A DNA stretch of 64,000 nucleotides from positions 81,205 through 145,204 of IMG/VR virus record IMGVR_UViG_3300045125_000034; one strand, given 5' to 3'. This document shows, one piece after another, positions 1-64,000 of the stretch. This stretch comes from a virus. The stretch's first letter is position 1, and each line of letters opens with the position of its first letter. The position numbers were made by a program, and so were the translations under genes. The notes beneath the pieces were generated by a model. The model was not told the DNA's origin, did no database searches, and worked only from the letters and a program-made list of their open reading frames with translations.

Positions 1-2091
1 CCTTGACTGACGCATGGGCGACTAAAACTCCTGTTAGCGGACATTTTACTGCTGGTGTAGCAAGCGGTAACAACGACCTTGCGTTTGAGCGAATTGGTGA
101 GGTTGGTGGTGCTACTGCGGGTGCTAATGGTGCGTTTGTCTCGGGACCTACTGCAACCGCAGGAGCAGCGTATACTTTGACTGACAGCGGCGTAACTATG
201 GAGCGTGACCGTTACGCCAACTACGAATTGCGTATCACTTCAGGAACAGGTATAGGTCAGAAGCGTAGAATTGTAGGCAACAGCCCAACCGCATTTTATG
301 TGAATCGCAAGTGGGATATCACGCCAGACAACACTTCTGTTTACGCTGTATACGGCAACACAAATCTTATATGGTTGTCTAACGGAGGCGGTGGTTCTGC
401 TCTTCACGGATATGCTGTGGAAGAAGACATTTGGCACTCGGCTCACCTTACCGATTACGGCATTGCCAGCAAACATTACTGCAACACCATCTGCCGCGCA
501 GGATATGGTCCTCCACACGAAGGGTTTGCTGTTACATCTATTGTTCGCACCACAAGCGGAATTCTTTCAGGCACGGTAAACGCCGCAGGCACAGGGTATG
601 TGGTTGGTGATTTGGTGACTTGTTCTACCACAGGAACTCTTGGCACATTCTTTGTGACTGCTGTAAACACCTCTACAGGTGCAGTCACCGCTCTTGAACT
701 TGCAGCAAGCGGTTCAGGTTACGCGAACGGTTCGTCCAACACTACAGGTGGTTCTGGTTCCGGCCCGCAATTACACTAACGGTTGGAACAACGGCTCTTG
801 TAACCACAGCCATGAACCACGATTTCCGTCCTCCTATAGCGGGGTTGCACAAGAGTCTGTGACAATTGCAGGCTGTGCAACCGGATACTTCATTCAATGC
901 TACATTCAACGTGATTGGCGTGAGCAGTTACGTCATTCTCTATTGCTGCTCCAAGCAGTAGTGCATCACCAACCGCAGCATCATCACAATCCACTACTTG
1001 TTTGTGGACGCTGCCAAAAACTGGGATACCAACGAATTGGTGGGCAAGATACTGGTCATATGGACATCAGGAGTTACCCCAACGGTGCAGGCTCGTAAGA
1101 TTTCTGCAAATACGGCTACCACCATTTCATTCTCTTCAGGTGCAATCACCGCAGCAACCAACGGCACAAGCCGTTACGCCATACAAGAGCCAAGAGCGTT
1201 TGGTGCGGCGGTGGTAGACAAAGTTGCAACCCGTTCTCCGTTTGGATGGGCTACATCAGGAACCGCAACCACTTTGGTGGACAGCACTAAAACTCGGACA
1301 CGCAATCAATGGACCAACTCACCGTGTTCGTATTATTTCAGGAACAGGCATCAGGAAACGAATCGGTTGTTACAGGTAATACTGCAACCACTCTGACTGT
1401 TGCATCGTGGGGTGTTGCTACACCTGATACTACATCCAAATACGAAATCTTGGACTCACACGGAATCGTTACAACAGGCGGCACAAACTCGTTTACCGAT
1501 TCCGCTAAAAACTACACAACCAACATCTTGGTGGGTAAGCGTTGCAGAATCATTGCAGGAACCGCTATGGGCAACGAAGCCACAATTACTGCAAATACCG
1601 CAACGACTATTACTGCCGCAGTAGGAACCACAGATACCACAAGCGTGTATGTGGTATACGAGCCAACAACAACAGGTGCAGGTCAAGGATTGATATACCC
1701 ATATAATCTGACTGATTCTGCACGAAAGGGAAGAATTTTAGTGGCTCCCGTGGTGCTGCTTCCACTCAGATTAACATTTACGATATTCCCACAAACACAT
1801 GGCAGATTACCGAATATTTTCAACCACAAACTGTAACTCTGACCACAGGTTCCATGTTTGCGTATGATGGTGCAGACTCAATACTGTTCACAAAGGATAC
1901 CACAGGTCGTGTATAACGAAATGAAGTTGGATACTCTTTGAAATTTATCCATCGGGAATTACGCCATATGCACATGGTACGGCAGTAATCAATAACCGAA
2001 TGGAAGTTGTAAAAACTGTAGATGGTTTGAAGTATCTGTATATCATGCGTCATTCTGGATTTGAAATGTGGAGAACGCTGAAGTTCTGGTA
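1..2091 (+). CDS. Virion/tail-associated protein, 5'-truncated, with about 4 repeats of a ~60-aa beta module (frameshifted)
   Basis: ORFs 3..779, 998..1396 and 1309..1836 join across indels and end at ...TLKFW-TAA (2091). Repeated module xxDSxKxWxxNxxxGxxxRIxxGTGxGQxRxIxxNTATT...PDxTSxYxV; Thr/Gly-rich. Confidence 0.65.
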
Positions 2092-2104
2092 ATAGGAGAA
2101 CCCG

Positions 2105-2411
2105 ATGGCACTACAAAAAACAATCTATACGGCAGACAACACAGGAGCATCGTCTAACTACTGGAAGATTCGTTCTGTGTTATTGAATCACACAGAAGGC
2201 AATGGAACGATAACAATAGACGGATATGTTTCAGAGCAAGCACGGCAAACAGGTCGTGTTCCGCTTGAGACTAGAGTTGTTCCTGTAAGCGAATACCCAA
2301 CTCGGTTTTCTCCCTGCGGCTATTGATGAGGCAGGGATGAACGAAGTAAAGGCTGGTTATGTGTTTCTGAAAAGCCTAGTTGCGGACTCTCAAGGTTCAG
2401 AGGATGTTTGA
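2105..2411 (+). CDS. Small tail-fibre-associated protein
   Basis: GGAG RBS, then MALQKTIYTADNTGASSNYWKI...GYVSEQARQ; continues after a frameshift to ...SEDV-TGA. Confidence 0.55.
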
Positions 2412-2428
2412 AGTTTGCTTCGTAATTT

Positions 2429-2799
2429 ATGGACCCAATCAAGAAAATAAACCTAAAAAGAGGACTTACAAGCGGCAGTCAGCCCATTCAGAGTTGTCTT
2501 TTGGTGAACTGGCAGTCAATACATTTGATCGCAAGTTCTTCATGGGTTCTAGTCAAGATGAGGTTCTTGACTTTCCAATAGAGAGAACCTTCTTCTATGA
2601 AACAGCCACCGCATTTCAATATGACTTGGATGCAGGAGCCTTCGGGGCAACTTGCTCAGAGTATCATTTCAAGTTTGGCGACAGACTGTTGCTTAGGGAT
2701 ACATTAGACCAGCTTTGGTATATCTTCCTGCTACGGGAGGAACTGGAACAACCGCTGATTGTATTCCGGGAGTGTGGGTTGAACTTCCGGGAGGAGTGA
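2429..2799 (+). CDS. Small fibre protein with a major-tropism-determinant-like N-terminal motif
   Basis: MDPIKKINLKRGLTSGSQP..LSFGELAVNTFDRKFFMG resembles the IxLKRxxxxGxxPxxLxxGELAxNTxDxKLFxG start of phage fibres. Confidence 0.5.
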
Positions 2800-2801
2800 T
2801 A

Positions 2802-3120
2802 ATGCCAGTACAGTTCCCATCCAATCCCTCACCAAATGAAACTTATGTTTATCCGGGTCTACCCGCAGCGAGTGTCTATTGGCAATGGAACGGGTTTGGT
2901 TGGGCGTTCAGAGGAGCAACAGGGGGAGTAGAGCCACCATCAGCCCTTGTGCCGGGCCAAACTCAAATAGTCCTGTTCCAATCCTACGAAAACCAAGGAA
3001 TTCCTATGGGAGCAGATACAGGTGCTTTGTGGTTCAACACCGACAGCGGGATTCTATACACCTATGTGGGCGGGCAGTACAGGATTTGAGGACGCATGGG
3101 TTCAGGCAACCATCCTAAAT
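2802..3120 (+). CDS. Small virion protein (MxxxFPxxPxxxxxY...WxWNG family)
   Basis: MPVQFPSNPSPNETY...WQWNGFGW...GALWFNTDSGILYTYVGGQ; this motif set is common in T4-like cyanophage fibres. Confidence 0.55.
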
Positions 3121-3145
3121 AACGATATCACACTACCTTCGTAAT

Positions 3146-6100
3146 ATGCAATTCCCATCATCTCCAACACCCGCGACACTTACAGCATCGGCAACAAGAC
3201 ATGGCGATGGAATGGTTTCGCTTGGGACTCCGTAATAGTAGACCTGAATGTAACTGGCAATCTCACCGTAGGCGGCAACATGACCGTCAGCGGAGGGGTT
3301 ACCTCATCTTTCAGCGAGACCCTTGTAATAGAAGACAACATCATACTGCTGAACTCTAATGTCACGGGCGGGTCTCCATCCGAGAACGCAGGCATAGAAG
3401 TTAGCCGTGGTGCTTCTGCGAATGTTCAGTTGCGTTGGAATGAGAGTACAGACAAGTGGCAGTTCACCAACGATGGTACTGCCTACTACAACATACCAAC
3501 GGCTGATTATGTCAGCAGCATAACCGGCACAACAAATCAGATAAGTGTAAGCGGAAGCACGGGGAGTGTGGTTGTAGGGATTCCTAACAGCCCGTACATA
3601 CCCGGCAATCTATCCATAACAGGCTCAAACATAACAATCGTAGGCACTCGTTATGCTCCTAGTTACTTGACATTCAATACAGGTAATACCGCCGAGACCC
3701 CCTATACGAATCAGGAATAGTCATAAACCGTGGTAGTTTAGGAACGCCTGCGTCTTTCTATTTTGCAGAAGCCAATCCCTATTATCCGGGAGGACCATTA
3801 CCTGCACGGTGGGTCTATACCAACGGAACAGATACTTCGTATTTGCCCGCATCAATGACAGATTTTGCGGTAAAGAATGCCAACAATAACTTTAGTGCTT
3901 CCCAAACTATATCAACGGGTGGAGGTTCTATTACTCTAGTTGATACAGACACCTCCCACGCCATGTCTGTTCTTCCTGCTAATGGTTATTTGCAATACGA
4001 AGATAATAGTGTTTCTAGTACACAAGTTTTGCAGTTTGCAGATTTGTATACAGCAGCAGGAGGCGGTGGGTTAGACCCAACTCCGGTCAACTATACAGTA
4101 ACTCTACCTGCTGCAACCTGTACACTTGCAGGACTTGGTTTAGCACAAACATTCTCTGCTTTACAGACCTTTACGGCAGGAATCACAGCCGATTCCCTAT
4201 ATGTTTCTGGTGGTGCTACATTCTCAAGTACTGTTGATGTTTTCGGAGATCTTCATGCTCCAAACATCGTCTACTCATTTGGTGGCAAAACAGGAACAGT
4301 TGGTGCAGGCATAACAAGCACCCAAATCCTGTATTGGAGTGCGAATGATGTCACGGGGTCAAACAACTTCACCTTTGATGGCGTTGATGTTGTAACCCTA
4401 GCAGACACAGGGACACTTTACGGGAAGGTTCTTGGGTCCAACTCTTGTACCCATCAAGAACACATCGGGCGGAACTATCACAAAAGGAACTCCGCTTTAC
4501 GCAACGGGTTCTGTAGGAAATAGCGGCGTAGTAGAAGTAGCAGGATGTAGTGCATCCGACTCTACAAAGATGCCTGCAATCGGTCTTGCAGCAGAAACCT
4601 TGGGTATAAACGGACAAGGACATGCTGTTGTCTTTGGTGTAATCAAGAATGTGGACACAACAGGCTACTCTATAAACGGAACCGTATTCGTTGCTCCTAA
4701 CGGCGGTCTAACCGGAACGAAACCAACAGGAGCAAACGACCAAATTCAAAATGTTGGTCGCGTGGTTCGGGTTCACGCATCCACAGGTGAAATTCTTGTA
4801 AGTGCAATTGGCAGAAGCAACGATGTTCCGAACATACTTCAGGCTCGTTCTTATCTTCTGATGCCCAACGGTCAGACCGCGACTTCTGTAGTTACAACTT
4901 GGAACGGTGCTAGTGGTCCAGTGAACCTTCAACAACTATGTTTCATCCAATGTCGCGGGCGTGGGTATAGCGGTCAGTTCAGCAACGGGCGCAGTAACCA
5001 TAAGCAATGTTGGTGTTACATCGGTCAACGGTGCAACGGGAGCGATTGCAAACATTGCAGTAACCAACGCAGCAGCAGACTTTCAGCGGATTGCAGACAT
5101 TCACCAACTGGTCTGTCTTCGGGATCTACGATCACAGTCAATAACGCAGTTCAGGGGCTAACAAATAGCAACTCACTTGTCTTGAGGACTGCGGTCAACA
5201 AGTTCAAACTATATCACCATAGGTGCTACCGGAGAACAACATGACTATTGCTCCCGGCAGCGGTAGTCTAATGCGTGTGACTACGGGGTATGGTTCGGTG
5301 TTTGGTCAGACTTCTGAGCTGTCAAAGAGCCAAATTGGTACTACAGGGAAACGATAACGACACTCTAACCTTTGATGTAACCATAGACCCATCATCTGCA
5401 CTATCGGCTAGTAGAACTCTTGACCTGCCCCGATGCTTCGATGGAACTATCGCTCTAACAAACTCTGTAGTTACCTCTGCGGTCGCGGGCGTAGGTATCG
5501 CGGTTAGTGGTGCTACAGGTGCAGTAACTATAAGCAACAGAGGCGTAACCTCATTCAATGGTTCAACAGGAGCAATCACCTATTACCCACCGACTGCTAC
5601 CACAAGCGTCACGGGTATGGCTTCGTTTGACACCAACAACTTCTCGGTATCAAGCGGTGCAGTAGTATCAAGGCGGGAGGTGTAACTAACGGTTCTCTCG
5701 CCAACTCTTCAGTTACGGTAACGGCGGGTGTTGGATTAGCAGGAGGCGGCTCGGTTGCTTTGGGGTCTTCGGTAACCCTGAACAATGTTGGTGTAACTTC
5801 GTTCAATGGTTCAACAGGAGCAGTCACTTACGCTCCACCTCCAGCCACCTCAAGCGTTACAGGTGTTGCATCGTTCGGTAATCAGTTCAATGTTTCAGCA
5901 GCAGGAGCAGTGATCTCTAACTGCTAACTATGTCTCAAGTGTCAACGGTTCAACAGGAGCAGTTGTTAGCGTAGCAGTCACAGGAGCCAATACATTCACG
6001 GGACTACAAACCATGAATGCAGTGGATTAACTGCAACAACCATATATGCAACGAGTGGTGCTACTTTTGCGGGCGCGGTGTCATCGGATACAGGCTATCG

Positions 6101-6406
6101 GGTTTCATCAAGTGCGGTAAACACTCAAACAGGAACTACCTACAGCCTAACTGCTTCAGACAACGGTAAAATCATCACCATGAACAATGGTGCTACAAGT
6201 ACTGTAACTGTAATTGGTGGTCTTCCTGTAGGATTCAACGCAACAATCATTCAGTTGGGTGCAGGAAGTGTTGGCTTTACTTCGGCTAGCGGTGTTACCT
6301 TGAACAGTTTTGCCTCTTCTCTAAACATGGCAGGACAGCACGGTGCTGCTACTGTGATAGCCTATGCAACCAACATCTTCAATCTATCGGGAACCTTGAC
6401 TGTATG
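3146..6406 (+). CDS. Long tail fibre protein (frameshifted, about 1080 aa)
   Basis: MQFPSSPTP..TYSIGNKTWRWNG start. Contains IEDNIILLN..NAGIEVSRG..WNESTDKW module, a DUF2190/cement-like module (4440-4830), VTS[VF]NGxTGA repeats (4900-5960) and a C-terminal NTQTGTTYSLTASDNGK...NLSGTL module. Confidence 0.7.
4940..5970 (+). repeat. Coding repeats VAGVGIAVSxATGAVTISNxGVTSxNGxTGA within the tail fibre
   Basis: Near-identical blocks at about 4952, 5482, 5780 and 5935 (e.g. ttcaatggttcaacaggagca twice). Confidence 0.7.
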
Positions 6407-7394
6407 GATTACCATACCATCTGCCCGTGGGGTTATTACTCGTTCCCCGATGGCTGAAGAGGGAGTAGTTACAACCAAAAAGTCTTCAGGAACATTTCCG
6501 CTTGTATGTAGCAGTATGCGTCCTCGATAGCGGGGGTTATAATTACACCACGATGAGAGTAACAGTTCTTTGGTGGGATGGAACCAAAACAACACAGAGT
6601 TATGATGTTGGTTTTACTCCAGAACTTGGTGGAGGAATAATGTGTGATATACCATTTACATTCAGCAAGAGTGTAAGTAGCCCATACAACAATACTAACG
6701 ATAAAATAGTGCGGGTGTTTCTATCTGATGCAAACGGAAAAGCATTAGGCTACAAGAAAAATGCTTGGATATCCACATTAAATGTTATGGACACTATTGC
6801 ATACTCAGATAACGGAGTAAGTGCAATTGATGTTTCTGGATTGAGTAGATTGGGTGAGTTGACTACAGAATTAAACCAAAATCTAACTACGCTAAATCGT
6901 TTACCAAAATCATTAGTGTATATCTTTAGCGGAAATTGCGGTCTCACAAATGTAAATGTTACTGGTTTAACAAATCTTTCATCTCTTCATGTATATGCAT
7001 CGGCATTAACTTCTTGATGTATCTTCATGTACGGGGCTAACCGATCTTTGGGCTTTTTCCTGCAATTTAACGGGAACACTAACCCTAAATGGATTGAGTG
7101 GTCTTTCCGTAGTTAAAGTACACGGCAATCCTAATTTGACATCTGTTCGTGCTATGGGGGTTGGTGGTAACATGGGTACTTATTACTCATATTCAAGTTA
7201 TTCAGTCTTCTATTCGGGCATGAATGTCAGCCTGCAATCTGAGTGGATCTGCTTTGAATCAACTTTATACAGATTTGGATACTCCTTCGTCAGGACCAAA
7301 TGCATACCTTATAGTTGGAAATCAGGCAGGAGGAGGAGAAGCATCAGACACTCCAAGTATTGCTACCAATAAGGGTTATACAGTTCTACTTTAG
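6403..7394 (+). CDS. Leucine-rich-repeat protein, probable distal receptor-binding adhesin
   Basis: IDVSGLSRLGEL / VNVTGLTNLSSLHV / LDVSSCTGLTDLWA / LTLNGLSGLSVVKVHGNPNLTSV repeats; C-terminus IATNKGYTVLL. Confidence 0.65.
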
Positions 7395-7409
7395 TGATGG
7401 CGCACCCCC

Positions 7410-8000
7410 ATGAGATATTTTATCACCCCAAACTATAGTCTTGCGTTCATACCAAAGCAGCGGCTGTTCTACTCTTGCTCGCTGTGTAATAGATTCCTTC
7501 CAGCTCTTCCGAAAATTTCTCAATAGAAAACGGAGCGTATCCCGAAGGCAGAAGTGCCGACACCTCTCAATGGCAATGGATGGCAAAGGTGGAACACACA
7601 CCAACCAAACCAATACTTGCATTCATACGCGAACCGCTGTCTCGCTTTCTTTCTGCTATGGCACAGTTTGGGCTAACTGATGTTCCTGCTGCTATAGAGT
7701 CTCTTACAGCGGGAACGCATCTACAACTACGCAGAAGAACCATAGACCTATCAGTGAAATCCGCATTTCTTGCCGCAGATAAAGTGGGTAGATGCCAATA
7801 CCAAACTGTATAAATTTCCGCACCATCTAAACGAAGGTGCATTGGAAATAGGATTCACTCTACCACTACCAACAATTAATGCAGCCTCAAATCCAAAACC
7901 TGTTCCCACTCCCGAACAAGAAGCAGCAATACTTCAGTACTACGCAGAAGATACGATTCTTTACAATTCAATCACGACACCACGTGAATTACAGGAATAG
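7410..8000 (+). CDS. Sulfotransferase-family (Sulfotransfer_2-like) protein, frameshifted
   Basis: LAFIPKSGCSTL (5'-PSB loop, rebuilt across one indel), AFIREPLSRFLSA (3'-PB motif) and C-terminal ILQYYAEDTILY. Confidence 0.6.
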
Positions 8001-8025
8001 TTGAAGGCGTATCTCTGCAACAGAA

Positions 8026-8053
8026 TTGACATCAGCAAAATCTGTGGTATACT
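8026..8053 (+). promoter_or_regulatory. Sigma70-type promoter for nrdJ
   Basis: TTGACA-16nt-TATACT with extended -10 TG. Confidence 0.65.
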
Positions 8054-8112
8054 AGGCGTAATCAAAGCGTCTGTTCCTACATACAGGAACAAGACAACTA
8101 GGGAGAAATGCT

Positions 8113-10056
8113 ATGAGTAACCACAACGGTTTGCCTACCCCATATCAATCTTTCATCCATCTTTCTCGTTACAGCAGATGGATGCCTGAAAAGAATCGCA
8201 GAGAGACTTGGGAGGAAACCGTCAACCGTTACTTTGACTTCTTCCAAACACACCCTGCAAGGAGAAGTGCGGCTACACCGTTACTGCCGCACAGCGTGAG
8301 GAGTTGCAGAACGTGGTACTCAATCTTGATGTGATGCCCTCCATGCGAGCCTTGATGACTGCGGGAGAAGCATTGCAGCGTGACCATGTTGCAGGCTACA
8401 ACTGTGCATTCGTTGCGGTCAATCGTCTTCGTGCCTTTGACGAAATCCTCTACATTCTCATGTGCGGTACGGGCGTGGGCTTCTCTGTTGAGCAGCAGTT
8501 TGTAAACAAGTTGCCAACCATCGCGGAGGAGTTCAGCGACAGCGACACCATCATCGTTGTTGAGGACAGCAAGATCGGTTGGGCAAAGGCATTCAAGGAA
8601 CTGGATGTCGCTTCTTGTGGGCGGTCAGGTTCCAAAGTGGGATGTATCAAAGGTTCGTCCCGCAGGTGCAAGACTAAAGACATTCGGTGGTAGAGCAAGC
8701 GGTCCTCGTCCATTAGGAGGATCTGTTCCGCTTCTGCGTTGAGACATTCAAGAGAGCAGCGGGTCGCAAGTTGACTTCTATTGAGGTTCACGACATCGTT
8801 TGCAAGATCGCAGAGATCGTGGTAGTCGGCGGTGTTCGTCGTTCTGCTCTCATCTCTCTATCTGATCTGAACGACGAGCGTATGCGTGATGCCAAGACAG
8901 GTGCGTGGTGGGAAGCCAATGCACAGCGAGCCTTGACTAACAACTCTGCCGTCTACAAGGAGCGTCCTGAAGTAGGAACATTCATGAAGGAATGGCTGTC
9001 TCTTTACAACAGTCAAGTCGGGCGAGCGTGGCATCTTCAATCGTGATGCTGCCAAGCGAACCGTTGCGAAGTTGGGAGATCGTCGTGATTCAAACTACGA
9101 GTTCGGAACCAACCCATGCTCGGAGATCATTCCTCCGTGATCGTGAGTTCTGCAATCTCTCCGAAGTTGTGGTTCGTAAGGATGACACCGTAGAGACCCT
9201 GAAGAACAAGGTTCGTCTTGCTGCAATCCTTGGTACATGGCAGGCTAGTCTTGCTGACTTCCGTTACCTGTCAAGCGAGTGGCGTAAGAACTGCCAAGAG
9301 GAAGCCCTTCTTGGTGTATCTCTCACGGGCATCCTTGGATAACCCTATCATGCGTGGGACAGGCACGGAACTACAGTCCATGCTTGAGAATCTTCGTAAA
9401 CACGCAGTTGACACAAACGAGAAGTGGGCAAACCGACTCAACATCAATCCCGCTGCTGCTATCACCTGTGTGAAGCCAAGCGGAACCGTATCGCAGTTGA
9501 CGGATGCGGCTAGCGGTATTCATGCTCGCCACAACCCTTACTACATTCGTACCGTTCGTGCTGATCGTAAAGACCCTCTGTGCCAATTCATGTTGGACAA
9601 GGGATTCCCGCAGAGCCGTGTGTGATGAAGCCCGATTCGGTCATGGTCTTCTCGTTCCCGATGAAGTCGCCCGATCATTGCATCACCCGTAACGATATGA
9701 CGGCTATTGAACACCTTGACCTGTGGTTGGTGTATCAGAACTATTGGTGCGAACACAAGCCATCAATTACGGTAACGGTCAAGGAGCCTGAGTGGGTAGA
9801 GGTCGGTGCATGGGTCTACAAGCACTTGGATTCGGTATCAGGCATCTCGTTCCTACCCCACTCCGATCACTCCTACAAGCAGGCTCCCTATCAGGACTGC
9901 ACCAAGGAGGAATACGAAGCCTTCCTGAAGCGTATGCCCAAGGATGTGGATTGGACCGAACTGAGCAAGTACGAGAAGGAAGATAACACAAGTGGGACGC
10001 AGACCTACGCCTGTTCTGCTAACTCCTGTGAAATCGTGGACTTAGTGAACTCGTAA
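8113..10056 (+). CDS. nrdJ: Class II (adenosylcobalamin-dependent) ribonucleotide reductase, frameshifted
   Basis: FIHLSRYSRW..RRETWEETV, MPSMRAL, YNCAF, VVVGGVRRSALISLS, GTNPCSEI, FCNLSEV, TCVKPSGTVSQL, WCEHKPSITV and C-terminal ACSANSCEI. Confidence 0.93.
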
Positions 10057-10084
10057 GGTCCGGATAAAAGAATTTGTGAAAAAC

Positions 10085-10124
10085 ACTCTCCACCCCTTGC
10101 TTTTGGGTGGAGAGTTGTTATATT
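10085..10124 (+). promoter_or_regulatory. Sigma70-like early promoter overlapping an 11-bp inverted repeat (possible nrdJ terminator)
   Basis: ACTCTCCACCC-cttgctttt-GGGTGGAGAGT; TTGCTT (10097) to TATATT (10119); AAGGA RBS downstream. Confidence 0.55.
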
Positions 10125-10146
10125 AGAGATGTAAAGGAAACCACCA

Positions 10147-10955
10147 ATGAGCAGCACCTCCCAAACAACCTACGAAGTCACCGAAGAGTTCAAGAACGCG
10201 GCTTTGACCGAAGCCGAGCAGATCGCCAAGTTGGAGAAGGCAAGCACCGAGGGCAACTACTACTTGGAAGTCGCCGCCAAGTGCTTCGTCAAGAGCCGAC
10301 TGTATGCGGGTCTCGCCGTCCGTAAGGAAACTTGGTCATGGCGCACCTTTGATGACTGCCGTAGTGGCGTGACCCGCCAAGTCCTTGCCCTGAACCTTGT
10401 GACGGGTGAGGTGTCGTGGGTGAACGACGGCGGCGGTGAGGATCTCTACGGCAGCACCGACGATACCAAGGGCAACATCCCCATGAACGCTACCCTGAGC
10501 AGCGGAAGCAGGCTCTTGAGTGGCTGAAGAACAATCGCGGCACTAACGCTGACCGCGATAGGCTTGCCTACCAACTGCGGTCGTGCGAGGAGACTGCCTC
10601 TCAGAAGGCGGCTGAAGCCTTCAATCGCCTGACCGAGATCCGCAAGGGCAACACCGTCAAGGTGGTCAAGGGTCGCAAGGTTCCTGTCGGGACTACGGGT
10701 ACGGTTGTGTGGGTCGGTAACAGCAACTACGGTCCTCGCGTCGGTATCAGTCCGAGCGGCAGGATGGTCGGTAAGCGGTACGCCGATGTTGTGTGGACTG
10801 CCCTGACCAATGTGGAACTGAACGAACCCGCCATCGTGGAGGAGGCCAACCGTGCGGCTGCTGAAGCCCACCAAACCTACTACACGCGAGAGACCGCCGC
10901 CGCCTACGGTCGCTTCACCGAACTGATGGAGCGATACGCCCGACTGCTCGCCTGA
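10147..10955 (+). CDS. Hypothetical early protein with a KOW/SH3-like C-terminal part, GC-rich, frameshifted
   Basis: ORFs 10147..10527 and 10662..10955 join. EIRKGNTVKVVKGRKVPVGTTGTVVWVG motif; own promoter and terminator. Confidence 0.6.
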
Positions 10956-10975
10956 ACTAAACTTCAGTCCTTTAC

Positions 10976-11022
10976 GGACCCCCTGCCACCCCGAAAGGGA
11001 CTACGGTCGGCAGGGGTCTTTA
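10976..11022 (+). terminator. GC-rich stem-loop terminator with a structured loop
   Basis: GACCCCCTGCC...GGCAGGGGTC followed by TTTA, just after the stop codon. Confidence 0.6.
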
Positions 11023-11028
11023 TAAATA
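11021..11028 (+). promoter_or_regulatory. T4-type late promoter
   Basis: Exact TATAAATA a few bases before the GTG of the resolvase gene. Confidence 0.6.
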
Positions 11029-11033
11029 TGTAG

Positions 11034-11583
11034 GTGAAGATCGTAGGCATTGACTATTCATTATGCTCTCCGTGCGTTGCCTTTATAGGCACGGATATGA
11101 CCTATGAGGCACACTTCTCACGCCCACCCGCAGGCATGCGGGCGCGTGTACGCACCCGTGCGTGGCGCGGACAGGCGTGTACACACGCACGGGCATGCGT
11201 ACCCTGATTGGACCACAGAGGAAGAGAGACACCACAAGATATCCGAATGGGCTTTAGGTCTCTGTAAGGGTGCAGACCTGATCGTTATAGAGGACTATGC
11301 TATGGGAGCCAAGGGTCGCGTTTTCAACATTGGGGAGAACGCGGGACTGTTGAAATGGAAACTGTGGCAGGGTGGATACCGATTTGAAAAGATACCGCCA
11401 ACGGTCTTGAAGAAGTACGCCACAGGTAAGGGTAACGCCGACAAGGACAAGATGCACCAAGCCTTCCTAGATCGCTTTGGAGTCAATCTGAAGTCTTTGA
11501 TGACTCCTGACGCAACCAAAGTAGGAAACCCCGTGAGCGATATCGTAGACGCTATCTTCCTCTGCTGCTACGGCGAGACTCTA

Positions 11584-11598
<15 letters not shown>
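11034..11598 (+). CDS. RuvC-like Holliday junction resolvase
   Basis: MKIVGIDYSLCSP, LIVIEDYAMG, PPTVLKKYATGKGNADKDKM and SDIVDAIFL give the RuvC acidic catalytic residues. Confidence 0.8.
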
Positions 11599-14433
<2,835 letters not shown>

Positions 14434-14462
14434 TTATGACTTCTCCCCTAGAATTGTCTTGT

Positions 14463-14470
14463 GTATTTAT
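14463..14470 (-). promoter_or_regulatory. Probable late promoter (ATAAATA) for fibre A
   Basis: GATAAATAC on the minus strand in the intergenic gap, followed by a GGAG RBS. Confidence 0.45.
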
Positions 14471-14492
14471 CTCTTTTCAAATATCAGACGAA

Positions 14493-14852
14493 TCACTTAG
14501 ACACCTCGGGATATACTGTAATCATGCCCTGTTGCACTCTGCGAACGACATTACGCTCTTCCGGATTGCTATGTCCTGCACCGCCATCAATTCCACATCA
14601 TAAAAATAGACTCCCGCTTTATTTCTGCGGTTTGAGATGCGGTTAGAGAAACTTTAATTCCTCCCTGAATCCCCTCTCAATTTTAGTCGCATTTAGTGTT
14701 ATTGCTGTGGCAGAAGTGTAATATTTTCTCATTTGGCAATAAACAGAGTAGTCAAATTTGATGTTTTTAGGAGTCCCATCATCATTTTTGACGGTTATCG
14801 TGAAAGAGAAAGTAGCCCCCTGATCCATGTCGTAGTTTACTGATGTTGCCAT
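14493..14852 (-). CDS. Small conserved T4-like virion protein
   Basis: MATSVNYDMDQGATFSFTITV...CQMRKYYTS...RVVRRVQGMITVYPEVSK, typical of the cyanophage DQGATF family. Confidence 0.7.
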
Positions 14853-16321
14853 TAGGCTGTCCTCTGTGCTAGTAGGAACTTATAGGAGATACCACCGCTG
14901 CTCTTGAAGTAGCCACAGATACCCCTGCTACGCCACTCGCCCGGCAACTTGACATGATGCTCGTTGTTTAGTTCTTCGCCCCCGAACCAATAGAACATTT
15001 GGTTGTCTTCGCCCAAGCCAAGACGCACATAGATGTTCTGAAGGACACCGTTCACAGGTACGCCCTTGATGGAGTAGGGAAGCATATCCTCGTTTGGGTT
15101 GGGGCTTCGTTGAGAGACCGAAATCATGGTTCCAATTGGGTAGGTCTCTTCGCTGACGATTATGTTGTCTGAAGCCTTGGCTACACTCAACCCCTGCTTG
15201 ATCTCGTTGGCGAGTTTGTCGGTGTAGTCCTTGGCTCGCTGAAGAACGGTTTCGGTTAGTGCTGTTCTGACTTTGCTGATCTCTTCCCGTGCGTCTTCAG
15301 TGAACCTTGGCAGCAACGGATTCCGGCATGCTTCTTTGCTTGGAAGAAGTATGACTTGTCTTGGCTCTCTATGAAGGCTCGGGTGTTGAGGTCTGTCATC
15401 ACTTTTAGAACCACGATTCGTGTGGAATGATAAGTCCATCCTTGTGCTGCTGCTTGAACTCCTGATGCCGTTCCTGATGCTGTGGCCGAGGAAGCATCCA
15501 TTACCAATGGATAAGGATCAAAAGCACCTGCGGTTGATCCTGTGCATGTAGTGATCCTTGCCACTTACCTGCTCCTTTGGGTAAAGTAATTGTGAAAGTA
15601 CCTCCATTAGATGCGGCAGGTGTTGGCTACCCATCTCGGGCGGAACAAATCTTGTATCTACAGTACTACTATACGAATGTTTGACTGCACATGACAACAA
15701 AATTAGCCATTCTACTTCCATCAATAGTCAGAAGGTTGTAGCTTTCACTAAAGGTCATACCATCTTCGGGATCTGTGCGAACCCAAGATCCTGTTTGACC
15801 CGATACAACTATTCCCCCTGCGCCCGTTATTGTCAGAGTTCCTGTCCAATCGGGGTCTAACTGCTGGTCATTACCCGAGGCATCAATCCAGCGGGGATTT
15901 CTACACTATCAAAGTATGATATTTCTCCTCCACCAGTTCTAGCATCTGTGTATGCATTAGCACTCTTTAATGTGGCGAGGTCTCTAGTATCAACATACTC
16001 TTTATTGCTTATATCACTATTTTCATCGGGTAGAACGGATGTTTTGGGAGTAATAGAGAAAGTCTTTATGCCCGTAATAGTTTCGTTTATATTGCCCGTT
16101 TTCTGAACAAAGTTTGATGTTACTTGTCTGTAGTAGGCTTGATCTTGTCCATCCACATAACTCTGTGGGACTCCTTGACCAGAACCCAAAGTCTGACGAA
16201 CATAACCAAGGTTGACCAAATCGTTGTCATCTCTTGGGGCAACATCACACTTGACGATGTTTCCTGCTACTATTGGACCGCTGTTTTCTGACGATATCTT
16301 GTTGACTTTTATTTCAGACAT
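14852..16321 (-). CDS. Short fibre protein 3 (MSEIKVN family); may be two genes
   Basis: MSEIKVNKISSENSG; trimeric stalk motifs DLVNLGYV, ANAYTD and AKDYTD; C-terminal LPGEWRSRG..FLLAQRTA. Confidence 0.55.
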
Positions 16322-16333
16322 GTTTTATTTTCC

Positions 16334-17206
16334 TCAAGACTTAATCAATAATCCAACATAACTCACTTCAGAAGCATCTCTTCCCCGCCTTGTCTACTAT
16401 ATGTAATCGTTACAGGTCCGGGAGTGATAACATTCAGAGTTCCTATTGCAACTTCTGCACCTGCCTTGACATAATAGTGACCCGCATCGCCTCCCTTTGA
16501 ATATTGATGATCGTGTGTATTTGTTACTGTGCGGCCACCGCTTGTTGCTGTAAGGTACATATACTCATATACTGTTCCCCCTGAAATCTTCCTTGTTGAA
16601 CATTCCAAGTATTGTTATCCAAGCATAAGTTCCACTTGCCACATTTTGAAGAGTGTGGCTGTTTGTTCTTGAAGCGTTTTCGTTCATTCCAACAACATAT
16701 ACCTTTGATGCTGTCGTATTCAAGTAATCCAAGTTTACCAAATGACTTCCGAGTGTCGGAATGATTGAACATAGTGGAGCCAAATTATTGAATTGCGCTT
16801 GACCATTGATATTCATTTGGTTTTCAAAAGTGGAGGCTCCTACAAAACGACTTTGCTGTAGAGCGGTTAGAAGCCCTGTAGAGTTCACGGATACCTTGGG
16901 TGTTCCTGCTGTGGATATAGTCAATCCATTAGTCGAGTCAGCATAAATCGCGGCTCTTTCTGTAGTTCCCGAGTTGTTGGTAAACTGTAATATGGATGTT
17001 CCGTTGTTCGCGGGAGACTTGATTCTTACCCCATAGTTTTGGGCTTGAACAGTCACTACTTCAACGGATCCTTCTATATCTGTATTGCCCGAAACATAAA
17101 GAGCATCGCCTGCTGTTGTTGGTGCGGCGGTTCTGATTCCAACGGGATTGCTTATCTTTATCCCGCTACCTACTGCTGAAATGTTGTTGACTTTTAGTTC
17201 TGACAT
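16334..17206 (-). CDS. Short fibre protein 2 (MSELKVN family)
   Basis: MSELKVNNISAVGSG...; beta-fibre motifs; HLVNLDYL neck motif. Confidence 0.6.
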
Positions 17207-17210
17207 TGTA

Positions 17211-18022
17211 TCATCCTGTTGGTACTCTCATGATGTAGCATAGTGCATAGAATGGAGGAAGGGTTGGTGTGGTTATTGTTATCGGTTGTGGGGTACTGCC
17301 CTCAGAAACCAAAGATTGGCTGTTTACATCTACTGGACCGAGTAAAGACGAGTCCACACTCCTTTAGTGTATCCTCTGGGGTTTCTTCTTCCTTCTTCTA
17401 TCCAATCTGTTCCGCTATCTTGTATCTTGACGGTTCTTTTGTTTGCATCATAGGTGTAATTGCCCTCACCTCCACCTACATTATATTTGAATACGCCAAT
17501 ATGGCTATGCCAAGGCAAGTTGTTTGTTGTTAATACAACTGTTTGAGTCCAACTTGAATTACCACCTTGTTCAGCAACAGAATAGCCATCTCCTGCACCA
17601 ACCACAAAACGATTTCTCAAATCAGGAGGAGTCCAACTCTGCCCGTTAATTGTTCTCGTAACACCATCGCACAAAACCCAACCCACGGGAATATTAGAAG
17701 ACAATCCCCACCACATAATGATGCCGCCGTAAGGAACACCTACAGTCCACTCAGGACTCAAGGAATTTCCTCTTGATGTTAGATGCTGCGGGGCTACAGG
17801 GGTTAGTGAAGAAAACCTAGAGGCATCATCATACTTTGTGTATGCGTTTCCTGTAGAGTTATCAATTTCGGATCCCACATTTATTGGACTGTAGATATAT
17901 GTGTGGTTGTCTTTTATGGTGAACAGAACAGAGCCTATTGTGTTCTGAACCTCCACACTTGGGGTAACCACTACTGTGTTTGCTGTTGCCGGCTCTAGTT
18001 TGTTTACTTTCAATTCTGACAT
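17211..18022 (-). CDS. Short tail fibre with phage tail-collar domain (MSELKVN family)
   Basis: VPYGGIIMWWG..IPVGWVLCDG..PDLRNRFVVGAG..LPWHSH and C-terminal PPFYALCYIMR. Confidence 0.8.
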
Positions 18023-18030
18023 TGTTTACC

Positions 18031-21000
18031 TCATACGATCTTCCATACAAATCCTTCAGATACAACTACTGTTCTTGTTTCCTTGATGGTTATGCCCTTG
18101 CCCGAATCCACCGTGTAAACTGCATTTGGGGTGTCGGGGAATAGAGATGGTTGCATGGTCATGCCAATATCTATAGTAGTTAGGCCGGCTTGCATTGAAC
18201 ATACCGCCGATAAACATACCGTGCTGTGGTGTTCTATCCCAAGATGTCGCACCCTGTAGGCTATCACCATCAAACAGGTGTGGTCCGATCTTGATACCCG
18301 AGCCACGAACTTCAAGAGACATTGATGGGTTGGCTGTACGAACACCAACATTACCTCTGTTGTTTCCTGTGCCGCTCTTGATGTATACGCCAGATTGACG
18401 AAGAATACCCGAAGCACTATCAACCATCAACTTAAGATCGTTTCCATTACCTGTCACAATCCAAGCCTGATTGCCTGTGTAACCATCTCCCGAGTAGCCA
18501 CCCAAAATGCGAATGTCGTATGCACCTGTCATACTTGCGGGGGACTTGATGTCTATGAATCCTCCACTAGCACCAGCTTCATATTGATCGAAGCCCACTT
18601 GTACTGATCTTGAATCATCAAGTTGGCGGCTTGTGATGTTGCCGACAAGGCAGCAAACCAATAATTGCCGGGACCACCAAAAGTTATACCCCCGCCATTT
18701 CTTATACTGTAGTGTGTGTCAGATGACTCTCTAGACAATGCTTGTATATTCCAACGAGCATTTTGTCTTCTTTCTGCCGTCATACCACTATCAGTAATCA
18801 ATTCCTTCTGTGGGTAATAATCATGACGAACATAACGATCATCGTGATTGTGTCCCGTTAGAATTAGAGCATTTGCTTCAGGCTTTGCCCTGATAATCCA
18901 ATGTACTACTACTGATGGTGGATACAAATATCCCGTATATTGAATCGGCGGTGCTGTTATTCCATAGCACTCGTTATAGTTGTATAGCGGTGTGTGGGGC
19001 AGCAGATTGGGCTAAATCCAGTTGAACTTGGGCAGCATTCTGTAGGAATTCCTGCACAAGAATCCGGTCCTGTTACACAGGTTGGGCAATCAGAACAATC
19101 TACACCGCTTACTCCCGTGCATCCAAATGCCTGACAGTAAACACACTTGCATCCGGGGCAGTTCTTGCATAGTTCTACATCACCCAAGTTGCAATTTACA
19201 CATTGTTCACAGCCGAATGACGGTGTGCAGCCTGTGCAAGAAATGCAGTAGTCGGGGATACTCCAGGTTACTCCTGTGCATCCATAAGCATTGCAATAAT
19301 TGCAACGACAAGGAGCCGCAGAACTTGCAGTAAGGAGAATATGTTGCTCCTGTTGGGCATCCCCAATTTACGCAATCGTTGCAGGTTGGTAAAGTTGGTC
19401 CCGGCCCGCCGCCGCCGTCGCCATCTACTTGACCACCACCACCACAACCTTCTGGAGTTGTGCATGGTCCAACTCCACCACCACTTCCTTGCCCCTCGCC
19501 CGATGGATCAACCATCATGGTAATTACAGGCTCTTCGGATACACAACTTTCGCCTTCACAACCACAATCTACGCACTTTGTGCAATCAACAACATTTATA
19601 ATACCAGTAACCATAATTTACCGATACGGTATTTGGGCAACCACTCTGCAAGCACAACTGGCATTCGTAGGCGGTTGGTATTGCTGGATTTTCTTGAGTG
19701 CCAACTCCAGACCTTGCAGCAGCGACATAGTTATTCCAATATGAGAATCCTTGAGAACAGACGGCAGAATTGAAACCGCAAGCCAAGCAGTAATCTGAGC
19801 AACGATACTGTTTACCGCTAATGGTTACTATGGGATTTGTACTTCTTCGGCAAACATCACACAATAAGTACAGCATTCGCAATTTGAACCAAGGCAAGAG
19901 TTTTGTAGACACTCATCGCAATTGCATAGTGTTGTCGCGGTATCGCAAGTTCCTCCGACCAATCCATAAACAGAAGTGAACGGAGAATCCGAACCAGTAA
20001 ACAAAGGAACCTGTTTTGCCTCTAGGTACAACCAAGTGTGTGCTTGCAGTCAAAGAATAAACCAAATCGTGGTTTACTTGACCCAAGTTCATTATAGAAC
20101 CGTTGTCGAATAGTGATGTCTCTGTTGGCAATCCGCTACCAAATACTGTTCTATTCCTCAAATCGGGGATGAAGAACACACCACGACTTGCCAACTCATC
20201 CCTAGACACACCCTGTTGAGCAGGATAATCTGTTCTATGTCTTCCGTATAGACGAATTGAGTATTGTGATGGTTGCGTGCTTGCTACACGAATAAAGTCA
20301 TAGAATTCTACACGATTCTTTTCTAGACCTGCTGGACCTTGATACTTACCTTGTGTTACCGATGAACCATTTGGATAGTTACGGAAAGCAAAGTTTACGC
20401 TGTAAGTATCAACCACATTGTAGACGGTAGCATCGCGGAACGCCACTTCTGTCATCGTGTTTCTTGTCGTATACTGAAATTCTAACCAAATCGTTGCTTA
20501 TTAGACCGCGATTGCCGCCACGAAGATCAAGTCTTATGATGCCCGGAACAACACTTGAAGACCCAGAACGAACTTCTACTACAGAGAACTTGTCTTCGTC
20601 TTCGTAGAAATTTGCACTTGTAATATTCGGGAAAGACGCATCGACATAGTACTTCTGATTGTCTACAAAGCCATTGCTTGTTCCAATAGCACGATACAGT
20701 TCTTTCCACAAGCCGGGACGCAACTTACGACCGTCGCAATATAGCCATTCGTCTGTCAGTTCATTCAACGCACCGCTATATGGGGCGATTGAGCCAACAG
20801 GTACTAGACCTTGTGCGTAGATTTCATCTGTTGCTATTCCGCCCTTCATGAAGCCGGGGAAGGACAGGACTATACCTGTGGCTGTTCTGTTATTTGCACT
20901 ACCTGTCAACTGAACAGGCAAGAACATAGCCTTTTCTATGAAGTATGGATCACCAAATGTTGGACCAAAGTCTGTAGTCAGACCGCCACTCAAACCAAGG

Positions 21001-24000
21001 AATAGCGGAACTCCCTTTAGAGCATCACCCGTGAACAGGGATTGGTAGCCTGACCGCTGTTTACATACACAAACTCATTGGCGTTTATGACTTCTACGAC
21101 GATGCCTGTTGTCTCTGCGGTATCTTCCGACAAGCAACTTGCCTTGATATAGTCGTTGCCTGCTGTACCCGATGTCATAGACGCGGTTTGAATGATTACA
21201 TTGCCTGCGGTTAGACCGTGAGCGATCTGATATACACGAACACGATTTGCATCCGAGTCTAACCAAGACGAGTGAACTCTTCCTCTTACATCGGCTATAG
21301 GAATAGTGTAGCCCGTTGAACCCCTATCGTGAGGATACGGATTGCCTGTTGTAGCACCGGGCTCCATCCAAGAAGTCAGCATTGAAGCCGACTGCAAACA
21401 TATTGCTTGTTGCACCACCAACACCATTTACTGTTTGCCCGTGAGTGAACGGGAAGTGATACGGTCCTGATGTTAGACCAAAGAATCCTGCTAGTTTGTG
21501 TTCTGTCGAAGAACCGCCAGCTGCATGGATAAACATGAGTGGTTCTGTGGCGAATGACTTGTCGTAAGCTCAAAGAGCCACTTTCTCCGTGAGTCGTAGG
21601 ATACTATTACCTTGGTATTACCACTAATACCCGTAGATCCGATGAACCAAAACTCGTTCTTGCCATCGTTCGTCCAAGCCACAGTTACGATAGAAGCGGC
21701 TTGTAACAAATTGATTCTCCGTGTTGACACCAAGATTTACATTCGTGACAAATGCGTTGCAGCCTGTTTCATAGGTGAATGTCTTGTCGCCGCTTGCTCC
21801 CTTGACTGTGAATCCTGCACCGTCAAGCAAAGCATCACTAAAGAATTCGTTAACAAGACCCTCAGAATCGTCGGATACCGCAAAGGTTGCTCCTGTTGCA
21901 CCGGTCAGACCGCTGAATCGGAAAACACCACCTATTTCAAAATCTTCTCCACCCCCACGGCTAAACATAGATCCAACCGTTACTTGTGCTGTTGGTCCTA
22001 TTGGATTTCCTGTTATGCTCTTTACGGTTCCGATTACTTCTGCCGTTGTAATGTTTGGACTCACAGATACGGTGGAATCTGCATAAAACGCAGTAAGCCC
22101 TGCGTAAACATTATTGTAAGTTCCCGCAGTAACGCCCGATATTGTTACTGTTCTCTTGGTCTGATATGCAATCTCAATGTTGTTATCTTCGATTCGCAGA
22201 TCATTAGAAGCGATGAAGGTTGATTGTGGCCTACACTAAAGTTACCGATAATCTCAACATCGCCATCAATCTGAAGTCTACCACCACCCTTACCCACATG
22301 AGTCTGTTTGGCAACATGTATGCGGCTTCGACATACTTGGGGGTTCCGTCAGATACCTTGCTTGTGTCACTCAAATCTTTGAAGATCACCAAATCTGACG
22401 GTGAGACTGTATTTGCTGTCATTGCAGCAGCAGGTAAAGTTCTTGGGTCTACATAGATTTTGTCATGGACCCACCCGTTGGACTTACGGCTCCTGCGGTA
22501 TTTCCATACTGCAAGCCCGGGTCCGTACTTGAAGCCCAATCCCATAACACCGTTGTAATTGCAGTTTTCTCTGCCATTTACCAACTCAATTCCTGTTAGT
22601 CCGTATATCTCATATAGATTTAGTGGGTTTACTTTCTCTATGATTTGATTTGTTCTATCAAACCAAGTGTGGAAAGTATCAGACAAAACCAATGGATCAA
22701 TGTCTATTAGATTATCGCAGTACGGTCCTGTTAGCGGCAGAGGAAGGTGAACACAGCATTCTGTGCATCCGCATGTACCGCCGCTCCGCCCCCGCCTGCG
22801 CCCGTCGCCCCGTGGGACCGCGAACATAACCAACATTTATACTATTTCCATCACTAAAGTTGAGGTATAGATTTCCGCCAGCATCAACCAATGCATTACT
22901 TACAGAAACACCTGTAGCACCAGTGAGCCTCTGTCGCCCGTAGTTCCTGTTATTCCTGTTACGCCAGAATGCGGAACACTCCCCGAACTAATAAAGTCCA
23001 TGTGAACTTTACACCACCGCCGCTGACTTGGAAAGTATTGGAATATAGATTGCTTTACTGATAGTGTTAGATCATCTACCTTTATCGGGATTAGCAAATC
23101 TCCCGTAGTATAAGTAGAATTCCATCTAACTATTGGTTTTCTATTGACCTTTAGGTAAAGCGGCGGCTGACTTGTGGTTAGAGAATTTATAACTACCCAA
23201 CCATAATTCCTGTTGGTACTGTTCCTGAGAAGGATTCTGACCATTTTTGGAAGAAGTTACCAGTAATACCCGCTCCGGCTGTTCCTCCAATAGGAATATT
23301 TCTCTTGCCGATTTGATCTATACCAGAAACTCTAATATAGCCCGTTAGTGACTGTGCAATTTGATTTAGAGGACTAGGATCAGAAGAACTGCTTTTCCCA
23401 TATTGTGCTAATAAGACCATCAAACTCGGTCGTATCTGTAACAATTTCATCTATAGCAGAACCACCAACAATTATTCTTGGGGAATCTGCTGATGAGTTG
23501 TAAATACGCAAATGCCAGAGCCCGGCAGCACCTTCGCCCCGGATCTCCCCTTATCTCCTTTGCACCCGGCGCACCTGTAGCACCTGTAGCACCTGTAGCA
23601 CCTGTAGCACCTGTTTGACCTGTAGCACGGTCCTACCTGTAGCACCTGTTTGTCCTGTAACACCTGTTTGACCTGTAGCTTACGGTTCTACCTGTAGCAC
23701 CTGTTTGTCCTGTAGCACCTGTTTGAACCTGTGAGGGCCGGTTTCGCCTGTTTGGCCACCTGTATTACCTGTAGCACCAGTTCTACCTGTAGCACCCGTC
23801 GAGCCCGGTCGAGACCAGTTAGATCCGCCACCGTTCCCACGGAAGACCCACGGCAAACCAACATGCATCAACGGAATATTTGTGTTTGTAACTGGAATGG
23901 TTATTGTGCCGCCACTACTAAACCTATATCAAAACCAGCCACTCGTACTAGTCTATTAAAACTATTGATCTCCTGAACTGTTCCTTCTGCCCAAACATTA

Positions 24001-24416
24001 GCACCAGCAAGGATCGACTAAACGAACTCTAACTTTCGCGGAGCAAATGGCAAAGGAATACTTGTTCCTTGCTGCTGAAAGAAAGCCAATGTTAACAGGA
24101 CTTATTGAAGTAGAACTTATTTGAAGTGCTACTTGGCCCGGAGGGAGTTCCATAGCCCGATTGTTGATAGGCTTTTACAAGATAGGGACCAGAAGCCCAA
24201 CGCCTGTACCGCCCGTTGCACCAGTTACTCCCCGACCACTACTAGGACAAACCCAAGGTGCGGCTGCAATACCGCAATTAGTACAACCACAAGTTGCTCC
24301 CAAGAAGTCTTGGTTGCAACAGTCAACAGACGGGTCTGAATTGCAATAATTTTTATACCATTCGCATTGTGCTTGGACACACCAATTCTCAAATCCTGTA
24401 GGAGAAAACACGCCAT
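18031..24416 (-). CDS. Giant multidomain fibre B (about 2100 aa): Cys-rich tip, collagen, cement-like domain, split tail collar with Cys-rich insert
   Basis: Frames join continuously: MACF..CC.. (24416), GxT repeats, GNLYLNFSDGNSINVGYVRGPTG, SDTFHTWFDRTN, HGLTAGNV..TTGIVVEV, VPVGSIAPY..WLYCDG, IPDLRNR, Cys tract, PPSVVVHWIIRAK, end GFVWKIV. Single-gene status is inferred. Confidence 0.6.
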
Positions 24417-24491
24417 TATTGCTCTCCTGACTGCTTATTTCTGCAACTTGTATCTGTATCTGACATTGGTGTTTCCTTATCGACGGTATCG

Positions 24492-29969
<5,478 letters not shown>

Positions 29970-29971
29970 TA

Positions 29972-30183
29972 GTTATTCCCCCCGACTGTCTAGTTTGTTT
30001 AGTATGGTATGCAGCATGGCTTTCAACTCTTGTACCTCGGTTTTCAGACTATTTATCTCTTCGTCCCTTGCCCTAATAGCCTTCTTTTTTGCCTTGTAAG
30101 CATCTATTTCATCGCGGTTGCTGTATATCAACGCCCCATTGTTAGGTCTCTGAAGATAGCTCTCCCTGCACCCTCGGGTTCAT
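29972..30183 (-). CDS. Small conserved T4-like coiled-coil protein
   Basis: ...RDPNNGALIYSNRDEIDAYKAKKK..EINSLKTEVQELKAML, typical of the gene following the DUF4815 protein. Confidence 0.65.
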
Positions 30184-33100
30184 GTTGCAATAACCTTCAT
30201 TGACTTGATGATTGGTGTTGGGTGGTTTGAAACATCGTTTGTGCCGTGAAGCACTACCTTTACTGAGAAGGTGGAGAATCTTTGGTCATCGGTCAAAGCC
30301 AAGGTGTATCTGATGTCCTGATACTCACCTTCTGCCGTGTTTCGTTCTGTGCTTGCTGTCATCTTCGTGTAGCCACGGTTTTGGAAGAAGGTGTTCGAAT
30401 CGGTCTCGTCAGGTAGAGTTCTAGCGAATACCTCAACTCCTGTATTCGGTGGGTTTGAAATCTTCAGATAGACATCCAACTGAGTAGCAGGATTCTCCAA
30501 ATTGATCTTCTTCGTGATGTACCTTGATGCCGAACGAACAGGGGTTGATACCCCTCTATTAGTTGGGCTTTCTTCTCCGTTGGTATTTGTTGTTCCTACC
30601 TTTGTTGTTGTTCATTTGACTTTCAACAAGAACTACGCAAGAGCGATCCAAGTCAACCATAGGCGAAACATAGTCATTGTTACTTACCAAGTTTACGCTT
30701 ATTGTTGTGAAGTCCGCTGACAAACCAACAGAGTCAGTCAAAGTTCTGTTGATATTTTTGCCCAACAAGATGTTTGTATCTGATGTTCCTAAAATTCGGG
30801 ACCATTTTCCTTCACGGTAATTGATGTCCCCGGAGGAACTATAGTTGGTATTTCAACTCGTACTATACTTGGGTTTTGCAAGATGTTCCATAGTAGTTTG
30901 TAGGAACATTCTTGGTTTGGATTACTGATGCTGTGCTTCTATCAAACTTGCAGAAGTTTACAACAAACTTCAAATCCTCCCTAACTTCTTTCAGCAGGGT
31001 GTTTGGGGGTTTGAGCAGTAAACAGAGACCTGACATAAGGCTGTTTTGTTACTGTCAAAGATGGGTCTGAATCGTTTGCCTTATATTGAGTTTGGTTTAG
31101 TATAGCGGTATGCAAAGAGAACTTATCGCTTGTTGTTCTCAGACTAAAGCAGTATTCCGCCCCCGGTGACAGGTATATTGGTGAGTTGAAATTAAACCTT
31201 GTAGATGAAGTAGCGTCTTCTGAAACTGTTATATTGTTTGGAGAATACAGTAGATACGCCCGTGGGTAGAGTCTTTGAGGGTGTGGATACCCACTTATCA
31301 ATGTCTTCAGTTCAAGAATTACGGGTACACCAACAGATGATGTGTCTTTAGTCTTAAACCACAAATCGACACTACTGACAAACACACCATATGGATATAT
31401 GATGGGGTCTACAAAGAATGATTGTGATAGTGGTTCTACTATACCTCTTGATGTTGCTGTACTACTTGTTTCTTTGCCAAGATGTTGTTCACAACCGTTG
31501 ACGAACTTGGTGATGCTCTCTTGATTAAGTGGCTTTCTTGTACTCAAAACATCCGTTTCTCTTGTACCATATCCACCCTCAATATAGAAGAGTTTTTCGG
31601 CAACTGTTGTTGTTGTGGTTATATCGTTTGTGCTGCTATCTGTAAACCTAATCAGTCTTGGTCCTGTCTTTACATTTCCCGTTTGGTTTATGCGAATCGT
31701 GTATCCTAAAGATCCTGCTGTTAGACCACCAAACGATCCCTACTATCTGTTGTTAGGTAACTCACGGTGGAGAATCCTGATACTCCTGTTGCTCCCTGTA
31801 CAGTTACCGTGATATTAGAAGAGAGTTATAGCATCGTCTATAAATGCGTACATCTTGGTGTTTGGCTTTAGCCCATCTCCACGAACCATGACCTCTATGT
31901 TTCTGGCATAGAATTCAATATCGTTGTTGGTCTTCTCAGATACCTTGTTTAGAACTATTGATTACGGAGATGCATTACGATCAATTAGACCAGAGAATTG
32001 CGAATTGATATTCGCTGATACCGACATATCATCGCTTGTCTTATTGAATAGGTTATTGGTAGTCTCATCGAAATTGCTCTTACCAAACCACATAGTTTCC
32101 CAATCGTTCCATTGAGTTCCAAATCCTGTACCCTCGCCTGCGCCCGCGCCCCTTCCGCACCCGCGCTCCCGCGCTGAGAATGCCCAATTATCTCTTTCCC
32201 CTCTTGGGTTTTACTTTTACTGATGGACGAGCGGTATCTGCAAACCAAAAATCAGAATCGGGATTTGTAAACAGAGTTCCCGTATAGTTGATTACACCAA
32301 ACGGATTCAACTGACGCGAGGATGATGCTTGCGGTTGAATGATGCTTGGGTGTTCCTGTGTATCCTATAGTGAACAGCCGATTTCCTGTTATGGATAGAG
32401 GAATTTCACTTGGACTATAGTTATACAGGGATGGAGTTGCGGAAGAGTCTAACGATAAGCGATAAATCTTGGTCTCAAACGCTTGGACGAAGAGATGATG
32501 TTTCGGGATCTATTGCCGCGTTATACATCAAATCTTTCACATCTCCTATGTTGTGACCACGGAAGGTATCTACCAAGATTCCTTCTTAGGTACTTCTACT
32601 CCTTGAGAATCAACAATAGCAAGTATTCTTTGCTTCCTGTTCCAAAAGACTCATGGTCGTATAGTATTCAACAGAGTCAATTCTTCTTTCTAAGTTACCT
32701 ATATCCTGCATGGTGTAACGCTTGTTCTTTACTGCACGAAGAGAAACATCATCCCTACTATAGGTGTATGGAGGTAGGGTTAGTGTATACAGGGTCATAC
32801 TGTTTGGATCGTCAGGCGGGACTGCTGCTTCGGCAGAAGGCAACCCAGAAATTATCTTGAAAGAACGGTTCTTTGATAGAACCAATTTATCTGTTCTTGG
32901 AAGATACTTTTTCTACAGTAATCAATCCCGTAGAAGTCGATACTGGATAGCAGAAAGGACTAAATGTGTTGTCGGGTAATCTGTGCTGGTCTAAAATCTA
33001 TCATGTCGGATAGATAGTGAGTTTTGCCTGTATCGGGACTTGTATAGACGGGGATATCACTAAAATCAACAGTAGAGTAAGAATCTACTGTGAATGGTCC

Positions 33101-35278
33101 TCCTGCTTCAGTTATTCCCGTTCTAGCAAACCTTCTCAATGTAACATTCAATGGTCCTGTTAGTCCTGCTGTGTATCCCGATGTAAATCCGGGAGCAAAA
33201 GCAAGTCTTGACCAATCGTAGTAGTTGTCTCTATTTCCTGTGTCTAGAACAAAATATTGAGATAAATCTTGCCCGCTTGGTCCTGTTACAGAACTAACTT
33301 CAAAAACATCAACTTTTCTGTTGATATAGAAGAACTCGAACCATTTGCAGCACCCGTTGCACCAACATCTCTCTGTATTGGTCCTGTAACAGATATGGTT
33401 TCTTGAGTTACCGTTTTTCCTCTTCGGACATATGTTGCTGAGTTGTAGTTCAAACGAACTTCACCAATTACTGTCCCTGTTGCTCCGATTGGACCGTTGG
33501 TGATGATAATTTCATTCGCTGCTGTTCCTGTCACAGCAGATGCAGATACGGAATCTCCGCTCTCATCAATAACTATTAGAGTATTTGCGGGAGCGTTGAC
33601 TCCTGAGCCGTAATCAAATTTAGTAACGCTTGGTTTTGTTCCTAATCCTAAAATCATTTGTTGTTAATGTGGCTGCACCTGTTGCAGAAAATGCTATCTT
33701 ATTGGCGAATCGTACCTTGTAGTCGAGTTCATTTATTGCCCGAATCTCCACTCGGCAGATGTTGGGAATAGCAGGGTGTTGGTGAAATCTATCAATTCTG
33801 TGCCGCAGCAGGACTATAAAAATCTACTAGTTGTTGCCCTGCCTGCTGTTCTACCCCGGAACAAAAAGACTCTTAACTGTCGAGAATTCTGTCCCCGAAC
33901 TCAAAGAGATATCAAATAAATCTACTCTCCAATTCTTGTCTCCGTTGCCTCCCTGATACTGTAGACCCTCTAAGTTTTGCAGTACCAACTTGGGCGAATG
34001 CGGATGCTCCCGACCCCACTACCTGATGACAGAAGTACTGTAGGCATATTTTGCATGGTTACTGTGGTTAGACCATTGGACGGGAAGTTGTTGCCCGTAT
34101 TACTTCCCAACACATAGGACCGACAACTGATTGGATGTTGGCATCTTCTACAGTTGTTGTTGTCCTAGCCTTTGGTAAATCTAGTCTAGTATTTCCTATA
34201 GTTTCAAACTCATATCCAAACACATATGCTTTTCGGGGCTTACGACAACAGAGAAAGTTAATCCTGTTGCTCCGTATGGTTCATCAGTAATAGAAACTTG
34301 GAAAAGGCTCTACTGTATAATTGCCCGATTCATCAAATGTTCTTCTTGCATAGGGTATCTCCCAAAACAGAATAGTCGGGATACTGTTCCCTCTTGATGA
34401 CATTACCATTTACGACACGAACAAATTCAATGAAGTTTTCTCTTGAGAAATTGTCGGTTGCTGCTGTACTTACATCGGTAACTTCGGAATATCCATATTG
34501 AGTCAGAGGCAAATCAATCTTGAATCTAGTCAGCACCGAGGCGCAGCGTAGTTATAGAAACCATATGATGGATCTCTTAGAGTTGTATCGTCTGCTATCG
34601 GTTACAATTTGTTTATTGACCAAGAATCCGACTCTTGTAGTAGGAGACTCAAACAAACGAATACGAGAACCAGTCACACCAGTCAATGATGCTGCGGCTA
34701 TGGTTTGCTTATCGTTGCTTACAAAGAACCCGTTTATGAAGCGAATACCTGGGCAACGGATACCAACAAACAATTGCCCATAGACTGACCCGTAAGAGAT
34801 CCTGCGGTTATACCACCTATTGTAAAAGCAAAGGGTGATGAATTCGACGCAGTTCCCCCAATAGTGTCTCCTGCGGTAAATCCTGTTCCGCCTGAAGTGT
34901 ATTCGAAGAAAACTACAGGTCTTGTATCGGAGGAACTTCCTGTTAATGCCGTTTCGGCGTGAACTATCTTTCCACTAACATTTGCATTAGATATTTCGCC
35001 ACCGATTAGGTCGGTTATAACTTGTGTGCGGTAAGACTAGAAACGCGAGCAAACTTTACTCTGTTCTCAACAACCTCGCCACCGTATACCAAAGACCCTT
35101 CATTGAAAATGTTCTTGCCAAATCTCTCTATTTGATTCTGAAGTATAGTCTGTAGTTGTGTCAGTTCTCGGGCTTGAACAGCATACCCGGGGCGGAAGAG
35201 CATACGCAAAAACTTCTTGTCTTCGCTGCAATCATCATAATACGGGTCTACATTGAAGAGTAATGGGTCGTAGGACAT
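30180..35278 (-). CDS. Large virion structural protein (DUF4815 family), frameshifted
   Basis: FNVDPYYDD..KKFLRMLFRPGYAVQARELTQLQTILQNQIERFG; KRYTMQDIGNLERRIDSVEYYT; PLSQSFFVD..GVFVSSVDLWF; C-terminal FSTFSVKVVL..IKSMKVIAT. Confidence 0.85.
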
Positions 35279-35287
35279 TCTTTTACC

Positions 35288-37833
35288 TCAGAATTGGAAG
35301 AGTACTTCGATTTCTTCCTTTTGCTCAAGATTTCTTGTTATGGGTTGCGTATTCTGTATGTAGGTCAACTCTCCTGTCCTGTATTTCAGGTCTTCCTTGT
35401 GTGTTGTACTTACAACTCCACATTGAGAATCGTCGCCTTTATTGTCTACAAACGACAGTACTCCGGAAGGACTAAATTCTCCCTGAACACCACACATTCT
35501 CAAAACCCTCCAGCTTGACCCATCTGTTGCAATCCATTCTAAAACAGTACCCGACCCCTCTGCGGTCAACCCTAAGTAAGACTTGACCAAGGAATCCTGA
35601 GCAAAAGAGTTGATACCAAACGGATTTGAGATACTTGCTCGTAAAGTTACTGTTGTTGTTTGATCGTATAGTGTGGGGAGTCTTTGGATATCTCTCCGAT
35701 TTCGACTACGGTTGCTGTTCCCGTATTGTGTGTGGGTCTTCCTGCTACAGGTCCGGTAGATCCCAAACTTGCTGGCCTACTTGCTCTTAGGTAATAGTCC
35801 ACCTCTACCAACTTTTCAAACCTCGCAGGAAGACCTGAAGGTTCCTCCACATACAAAGTGGCAGAAGTATTTGTTCCTACTGTAGGTTCCCAACGGAAGA
35901 TAGAACCCGTAAATCTTGTATTGTGGACGCTGCTTTCTATGTTGCCAATGCTTGCAACAAACATTCCCGGATGAAAATCTTCCCCACCTGCGGAAAATAC
36001 TCCGAAGTACCACCCAATGCTGGCTCATATACCGTTGTGGGTATAACCTTTAGCCTTAAAAGTTCTCTCCCTCAGTACCCGCAACGATTCTCTGAGACAC
36101 ATCTACAACATCAAAGTAACCACTTGCATGCCCCAACAGAGGACGAAAATACTCTTCCTGTTGAAGCAAAATCCCCACCAGTAACATCAGAAACTATCAA
36201 TTCGGATAGACCATACTTGTCTGTACCCGAAAGACCTATTCCTGTTGGTCCTGATCTCCAATAAACAATTTTGCCTGTTGCCTGCGGGTAGGTAACTCCA
36301 GCTAGACCCCCGTTGTTCCTTGAGTCAAAGATCCTCCAAGTAGGAATGATCCAGTTAGTCCGTTTTGAGCCAAACGAAGTCTTACTTGTTTGTTTCTCAA
36401 TTGAGGGTTCTTTATGATCCCAAACTGTCTGTAGTCATTAGCAACAGATAGTTGATTCTTTTCGGATTGACTAAACTCAACGACTATCATTATTGCCGCA
36501 GAACCCAGTTCTCTAACAGCATTAGAGCCATGACCCCCGTGAGGAGAAAACACTATTTCTGCGGTATCATTCAATGAACCAATTCCCGTTAGCCCCGAAG
36601 TAAAAGTCAAACCCTTTATTACCTTAAACTCTGCTCGGGTATAATCTCTTCCCCCATCTATAACTTCATACGAGTCAACATATGCTTGGTTGAAGATGTT
36701 TGTGGTATCGCATCCTGTGGAACCCGAATTTAGAGATGGACCGAATTTTAGACCAATATCCGCTTCTCTAAAAAGTTCAAAGTACTATCTAGAGGATATC
36801 CATCCCCCTCTATTTGTACATTAGGAACTATGGAAAATTTACTGTCGTTTGATGAAAGCCCAACAGACAATGGATGATCCAAAGTTACTGTGCCGTAGTT
36901 GCCAACGGAAGAGTAGGAATAGGAATTGATTACTCTTCTTTGCCCTTCTCCCAGACCATCGTCAATAGAAAGAATTAGATCATCATAGAAACCATTGACT
37001 CCAATCAAATACGGACTGTATATTCGTATAGAACCCGTATGTCCTGCCGTATACCCTTGTTGGATTATGTTTTGGTTGTCAGGGCGTAGACAATTGATTA
37101 TGGTGAGATAGGGCTTGTATTGTTCTTTGATGCCAACGAAAGAAATCTGACCATTTATAGCACTCTGCTGAACATTCCATTGAAGAACTCTATCGTCTTC
37201 ACTCAATCTCAAGTACTGAACATAGGATACAGGCATGTAGCCCTGAATTATAACTCTTCGATATGGACCACTTCCTGAGATGTTTCATCATATATTGTTT
37301 TGGTTAGGAACTTTCTATTTTCCTCGGGTATCATATACATAAACTTCCAACGATACCCATCTGATAGTTTTCTGATCTCGGGATCAGTATGTGTTGGTGC
37401 TAGCGGTAGACTTAGAACCGTAGTTGTTGTCTATACACTTGTAGACTCTTGTTTCATCAACCAAGACATAAAATTGGGCGGGATAGTCGGCATCAAAAAG
37501 ATTGGAATAGTCTCTGTATGGTTCATACACCCCACCCAATTTCCAATCAAAACGAGGAACTACAAGAGAAATGTTGTCTTTAGAAATTCGTTTGGCTGCT
37601 ACAACGCTTTGCCAAAATTCTGTCTCTACTCTATCGCTATCCTGTGGTACTGGAACAGGACGGGCGTAGTTAGTCCCTGATAGCCCCGTATCTCTTGTTT
37701 CTGTAGGCCAAGGTGTTATTTTACCTATAGTTAAGAAATAGTTATCGGGAGACATCAGTTCGATGTCCGCTAACATCTTTTCAGCAAGATGTCTTCTATA
37801 GTTGTGGCGAATTGGTGAGCAAGATGATCCCAT
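35288..37833 (-). CDS. gp8: Baseplate wedge subunit gp8, enlarged
   Basis: AAKRISKDNISLVVPRFDW, FYVLVDETRVYKCIDNN, DGYRWKFMY, PHGGHGSNAVRELG, NDYRQFGIIKNP and GELTYIQN..ITRNLEQKEEI. Confidence 0.88.
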
Positions 37834-37852
37834 GATAGTATCTATTATAGAT

Positions 37853-40800
37853 TTATGATGTCCTGATGTAGTTGAAATTCATTATCTTGGTGCATTCTGG
37901 CACAATAGCATTTGCGGAGTTTCTGAACAGAAGTTTCAGCCTCATAAAGTGCCTATCTTTAGGTATATCTCTTCCCCTGAACCTAAATGTGGTTGAGTCA
38001 GAAACGAAGTAACTTGCTGACACCATTTCGTTTGTGGTGTTTCTGTTTTCTTGATTGGGGAAGGGTTTGTTTATTGATATTAGGTTGCTTGTTGGGGAGA
38101 ACGGTCCTGCATTTGCTAGCAAGTATTCCCTCTCGGGGGTGCGCCCGTCCGGCGCTGCGGGAGACACAATGTACAGTTCCGCCCATAGTGTTCTTTATGC
38201 CATAGTAGTTGAGATAAACTAAAGTAGAAACCCCCTCTGTTGGGGTTCCCGTTATGCCCCTAACCGCTTCCAAGTTGACTATGAGATTGGACCCACCTCC
38301 AACAAGGTTTTGTGGTTCTCTGTGGTCAAAATTGGTGTTCAATGGACCAGTTGAACCGTTGATGCTTTGAGCATACACCTGTGGGAATGGGGGAGGAGTA
38401 ACTTGATCTGTGGTGCAGTTGAATTCTTCTGCCCACGGGCATTTCAAAGAAAGCCCTAGCAGTTATCTTGCGGAAGTCCGAATAGGCTATGTTGTAACCA
38501 ATCGGATCTCCTTGAGGTATACTTTCTCCTGTAAGAGCAATAGTTTGAATACCTATATCGTCCCAAGAAGCAGTATAACCATATCCACTACCACTTAGTC
38601 CTTCATATAGTTCTAATAAGCCTTGGCTGACCCCCCATGTTAAGAGCATCATTGCCCAATCTGCCATATCTATTGTTCCGCTGTTATCAAAATCAGCAAG
38701 AACCGCAGAAGTTGATTCTGGTCTTTCCCCCGTTACACCAGCATTAGCGAACGCAACAGAACCATACTCTTGCGTAGAACATGTATCGTCATCGCAATAA
38801 GAAAGTACCCAAAAGTCCATTAAAGGTGGAGTATAAAGGATAGATTAGGTTTGAGACTATATCGACAGCAGTTTGTCTAAGAGTTGGGTTACTCGTAGTA
38901 GTAGGCAAACGATCTATTATAGTACTCCCAAATGGAAACCAATAAGTGGGCGAACCTGATGTTGGACCTGTTATTGAGTATGCCGAATTGGAGTATTCTT
39001 GCCCACTATTTCCGGTCAAAGAATTAGCCCAATGATAAAAGAACCCAAAGATTTTCTATACAAGATTTTGTATGAGTCTTGATTATCTTCTCTGCCGCTT
39101 GCAAAAATATTTGGAACTCGGTTGTGTTCTTTGAAAGGTGCTGACGCTTCCGAAGCACCCAACAAACAGTCATAAATGAATTCTGGATTGTAGTCATTGT
39201 AAAAGCCATCGACTGTTTTCTTATAGTTATACTGTGTTCCTAAAATCTGTCGGAACAAAAATTCTAAAAGATTCCTTGTTTATGACTGTGTATTCGGGAA
39301 TATAGGTTCTCATGTTGGAATCTGAGGATATGAAGAAACTTGGTGTATCTTTATCGTTTGTCGTATAAAGACGACTTGTACATAAAAACACCCTCTTTCT
39401 CTTCTTCCCCATAGAAACATAGTATTCGTTTAGTTTATCTACACCGTATAGAACAGAATCTACCATAGTCTTTACTTTGTTAGTAGATGGGCTGTGTAGG
39501 TGTGCGTCAACATATATCACATCTTGCTCTTGTACAAGACTAGATACCACATTTGCTGCACTTGCTCCGTAACTTCTGCGGTGTACTTCAGGATAGTTCT
39601 CAAATGACCTATAGAGATTTTCCCCGTCTAAAACAGAAATGAACTTGGGAACCCTCGGATAATTGTAGTAACCAAATCTACAGTTAGGATAGACCTCTTT
39701 GATTCTTCTTAGAACAAAAATCATGTCCCCTATTATTTCAGCAACACGATCTATATCCTCACTATTGGTGTATTCTACTTTGTACTTTGGGTATATCAAC
39801 TCTCTGTTGAATGTTTCATCTAAACATATCATCACATATTCTTTGGAGTCTCTGTTCAATCCAGAATCAGATAACCAAGAATTCATGGCATCTACTATGT
39901 CCGTAAGTAAGAGTGGAGATGCCCCTGTGTTCTTACTTTTCAGATCCGCTTCTGTGAACTTGTATAATCTCTTGCCGCCAAATATACTCGGTCCCGGAGA
40001 CGAGGATTCTTTAGACCAGAATAGTCTTGAACAAAGGTTTCTCCCAGGCACAGAGAATAAAAATCGGTCATAGAGAAATGTTGGGTTTGCTGCATCTGTC
40101 AAAGAGGGTATTCTGTAAGCAGTAAGACCTTCTACAGTTTGTAATGCTTCTTCTTCTTGCTCTGTGTAAAAGGGTACGAGCGGATTATAAGAAAGCATCA
40201 CATATCGTTCGCCTGAAGTGAATCCTGTTGCCCAAGCCTCTCGGTTTGCGGTTACAGATTCGGTCCATTCTTTCCAATATCCTGTTGTTCCGTTTGATCC
40301 TGTTGGAGTCGGTATACCAAAGACAGAAGCCGCCCCGTGATTACTCAAGAACTCTTTCTTTAGGTCATGCGGAATTCTTGCGACCACTCGGATCGGTCAT
40401 TTTCCTGTTGGGGTGCTGATAGATGATCCAAAACGGATCGGCGTTTTGGAATCCCTCTTGTTTTAGAGGAGTTTGAGTCTCGTTATACTCTACGCCCGAA
40501 GTAAAAGGATTACCTATGACCTTGAAGAAATCTTCATATGATGGTGGGGGAAACCTCTATCCATTACGGAATCTTTGTAGTGGTAGTAGTCAAGAATATC
40601 AACAACACCATCGGGACCACCTACAGGCAATCCTGCTATATCCAGCCCCGCCATATCATATCTAATTTTGTATTCGTGTTCTTGTCTGTTGTATCCTGCT
40701 ATAGAGACTTCTGTTTCTCCGTTTACCACCTGTGCTGTCGTAAACCATTTACTCAAGTCATTGTTGGTTAGGAATGTATATGGAAGATAGTTTCCAATTA

Positions 40801-41987
40801 TTGGAACATCATATTCGATCAACGATGTTTTTTGGTTGATGTCTGCGTATGAACATTTCTTTATCAACACTTTGCCATAAAAAGCCATACCCGCAGGATT
40901 CAAAAGTCTCTTTATGACATCCCTATACCTGTCTACGGTAATCTCAGTAAGCAAAACATAAGAGAAGTTTTGGTAATACTTGTTGTCTTGCATTACCTTG
41001 TTACTGCTCAATCTTCCATCGTTGTTTGCATAATACCCAGAGTATTCTGCTTGACCTTTTACAGTTATAGATCCCGAAAATCCTGTTCCTATTTCTGAAC
41101 TAATGCTTATTGTTGGTGGCGTTTTGTAGTTTACACCATAGTTGTCTATAACTATCTTCTTTACTTTACCTGTAGAATCTACTTCTGATACTCTACCTGA
41201 TCCTTTTATGCCAGGTGTCTCCTGCTGAAGGAGTGATTACAAGTTGATCTCCAACTCTGTAATTCTGCCCGCCGTTGTTTATTTGTGTGTCACCGAGAAC
41301 AGAAAAAACTCTGTTCTCTCTACGCAAGTTTCCGTCTTTGTCTTCAAATTCTACCCCCGCGTAGCCCGAAGAAAACTCTCCGTTTATGCCTCCCAAAGAT
41401 AGTTCGGCAACATCGTAAATCCCAATTCTGTAAGTTGAAACATCAAGTACTCTACCGCTTGCAACAATATCGCTGTTGGCGTTTCTTTGTATCAACCGCT
41501 GACCTACGGAATCGTATATCTGTCTACCCAAAACATTAGAGATCTTTACTGTTTTCCGAAGAACCCATTTGCCGTCTGATAGTTTTAGAATATCTTTCTT
41601 TGGGTAGTAGAATTCTACAGCCGTGTCGTAAAGAATTCTGAACAGGAAGTCATATGTCTTCTCGGTTCCCTTTGCCTTGTAGAAACTACGGATGTTCTTT
41701 ACCAACTTTGCCTTGTCAACGATTGTCTTTTTGTCAGTTATAGCCAAAGTCTCGGGGAAGTCAAACAAGAACTCGTTTTTGAACGAGTCTATAAACTCAT
41801 CCATAGTTCTATCAATATCGATCTACATCCTTTAGTTTCTTTGGTGACCGAAGATATTCGTTATCCTTATCCAACCACTCATAGTATGCAGTCAAGAATG
41901 ATATCATGGTAGGATGGTCAACCCGAACAAACTCGGGCAACTGACCTGCTATGATTGGGAAATAGGTTTTTCGTTCGGAGGGTTCAT
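37853..41987 (-). CDS. gp7: Baseplate wedge initiator gp7 with a long C-terminal extension (GH56-like barrel and dockerin-like motifs)
   Basis: QLPEFVRVDHPTMISFLTAYYEWL, LVKNIRSFYKAKGTEKTYDFLFRILY, YPKKDILKLSDGKW, MQDNKYYQNFSYVL..VIKRLLNPAGM; about 950 aa follow. Confidence 0.82.
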
Positions 41988-41990
41988 CTA

Positions 41991-43913
41991 TCAGTATGGG
42001 AATGGTGTTGCTGTTCTAGTGTCCTGACGGAATGTTGACTCTGGTTCCTACCCCAATTGTGCTTCTTGTCGTAGTCGATCAGGATGATCTGATTTCTTCT
42101 TGCTGCAATATCTTGAACCGCAGGAACCACCGTGATCTTGATTTCTGAGTCTGTGGCAGGCTTTATGTATTCAACCTTGAAGTTGTTGAGGACTATCTTT
42201 CCTGTATCATAGTTGACTTTTCCTGCCTTGCTGCTGATATAGACCTTTTCTGTGCCTACAACCTTGTAGATTCTCATGTTTCCTCTACCATCGTCATCCA
42301 AGTAGCAATCTACTGTGGGCTTGACTATGGAACTGCTTGTCGAATCTTTGTACCCAAACACCGAAGAGGATACAACAGGCTGATACCCGTCTATTGGGTG
42401 TAATAGTGGGTTGTCGAAAGATATTGTGTATGGTGCAGAATACGAGAGCAGGGGTTCGATTCTCTTGTTCAGACGAAGCGTGACTCTAGACCCTGTTATT
42501 GCTTGATTTGTATTGTCAATCGCGTTTAGGAATTTGGACATCTTGAAGTTCTTGTTGAACTTGGAAAGATTGTCATTTTCAAAGGCTTGTGTTGTGTTTC
42601 GGATGAACGAAATCAAACCATCGGGACTGAGATTTGTTCTATCCAAGTTGTAGGATGATACTGAATTGAATTCCAAGAAGAGGAAGTCGGGGTCCACTAT
42701 CTCGGGGGTGATACCAACCAAGTTCCTCTTACTCAATACAGACTTCTCTAGAGCCAACTTCTCAAGTGTACTGATACGCTTTCCGTTCTTTGGCTTGATT
42801 GAGATGAAGACTTTACCATATGACGGTGGGTCGTTCTGCTCGCCCCCCAAACCAAGAATGAATCAATACCGTCAGAGAACTCTCTGACAAGTATGGTCTT
42901 GTAGTCTTCTTCGGTTACTGCTCTCTCTTGTGCCTGATAGTTTCTTGGTGCGTAGTACTTGATGGAGTCTATACTTTCGGGAGTTGTTCCGCCGTAAGAA
43001 ACTCCTTGCTTGTTGTAGTCATTTAGAACGGGAGTGATGCTTGCAACATTACCCATGAGCAACGCATTTCCGCTTGAAGATCCGGCAAAGGTAAAGTTGG
43101 TGCAGCCGTTTGCCTCTTCTCCGTTAGTCTGAACATATTGAACTGATATGAGGTTTCCGTTTCTTGGACGCTTGCCCAAGATTCCGTCGCCAAAGTAGAT
43201 TTCAAATCTTCCGTCTTCAGTTTCTTGTAGGAAGTAGGCTAGGGATTCGCCGTTTAGCCCGTTGATGTCTGTAGCCTTGAACCACACATTAACAAGTCCT
43301 GTGGTGTTTGTGGTTGACTCTTGAACTCTTACCTGTAGGGTGTCAACATCAATCTTGTTGCTCGGTAGAATGAACTTCTGCGTTGGGTCAAAACTGTTGA
43401 CAACAAAGGTGTAACTTTTTAGTGTTCCTTCGTATAGTTTGATTCCCTTGACTACGGGGGTGTTATTCACAACCTGAACCTTATACGAGTCCAAAGAAAC
43501 AAAGTTGTAGGTGTTCTTGCCCAATCTTCCTGTAAAGACATCTCCGCGATTTATGAATGCCGATCCGTTTATGGTAGAAGACAAAACACTACTGTTACTG
43601 TTGAAGGTTATGTCCATCTCTATCTTGGAAGATTTTACTGACCTCGGAGTATAACCCAAGTGCTTTGCTATTGATACCGCACTCTGACGCAGAACAGCCG
43701 AATCCAAGAACGCTTCGTTTGCTACCATGTTTGCGTAGAAAGCTCTGATAGTGGGTGTTGTAAGCAAGAACATCCAAGAGGACATTCATGCCTGCTCCTT
43801 CGAAGTCGTAATCCTTGAACTGTTCTTGTGTTCTCAGGTAATCTTTGAGGTTTGTCTTGATGGCATCGAAGTCCAAACCATCTATGCGGAGATTTGCGTT
43901 ATTGGATAGCCAT
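41991..43913 (-). CDS. gp6: Baseplate wedge subunit gp6
   Basis: LDFDAIKTNLKDYLR..FKDYDFEGAGMNVLLDVLAYNTHY, NEAFLDSA, ESIDSIKYYAPRNYQAQERAVTEEDY and GGEQNDPPSYGKVFISIKP. Confidence 0.93.
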
Positions 43914-44302
43914 CTAGTCCTCTCCAAGAAAATGTTGGTCTCAAATATCTCTTGTTTGTTGATGATGGTGAACAGGATACTTATAGTTATGCTGTTTTCG
44001 TCGGGGCTTGGATTGAATGTAACCTCCAAGTTTTCGACTCTTGGTTCGTATCTTCTGATGATATCCGTGATATGACTTTGCATGACTGCGTAAGTGACGG
44101 GGTTGTAATTCTCAAACAGAAGATCCTGAATACCCGAAGATATCTCGGGGTGGAAAGGCTTCTCGTACCTCTTCAAAAGTATCAGGTTACGGATAGCCCT
44201 CTTGACTGCCTCTGCGTCTTCCTTCACAGCAACATCCTTGGTTACAGGATTAGCCTGAAAGTTTAGGTCCAAGTCGCGGAAATAGTTCTTGCTTGATGCC
44301 AT
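43914..44302 (-). CDS. gp25: Baseplate wedge subunit gp25
   Basis: YFRDLDLNF..AVKRAIRNLIL..EKPFHPEI..LLFE..YEPRV..FLERTR. Confidence 0.93.
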
Positions 44303-44940
44303 CAGTATTGCCTTATGATCTCAAGTTCTATGAACGAACGATATCTCTCCATCAAACGCATGGTGTCATCGGTATCGCTTGGCACATTGTTCTTGTCATT
44401 CCACTCAACCCGCACAAAGCCAACATACAACTCCTGCTTGCGTAGGGGCAGTATAATGAATGCATCTATGTTCTTGGACTCGTTATAGACCCGCAGAGAT
44501 GACTCCTCGGTTAGTGTTTTTGTCAAACGAATCTTTGAATCGTCTTCCTTGACCATCTCAATCATGTCCCAAAAGATCGTGGTCAGAACATTCTGAAGGT
44601 AGGGGTATTCCATAGACACACCCGGACTGCACGATTCGTGAGACACACTAAATCTCTTCATGGGCGAACCCTCTAGGAACCGCCCTCCATTATGGAACTG
44701 ACCTATCTGAACTCGGTCGGCATCCATGTTGATACGGAGTGATGTCAGCATTTCGTGAATGTGACTGTGCTTAAGGTCGGGCTTTGCCGATATGCACAAC
44801 TCCTTGGGGTCTTCCTTCTTCTGCATCATCTCCCGTACTTACGCTTGAGGTAGCCGAAGGTAACCATGATGCCGCCAAAAACACCCGCTATCGCCACTCC
44901 CATGTTTGTCCAAAACTCAATGCTGCTTGTGCTGAACATA
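44302..44940 (-). CDS. Membrane protein: N-terminal TM helix plus GAF-like domain (T4 holin T-like architecture)
   Basis: MGVAIAGVFGGIMVTFGYL TM helix joined by a frameshift to ..LRINMDADRVQIGQFHNGG..AFIILPL..YVGFVRVEW. Confidence 0.5.
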
Positions 44941-44949
44941 TGAACTCCT

Positions 44950-45249
44950 TTAGCCCCCACAGCCTACATTTTTGCTACCCCAACCCACCGCCGAACCACA
45001 ACTGATAGGATCTCCCAAACGCATCAACTGTCTGCTGTTTACAAACACCATAGACGATCCCTTTACGGATATGGCCAAATGGCAGTTGCCGCTACAGCAA
45101 CACCACCAACAATGCGGTCCCCATCCGTCAAGTTGACGATGTGCTCCTCGACTGTTAACAAACACATTCGAAGACCCCGCTATGTTCTGCCTTGGAGGGT
45201 AACAATCGTGTCCTGTACAGATGTCCCCAAATCGTGCCACTCCTGCCAT
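44950..45249 (-). CDS. gp5.4: PAAR spike-tip protein gp5.4
   Basis: VARFGDICTGHDCYPPR..GSSNVFVN..GSSMVFVN..RLGDPISCGS. Confidence 0.92.
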   Translation of the reverse strand: MAGVARFGDICTGHDCYPPRQNIAGSSNVFVNSRGAHRQLDGWGPHCWWCCCSGNCHLAISVKGSSMVFVNSRQLMRLGDPISCGSAVGWGSKNVGCGG

Positions 45250-46237
45250 TATGGAAAGTATCCTCTCTGTTTCATCCCCTTGAGGTATTCCGCATTTCCT
45301 ACGGGCTTACCATCTAGGTAGAATCTATTCTTGATATTTATGATGAGCCTATCTCTATCTGAAGACCAGTTGTTGCTGACTCTCAGACTAAAAGTCTTGT
45401 CGGAAAACACTCGGATCTCTTGCGTTGAAGGCTCTGATTGTAAACGCGGCGGTGTAGTAGGCACTCCTACCATTCAAGTAAGTAGCAGCCGAGCCGATTG
45501 TCCCGTAGTTCTCTTCGTCAATTTGAAAATCCGTAGGCAAACGGAACGCCTCTAAGAAATAGTCCTTGTCTGTGGGGTCTCCCGGATTGTCGGGAAGATC
45601 CATTTCAGAGATCAGACCATACGCAACACCTGTATCCATGTTCAGGGTTAGGTCAGAGGAAACTCTCCACCAACCACCATGTACTTGATATCGCAGCATT
45701 CGTTGCATTGGTAACGATACACGGACCCATCGTATCCATAAGGGGAGTACGCATTAGACACCCCACCTAGCGTATTTGTGTAAGGTCCGGGTGCGGGATG
45801 GGCGGGGAAGTACAGAGTCCTATTGTTACCATCAAAGTACTGCAACTCTCTAACCGAAAACTGATTGACCATGCTGTTAGTCATAGTCTTGAGTTTCCCC
45901 AACTCTCCAAACTCAATCAAGCAAGCGTCGTTTACTGCTGCTCCGGTTGCTCCCGAAACCAAAGGACCAGATGCTTGGCTCTGATGGTAGTAGTAGGCGG
46001 TAACCCCTATAGCACGGCAACCGTCGCCGGGGTTATTGCCGTTCCGTTTACAACATAAGGTCCATCGGGGTAGTAGAATTCGGGCGGGCGCATACCCTTG
46101 TGGGTGTACCTGCCTAGCCAACCCTTCCACTCTATTGGCTCAGTATTAGAGTATTTGTCAGATCCATCGCCCAAGGTACATTGGGCTTCAACCACATATG
46201 CGTATCTGTTGTATGGGGAGTAAACGGTCCTTCTCAT
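45249..46237 (-). CDS. Hypothetical virion protein with an Ig-like (He_PIG-type) segment
   Basis: Joined ORFs; YMVVGGEFP..LTLNMDTGVAYGLI..FTIRAF..KTFSLRV. Confidence 0.5.
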
Positions 46238-48097
46238 ACGAATTCACCACCATCAACCATGTCGGGAGCATCAGATGGGAAGTTTGTCTCGTATGCAACA
46301 ATAGGAACGGCGGGGATTGCGGGTGAACTGCCTACCGATGGGTCGTTTAGTTGCGTAGCAGCCTTTCCGGGGTATCCTGTGATTAGGGTAGCCTTCCCAC
46401 CCTGAACAGCATACAAACTCGTTGTAGGCAATCCGGGTGCGGCTGTGGGGGCTAGGTTTACGCCCGTGACAGGTTGATTCTGTCCTGCTAGACCTGCGGC
46501 AACGGGCGGTAGTGCAGTTTGTGTCTGTGCACCTGCCGCAGCGGAGTTGGAAGCAAACATTGCTCCAAGGTCTGTTCCTTGGTTTGCTGCCCCCAAAATG
46601 CCTCCTGCCTGCATGTTTCCACCAATACCGCCAATTGCGGAAGCGATTGGGAGTGCTGCTCCTCCTATACCCATCAATCCACCACCAACGGCTAGTAGAC
46701 TTCCAAGATTTAGTGGACCCGCACCTTGACCTATTGACCCCAATCCTGTTCCTTCTACTGCCCCTCCAACTGCCTGACCTATACCACCAACAATACCGCC
46801 TACCGCAGATTGGATTCCTGCCACTACTGACCCTATACCTGAAACTACAGAGTTTAAACCCGAATCCAAACCACCTGCCGCAGATTGGAGTGGATTCGCG
46901 GACTGCTGTGCTTGTTGTGCCGCAGCCTGAACACTATCAAGTTGCGTTGCTTGAGATGCTGCTATTCCACCACCTGCTATGGCACTTGTTGATGTTGTTA
47001 TGGCAGAGGTTGTGGTAACTGTACTTACTGTTGTTACATTTCCTCCTGCCGCTGCCACAGACAATGCTCCCGCCTGCGTACCTGCGTCCCGCACCCGTGG
47101 ACATGAGACCTGTTATGATTGCTCCCGGCGCGACTCCTTCGGGGTTGAAGTCAATGCGTGGGGCAACAAACAACATATTGCCTCCGCTTGCAACCGTGTA
47201 GGTTCCACCCACCTTGTGAACAAAGTCCTTCTTGGTTTCCATGACAATACTGCCATTGACAAGAATCTTTGCATCTCCTGCAATCTCCACCAATAGATCT
47301 TTGCCGACCTTTTGCTTGCTCGTTCCATCAATGTTCAAGTCGCAGTTGCCTTTGATTAAAACACGATTGTTCCCCGCAACAATCTCATAGTTATCGGACT
47401 TTATCTTCTCTACCTTTTTCCCGTCAGGGTGTATCTCCGACCATGTGCCTGCCTTGTGGTAAATGGAGACACGCTCTGCTCCCTCGGTATCGTCCAACTC
47501 AATTATGTGACCTGCTTCGGTCTCTAACACATGATTCTTTGGATATTCTGCTGCATATGGAGTTTCGGGTTCGTTCCAATTACCAACCAAGGCGGTTTGA
47601 ACTCCCTTCTCTACTCCATCTTTCTTTGACTTGACTATGGTTTTGTCTATCTCTTCGTTTCTTGATAATCGGTTTGTATCGGGTTCTCCTGCGTAATCCT
47701 CAGATGGATATTGACCATCGGGGTCATTAAACCCGTCTTCGGGATTAGACATCTTTCCCGTAAGTTCGTCGGGTTCGGGGAATCCCGCGAATGCCTCCAA
47801 AACTATTGGGTCTTGGCAGTTGATGCCGTCACGGAAGAATCCAACCACCCAAGCACCCTTCAATACTCCTGTAGGTGAGCGACCCTTTCCGCTAACTGCT
47901 GCACTTGTTATTGGCTGTAGTGGAGTAGCCCAAGGCAAATCCTCTGTGGGCAGAAGTACTTTGTCGCCTGTGTGAAACCCGAAGCATCTAACCTTTACAC
48001 GCCCCATCATCAGAGGATCATCAATATCCTCAACAACTCCGTGAAACCACACGAAGCCGTTCTTTCCTATTTGGTCATGTACAATAGATGTGTCCAT
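46234..48097 (-). CDS. gp5: Baseplate hub/central spike gp5 (no lysozyme domain) with a Gly/Ala-rich C-terminal extension
   Basis: WFHGVVEDIDDPLMMGRVKVRCFGFH..LPWA, WVVGFFRDG..QDP, YPKNHVLETEAGHIIELDDT..YHKAGT, beta-helix repeats and APRIDFNP, followed by about 290 extra aa. Confidence 0.9.
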
Positions 48098-48098
48098 A

Positions 48099-49437
48099 TC
48101 AAAGCACCTTTAGCGTAGATTCTTTCTTGTCGGGCAGAGGAGAACTGTAAGAATCCTTTGCTAGAGTCATGATGATGTCATAGTTATCGTGAGTAAACGA
48201 ATGGTTGATCTTGGTAATCATGTAGTTGCCGCTGATATAAGGATCGTATGGGTCATCCTTCTTCGCGGTATCTTCTTGAGACACAATCTTTAGTTCTACA
48301 ATATCGCCAACTCGTCTTCTTGAATCGCTCGGGGGCTACCGCTTGAATATGCACCACATTCATCTGATTCAACAGACTTTGACGATTTAGTGCGTACAGA
48401 TCGTGTGTTTCGTTATCTTCAATACCATCGTATCTGTCGCTATTCTTGGGCAGCACTTTACGGTAACTCATAATCTTGTCGCTATAAGCATCTATTGCGG
48501 ACGGAACAAGAGGGTATTTGTCTATGTGGTCAACATCCGTATAGTTTTGGGAGTAGCGATACACAGAAGCCTCAATCTTCTTTTTGTTTATGTCAAAGGT
48601 CGTAGAATGGAAGAGAAGACTCCTGTACCAAGATCCTGAAGCCTATTGCCTGCACTAAGCACAACAAATTCTGTGAGGTTTGAGAATGAAAGCATATCCT
48701 TGGTTTTATCCACGGGAGCATGCGTATAGGAAGCAACCACAGGCATTGCTTTAAAATGCGAGATCGGCATAAACTGATATGAGCCGTCCAATGATTGGAA
48801 GAACATATAGTCTGCCATACCCGGATTCGACAGAGAAGATGATTTGTTTGCTAGCCAGTTGATGAAGTAAAACGGAGACCAATACGGAACTACTACAGAC
48901 CTTGCTCCGAGTGTCGGGAAGATGTGGGTTCGCTCTTCTTTGTTGGTAATCTCAACACCAACTGCCTCAACTGCGGGGTCTAAGTAATCATCGAATACTG
49001 ATTTGACCATATCGCTGTAGGGCATTCTCGAAAACGACTTGCTGAGTTTGATGGTTGTGTTTTGGAAGAACTCTTCCGATACCAATTCAAGACCCACCAT
49101 AACCGCTTTATCTGAACCCATTTCAGTCCTCTGCGAGATTTTGTAAACTCGCATGTTGAGTTCTATCTTCTTCTGTGGTTGATCTTCTTGACCCGAGCGT
49201 ATAGAAAATGATCTTGACCTTTTCCTCACCAACTAGAGGAAGGTGTCTAGACAATGCTAGAGAATCACCAAAAAGGATGGTTCCTGATAGAGAGTTTGAA
49301 TACAAATCCTCGTAGATTTCAACAGAGTAAATCAGATTCCATATGCTTAATGAAAAGCCGCTTGCTGATGTGAGGGTGATATCCTCAATAATCAGATCGC
49401 CGGGTGCGGCTAGTTTTGCATTGGATACAATTCCCAC
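48099..49437 (-). CDS. Baseplate hub protein (gp27-like)
   Basis: SVEIYEDLYSNSLSGTI..LPLVGEE, VVPYWSPFYFINWLA and C-terminal YISGNYMITKINHSF..LAKDS; position between gp53 and gp5. Confidence 0.75.
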
Positions 49438-49438
49438 T

Positions 49439-50342
49439 TCAGACTCCGCTTATCTTGTTTCGATTGAATAGTGCAGAGAACTGTTTTAGGGTCTCTTGCA
49501 AGAAGTATGGCTTGAGTAGGTTTATCTCTCTTTTCTCTTCGTTCTTTGTGTACTCATAGTCCGTATTGTTTATGTAACGGGTGAGCCGCATGGATGGGAT
49601 TCTTATGGTATCGTTTGGATTTGTATACAACAGTATTCTTACAGTTACACCATATGTGTCTATGATGGTTGGGTCGATACTACCGCGAGGATCAAGGATT
49701 TCCCACTAGCGTCAACAAAGTGGTGTATTGCCGTGCTATTTGGTTCGATGTAACGAATGTTTGTGGTTATGCGTTTCCCGTTGCTATTGGTAACCGTCAT
49801 AGTTCTTATGCTAGGAACTCCATTGTCCAACCATCCGTCATCCTTTACGACTACCTTCATCATCAGAGGGTCATAAGAAACCGCAGTTAGTTTTTTGGTT
49901 ACTACTTCTCCTCCCTCATATTGAGAGATTTCTACTTCAGTTTCCCCGTTTATTGTTGGCTCGGTTGAATCTATTCTCTGATTCCTCATCACACCATCTG
50001 CATAGAAGAAGGTATCTTCAACATAAACTGCCTTGCCCGGATACTTGTAAGCGATGTAGGAATCCAACTCAGATGTTGTTAGTGGCCACTCATAATAGGG
50101 ATCTATGATTTCATTGAACAGCAGTATGACCCAATGAAGGTCGGATTTGCCGTATATCTTGTGGGCTAGAGTATCGGGTCTTTCGCCCTCTTTTGATTTG
50201 ATATGTTTCGAATAGAGCCTTCTCGGGTCTTGATGTAGTCCGAAAACTTTGCTCGCAAGAGTATGTTTCTTGCTTGCCGTATGTCTACGGTATCTTTGTC
50301 GAGAATGTAGGATGTTACGGGGAAGTATGAGAAATAACTCAT
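49439..50342 (-). CDS. gp53: Baseplate wedge component gp53
   Basis: EGERPDTLAHKIYGKSDLHWVILLFNEIIDPYYEWPL; NNTDYEYTKNEEKREINLLKP. Confidence 0.9.
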
Positions 50343-50344
50343 GA

Positions 50345-51583
50345 TTAGAATCCTTGGTCGATTCCGCTGCCGAGACCAGGATCTCCAACTCTTCGAAAAT
50401 TGGTTCTAGTTCATACTTTGTGGGGCAGCACCCGAAGCCGGGTTCTGGGTGCGAATGTTGTGAAGGGGGTATCGCCGTAAGTGATATTGATATCCTTCAA
50501 GCAGCATCTTGCTATTTTTGGAAGGAACATGTTTTTCCTGTGCTTCCGTGCCAAAACCGAATTCTCCATTCAGCAGGGTACTCCAACAACCGACCGCCCG
50601 ATGCTTCCTCTGCTCTCTTGGGCATGGAGTACTTCTTGAACAGGGTCAAGATGTTATAGATGTTGTACAGTTCTTCCTTTGATGTTGGAACAAACTTGTA
50701 GGAGAAAGTAATGACCTTCTTTTCACGCTCTTGAACAAGTTCATAACCATCGGGTTTGCTACTTGACGAGTCATACCTTCATACATCTTGTCAAGTTTTA
50801 GATCGTCACCAAATACAGGCTTGGCAAGAGACGGATAGAGTTTCAGAAGCAGTCTTGAGTGCCTGTCTGCCCATCAACTCGCCTGTACCCTTGCTTAGTG
50901 AGGCTTTGAGGCTGTCTTTTAGTATCATCCGAACCGCCCCCCTTGAAGATGTTGGCTAGTGTTTGGGCTGAGTCTTCTTACTGTGGACATAGCCAAAGCA
51001 GTTGCAGTCAAATCTTCTTCTTGGTATTCCGTGCCATACGATGTCTTTACATTGGAAGGCATATACAAACAAATCGTCTTGTCTACTCTTTTGTTCGCTG
51101 TGTTGAATCCTGTGACTTCTTGGTTGAAGCCAAATTCTCCAGCACTCCATTCCTTTGTTGTAGCCAAAGTTGTCTTTGATTCTCTTGAAGACATCAGCAC
51201 CAACTCCACTAGTAATGAGTGAGGTTATGGCGAATCCGCCATATGCCCCGCCAATTTTGCCCAAGATAGATTCACCAACAGAACCACCAAACCTAGACAA
51301 AAGTTGTTCACCTGCGACTCCACCCAAAATTGATGTTGGAAACTGAATTCCTCCACCCTGAAATGGATTGTCACTATAGGAGTCTTTCTGTGAGTTAAGT
51401 CCTTGACCGCTGGCCTCAAACATCTCAAAGGTCATGAAGTTTTGATACTCAGGACTAGAGCCAAGAGTATAGGGATAGCGAAACACTTGGTTCGCCCCCT
51501 GCGTATTCTCTTGCTACCTTTGGTTGTAACGATGTGCTTGGCTGCTGACCCGAACTTGGGATTCGTTCTTGGTTGTTTGGCAC
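50345..51583 (-). CDS. gp48: Baseplate tail-tube cap gp48
   Basis: FRYPYTL..FMTFEMFE, ICLYMPSNVKTSYGTEY, FSYKFVPTS and F.ELEILVS C-terminus. Confidence 0.8.
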
Positions 51584-51597
51584 TTTGTTCTCCTTAC

Positions 51598-51624
51598 TGC
51601 TATTTAGTAGATGTTTTATAAATA
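51598..51624. promoter_or_regulatory. Divergent late promoters between gp48 and gp4
   Basis: TATAAATA on + (about 51616-51623) and CTAAATA on - (about 51601-51607), the same arrangement as other T4-like genomes. Confidence 0.65.
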
Positions 51625-51639
51625 GAGGATAGGAGATAC

Positions 51640-52103
51640 GGTCATCGGAACCTTCAAGACATACAAGGGGTTCTACCGCCCACAGAACCCGCAAAAGTAC
51701 AAAGGCGACCCCACCAAATGTGTCTATCGTTCGTTGTGGGAACGCCGCCTTATGCAGTACTGCGACCTGACAGAATCCATCCTGAAGTGGTCTTCGGAGG
51801 AAATCATCGTCCCATACCGCTCGCCCGTGGACGGGAAGGTACACAGGTGCTTCGTTGACTTTGGATCAAGGCTAAGAACTCACAGGGGCTAGAGGAATGC
51901 ATGCTAATAGAGATCAAGCCAAAGAAAATGACCGTCCAACCCATCACGGAGGGTAGTAGATGACCCGTAACAAGATCAACGAGATACGAGATTGGATGGT
52001 CAACAGCAGCAAGTGGGAAGCCGCTAGGGCTTTCTGTGCTGACAGGGGATGGAAGTTCAAGATCCTGACGGAAGAAGAGATCTTCGGTAAGGCTACGGCA
52101 TGA
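51640..52103 (+). CDS. gp4: Head completion nuclease gp4
   Basis: TYKGFYRPQNPQKYKGDPTKCVYRSLWERR..WSSEEIIVPYRSPVDGKVHR.FVDF..IEIKPK..KWEAAR. Start codon uncertain. Confidence 0.9.
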
Positions 52104-52690
52104 GTAAGAAAGATGTCCTAAAGGTAGTTCGTCAGTTCCGCTTTGAGGACATGGACATGGGCCCTCCAAGAAGGCTACCTATTGGCTCAAGGATAACCTA
52201 ACCCGTATAAAGCCTATGAGTCAGGAGGCTATTCTTCGCTCAGGGTGCAGTCGCCCAATTCTATCAAACCCGGCAAGATGTACTTCTTCTCCTATGACCC
52301 CAAAGGCAAGATGACCATGCCATTCTACGACCAATTCCCCTTGGTTGTGGTCTTGAACTACGAGAAGGATGGCTTCTTGGCACTAAATCTCCACTACCTA
52401 CGGTTCCATAACCGTGCCGTATTCCTGAACCTGACTTGATTGACTTTGCGGATGCCGTGGATTGGTTTGAAGACCCCAAGGCATCCATGCTCTTGGAGTA
52501 TTACCTTCTCAAGAAAAGCCCATCCATGCGTAAGTTTCTAAAGGCATGCATCAAGAGTTACCGATACGGGCATTTCCTGTCGGGGTGGTTCAGGTATCCC
52601 CACGATTGGAAGGTAGTACCATTTTTGCCCCTAGATAGATTTCAGAAGGCTTCACGCGAAGAGGTTTGGAAATGGGCGGGTTCCCTATAA
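52100..52690 (+). CDS. gp2: DNA end protector gp2
   Basis: PGKMYFFSYDPKGKMTMPFYDQFPLV..GFLALNLHYL; FLPLDRFQKASREEVW. Confidence 0.9.
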
Positions 52691-52699
52691 AGGAGTAAA

Positions 52700-53720
52700 A
52701 TGGCTCTCAACAATGTATTCAAATCATTCATGGATTTGGTAAGTCCGTCTCTCCTCTTCGTGGGACACCACCCAAAGAACAAAGACGGGAGCATCATTTG
52801 CTGAAGAAATAGTTGCATTCTCTCGTAATGTTGGGTTCATGCGTAACAATCGTTACTGCATACTATTTCAGGGAGAGCCACAAGCCGCAGCAGCAATTCC
52901 TGTGGACAGTAAAAGACTATCCATCAGTTGTTCATCGGTGACCTTTCCCGAATCTACATTTCAGACCGTAGAAAGAGATATAGCAGGACCAAAGCAAACG
53001 ATTCCGTTCGTTCAGCAGTTTGGAGATAGTAGTGCCGCATTTAGTTTCTTATGCGGAGCAGACTTATACGAGTACTTGGTCTTTAGGTCATGGCAAAGAA
53101 TGATTATAGACCCCGTATTTCGTTACAACGCATTCTACGATGACTACGCTAAAAACTGCACACTTACCGTGATGTTGCTACCTCAATATGTACGAAACTA
53201 TAACGAGGCGTTGGAGCGTCTTGAGGCTAACGAAGTCTATGGTATAACCCTAAGTGAAATATACCCAAAGACAGTTGCTCTACAGCAGAGTTCAAACAGA
53301 TTCAAGCAACGCTTCCTTGACCGTCAATGTTAACTTTGGTTTCCGTGAGATGATTCCATTCAGAGATTACACAGACGATTTCCGTTACGCTATGGCTGCA
53401 CTAAATCAGGGCAGGGCGTTCAAACTATACCCATCCCCGATGGCATCAAGAAAAACTACAGCGAAGCAGAAGCACAGAAATTCAAGAGCATGTTCTTGGC
53501 GCAGAAGCCCTTGGGAACAAACAAGGAAAATATTGTGTACCCGCGGTGATGCAACCACAAGGCATGCCCAAGGCTACTTGACCGCCAGAGCCACAAAACT
53601 TACAAGCATCTACAAATGTGGTATTGCCACCTCAGCCTCAAGAATACTGCTGCAAATGTGTTCCTCAACAACCTAATCACATCAGGCATCAATACTGCCG
53701 CCCTATTCAAAGGCATCTAA
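52700..53720 (+). CDS. Tail tube initiator / tube-fold protein (gp54-like)
   Basis: GFMRNNRY..LSISCSSVTFP..FRSWQRMIID..FYDDYAK..LSEIYPKTV..LTVNVNFGFRE. Confidence 0.7.
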
Positions 53721-53756
53721 ATACTGAAAGACATCATGTCCAAGGAGAATAAACTA

Positions 53757-54484
53757 TGAGTCTGCCTATTATTGCAACACCGAAGTACGAATTGACCCTT
53801 CCATCAACAGGAAAGAAGGTCAAGTATAGACCCTTCCTAGTCAGGAAGAGAAGATTTTGCTCTTGGCTAATGAGACCAAGGATCAGCAGCAGATCATTTT
53901 CTGCCATGAAGGACATCGTGTCCAACTGCACCTTTGGGGAAGTAAACCCCGATGAGGCTGCAACATTTGAACATTGAGTACATCTTCCTTCAACTCCGCC
54001 TCAAAGTCTGTTGGTGAGTCCGTAGATGTCAAAGATCGCATTGCACAGAGATTGCGAAGAGATGGTTCACCTGTGAACATCAATCTAAACGAGGTTGAGG
54101 TTGTAAAGGAGAAGGGATATTCAAACAAGGTAACGATCAGCAATACAATGGGCATAATCATGAAGTACCCCAACTTCAATACTCTTCAGAGCCTTGAGGC
54201 AAACAAGGAGAAGGGTCAGGAGCAGAGGAATTACTGAACTTCGTGGCGGTTTGCATAGACAGCATCTATGACGATAAGCAGATATACGAAGCCAAGGACT
54301 ACAAGAAGGAAGAACTATTAGAGTTCATTGAGAACCTTCCGCAGGGTGTGTTTGCCAAGATCATGAACTTCTTCAACAAGATGCCTGCTATATCAAAGGA
54401 AGTATCCTGCGATTGCGAGAAGTGCAAGACAAAGAGTAAGGTAACCTTGAGGGGGGCGCAAGATTTTTTCAATCAGCATGATGC
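53757..54484 (+). CDS. gp26: Baseplate hub assembly chaperone gp26
   Basis: MSLPIIATPKYELTLPSTGKKVKYRPFLV.EEKILL..KSVGE..MKYP..FFNKMP..CEKC..LRGAQDFF. Confidence 0.9.
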
Positions 54485-54670
54485 ACGATAACCTCGGCAA
54501 CATGCTAGAAACACATTTTCAGATGATGCAGCACCATCACTATTCGTTAACGGATATAGAGAACATGCTGCCGTGGGAAAAAACAGGTTTATGCGGGCAT
54601 GATTTCGGAGTATGTGAAGAAACATAATGAAGAGGTGAAGGAACTAGAAGCAAAGATGCCAAAGAGGTAA
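54478..54670 (+). CDS. gp51: Baseplate hub assembly catalyst gp51
   Basis: FQMMQHHHYSLTDIENMLPWEK. Confidence 0.85.
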
Positions 54671-54673
54671 TAG

Positions 54674-57600
54674 ATGGCCGAGACATTCGGGGATTTTGGA
54701 ACACCACCACCGCCGGGAGGACCACCTTCAGGCAGTCCGTTGCCATCTGATACTGAAGCCGCAAAGAAAGCGGCAGAGGGCATGAAAGACCTTACCGAAA
54801 AGGTTAAGGACTTGAAGAGCAAAACAGAACTCGCCGTTGAGAGAATCATGGAACTCTCGTCGGAAGGTTTCCGTTTGAATCAAAGTCTTCGTAAGAACTA
54901 CGAGGATATGAAGAAGTTGGAGGAGAAGCGAAAACTAGGTCTCAAACTTACAGATGATGAAATCAAGAGAGAGAAAGAACTAGCCGCTCTTCAGAACAAG
55001 GAAAAGGAAGAACTAAAAAAGGTAGGAGAAGCCCTAGTAAAACTCCGCGATTCTTTGGAGTCATCCGAAGAAGTTCAGTACCATGCAAGTGAGAGTCTTA
55101 AGAGTTTATCCGATGCCTTTGATGATTTTGCTGATGGTATTCCCTAGATAGTTGACAGAACTTGAGAAAGAACTCAAGCCAATAACAGAAGAGTTAAAAG
55201 CAGACGCGACTGCTTTGACTGAATTTGGTGACTCTGTTAGAGGGATGGCTAAAGCATTACCTTCCTTTAAAGACTCCTTTGAAGGCGGGGTTTGCTTTAG
55301 GTATCGGTAAACTAATACCGCTATTAACTGACTCACTAGGAAAGGGAACAAAAGCATCTCCACTAAATCTTTCTGCTCTATTTGCAAAGAAAGAACCAAA
55401 GAAGAATGAGGTTGTTCTATCAATAGAAGAACTCATCAAAGAAACCCAAAAAGTTGCGTCGGAGGTGTGGGCTGTTGGAGATTTATTAGTACTAAATGTT
55501 AAAGTACTAGATGATAGCATGAATAAACTTGGCGACTCTATTGCAGAGTGGCTAAATGTTCTAACTGATACCATTTCTTCTACTCAAAAAGACCTCAAAG
55601 CGGTTCTTGTATCAACCCGACCTTCGGGAGGTATGACTGCTGTAGTAGAAGGTGGCGGGGATATTGCCGCAGAATTCTTGAATATGCTAGTGGATGAAGT
55701 CAAAGAGTTACACAAGATAGCAACTGCGGTGGTCACGAATATATCCGAAATGACAAAAGCGTTGGATCAAATGAAAGACGCTGTGATTGATGCTGTTATT
55801 GCTCAACAAGAAAGTTCTTGATGTGAGTGAGAAGGAAAGAGCCTCGCCCGCAGGCGCACTCGCCCCGCAGTGCGCCTGGAGAAGCCGGGAGAAAAAGCAG
55901 AAACAAACCACCAACAACCGAGGAATAGGTAATTCTTGAATGCTGCAAAACAAGGAGCACAGGCGATGCTCATGATTGCGGGTTCCCTGTTGGTGTTGGC
56001 TGTTGGTTTGAAATTGATGAAGGAAATTGATCCCGGCACGATGATAAAGACGGGAATAGCAATGAGTGCTTTGGGTGGTGGGCTGTTCCTTCTAGCAAAA
56101 ATCCCATCGGCAGATTTGAAGAAAGCAGCAGAATCAATGTTATTAGTTGCTGCTTCTGTTAGCGTTTTGGCTATTGGCATGATGTTGATGAAGAATGTTG
56201 GTGTTGAAGGATTCATCAAGACCGCAGTTGGTCTAGGTGCTATGGTGGGGGTACTTCACCTACTATCCAAAGTAGATTCATCAAAACTAATGAAGTCCGC
56301 TACATTCTTGCTATAGTTGGTGCGTCCTTGATACCACTAGCAATAGGAATGCGTTTGATGGCGGGGGTGAAATGCAGGGCAATGCTTAAAACTGGAATTG
56401 CCATTCTTGGTCTCATGGGTGTTCTGTATGGTATAAGCAAGATTGACACAAGTTCTCTAATCAAGGGTGCGTTAGCAATTGCGGTTCTTGGGGTTTCTCT
56501 TGTTCCACTAGCCTTGGGTCTTATGATGATGAACATGTGTTAGTTGGGAAGCCGTAGGAATGATGGCTGTAGCATTAGTAGGTCTTGCTATAGCAGCAGG
56601 AGTTCTCGGTCAAATGTCTGCACTTATTTTACCGGGTGCTTTGGCTATTGCAGTATTGGGTGCTTCTTGATTCCTTTACTCTTGCTCTAATAATGTTCAA
56701 TGCTGTTGGTTGGGAATCCTTGGCTGTCGCAGGAGCCGCAATAGTTGGATTTGCTCTCATATTCGCAGGCATAGGATTCATGTCGTTGTTTATTGCAGCG
56801 GGAGCCGCTGCTATGGCAATACTAGGTGTTGGTTTGATGTCTCTAGGTGCGGGATTGTCAATAATCAACAGCGTAGGAATGGACAATATACCCACCTTGT
56901 CTATGGGAATTATGCAGTTGGCTGCTACTATGTCCATCGTTGGAGTGATGTCTCCGCTTCTTATTCTTGCTTCTGCTGCAATGGTCATTATGTCTGCTGC
57001 TCTTGTAGCACTTTCATTTGGTCTAGCAATTGTAACACCCGGAATTCTCATGTTTGCGAAGGTATGCTGAAAACGTTCAAGCAGCGGGACTATGGACATA
57101 CTTTCCAAATTGCTGACATCGGAATGAACGGAATGCAAATAGCCGCAGAGTCTTGTTGCACTACTGTTGGCATAGGTGCTGTTGGTGCTGCCCTAGTAGC
57201 CTTTAGTGCTATGGGCGCAGCAAGTCAAGTTACAGGTGCTATAGGAGATGCGGTATCAGGAGTGATTGGTTGGTTCACTGGCATAAGAAGGCTCCATCTC
57301 CTCTTGAGATGCTTTCTATGTTTGTTGGATTCGCAGAGATGGCTCCCAAGATAAACGAGGGTGCTATGGCTATCAATGCTCTAGCAGATGCTCTTCAGCG
57401 TTTCTCAAACACCAAGTTTGGAGAGATGTTGGGATTAGATAAGATTGGCTCTCTCGTAGATAAGATTGGGGGAACCGAGACCGAGCGTGTTTGACAAGTT
57501 GAAGTCTATAGCCAATCCTTGATGGCGTTTGGTGCTGCTCAACCGCCACCACTAACCCCACCAAAAGCAAGAGGTAGTATAGTAGAATACGCGAGCGAGG

Positions 57601-57950
57601 AGTATGAACTCCCCGCAGCAAAAGAAGGAACTCCGCTAGCAAAGAAACTCTCGTTTACAAATGGGGTATTGACCACAAAGGGCGTAAGCACAGAGACTCC
57701 AATTGCTGAAGCAAATCTAGAAAAGCGGGGAGATGGAAAGTCTGATGGGATTATGGAAGATCTGCATGGGGATTTGCTCAGACAAATCTTGGGAGAACTA
57801 CAAGCAAGAGGTGCAATACAGCCTGTGGTTGTTTGGTGTCAATACAAACGCTTCCACAAACGGCAGCACCCCCATCCGGGTGGGGTGGAGGTGCTACCAT
57901 GATTCCGCTTTATTCAGGCAGTCACACCGATGCTACCAAGATGGCATATC
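54674..57950 (+). CDS. Tape measure protein (gp29-like), frameshifted
   Basis: Follows gp26/gp51; coiled-coil N-terminus then hydrophobic helical repeats (KTGIAxxxLxGxLxxxSK, W-spaced repeats). End uncertain. Confidence 0.75.
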
Positions 57951-57977
57951 AGGTGTCTTACCGTCCCGCAGGATGAA

Positions 57978-58935
57978 TCAGTCCTCTTCGGCCAACTTGC
58001 GGAAGTAGTCAAGGGTGTCGCCACCCTCGCTATCATCATCGTCGTTGGTCGGAACTGGGCTTCTTCGCAGCAGCGACCTTTGCCTCGTTCTTGCGGAACT
58101 CTCACTCAGAGACTCACGGATGGGTTCCTCGTCCTCGGCTCTTCTTGAGAGGGCTTTGCCTGCCCGTGTTGATGACGGTGTTCAAAACCGATCCTTCAAC
58201 TCCTCGTAAGCCTTGAACTTGTCCTTGCTGACGAGTTCCTGACAGCGGGCGCGCCTGCGACCTCCAAACCTTCTCAAGCGAGGTCATCCTTGCCGTCAAG
58301 AAGTGCAGACTGCGTATCAAACTCGCTCTTGTCGTAGTTGGGCGTAGCCACCCGCGGCCTGAATCTTCATCTTGAAGTTACGACCAGTCTCAGCAAAAAT
58401 CAAACGGGTTGGTTGGCTGCTCGCCGTGGAAATCTCTCTGGCTGCATGCAATCGCTGATCTTGTCAAAGATCTTCTTGCCGTAGCGGAACAGGAACACTC
58501 GGCTCGTTCTCGCGGCTAGCGACTCGCTGGATAACCATGATGTTGCTGATGTACGACAACTTACGCTCGCGGGCGCGGGCGATCTCCTTTATCGGACTCA
58601 ATACCCGCTGTTCCACAGTTCGTTGTTTGCCTCGCACACGCGGCACTTGCAGACCAAGAGTGGTCGGGCAGGTTCCTCACCGCACCAACCACCCTTGCCT
58701 TTGGAATCCGTGGCTGAACAGGCGAACCCAAGGAACATCCTCACCTCTCGCATGAGGGCAGGAAGTCGAACGATAGCAAACCCGTTGCCATCCTTCCCGC
58801 GCTTCGGGGAGTCCAAAAGCGATCATCCTTGTAGGACTTGCTCTCGGAGGTCTTCTCTAGTCTCCTTCTGTAGATTGCCTCACAGGAGCTCTCTGCATGC
58901 TCATCTTCTTCATATCTGCGAATCCGTTCTTCCAT
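57978..58935 (-). CDS. gp32: Single-stranded DNA-binding protein gp32
   Basis: YKDDRFW..GNGFAIVR..FSHGFQ..CEANNELWNSG..RKLSYISNIMVI..GKKIFDKI..NYDKSEF; acidic end DYFRKLAEED. Confidence 0.9.
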
Positions 58936-58972
58936 GTGTATTTCCTTTCGTTGTATGACGGAGTGTAAACGG

Positions 58973-59002
58973 TATTATACCTCATCACCAAGCACGGTGC
59001 AA
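58973..59002 (-). promoter_or_regulatory. Sigma70-type promoter for gp32
   Basis: TTGCAC-17nt-TATAAT on the minus strand. Confidence 0.7.
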
Positions 59003-59007
59003 GTGTT

Positions 59008-59626
59008 TACTCACAACTTCTGCGATGATTTTCTTCATCTCCGCTAGCTTCTACTCTCAAGTTTAAGAATGGAGGTAAACCTCAAGAGTGGCACTCCAAC
59101 TTCTTTCCCACACAGGGTCGTTGTCGGTGTCCCATCTCATCGGTGAAGTTCAAAATGTCGTTGAGTACCAAGAAAGTCCGGGGGCTATGCTCTTTTTGTG
59201 GTCACAGCCTCAAATACAGGGGCGGCGTACCCATTCTCCTTGGGCATGAACAGGGCAGTAGAAACGGTCAGGCTTCTCTCCTGCCTTCTCCCACAACTCT
59301 CTTGATGTCTGTTTTTAGTGGTGTTGGTTAACGCCTGAATCCTACCCAATCCCCTGCGGTGTAGATCGTCGGCTTCCCTCGGAGAACATGTCACCTATCC
59401 AAGGATCGGTCTTGCCAACAAACTGCGATAGGGAAAAACTCAACGAGGTCCTCCTTCTGAAGAATCGCTTTGCCATCTTCTCAAAGTAGTAGCGGTCTTT
59501 CCTGCTCTCAAACGCCTGTGGGGTCGTGCGAGTCCTACCGTGGACATTGTAGTTAAAGCCCTGTCCCTTGAAGTGGGCTTTCAAACGCAAGGTAGGTCTG
59601 ATAGACCTCGTAGGGGTTCATCATCA
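59008..59626 (-). CDS. gp59: Helicase loader gp59
   Basis: PYEVYQTYL.LKAHF..FESRKDRYYFEKMAKR; position between gp33 and gp32. Confidence 0.85.
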
Positions 59627-59860
59627 TAAAAGGCAGTTTGGAACTCTTCTTGACCATGTTCAGTTTTTTTGACTCTTCAGCCTTTCAGTCTTTCCTTCGA
59701 TTGGCTTGGTCAACAGTTTCGCGGCGGCTTCAGGTTCAATCCCATGCTTTCTCGCACAGGTCAACGATCACTTCAACATATGTGGTGTCTCTTACGGCTC
59801 TTGTACAACTCTTCAACCTCTCGGCAGAAGTCGTTCTTGTAGGTTTATGATGGAACCCAT
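59623..59860 (-). CDS. gp33: Late promoter transcription co-activator gp33
   Basis: EVEELYK..TTYVEVIVDLCEKHGIEPEAAAKLL..EAEE..LNMVKKSSKLP. Confidence 0.8.
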
Positions 59861-59884
59861 CTCACTCCTCTCTTGGTATTTTGG

Positions 59885-60067
59885 CTAGGTTGCCGTCCTC
59901 TGAGTAACTGCATTACGGAACTCCTCGTCAGAGAAAGCAAGGTGATTTCCTCTCTCTTGCAGCATGATGTGAATGACATGCTCAAAGCCATCACCCAACT
60001 TGGCAAGAACAGACTCATCGGGCTTGTCTATCCCATCTTCAATCGACAGGCTTGGTCGGCTCTTCAT
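59885..60067 (-). CDS. Small hypothetical protein
   Basis: Intact 60-aa ORF filling the gap between the exonuclease and gp33. Confidence 0.5.
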   Translation of the reverse strand: MKSRPSLSIEDGIDKPDESVLAKLGDGFEHVIHIMLQERGNHLAFSDEEFRNAVTQRTAT

Positions 60068-60767
60068 TAGCCGATAGCAGTCTTTTCAACCATTTCATTG
60101 ATAGTCCTCTGTAGCTCTTTGAAGTTGCTGTTAGCCCAATAGTTCTTGATCGCAAGGACCAAGGCTTCCTCTTATAGTCCTCGGGCTTCTTCTTGAACAC
60201 TTGGGTTGTGCCATCTTCTGATGTTATCAAGATGACTACTCTGCGGGAATTCTGTTCGTTGTAGTTCTCTTAGCCACATGTAGGAGCACGCGGCGGTCTG
60301 CTCAAAGTAGCTTTGGTGGATCCACTCCTCTCTACGGAATGTTCTAGCAGTCTTGAAGTCTATCACAGACAGAACGCCGTCATAGACTCCGATGCAGTCA
60401 AACCTACCTGCCATGCGTAGGCTATCGGAGCATAGTTGCATCTCCTGTGCCTTCCACATACTGATGTTGTTCAGGTTGGGAACGAGTTGGTCAAAGAGAG
60501 CCTGCGTCTTCTCGTCATCCGCCTTGTATTCACTTCACCGCTGAGGTGTTCTTCCACCATCTTGTGTATTCGGTGGTTCCTCTCACGCATACGTTGCTTC
60601 GCTAGTCTTTCGGTTCTCGGGGTTCTTACGCCACTCCTTCCAAAAGTCCTTTCTTGGCAAAGCCCGTGACCGTGAGTCGCAGACGGATACCAATCTCTCT
60701 GTTCTGGGGTGATTGGTAGAACCGACCCATACCATCTATCTCAATTGACTCTGATCTTCAGTTCCAT
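60064..60767 (-). CDS. PD-(D/E)XK exonuclease (T4-like phage, Cas4/MGME1-like)
   Basis: GRFYQ..WYPS..RGTEY.KMVEEHL..LRMAGRFDCIGVYDGVLSVIDFKT..YFEQTAA. Confidence 0.85.
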
Positions 60768-60776
60768 GATATTCCT

Positions 60777-61552
60777 TTAAAATGGGTAAACCAATCATCA
60801 ACCCTTAGATTAAATAGCGTAGCGATTAATCAGATAAGCCATACCGTATGTGGTTTGGTCATCGTCAATACATTCTTGATTTTAGTGACTGATCCACGAC
60901 TTGTTCGACTAAAGGTTTGAAACTAAGCATTGCATTTTTTTGCATGCCCCAGAAGCAACTCTCCTGAATGCAAAACATCATCGGCAAAATAGGCTGATCT
61001 ATCAAAAAGCATACTTGTGTGGGACTTTAAGCCCAACAACAAAAAACTCTATTTCCTGATGCTGCTTTGACTATATGTTCATCTCGTAAATGAATACGAG
61101 ACATGCGGTCTACCGTGTCCGTAATCCAAAATCAATCCATCCGTGGTAAGGTGTGTCAAATTCTTGGCATGGACCTTTCTTACGAAAGAGACCTTGTTGA
61201 AGTTGATGATGTTGTACTCTGGGTATTTGTGTTCGGGTATATCGTGGAAGATAATTGATTCTTCTGTAAAGTTCCGCAGTCATAACCCTTTTGGTTCTGT
61301 CGTAGAACTTTGATAGAACTCTAGTTCGTTGGGTGCGACAAGAGATGATCTTTTGTGTTGGGTCGGTCTTTGACCACCTCATGTATCTTCTCTCGGTCAA
61401 TCTTCGTCGCAATAAATCACCATATTGCCCCCAACCTGCGACACCTTAGAGAAGCACTTTAGGTAATGCTCGCCGGATTCTACCGTAGTCAGTTGCCAGC
61501 TTGTTCTGCCTATGTCATAGTAGGCAGTAGAAAAGGTTATCAACTCGCTCAT
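60777..61552 (-). CDS. HtrL/YibB (WlaTC)-family glycosyltransferase-like protein, frameshifted, AT-rich
   Basis: ITFSTAYYDIGR, PEYNIINF.K, YHGWIDFGLR and IDDDQT motifs. Confidence 0.7.
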
Positions 61553-61817
61553 CAGTAGTTCTTCTTGTGTAGATCAGCTTCGTGGGTTGTTCTTCTTGGA
61601 TCTTGGAGATAACTCTCCTGAAACCCACTATCGGGTCTACGGATACCAAGACGAGAACAGAATCTATGCGACGGCACAGAAGAGGCATCCAACTCGGCTA
61701 CCTTCTCGCCGCACTTTTGGGCATGGCTTTTTTGTTGGCTTGTTACGATTCGCTACCGTGTAGAAATCGTCCCATTGATAGGCTACAAGCGTTGCACTTG
61801 TATTCGTATAAAGGCAT
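61549..61817 (-). CDS. FmdB-family zinc-ribbon protein
   Basis: MPLYEYKCNAC...GFRRVISKIQE. Confidence 0.7.
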
Positions 61818-61844
61818 GATGATCTATTATGTATCTATGATGAC

Positions 61845-62415
61845 TAGGGTGGTGGGAGTAAACCAACGAGTGGACGAACTCGGCTCTTCCACTTGGCAAA
61901 ACCCCTTCTCTTTCAATGTTGTAGTAACTGCGATAGGGCTGATACCGTGTCGCCTGAAATTCTTGCAATTGGTCGGGCATAGCTCAGGTGGCTGCCGGTA
62001 TTTCGGTCAAGCCTTTGGACTTTGATGTTTTGGGGCAGGGTGGCCAGCAGAGTCTTTAGGTCAGACTCTACCTTGTGTACCTTACCGTACCTGTAAAAGC
62101 GTACTCGTCCATGAGGTGAAACTTGTCAGAGGGCATAAAGCCACTCGTAGTTTTGCTTGGACTCTCTTGCCCAAATAGCAGATGGGTGGTTTACATGAGT
62201 GGCAAAGTACAGCCGCTCGTTTAGCACAGTGGTCAGGAACAATCCATCGCGTAACCTTCCTATTGGTCTTGGACACAGACAAGACTTCTTCTGCCATCCA
62301 TCACCCGATGGGCAGTAGATAGCAGTTGAGCGTACTCAAGAATTCATCTTATCACAGTTTGGTCACAATGGTACGCCGCTGTTTTGGGGCAGGTGGCCCA
62401 CCCGAAGATGTTCAT
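61845..62415 (-). CDS. Pyrimidine-dimer DNA glycosylase/endonuclease V-related family protein (MNIF..KMILEYAQLLSTAH type)
   Basis: MNIF...ILEYAQLLSTAHRVMDG, MPDQ..YRSYYNIE.KGFAKW; low-quality sequence. Confidence 0.65.
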
Positions 62416-62488
62416 GGAGAGGATGAGGGCCACATGCATCCTGCCAAGGCAAGGTTCCTGTGTCGGTTTTCACACCCGTGAGATTTTA

Positions 62489-62765
62489 ATTAGTCCTCTC
62501 GGACTCGTCATCGTCAAAGACGAAACCATCATCATCGTCAAACCCTTCGGTGGGTTCATCGCTGTTGTGGCTAGACCAGCTTGTGTTCCTGCAATCGTTG
62601 GTCTCGTCATTCGTTCGGTGGTGACGGGGGATCGGGAAGAGTCACTTCAATATCATCATCATCGCTGAACTGATGCTCATCATCATCGTAGCCATCCTCG
62701 TCGGGGTCAGCATCTCGTCCTCTGCGAGAAGTCTTCAACATCTTCATTCATCGGATCAGCGTCCA
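62489..62765 (-). CDS. Small, highly acidic protein
   Basis: Asp/Glu-rich codons (DEDGYDDD..DDDGFVFDDESERTN) after an AGGAG RBS. Confidence 0.5.
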
Positions 62766-62769
62766 CGGT

Positions 62770-62980
62770 TGCTCTCCTTCTTGGCCACCGTAAGAGACCA
62801 TCGCATTTGATCCACCGCTGCTCGTAGGGTGCGTGTTCTCAATGGTGTCGGGTTCGTGGAACGAGATAAGATACTGAGGACCGTACCGGAGCATCACGCT
62901 CGGTGCGGATAACCATACCTGCTCGCTCTTCGAGTTACACCAAACCTTCGTACCCGGGCGAGATATTCATCCTGTGCCAT
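62770..62980 (-). CDS. Small hypothetical protein
   Basis: AAGGA RBS, then MAQDEYLARVRRFG.., downstream of the leftward promoter. Confidence 0.4.
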
Positions 62981-63038
62981 AGGTATCCTTTGCTAAAGCG
63001 GGTTTTCGCAACAAGCGACCCCAAATGCCCAATAATGA

Positions 63039-63099
63039 TAGTAACACAGACAAACCAAAAGTCAAGGGCTTGACATCACTTTTTTTTTGAGGTTATACT
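63039..63099. promoter_or_regulatory. Back-to-back divergent sigma70 promoters
   Basis: + strand TTGACA (63070) to TATACT (63094); - strand TTGACT to TACTAT. The two -35 boxes form the palindrome GTCAAG-GG-CTTGAC. Confidence 0.7.
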
Positions 63100-63106
63100 A
63101 GATCAC

Positions 63107-64000
63107 ATGGCAACGAAAAATTGAGCAGCGAGTATTGGGGTAGCGAGCCACCTTGGGATCCACCTCCCGAAAGACCCCAAAGACCCCAAGATCGCCAGCA
63201 CATTGTGCATTGCGGGGCGGTCCAATGGTGGTCTACAACATGTCGGATACCGATGACCACAAGAAGTGGGTCATTGAGTGGATGTCCGATAACAAGTACA
63301 AGGCTGATGCCCTCGCCTCTGTAAAGAAGTTGGCTGATGTCAGTCTCTATCCGGGCGATAACCCCATCTGCCCGTAGGCATCATTACAGGTCCAATAGCA
63401 CGAATGCTGACCTTGGCAAGCCCTCTGATGCCCCAACAGGTAGATTCCTTCCGTAGGGCTATCCTGACCCTTATAGAGAAGGGTAAGAAGCAGAAGGACT
63501 CTCCCGTGCCTGCTACCGCGGGTGCGCGGGCGAGTGTGCGAGACTATGTTAAAGATCAGGTGCGAGACCTCATTGAGGAGATTGAGTTAGTGTACGACTC
63601 CATCCTTTTGGGTAAGCCTGTGAAGTGGGGAATGCTCTGACTTTGTGAAGCAGCGGAGCATCAAGCCCATGCAGGCACAACATGATCGCGGATTGGTTTG
63701 ACCATTCGTTACAGGACATCAAGTCCGTGATTGATGGATCGGCAGACGATCAACTGAAAGAAGGCTACTCTGTCTACACTAAGGCACAACTAAAGAAGTG
63801 CATGACTTGGCTCACGCAGGTGGTAGATACCTGTAGAGAGATGAAGCGACCGACCCCCATTCGCAGGGTTCGCCGCAGGAAGTCTCCGATTGATAGAGTC
63901 AAGGCAGTTGAAGCGGCGCAGCACGAAAAACGCGAAAGCGTTTCACGATAAATGCGAAAACGGTTAAACACCACCGCCGATGGCAACTGAACGAAGCACA
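63107..64000 (+). CDS. Conserved hypothetical phage protein, frameshifted, probably 3'-truncated
   Basis: MATKKLSSEYWGSEPPW..; DDQLKEGYSVYTKAQLKK..RRVRRRKSP, a pattern seen in T4-like genomes. Confidence 0.6.

Follow-up and report, generated by a model that had tools for sequence, protein, structure and literature searches.

A predicted GH56-like barrel inserted in a gp7-like baseplate wedge protein of a small phage lineage

The gp7-like gene and its neighbours

The window analysed here is a stretch of 64,000 nucleotides (positions 81,205 to 145,204) of the IMG/VR virus record IMGVR_UViG_3300045125_000034, a contig that belongs to a T4-like environmental phage and is ridden with indels. Its minus strand carries baseplate genes in the T4-type order gp25-gp6-gp7-gp8, an arrangement also found in four clean relatives (L002-L005) and in two further contigs (coordinates in Table 1). 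The family PF23786 (Baseplate_wedge) matches the gp7-like gene at 41193-41822 on the minus strand, with an E-value of 1.3e-7 and 31.9 bits against a cut-off of 27, and phrog_17744, annotated as baseplate wedge subunit, matches two of the gene pieces with E-values of 8e-25 and 4.6e-18. PF23786 also recognizes the homologues P0002, P0003, P0004 and P0006, and in the relatives a gp8-like gene of 830-944 aa directly follows gp7. The T4 gp7 chain was not found at E ≤ 1, and a ten-member family profile run against the PDB sequences matched only domain I of the tail-sheath protein gp18. What the gp7-like proteins (PF23786; PHROGs 17744, 2885 and 701) share with T4 gp7 is the gene position and, presumably, the presence of one copy per wedge (PMC3004832). 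In the phage lineage the protein additionally has a module like gp18 domain I and EF-hand-like loops, and seven members also contain the GH56-like insert that is the subject of this work.

The gp7-like gene changes frame nine times in the window, and these breaks are sequencing indels. The one inspected at base level, near the N-terminus, is a 1-nt deletion in a homopolymer run of C, and indels break up all genes of the window at a similar rate; together, these observations rule out a pseudogene. When the intact homologue P0008 was used as a tblastn query, its residues 11-1357 were covered across 41958-37856. Clean homologues from other metagenomes, on five independent contigs, consist of one uninterrupted ORF of 1313-1375 aa placed between gp6 and gp8. 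Because these intact proteins show no stop and restart, which the first-pass annotation had named as the sign of two separate genes, the GH56-like block must be part of gp7, and the reading of the block as a gene of its own is ruled out. The frame switch that falls inside the barrel moves the reading from the P0001 frame to the frame holding VDGFYNDYNPEF, both pieces being colinear with the intact homologues.

Table 1. Coordinates in the window of the gp7-like gene, its neighbours, its parts and the motifs discussed in the text
Feature	Position	Strand	Basis or remark
gp25-like and gp6-like baseplate wedge genes, upstream, frame-shifted	41988..44320	-	PF04965; PF21379/PF21871/PF21387; PHROG 219 and 261
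gp7-like baseplate wedge gene	37853..41987	-	ATG 41987-41985, stop 37855-37853; one gene
gp8-like gene, start, downstream	37384..37852	-	PHROG 438, E 1.5e-19; weak PF09215
N-terminal wedge core and linker, common to the ~800-aa short forms	40181..41987	-	ends GERYVMLSYNP (40181-40213); long/short alignment
Insertion of ~550 aa, long forms only	38500..40180	-	gap in short forms; BLASTP junctions
C-terminal domain, common to long and short forms (GYNIAYSDFRKITARAFF ... FNYIRTS)	37856..38499	-	long/short alignment
Predicted GH56-like (β/α) barrel core	39178..39979	-	GGKRLYKF to VDGFYNDYNPEF; AlphaFold model of the homologous P0010 insert
Indel-caused frame switch within the barrel	39227..39279	-	overlapping stop-to-stop frames 39227-40396 and 39016-39279
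Candidate EF-hand/dockerin-like loop DFDNSGTIDMADW	38656..38694	-	near insertion end
QDNKYYQNFSY	40958-40990	-	upstream of the block
NPAGM	40886-40900	-	upstream of the block
YVMICLDETF	39809-39838	-	strand YVMICL, then D-E; GH56 Asp-x-Glu position by strand order
MIFVLRRIKEVYPNCRFGYYNYPRVP	39647-39724	-	helix and strand with FGYYNYP; resembles the GH56 WGYYxFP tyrosine motif
VSSLVQEQDVIYVDAHL	39497-39547	-	helix end and strand EQDVIYVDAHL; invariant E-Q, invariant Asp at C-terminal end of strand
KRVFLCTSRLY	39365-39397	-	strand; invariant R-K before, invariant S-R..T-N after
VDGFY	39199-39213	-	next frame, after the indel

An internal insertion with long and short forms

The block had been singled out in the first-pass annotation by five ordered motifs running from YVMICLDETF to VDGFY. 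A script search located all five on the minus strand in that order, between 39199 and 39838, the first four of them within a single open frame of 386 aa (39227-40387, minus strand; P0001). The block is genuinely coding: over 97% of its length it shares 64% identity with the intact 1357-aa protein P0008, and its identity to three other intact proteins is 48-50%.

The N-terminal wedge core includes the stretch from QDNKYYQNFSY to NPAGM and the small gp18-domain-I-like module. After NPAGM the protein consists of three pieces, namely about 230 aa common with the short forms, the insertion of about 550 aa, and a common C-terminal domain of about 210 aa. In the short forms P0006 and P0012-P0015 the alignment opens a gap between '...GERYV(M)LxYNP' and 'GxxxxYS(D/E)FRK(I/M)T', which is precisely the position of the block in the long forms. 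The frame had been described as running on past the normal end of gp7; the coding is indeed continuous, but the block is an internal insertion rather than a simple C-terminal extension, since the end of about 210 aa is common to the short forms.

The same site accommodates other cargo. P0004 has an unrelated insert of 2375 aa there, and P0003 carries, besides the block, RCC1 and six TIG domains close to the insertion point, at a second site some 50 residues upstream of it; both cargoes fit an exposed display region. Through insertions at this site the relatives range in size from 782 to 3166 aa, so that the earlier remark that no gp7 with such a cargo was known was overstated.

The distribution of the insert is narrow. 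Seven distinct long-form sequences were found, a small lineage. An exhaustive phmmer search of 1.84 billion representatives returned only 7 matches, all of them full-length gp7-like proteins except the window frame and the 271-aa fragment P0007, and among proteins of 142-606 aa no stand-alone relative of the domain appeared (E ≤ 10). IMG/VR scans added just one locus more, which is 99.9% identical to P0009. The INPHARED phages, searched both by nucleotide and by protein sequence, gave zero matches, relatives of the gp7-like family were absent from the GTDB genome contigs, and nrdJ and PhoH, searched for in the phage genome as clues to the host, yielded nothing usable.

Near its end the insertion contains a loop that resembles those of EF-hands and dockerins. 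The profile matches to it are weak and non-significant (calmodulin, E 0.085-1; group 2 dockerin, E 0.26), the dockerin-bearing fragment 2jnk is matched by the family profile among the PDB sequences at only E 0.72, and no dockerin or EF-hand family of Pfam matched the insert members. Such loops adjoining the insert speak in favour of the possibility that it is purely architectural, serving for the docking of fibres or of further baseplate proteins, perhaps together with these loops, with no glycan or enzymatic role. Precedents exist, since a fibre-holding wedge insertion domain is documented in the myophage A-1(L) (PMC10966104) and domains of T4 gp7 bind gp9 and gp10 (PMC3004832); moreover, the catalytic motif of the insert is degenerate. 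The A-1(L) domain, in gp31, is about 100 aa long and does not have a glycosidase fold (PMC10966104). However, the short forms of about 800 aa, in which the block is lacking, keep the same gene neighbours; the block must therefore be dispensable for baseplate assembly. In addition, the RCC1 propellers and TIG/Ig-like domains found at the site in relatives are typical adhesion modules, and the conserved polar residues of the insert lie just after predicted strands, where TIM barrels bind their ligands. We consider a purely architectural insert very improbable.

The fold predicted for the insert

GH56 hyaluronidases fold as a distorted (β/α)7-8 barrel and act as endo-β-N-acetylhexosaminidases on hyaluronan or chondroitin. 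An alignment-based AlphaFold model was obtained for the P0010 insert from a nine-row alignment; its mean pLDDT is 45.6, and it is confident for only about 190 of its 544 residues, the last strands of the barrel being of low confidence. Within it, residues 78-268 reach a pLDDT of 77-92 and form five β-α units. Foldseek against the PDB placed GH56 chains at ranks 1-4 (1fcq, with an E-value of 6.3e-5, 1fcu, 2pe4 and 2j88) while PH-20 came sixth and Ves v 2 eighth, with the GH18 chitinase B in between the GH56 entries. The TM-scores are low (0.25 by query, 0.41 by target). A second look with VIA, which used the same model and so is not independent of it, gave a Z of 12.4-12.6 for GH56 chains, 10.2 for HYAL1 and 10.0 for PH-20, the next barrel scoring 8.3. 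On 1fcq, 215 residues were aligned with an rmsd of 4.3 Å, spanning residues 26-295 of the 314 in the chain. When VIA was run exhaustively over 48,161 representative chains, 2atm (12.4) and 9jub (10.0) were at the top and all else scored at most 8.3. Overall, the GH56 hyaluronidases (bee venom, 1FCQ/1FCU/2J88; wasp Ves v 2, 2ATM; human HYAL1, 2PE4; PH-20, 9JUB) are the best structural match of the model, with Z values of 10-12.6 over 209-249 residues. The TIM barrel anticipated in the first-pass annotation is thus supported by AlphaFold and Foldseek as a confident β/α core with GH56 as its best PDB matches.

Searches by sequence gave a different picture. For the 386-aa frame, Pfam held no family at E ≤ 1 and PHROGs returned nothing; five aligned members matched no Pfam family at E ≤ 10 save for one irrelevant match at 0.14, and the PF01630 profile had no match at E ≤ 10 in the phage genome. 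Searches of the PDB sequences with a single protein, a five-row profile, a 96-aa fragment and a 29-aa fragment around GYY returned chance matches only, and no GH56. The likeness of the motifs to GH56 is therefore not significant by sequence and goes beyond chance only for the predicted fold. PF01630 was not found in five Bacteroidota genomes (16S probe) nor in a phylum-wide sample of 401 genomes that included one of the five, and a search of the BFVD library of viral structures gave no match at E ≤ 1e-3. Of the earlier GH56-fold proposal, the fold and the fusion to gp7 are supported, while membership of GH56 by sequence fails, PF01630 being unmatched.

The comparison with GH56 shows both likeness and distance. 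The phage domain has a similar size of about 300 aa and the same order of strand-end motifs, with a G-Y-Y-x-Y-P that recalls the WGYYxFP of GH56; on the other hand, there is no detectable sequence similarity, the identity in the structural alignments being about 12%. The phage domain sits in a structural protein, whereas the animal enzymes are secreted and have EGF-like or C-terminal domains that the phage protein lacks. 

Could the fold of the insert be TIM-like in a generic way and not related to GH56 in particular (GHL10/Cwp19-like or DUF4434-like, for instance), or the ranking of GH56 be an artefact of a model built from a shallow alignment? The lack of a GH56 signal in the sequence and the low mean confidence of the model are consistent with this. 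A single-sequence AlphaFold model of the window frame reached a pLDDT of only 40, too low for use by itself, and Foldseek ranked 1fcq first for it, not significantly, with Cwp19 at rank 3. Among the protein-language-model leads of the ESM Atlas, GHL10, DUF4434, DUF4015 and GH18-like clusters are listed at similar scores, and Z values of 7-8 are common among barrels. Nevertheless, in both VIA runs the GH56 chains stand 2-4 Z units above all other barrels, and the match extends over nearly the whole of 1fcq. Moreover, hyaluronidase-named clusters are the top named ESM Atlas leads for two different members that are 49% identical, and the order of the strand-end motifs (the acid, GYY-x-YP and the later strands) is that of GH56. 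A generic barrel thus seems quite improbable to us, and the core of the insert is probably a very remote relative of GH56, as judged from the model.

Residues at the strand ends

The side just after the strands is where TIM barrels form their ligand sites. In a seven-sequence alignment, the position equivalent to the Asp-x-Glu of GH56, as judged by the order of the strands, reads C-L-D-E in the window, S-L-E-N in P0008, D-L-N-N in P0009, D-L-D-A in P0010, D-L-D-D in P0011 and K-L-N-Q in P0002 and P0003. Hence, the pair is not conserved: the residue after the YVMIxL strand is D, E or N, and no Glu is conserved, which agrees with the caution of the first-pass annotation that CLDE in place of DWE is non-canonical. 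Directly after this strand, a loop of 22-25 aa is present or absent depending on the member. By contrast with the acid pair, other residues at or just after the predicted strands are invariant, as read from the sequence and the predicted secondary structure: G-Y, D, S-R, T-N and Y-N. The invariant Asp lies at the end of the second strand after YVMIxL. Each of the seven members has the pattern [FI]-G-Y-[YN]-x-[YW]-P, in which G, Y and P do not vary; it resembles, by sequence pattern only, the W-G-Y-Y-x-[FY]-P motif of GH56, which carries the substrate-positioning tyrosine on the strand after the catalytic one. Because Asp-x-Glu is unconserved while Tyr, Asp, Arg, Ser and Asn are invariant after the strands, the insert would most likely serve for glycan binding rather than for canonical GH56 hydrolysis.

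The chi-lectins of GH18, such as YKL-40, offer a model for such a function, as these TIM-barrel proteins of glycosidase fold no longer have the catalytic acid but retain a conserved binding groove. The degenerate catalytic acid is common to both, although the chi-lectins belong to a different family and are secreted animal or plant proteins, whereas the phage domain is a virion component whose binding is predicted.

It is also conceivable that the insert is an active virion-borne glycosidase, a depolymerase with a variant catalytic centre that cuts capsule, exopolysaccharide or a peptidoglycan-like polymer at landing. Its closest folds (GH56, then GH18 and GH84) are all retaining glycosidases acting on N-acetylhexosamine polymers, and baseplate hydrolases are known in the lysozyme of T4 gp5 (PMC3004832) and in the hub of A-1(L), which has two hydrolytic activities (PMC10966104), even though these extra domains sit on the hub or spike and not on gp7. 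An acid directly follows the strand in four of the seven members (window, P0008, P0010 and P0011), with P0010 and P0011 reading D-L-D, similar to DxD/DxE; the catalytic acids may be this residue and, as its partner, either the invariant Asp of VIYVD or invariant Glu residues, there being further invariant acidic residues elsewhere in the barrel. However, GH56 uses a conserved Glu as proton donor and a Glu/Asp catalytic group for its substrate-assisted retaining mechanism (PMC12254123), and here the acid position is Asn in the other three members (P0009, P0002 and P0003) and the full D-x-E is present in none; a variable loop of 22-25 aa after the strand would also be unusual for a fixed catalytic centre. 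We regard this alternative as somewhat unlikely. Its boldest form, also unlikely in our estimation, would make the insert a new phage branch of the GH56 superfamily, an active depolymerase with a non-canonical acid pair that, in six copies on gp7 and not on a spike or fibre, clears or grips an N-acetylhexosamine-containing glycan at the baseplate rim.

A proposed role at the baseplate

Glycan binding remains our preferred reading, and we give about an even chance to the whole of it: a single gp7-like wedge gene whose internal insert is a remote GH56-like barrel, most likely glycan-binding and present six times per virion. T4 gp7 is a monomer found in 6 copies per tail at the periphery of the baseplate (PMC3004832); the number and the location for the gp7-like protein are inferred from T4 through synteny and family annotation. 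In the model that we propose, a loop in the C-terminal half of a gp7-like protein would have acquired the insertion of about 550 aa in a small phage lineage. The insert would bind a polysaccharide on the host surface, which probably contains N-acetylhexosamine. Displayed in six exposed copies at the baseplate periphery, by analogy with T4 gp7, the module could take part in adsorption: it could anchor the baseplate to a glycan of the capsule, slime or cell wall, either ahead of the baseplate switch or while it takes place.

Phages are already known to carry modules on the virion that target polysaccharides of the host surface, examples being the hyaluronate lyases HylP1/2/3 (PL16) and other tailspike depolymerases (PMC11669647). 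Nevertheless, HylP is a triple-stranded β-helix lyase placed on a fibre or spike, whereas the insert is a predicted β/α hydrolase-type barrel in a wedge subunit. Reviews present GH56 as comprising the mammalian and venom hyaluronidases, and the known phage hyaluronidases are the unrelated PL16 β-helix lyases (PMC11669647, PMC12254123). If the proposal is true, this fold would occur in phage virions too, as a GH56-like barrel within a core wedge subunit.

The practical value of the finding is modest until the host and the ligand are identified. For annotation, it is a warning: genes labelled 'gp7' that encode 800-3200 aa conceal modules for adhesion or enzymes which escape sequence models. Moreover, if the reading is correct, the gp7 loop would be a modular display site that may hold nothing, the GH56-like block or the 2375-aa insert, with RCC1 and TIG domains close upstream in one member, and the host-range determinants of T4-like phages would reside on gp7 as well as on the fibres.

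Assignment of the block to gp7

The T4-type baseplate wedge module occupies the minus strand of the window from ~44.3 kb down to 37.4 kb (Table), in the 3′ portion of a 145-kb IMG/VR virus record whose completeness is estimated by CheckV at 67%. All genes of the window appear as short broken frames, and nine frame switches, counted from stop-to-stop frames, interrupt the 4.1-kb gp7-like gene. The motifs quoted in the first-pass annotation were all found on the minus strand in the claimed order; the first four share a single open frame of 386 aa (P0001), and VDGFY is located in the next frame, past an indel near 39227-39279.

When 1.84 billion representative proteins were searched exhaustively with phmmer, seven matches resulted in total: the frame of the window itself, a fragment of 271 aa, and otherwise long gp7-like proteins only. 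Four intact proteins (P0008 to P0011), 1347-1375 aa long, were added by a word-indexed search among longer proteins and cover 96-97% of P0001 at 48-64% identity. They come from clean contigs assembled from short reads, and on each contig a single ORF lies between the gp6-like gene (634-639 aa) and the gp8-like gene, which is partial on one contig and measures 747-944 aa on those where it is complete. With tblastn, residues 11-1357 of the closest homologue, P0008 (1357 aa), were matched over 41958-37856 in frame-switching pieces. The N-terminal break corresponds to one C missing in a C run when compared with the homologues' reading KPISPIIAGQ, and the start, ATG 41987, lies three bases past the gp6 stop, as in the clean relatives. 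The intact single ORFs, the tblastn span, the homopolymer break and the start spacing together indicate that the block belongs to gp7, as had been proposed, rather than to a separate gene, and that the breaks are assembly indels, such frame breakage being typical of uncorrected long-read assembly. Since frame switches extend across the whole window, gene boundaries of the record are not trustworthy without a clean relative.

Features of the baseplate region (window coordinates)
Feature	Position	Strand	Basis or remark
PAAR-like Cys/Gly-rich frame	44950-45306	-	Reading; synteny with PF05488 genes in contigs L004, L005
178-aa frame	44302-44838	-	PHROGs of unknown function only (30125, 14038)
gp25-like gene		-	PF04965
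gp6-like gene		-	PF21379, PF21871, PF21387; phrog_219
gp7-like gene	37853-41987	-	PF23786 Baseplate_wedge, 31.9 bits; phrog_17744 'baseplate wedge subunit', E 8e-25
N-terminal break	~41950-41960	-	C run
gp18-domain-I-like module	~41000-41240	-	PF22639; PDB sheath chains, E 1e-6 to 3e-5
PDGVVDILDYY	40583-40615	-	EF-hand/dockerin-like loop
P0001	39227-40387		386-aa frame
...GFTSGERYVMLSYNP	40181-40213		End of upstream colinearity
Insertion junction	40181 / 38499		
YVMICLDETF	39809-39838	-	Quoted motif
MIFVLRRIKEVYPNCRFGYYNYPRVP	39647-39724	-	Quoted motif
VSSLVQEQDVIYVDAHL	39497-39547	-	Quoted motif
KRVFLCTSRLY	39365-39397	-	Quoted motif
VDGFY	39199-39213	-	Quoted motif
Post-barrel stretch	38789-39177	-	RSxNTDSY, SATGPT..SYWFP
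DFDNSGTIDMADW	38656-38694	-	EF-hand/dockerin-like loop, DxDGSGxxDxGD
GYxIxYSDFRKITARAFF	38446-38499		Colinearity resumes
gp8-like gene	below 37852	-	phrog_438

Upstream of gp25 lies a putative PAAR-like frame, adjoined by the 178-aa frame. Relatives (L002:12089-19720, L004:6956-9942) have a greatly enlarged gp8-like gene of 830-944 aa, with faint PF09215 matches only, and after it a DUF4815 protein of ~1690 aa, so that the whole baseplate periphery looks expanded.

Insertion site

When five long forms were aligned with five short forms of ~800 aa, both were colinear up to '...GFTSGERYVMLSYNP' and again from 'GYxIxYSDFRKITARAFF' on to the C-terminus, with ~550 extra residues between these stretches in the long forms. 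Colinearity on both flanks identifies the block as a true internal insertion. The first-pass annotation had seen the frame continuing for about 950 aa past the usual gp7 end; the extra sequence is there, but it is internal, and the C-terminal part is common to the short forms. As the short forms have the same neighbours, the block is dispensable for baseplate assembly.

The content of the junction ranges from 0 aa in the ~800-aa forms through ~550 aa here to 2375 aa in P0004, another long gp7-like protein, whose insert is unrelated to the GH56-like block and of unrecognised sequence. In P0003 (L005:3001-9993) the GH56-like block is accompanied by six TIG domains and an RCC1 propeller, which occupy a second site ~50 residues upstream. 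Such varied inserts make the gp7 loop region a hot spot of modular cargo, in keeping with exposure at the surface.

A small domain akin to domain I of the tail sheath protein gp18 lies in the N-terminal half of the gp7-like protein (positions 230-310 of the profile of alignment A1). Of two Asp/Gly-rich, EF-hand/dockerin-like loops, the first is present in both short and long forms and the second closes the insertion; their calmodulin and dockerin matches are weak and non-significant (E 0.085-0.7). The conserved post-barrel stretch (residues 330-480 of the P0010 insert model) has pLDDT <50 and no recognised fold.

Predicted fold of the insert

Pfam and PHROG searches gave no family for the insert, at E<=10 the PF01630 model matched nothing anywhere in the phage genome, and no stand-alone relatives of the domain were found. 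PDB searches (phmmer, five-sequence profile) returned no relatives save weak EF-hand/dockerin-like matches to the late loop. By sequence model, therefore, GH56 membership fails.

AlphaFold modelling of P0001 from the single sequence gave a poor model (pLDDT 40), for which bee venom hyaluronidase 1fcq ranked first, not significantly (E 0.016). The P0010 insert (544 aa), modelled from a nine-row alignment, was also poor overall (mean pLDDT 45.6), with a confident core at residues 78-268, where ten-residue blocks mostly reach pLDDT 77-92. Five strand-helix units make up this core (RLYKV, YIMLD, RIGYY, VMYLD and KIIIC). Foldseek against the PDB placed GH56 enzymes at ranks 1-4 (1fcq, E 6.3e-5; 1fcu; human HYAL1 2pe4; 2j88), with PH-20 at rank 6 and Ves v 2 at rank 8, entries for GH18 chitinase B interspersed from the fifth rank, and GH84 O-GlcNAcase further down. 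VIA-align gave Z 12.4-12.6 for insect GH56, 10.2 for HYAL1, 10.0 for PH-20 and <=8.3 for all other barrels; on 1fcq, 215 residues were aligned at an rmsd of 4.3 Å (model 63-320 on chain 26-295). A Foldseek-independent search of 48,161 representative chains put the two GH56 representatives on top (12.4 and 10.0; rest <=8.3), and BFVD viral structures gave no match. From these comparisons, all based on one partly confident model, we conclude that the core is a predicted beta/alpha barrel whose closest known fold is GH56, in agreement with the TIM barrel first suggested; homology to GH56 is probable.

In language-model feature searches, taken as leads only, bacterial 'hyaluronidase' (PF01630) clusters were among the top named matches for the window protein and the P0010 core. 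Such ESM Atlas clusters, with partial PF01630 coverage, occur in Bacteroidota, Planctomycetota and Pseudomonadota. PF01630 was absent from the 401 Bacteroidota genomes sampled; bacterial GH56-like proteins thus seem rare and divergent.

A probable ligand site lacking the canonical GH56 pair

The barrels of GH56 enzymes are of the (beta/alpha)7 type; a Glu/Asp catalytic group works there by a substrate-assisted retaining mechanism, with a conserved Glu donating the proton (PMC12254123). Placed by strand order, the catalytic position falls where the YVMIxL strand ends; the seven members there read C-L-D-E (window), S-L-E-N (P0008), D-L-N-N (P0009), D-L-D-A (P0010), D-L-D-D (P0011) and K-L-N-Q (the long forms P0002 and P0003). 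D-x-E is not conserved, Asn replaces the needed acid in three of the seven, and the 22-25 aa loop after this strand is missing in P0002 and P0003. The departure of CLDE from the DWE motif, already pointed out, thus extends to the whole alignment, and by catalytic motif also GH56 membership fails. Other residues are invariant in all seven sequences: G-Y of [FI]GY[YN]x[YW]P, Asp of V-x-Y-[LV]-D, S-R and T-N past the fifth strand, Y-N of [DN]G[FY]YN and the hairpin E-x-x-Y-x-S-x-E, several of them at or just past predicted strands. This pattern points to a ligand site that is conserved though the canonical pair is missing. An enzyme with a shifted acid is possible; conserved strand-end residues combined with the missing pair favour a glycan-binding, lectin-like module.

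Proposed role in the baseplate

T4 gp7 is a monomer, present in six copies per tail, in the peripheral baseplate 'pins' (PMC3004832). If the arrangement is as in T4, six GH56-like barrels would stand on the baseplate rim, where they could bind, or perhaps trim, host surface polysaccharide; this contact could help to fix the baseplate ahead of contraction. A host-contact role is supported by the RCC1 and TIG/Ig-like domains, typical adhesion modules, in the loop region of relatives.

The phage hyaluronidases known so far belong to PL16 and are tail-fibre lyases built as triple-stranded beta-helices (PMC11669647); the reviews PMC12254123 and PMC11669647 describe no phage GH56-like domain of this kind. 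The known baseplate enzymes, T4 gp5 and the A-1(L) hub, are placed on the hub or spike; the wedge insertion domains known are small fibre holders (PMC10966104). The most fitting description of the domain is a GH56-like barrel, putatively ligand-binding, and the insert would be a variant on two kinds already known: baseplate wedge proteins of modular build and glycan modules carried on the virion.

Follow-up and report, generated by a model that had tools for sequence, protein, structure and literature searches.

Two short motifs lie within a phage baseplate gene, one on either side of a block that had been likened to a glycosidase, and the question raised by this locus is whether the two motifs together form a cellulosome-style docking system or have another role. 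The window, i.e. the whole stretch of DNA analysed here, is the final 64 kb of a linear virus record of 145,204 bp that is estimated to be 67% complete, and all the features discussed below lie on its minus strand. The positions given by the original prediction hold: motif 1 was found exactly at 38632-38700 and motif 2 at 40586-40642, on either side of the 39230-40171 block.

A baseplate wedge gene in broken reading frames

The motifs and the block had been described as parts of a single 'gp7' reading frame, which is absent from the window. Motif 2, the middle block and motif 1 fall in separate stop-free stretches (40517-41236, 39230-40396 and 38329-38844, respectively) and about 10 frame changes are needed to read through the gene (near 41958, 41823, 41213, 40545, 40390, 39250, 39045, 38820, 38445 and 38192). 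The fragmentation extends over the record, as just six stop-free stretches of at least 300 codons were found across the whole 145 kb, a figure that no healthy T4-like genome could show. Each of the three stop codons is used and homology switches frame along the record; therefore the genome is not recoded, and stop-codon reassignment was ruled out as the source of the short ORFs. Short homopolymer runs of A, T or C adjoin the frame changes, which we read as indel errors of the assembly. In the wedge gene they occur about once per 400-500 bases, and breaks of this sort also run through the gp8-like and DUF4815-like genes downstream. It may be noted that in a record so full of frame errors, protein-level claims require intact relatives.

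Such a relative exists in the form of an intact orthologue of 1313 aa (P0005), encoded on metagenomic contigs of 99-110 kb. It is collinear with the window from 41958 to 37859 through every frame change, and therefore the pieces belong to one original baseplate wedge gene. The borders of this gene can be read directly: it runs from 41987 to 37853 (about 1377 codons), with an ATG at 41987 that overlaps the gp6 stop as ATGA and a stop codon at 37853-37855. The Pfam family PF23786 (Baseplate_wedge) matches 41196-41822 with 31.9 bits against a cut-off of 27, and the PHROG matches identify the wedge backbone as a baseplate wedge subunit (phrog_17744, E of 8e-25 and 5e-18). Upstream, gp25-like and gp6-like wedge genes occupy 41984..44320 (PF04965, PF21379, PF21387 and PF21871), where Pfam places gp25 and the first gp6 domain at 43598-44320 and the C-terminal gp6 domains at 41987-42862, with gp6 spread over three frames. 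Downstream, a gp8-like wedge gene was located at 35291..37833 in five frame pieces by tblastn with the gp8-like protein of contig L001, and PF09215 matches the gp8-like neighbours in L003 and L001. The upstream order of gp25, gp6 and wedge is the same in L003, the position of the wedge between gp6-like and gp8-like genes is common to Cr30, L001, L003 and L005, and the P0005 locus reads gp53, gp5, PAAR, gp25, gp6, wedge, gp8-like and DUF4815. The region is one gp7-position baseplate wedge gene of an uncultured T4-like myophage. No tRNA was found within the window, so there is no host hint from this source.

The closest known system is the PF23786/phrog_17744 wedge of distant T4-like phages (for instance gp248 of Caulobacter phage Cr30 and virion structural proteins of cyanophages). 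Its N-terminal and central blocks match, it lies at the same place between gp6 and gp8 homologues, and the family tolerates very large insertions. The window protein differs from it by a C-terminal extension, common to only about 20 metagenomic proteins, and by an insert of about 550 aa that is present in only two other protein clusters. Judged from its sequence, the product is a baseplate wedge protein with a rare lineage-specific decoration.

The lineage-specific insert and its alpha/beta block

The insert measures about 554 codons in the window (40153..38491) and lies between the conserved backbone strands YNPLVP and IAYSDFRK, where P0005 has 512 residues. A homologue of 645 aa with the same backbone (P0004, from L001) has only 14 residues between YNPLVP and IAYSEFRK. 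We aligned P0004 and 20 further full-length homologues together with the window piece (22 rows in all), and in this alignment the insertion site, flanking motifs included, takes up 9 residues in the distant members, 28-32 in the closer ones and 526 solely in P0005. When 1.84 billion representative proteins were searched exhaustively with HMMER, the insert turned up nowhere but in the window record, in P0005 and in P0006, a near-identical 2330-aa variant of P0005 (93% identity between the two). Between the window and the orthologue, the identity of the insert is 34-40% overall. The phage-collection tblastn search gave no match to the insert or to the motif-1 piece, scans of IMG/VR with two pieces found no relatives, and pieces of the insert matched nothing in Pfam and NCBIfam at E<=10 or in PHROGs at E<=0.01. 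In the AF2 model of P0004 (22 rows, pLDDT 55, mostly below 50 in the region of interest) the insertion site falls in a strand-turn-strand. In a small lineage, what is predicted to be a hairpin between two backbone strands has given way to a module of about 550 residues.

The scaffold has received other additions as well. P0006 has a further insert, about 1000 aa long, in a nearby loop, which consists of an RCC1 propeller and six TIG domains, and the PHROG backbone blocks are also found in virion proteins of 3000-6000 aa; therefore the wedge scaffold accepts large surface insertions. This illustrates how the peripheral wedge of distant T4-like phages diversifies, with whole accessory modules spliced into surface hairpins of a conserved scaffold.

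The first part of the insert (39230..40153) is a domain of alternating strands and helices, 34-40% identical to residues 596-861 of P0005, and it is this block for which a glycosidase domain of the GH56 type had been proposed. The block has no match in Pfam, NCBIfam or PHROGs, permissive thresholds included (E<=10), and the GH56 model (PF01630) gave no match at E<=10 either to the peptides or in the whole record. In a language-model search a GH56 cluster ranked third (0.86), ahead of DUF4434 and GHL13; all three are glycosidase-like barrels and all lie below the evidence level of the tool. The lead was not reproduced when the orthologous P0005 segment was searched against the ESM Atlas, which returned no usable hit. 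AF2 gave a poor model of the P0005 insert from a 6-row alignment (mean pLDDT 39), in which residues 66-220 are the sole moderately confident part, with strand and helix alternating. A wide fold search with this model returned noise, the best hit being a de novo helical protein (Z 7.2), and the match to the wasp hyaluronidase of GH56 (2atm_A; Z 4.7, rmsd 6.9 A over 159 residues) stands at the same noise level. SGNH esterases appeared at Z 4.5-5.3 amid many unrelated folds and were rejected, the insert being without a GDS-type block and having D-x-H instead of D-x-x-H.

The block does share with the TIM barrel of GH56 hyaluronidases an FGYYxYP-like strand motif and a strand/helix periodicity of about 45 residues. 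However, it differs from them in the missing HMM match, in the noise-level fold match, and in an acidic pair on the candidate catalytic strand that varies between homologues, reading D-E in the window as against N-Q-E in P0005, with a 25-residue indel adjoining it in the alignment. The glycosidase assignment finds no support from profiles or fold. The block is an alpha/beta module without a family match, for which GH56 is a tentative lead.

Two EF-type loops of different origin

Motif 1 (LADFDNSGTIDMADWAMMLLTWG, 38632-38700) sits inside the insert, about 47 codons before the backbone resumes. It consists of a 12-residue loop (38659-38694, D-F-D-N-S-G-T-I-D-M-A-D) of the EF-hand/dockerin type (F-hand), followed by an exiting helix ending in LLxxWG. 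The counterparts are LGDLDGSGYVDTGDMALILLNWG in P0005 and LGDRDGSGIIDTGDTGLILLFWG in P0006. Positions 1, 3, 5, 6, 9 and 12 are identical in the window and both orthologues, position 8 is Ile or Val, and the LLxxWG-type helix end is likewise identical, so that the expected conservation of the Asp positions was indeed seen, across what amounts to two independent lineages (P0005 and P0006 being 93% identical). The resulting pattern, D-x-D-x-S-G-x-I/V-D-x-x-D, agrees with the Ca2+-ligand pattern of type I dockerins (tested as D or N at 1, 3, 5, 9 and 12, Gly at 6 and a hydrophobic residue at 8). Motif 1 is also the sole EF-type loop across the six frames of the 145-kb genome; about 0.03 such loops are expected per codon shuffle, and the loop together with the helix signature appeared in 0 of 60 shuffles. 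Ligands conserved within an insert of only 34-40% identity, and a uniqueness beyond chance, lead us to conclude that motif 1 is real and under selection.

The profile searches place motif 1 less firmly. EF-hand models (PF00036, PF13405 and PF13202) match the window motif weakly, with 12-14 bits and E of 0.04-0.2, but these scores fall below the cut-offs of 25-26, and the same models gave no match to the motif peptides of P0005 and P0004. When the insert profile was compared with 177,635 PDB sequences, three hits only were obtained, all of them dockerins aligned on motif 1 and all non-significant (E of 0.5-2.3). As a single sequence the window motif found centrin (E of 0.019), and the P0005 motif found a four-repeat dockerin-like chain and calmodulins (E of 7e-5 to 5e-4, helped by the repeats of the targets; about 1e-4 for calmodulin). 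The Asp at loop position 12 leans toward the dockerin or bacterial style, and in combination with the LLxxWG-type helix we take this Asp, in place of Glu, to be a dockerin-like feature.

The dockerin models themselves do not recognize the motif. Dockerin_1 (PF00404, gathering score 22.9 bits) gave no match at E<=10 to the motif peptides of the window, P0005 and P0004, nor in a six-frame search of the whole 145-kb record. NCBIfam release 20, including any GC-type dockerin model, showed nothing relevant at E<=10 for either motif region, both in the window and in its orthologues. Usually EF-hands, like dockerin repeats, function as pairs, and it is uncommon to meet one alone; a single such loop-helix was found in the six frames of the genome and in the orthologous loci, with neither a tandem loop-helix pair nor a paired EF-hand helix-loop-helix unit in the insert. 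A faint LLxxWP-like stretch in P0005, 13 residues ahead of the motif 1 loop, was considered as a hidden second dockerin repeat and rejected, as it is not conserved in the window.

In comparison with a type I dockerin repeat, motif 1 shares the 12-residue loop, the D/N/S residues at 1, 3, 5, 9 and 12 including the Asp at 12, and the amphipathic helix after the loop. It differs in being unpaired and inside a virion protein, whereas a dockerin is a tandem pair and a terminal module, and also in having neither an HMM match nor a cohesin partner in the phage record. In comparison with EF-hand or DxDxDG loops (calmodulin, centrin and bacterial single-loop Ca2+ sites), its loop consensus is canonical, its exiting helix ends in Gly and a short entering helix may be present, but it is again unpaired, has Asp instead of Glu at position 12 and reaches 14 bits against the 25 of Pfam. 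Of the proposed dockerin-like Ca2+ repeat, the EF-hand/dockerin-type loop of motif 1 thus stands, whereas the family match and the tandem pair do not. One EF-hand/dockerin-type loop-helix, like half a dockerin, is a fair description of what the residues of motif 1 suggest; a real dockerin it is probably not.

Motif 2 (DIAGLPVGGPDGVVDILDY, 40586-40642) belongs to the conserved backbone and lies about 140 codons before the insertion point. Its EF-type loop is degenerate in the window: it keeps the Asp residues of positions 5, 9 and 12 and the Gly of position 6, but the position-3 ligand is lost, and an expansion of about 6-7 aa sets the position-1 Asp apart from the D-G-V-V-D-I-L-D part. None of the other frames at this place gives a better reading. 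By itself the window motif would not stand out from chance, and its meaning comes solely from the homologues, in which this place holds a canonical loop. Seven homologues (P0004 and P0007-P0012) have D-x-N-x-D-G-x-[IFL]-x-x-x-D there, followed by [IMV]-P; variants of the loop occur in P0013/14 and P0005/6, and eleven more distant homologues (P0015-P0025) are without the whole segment of about 30 residues. In the AF2 model of P0004 the backbone loop and its helix are predicted with a pLDDT of 66-72, above their surroundings. The GC-type dockerin suggested for motif 2 is not borne out, as the loop has decayed, no dockerin-type helix follows it and neither Pfam nor NCBIfam has a relevant family match at E<=10. 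Motif 2 is best described as a putative older and dispensable EF-type loop of the subfamily, decayed in the window phage.

Proposed structural calcium sites and the alternatives to them

We consider it somewhat probable (roughly 60%) that the motifs are structural Ca2+ sites lending stability to an accessory insert, exposed on the surface, within a wedge scaffold that tolerates insertions. The module would be built of the alpha/beta domain, a mostly helical stretch and then the one EF-hand/dockerin-type loop-helix, after which the backbone resumes. The motif 1 loop would bind one Ca2+ through Asp1, Asp3, Ser5, the carbonyl of position 7, Asp9 and Asp12, and the bound ion may stiffen the joint by which the accessory module is held on the wedge, so that this small element at the module end may act as a structural clasp. 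Motif 2 would then be another such site, of older date. As for the module, it probably faces outward as a decoration for host-surface binding or glycan processing. The gene identity, the insert and the conserved motifs are shown by the data; from them we infer that Ca2+ is bound, what structural part the loops play and what the module does.

The loops may instead act as Ca2+ sensors and set off a rearrangement of the peripheral baseplate. The baseplate of lactococcal phage p2 is reportedly activated by Ca2+, and the loops do lie where domains of a peripheral baseplate protein join; however, the data do not separate a switch from a static structural site, and the backbone loop is dispensable in many homologues as well as decayed in the window phage, and we regard such a switch as unlikely.

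That the motifs have no function at all, being a relic of the donor protein of the insert or partly an artefact of an error-laden assembly, would agree with the density of frame errors in the gene and with the degenerate state of motif 2. Motif 1, however, is intact, and its ligands are kept in error-free orthologous contigs from independent samples although the insert has diverged so far, making this reading distinctly unlikely.

A more elaborate proposal is that motif 1 finds a partner in space, either the EF-type loop of the backbone or the motif 1 of a neighbouring wedge. Such a split, Ca2+-dependent dockerin/EF-hand pair might fasten the module of about 550 aa to the baseplate or fit into a cohesin-like protein on the host surface, and, if true, would provide a modular plug-and-socket way to build or target a phage baseplate. 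We hold this pairing to be quite improbable; the AF2 models, at pLDDT 39 and 55, are too poor to show how the loops pack.

The idea from which the analysis started, of a true docking module in which motif 1, by itself or joined by motif 2 to make a split dockerin, would bind a cohesin-like protein of the host surface or of the virion in a Ca2+-dependent manner, can draw on the three dockerin hits of the insert profile and on the dockerin-like Asp12 and helix, but is very improbable given the absence of any Dockerin_1 match, the single repeat with no second one within 630 codons, the degenerate motif 2 without a dockerin helix, and a motif 1 that is about as near to calmodulin-type EF-hands as to dockerins. 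A search for cohesin-like or further dockerin proteins elsewhere in the genome had also been suggested, and the Cohesin (PF00963) and Dockerin_1 models found none at E<=10 in the phage record, at its estimated completeness of 67%. The two motifs are also single repeats about 630 codons apart and of different origins, motif 2 being part of the backbone and motif 1 having come with the insert, which does not favour the one docking system that had been proposed. A cellulosome-style docking system is therefore not supported. Our literature search turned up no report of dockerins on phage baseplates, nor any paper in which the term 'GC-type dockerin' is used.

Under the preferred reading of structural Ca2+ sites, the loop of motif 1, if it does bind Ca2+, would offer a simple handle, by way of EDTA sensitivity and Asp mutants, on the role of such decorations in adsorption.

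Frame errors across the record

Frame errors abound throughout the virus record (G000:C1:1-145204), including window positions 31824-44320, and stop-free stretches of at least 300 codons number only six in 145 kb. There are about 10 frame breaks in the baseplate wedge gene at the gp7 position, 4 in the gp8-like gene and at least 7 in the DUF4815-like gene; in these three genes the breaks mostly adjoin short homopolymers. Any protein-level reading of the record needs an intact relative, e.g. the metagenomic contigs L003/L004, which carry an intact wedge orthologue.

Gene junctions and order

In the window, one stop-free frame (43598-44320, minus strand) holds both the gp25 domain and the first domain of gp6; in the intact relative L003, gp25 and gp6 are separate genes with a 4-nt overlap. 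The shared frame is probably a further indel at the junction and not a real fusion. The ATGA overlap of the gp6 stop with the wedge start (window 41984-41987, minus strand) suggests translational coupling of the two genes, as in the relatives, where they either overlap or lie 6 nt apart. Next after the gp8-like gene comes that of a DUF4815-type giant virion protein (window 31824-35278, minus strand), split here into at least 8 frame pieces; this order is common to the window and contigs L001, L003 and L005.

Variation among wedge proteins

The near-identical wedge protein P0006 (L005:3001-9993) has a second insert, which is about 1000 aa long and consists of an RCC1-type propeller and six TIG/IPT domains, in a loop that precedes the first insertion site by ~60 residues; therefore, whole-module swaps in the wedge protein distinguish closely related phages. 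Some metagenomic wedge proteins without the big insert form a subclade in which a canonical EF-type loop is conserved (L001:1026-1061 and homologues P0007-P0012); its pattern is D-x-N-x-D-G-x-[IFL]-x-x-x-D, and [IMV]-P comes next. In the wedge family this loop represents a candidate Ca2+ site that lacks annotation.
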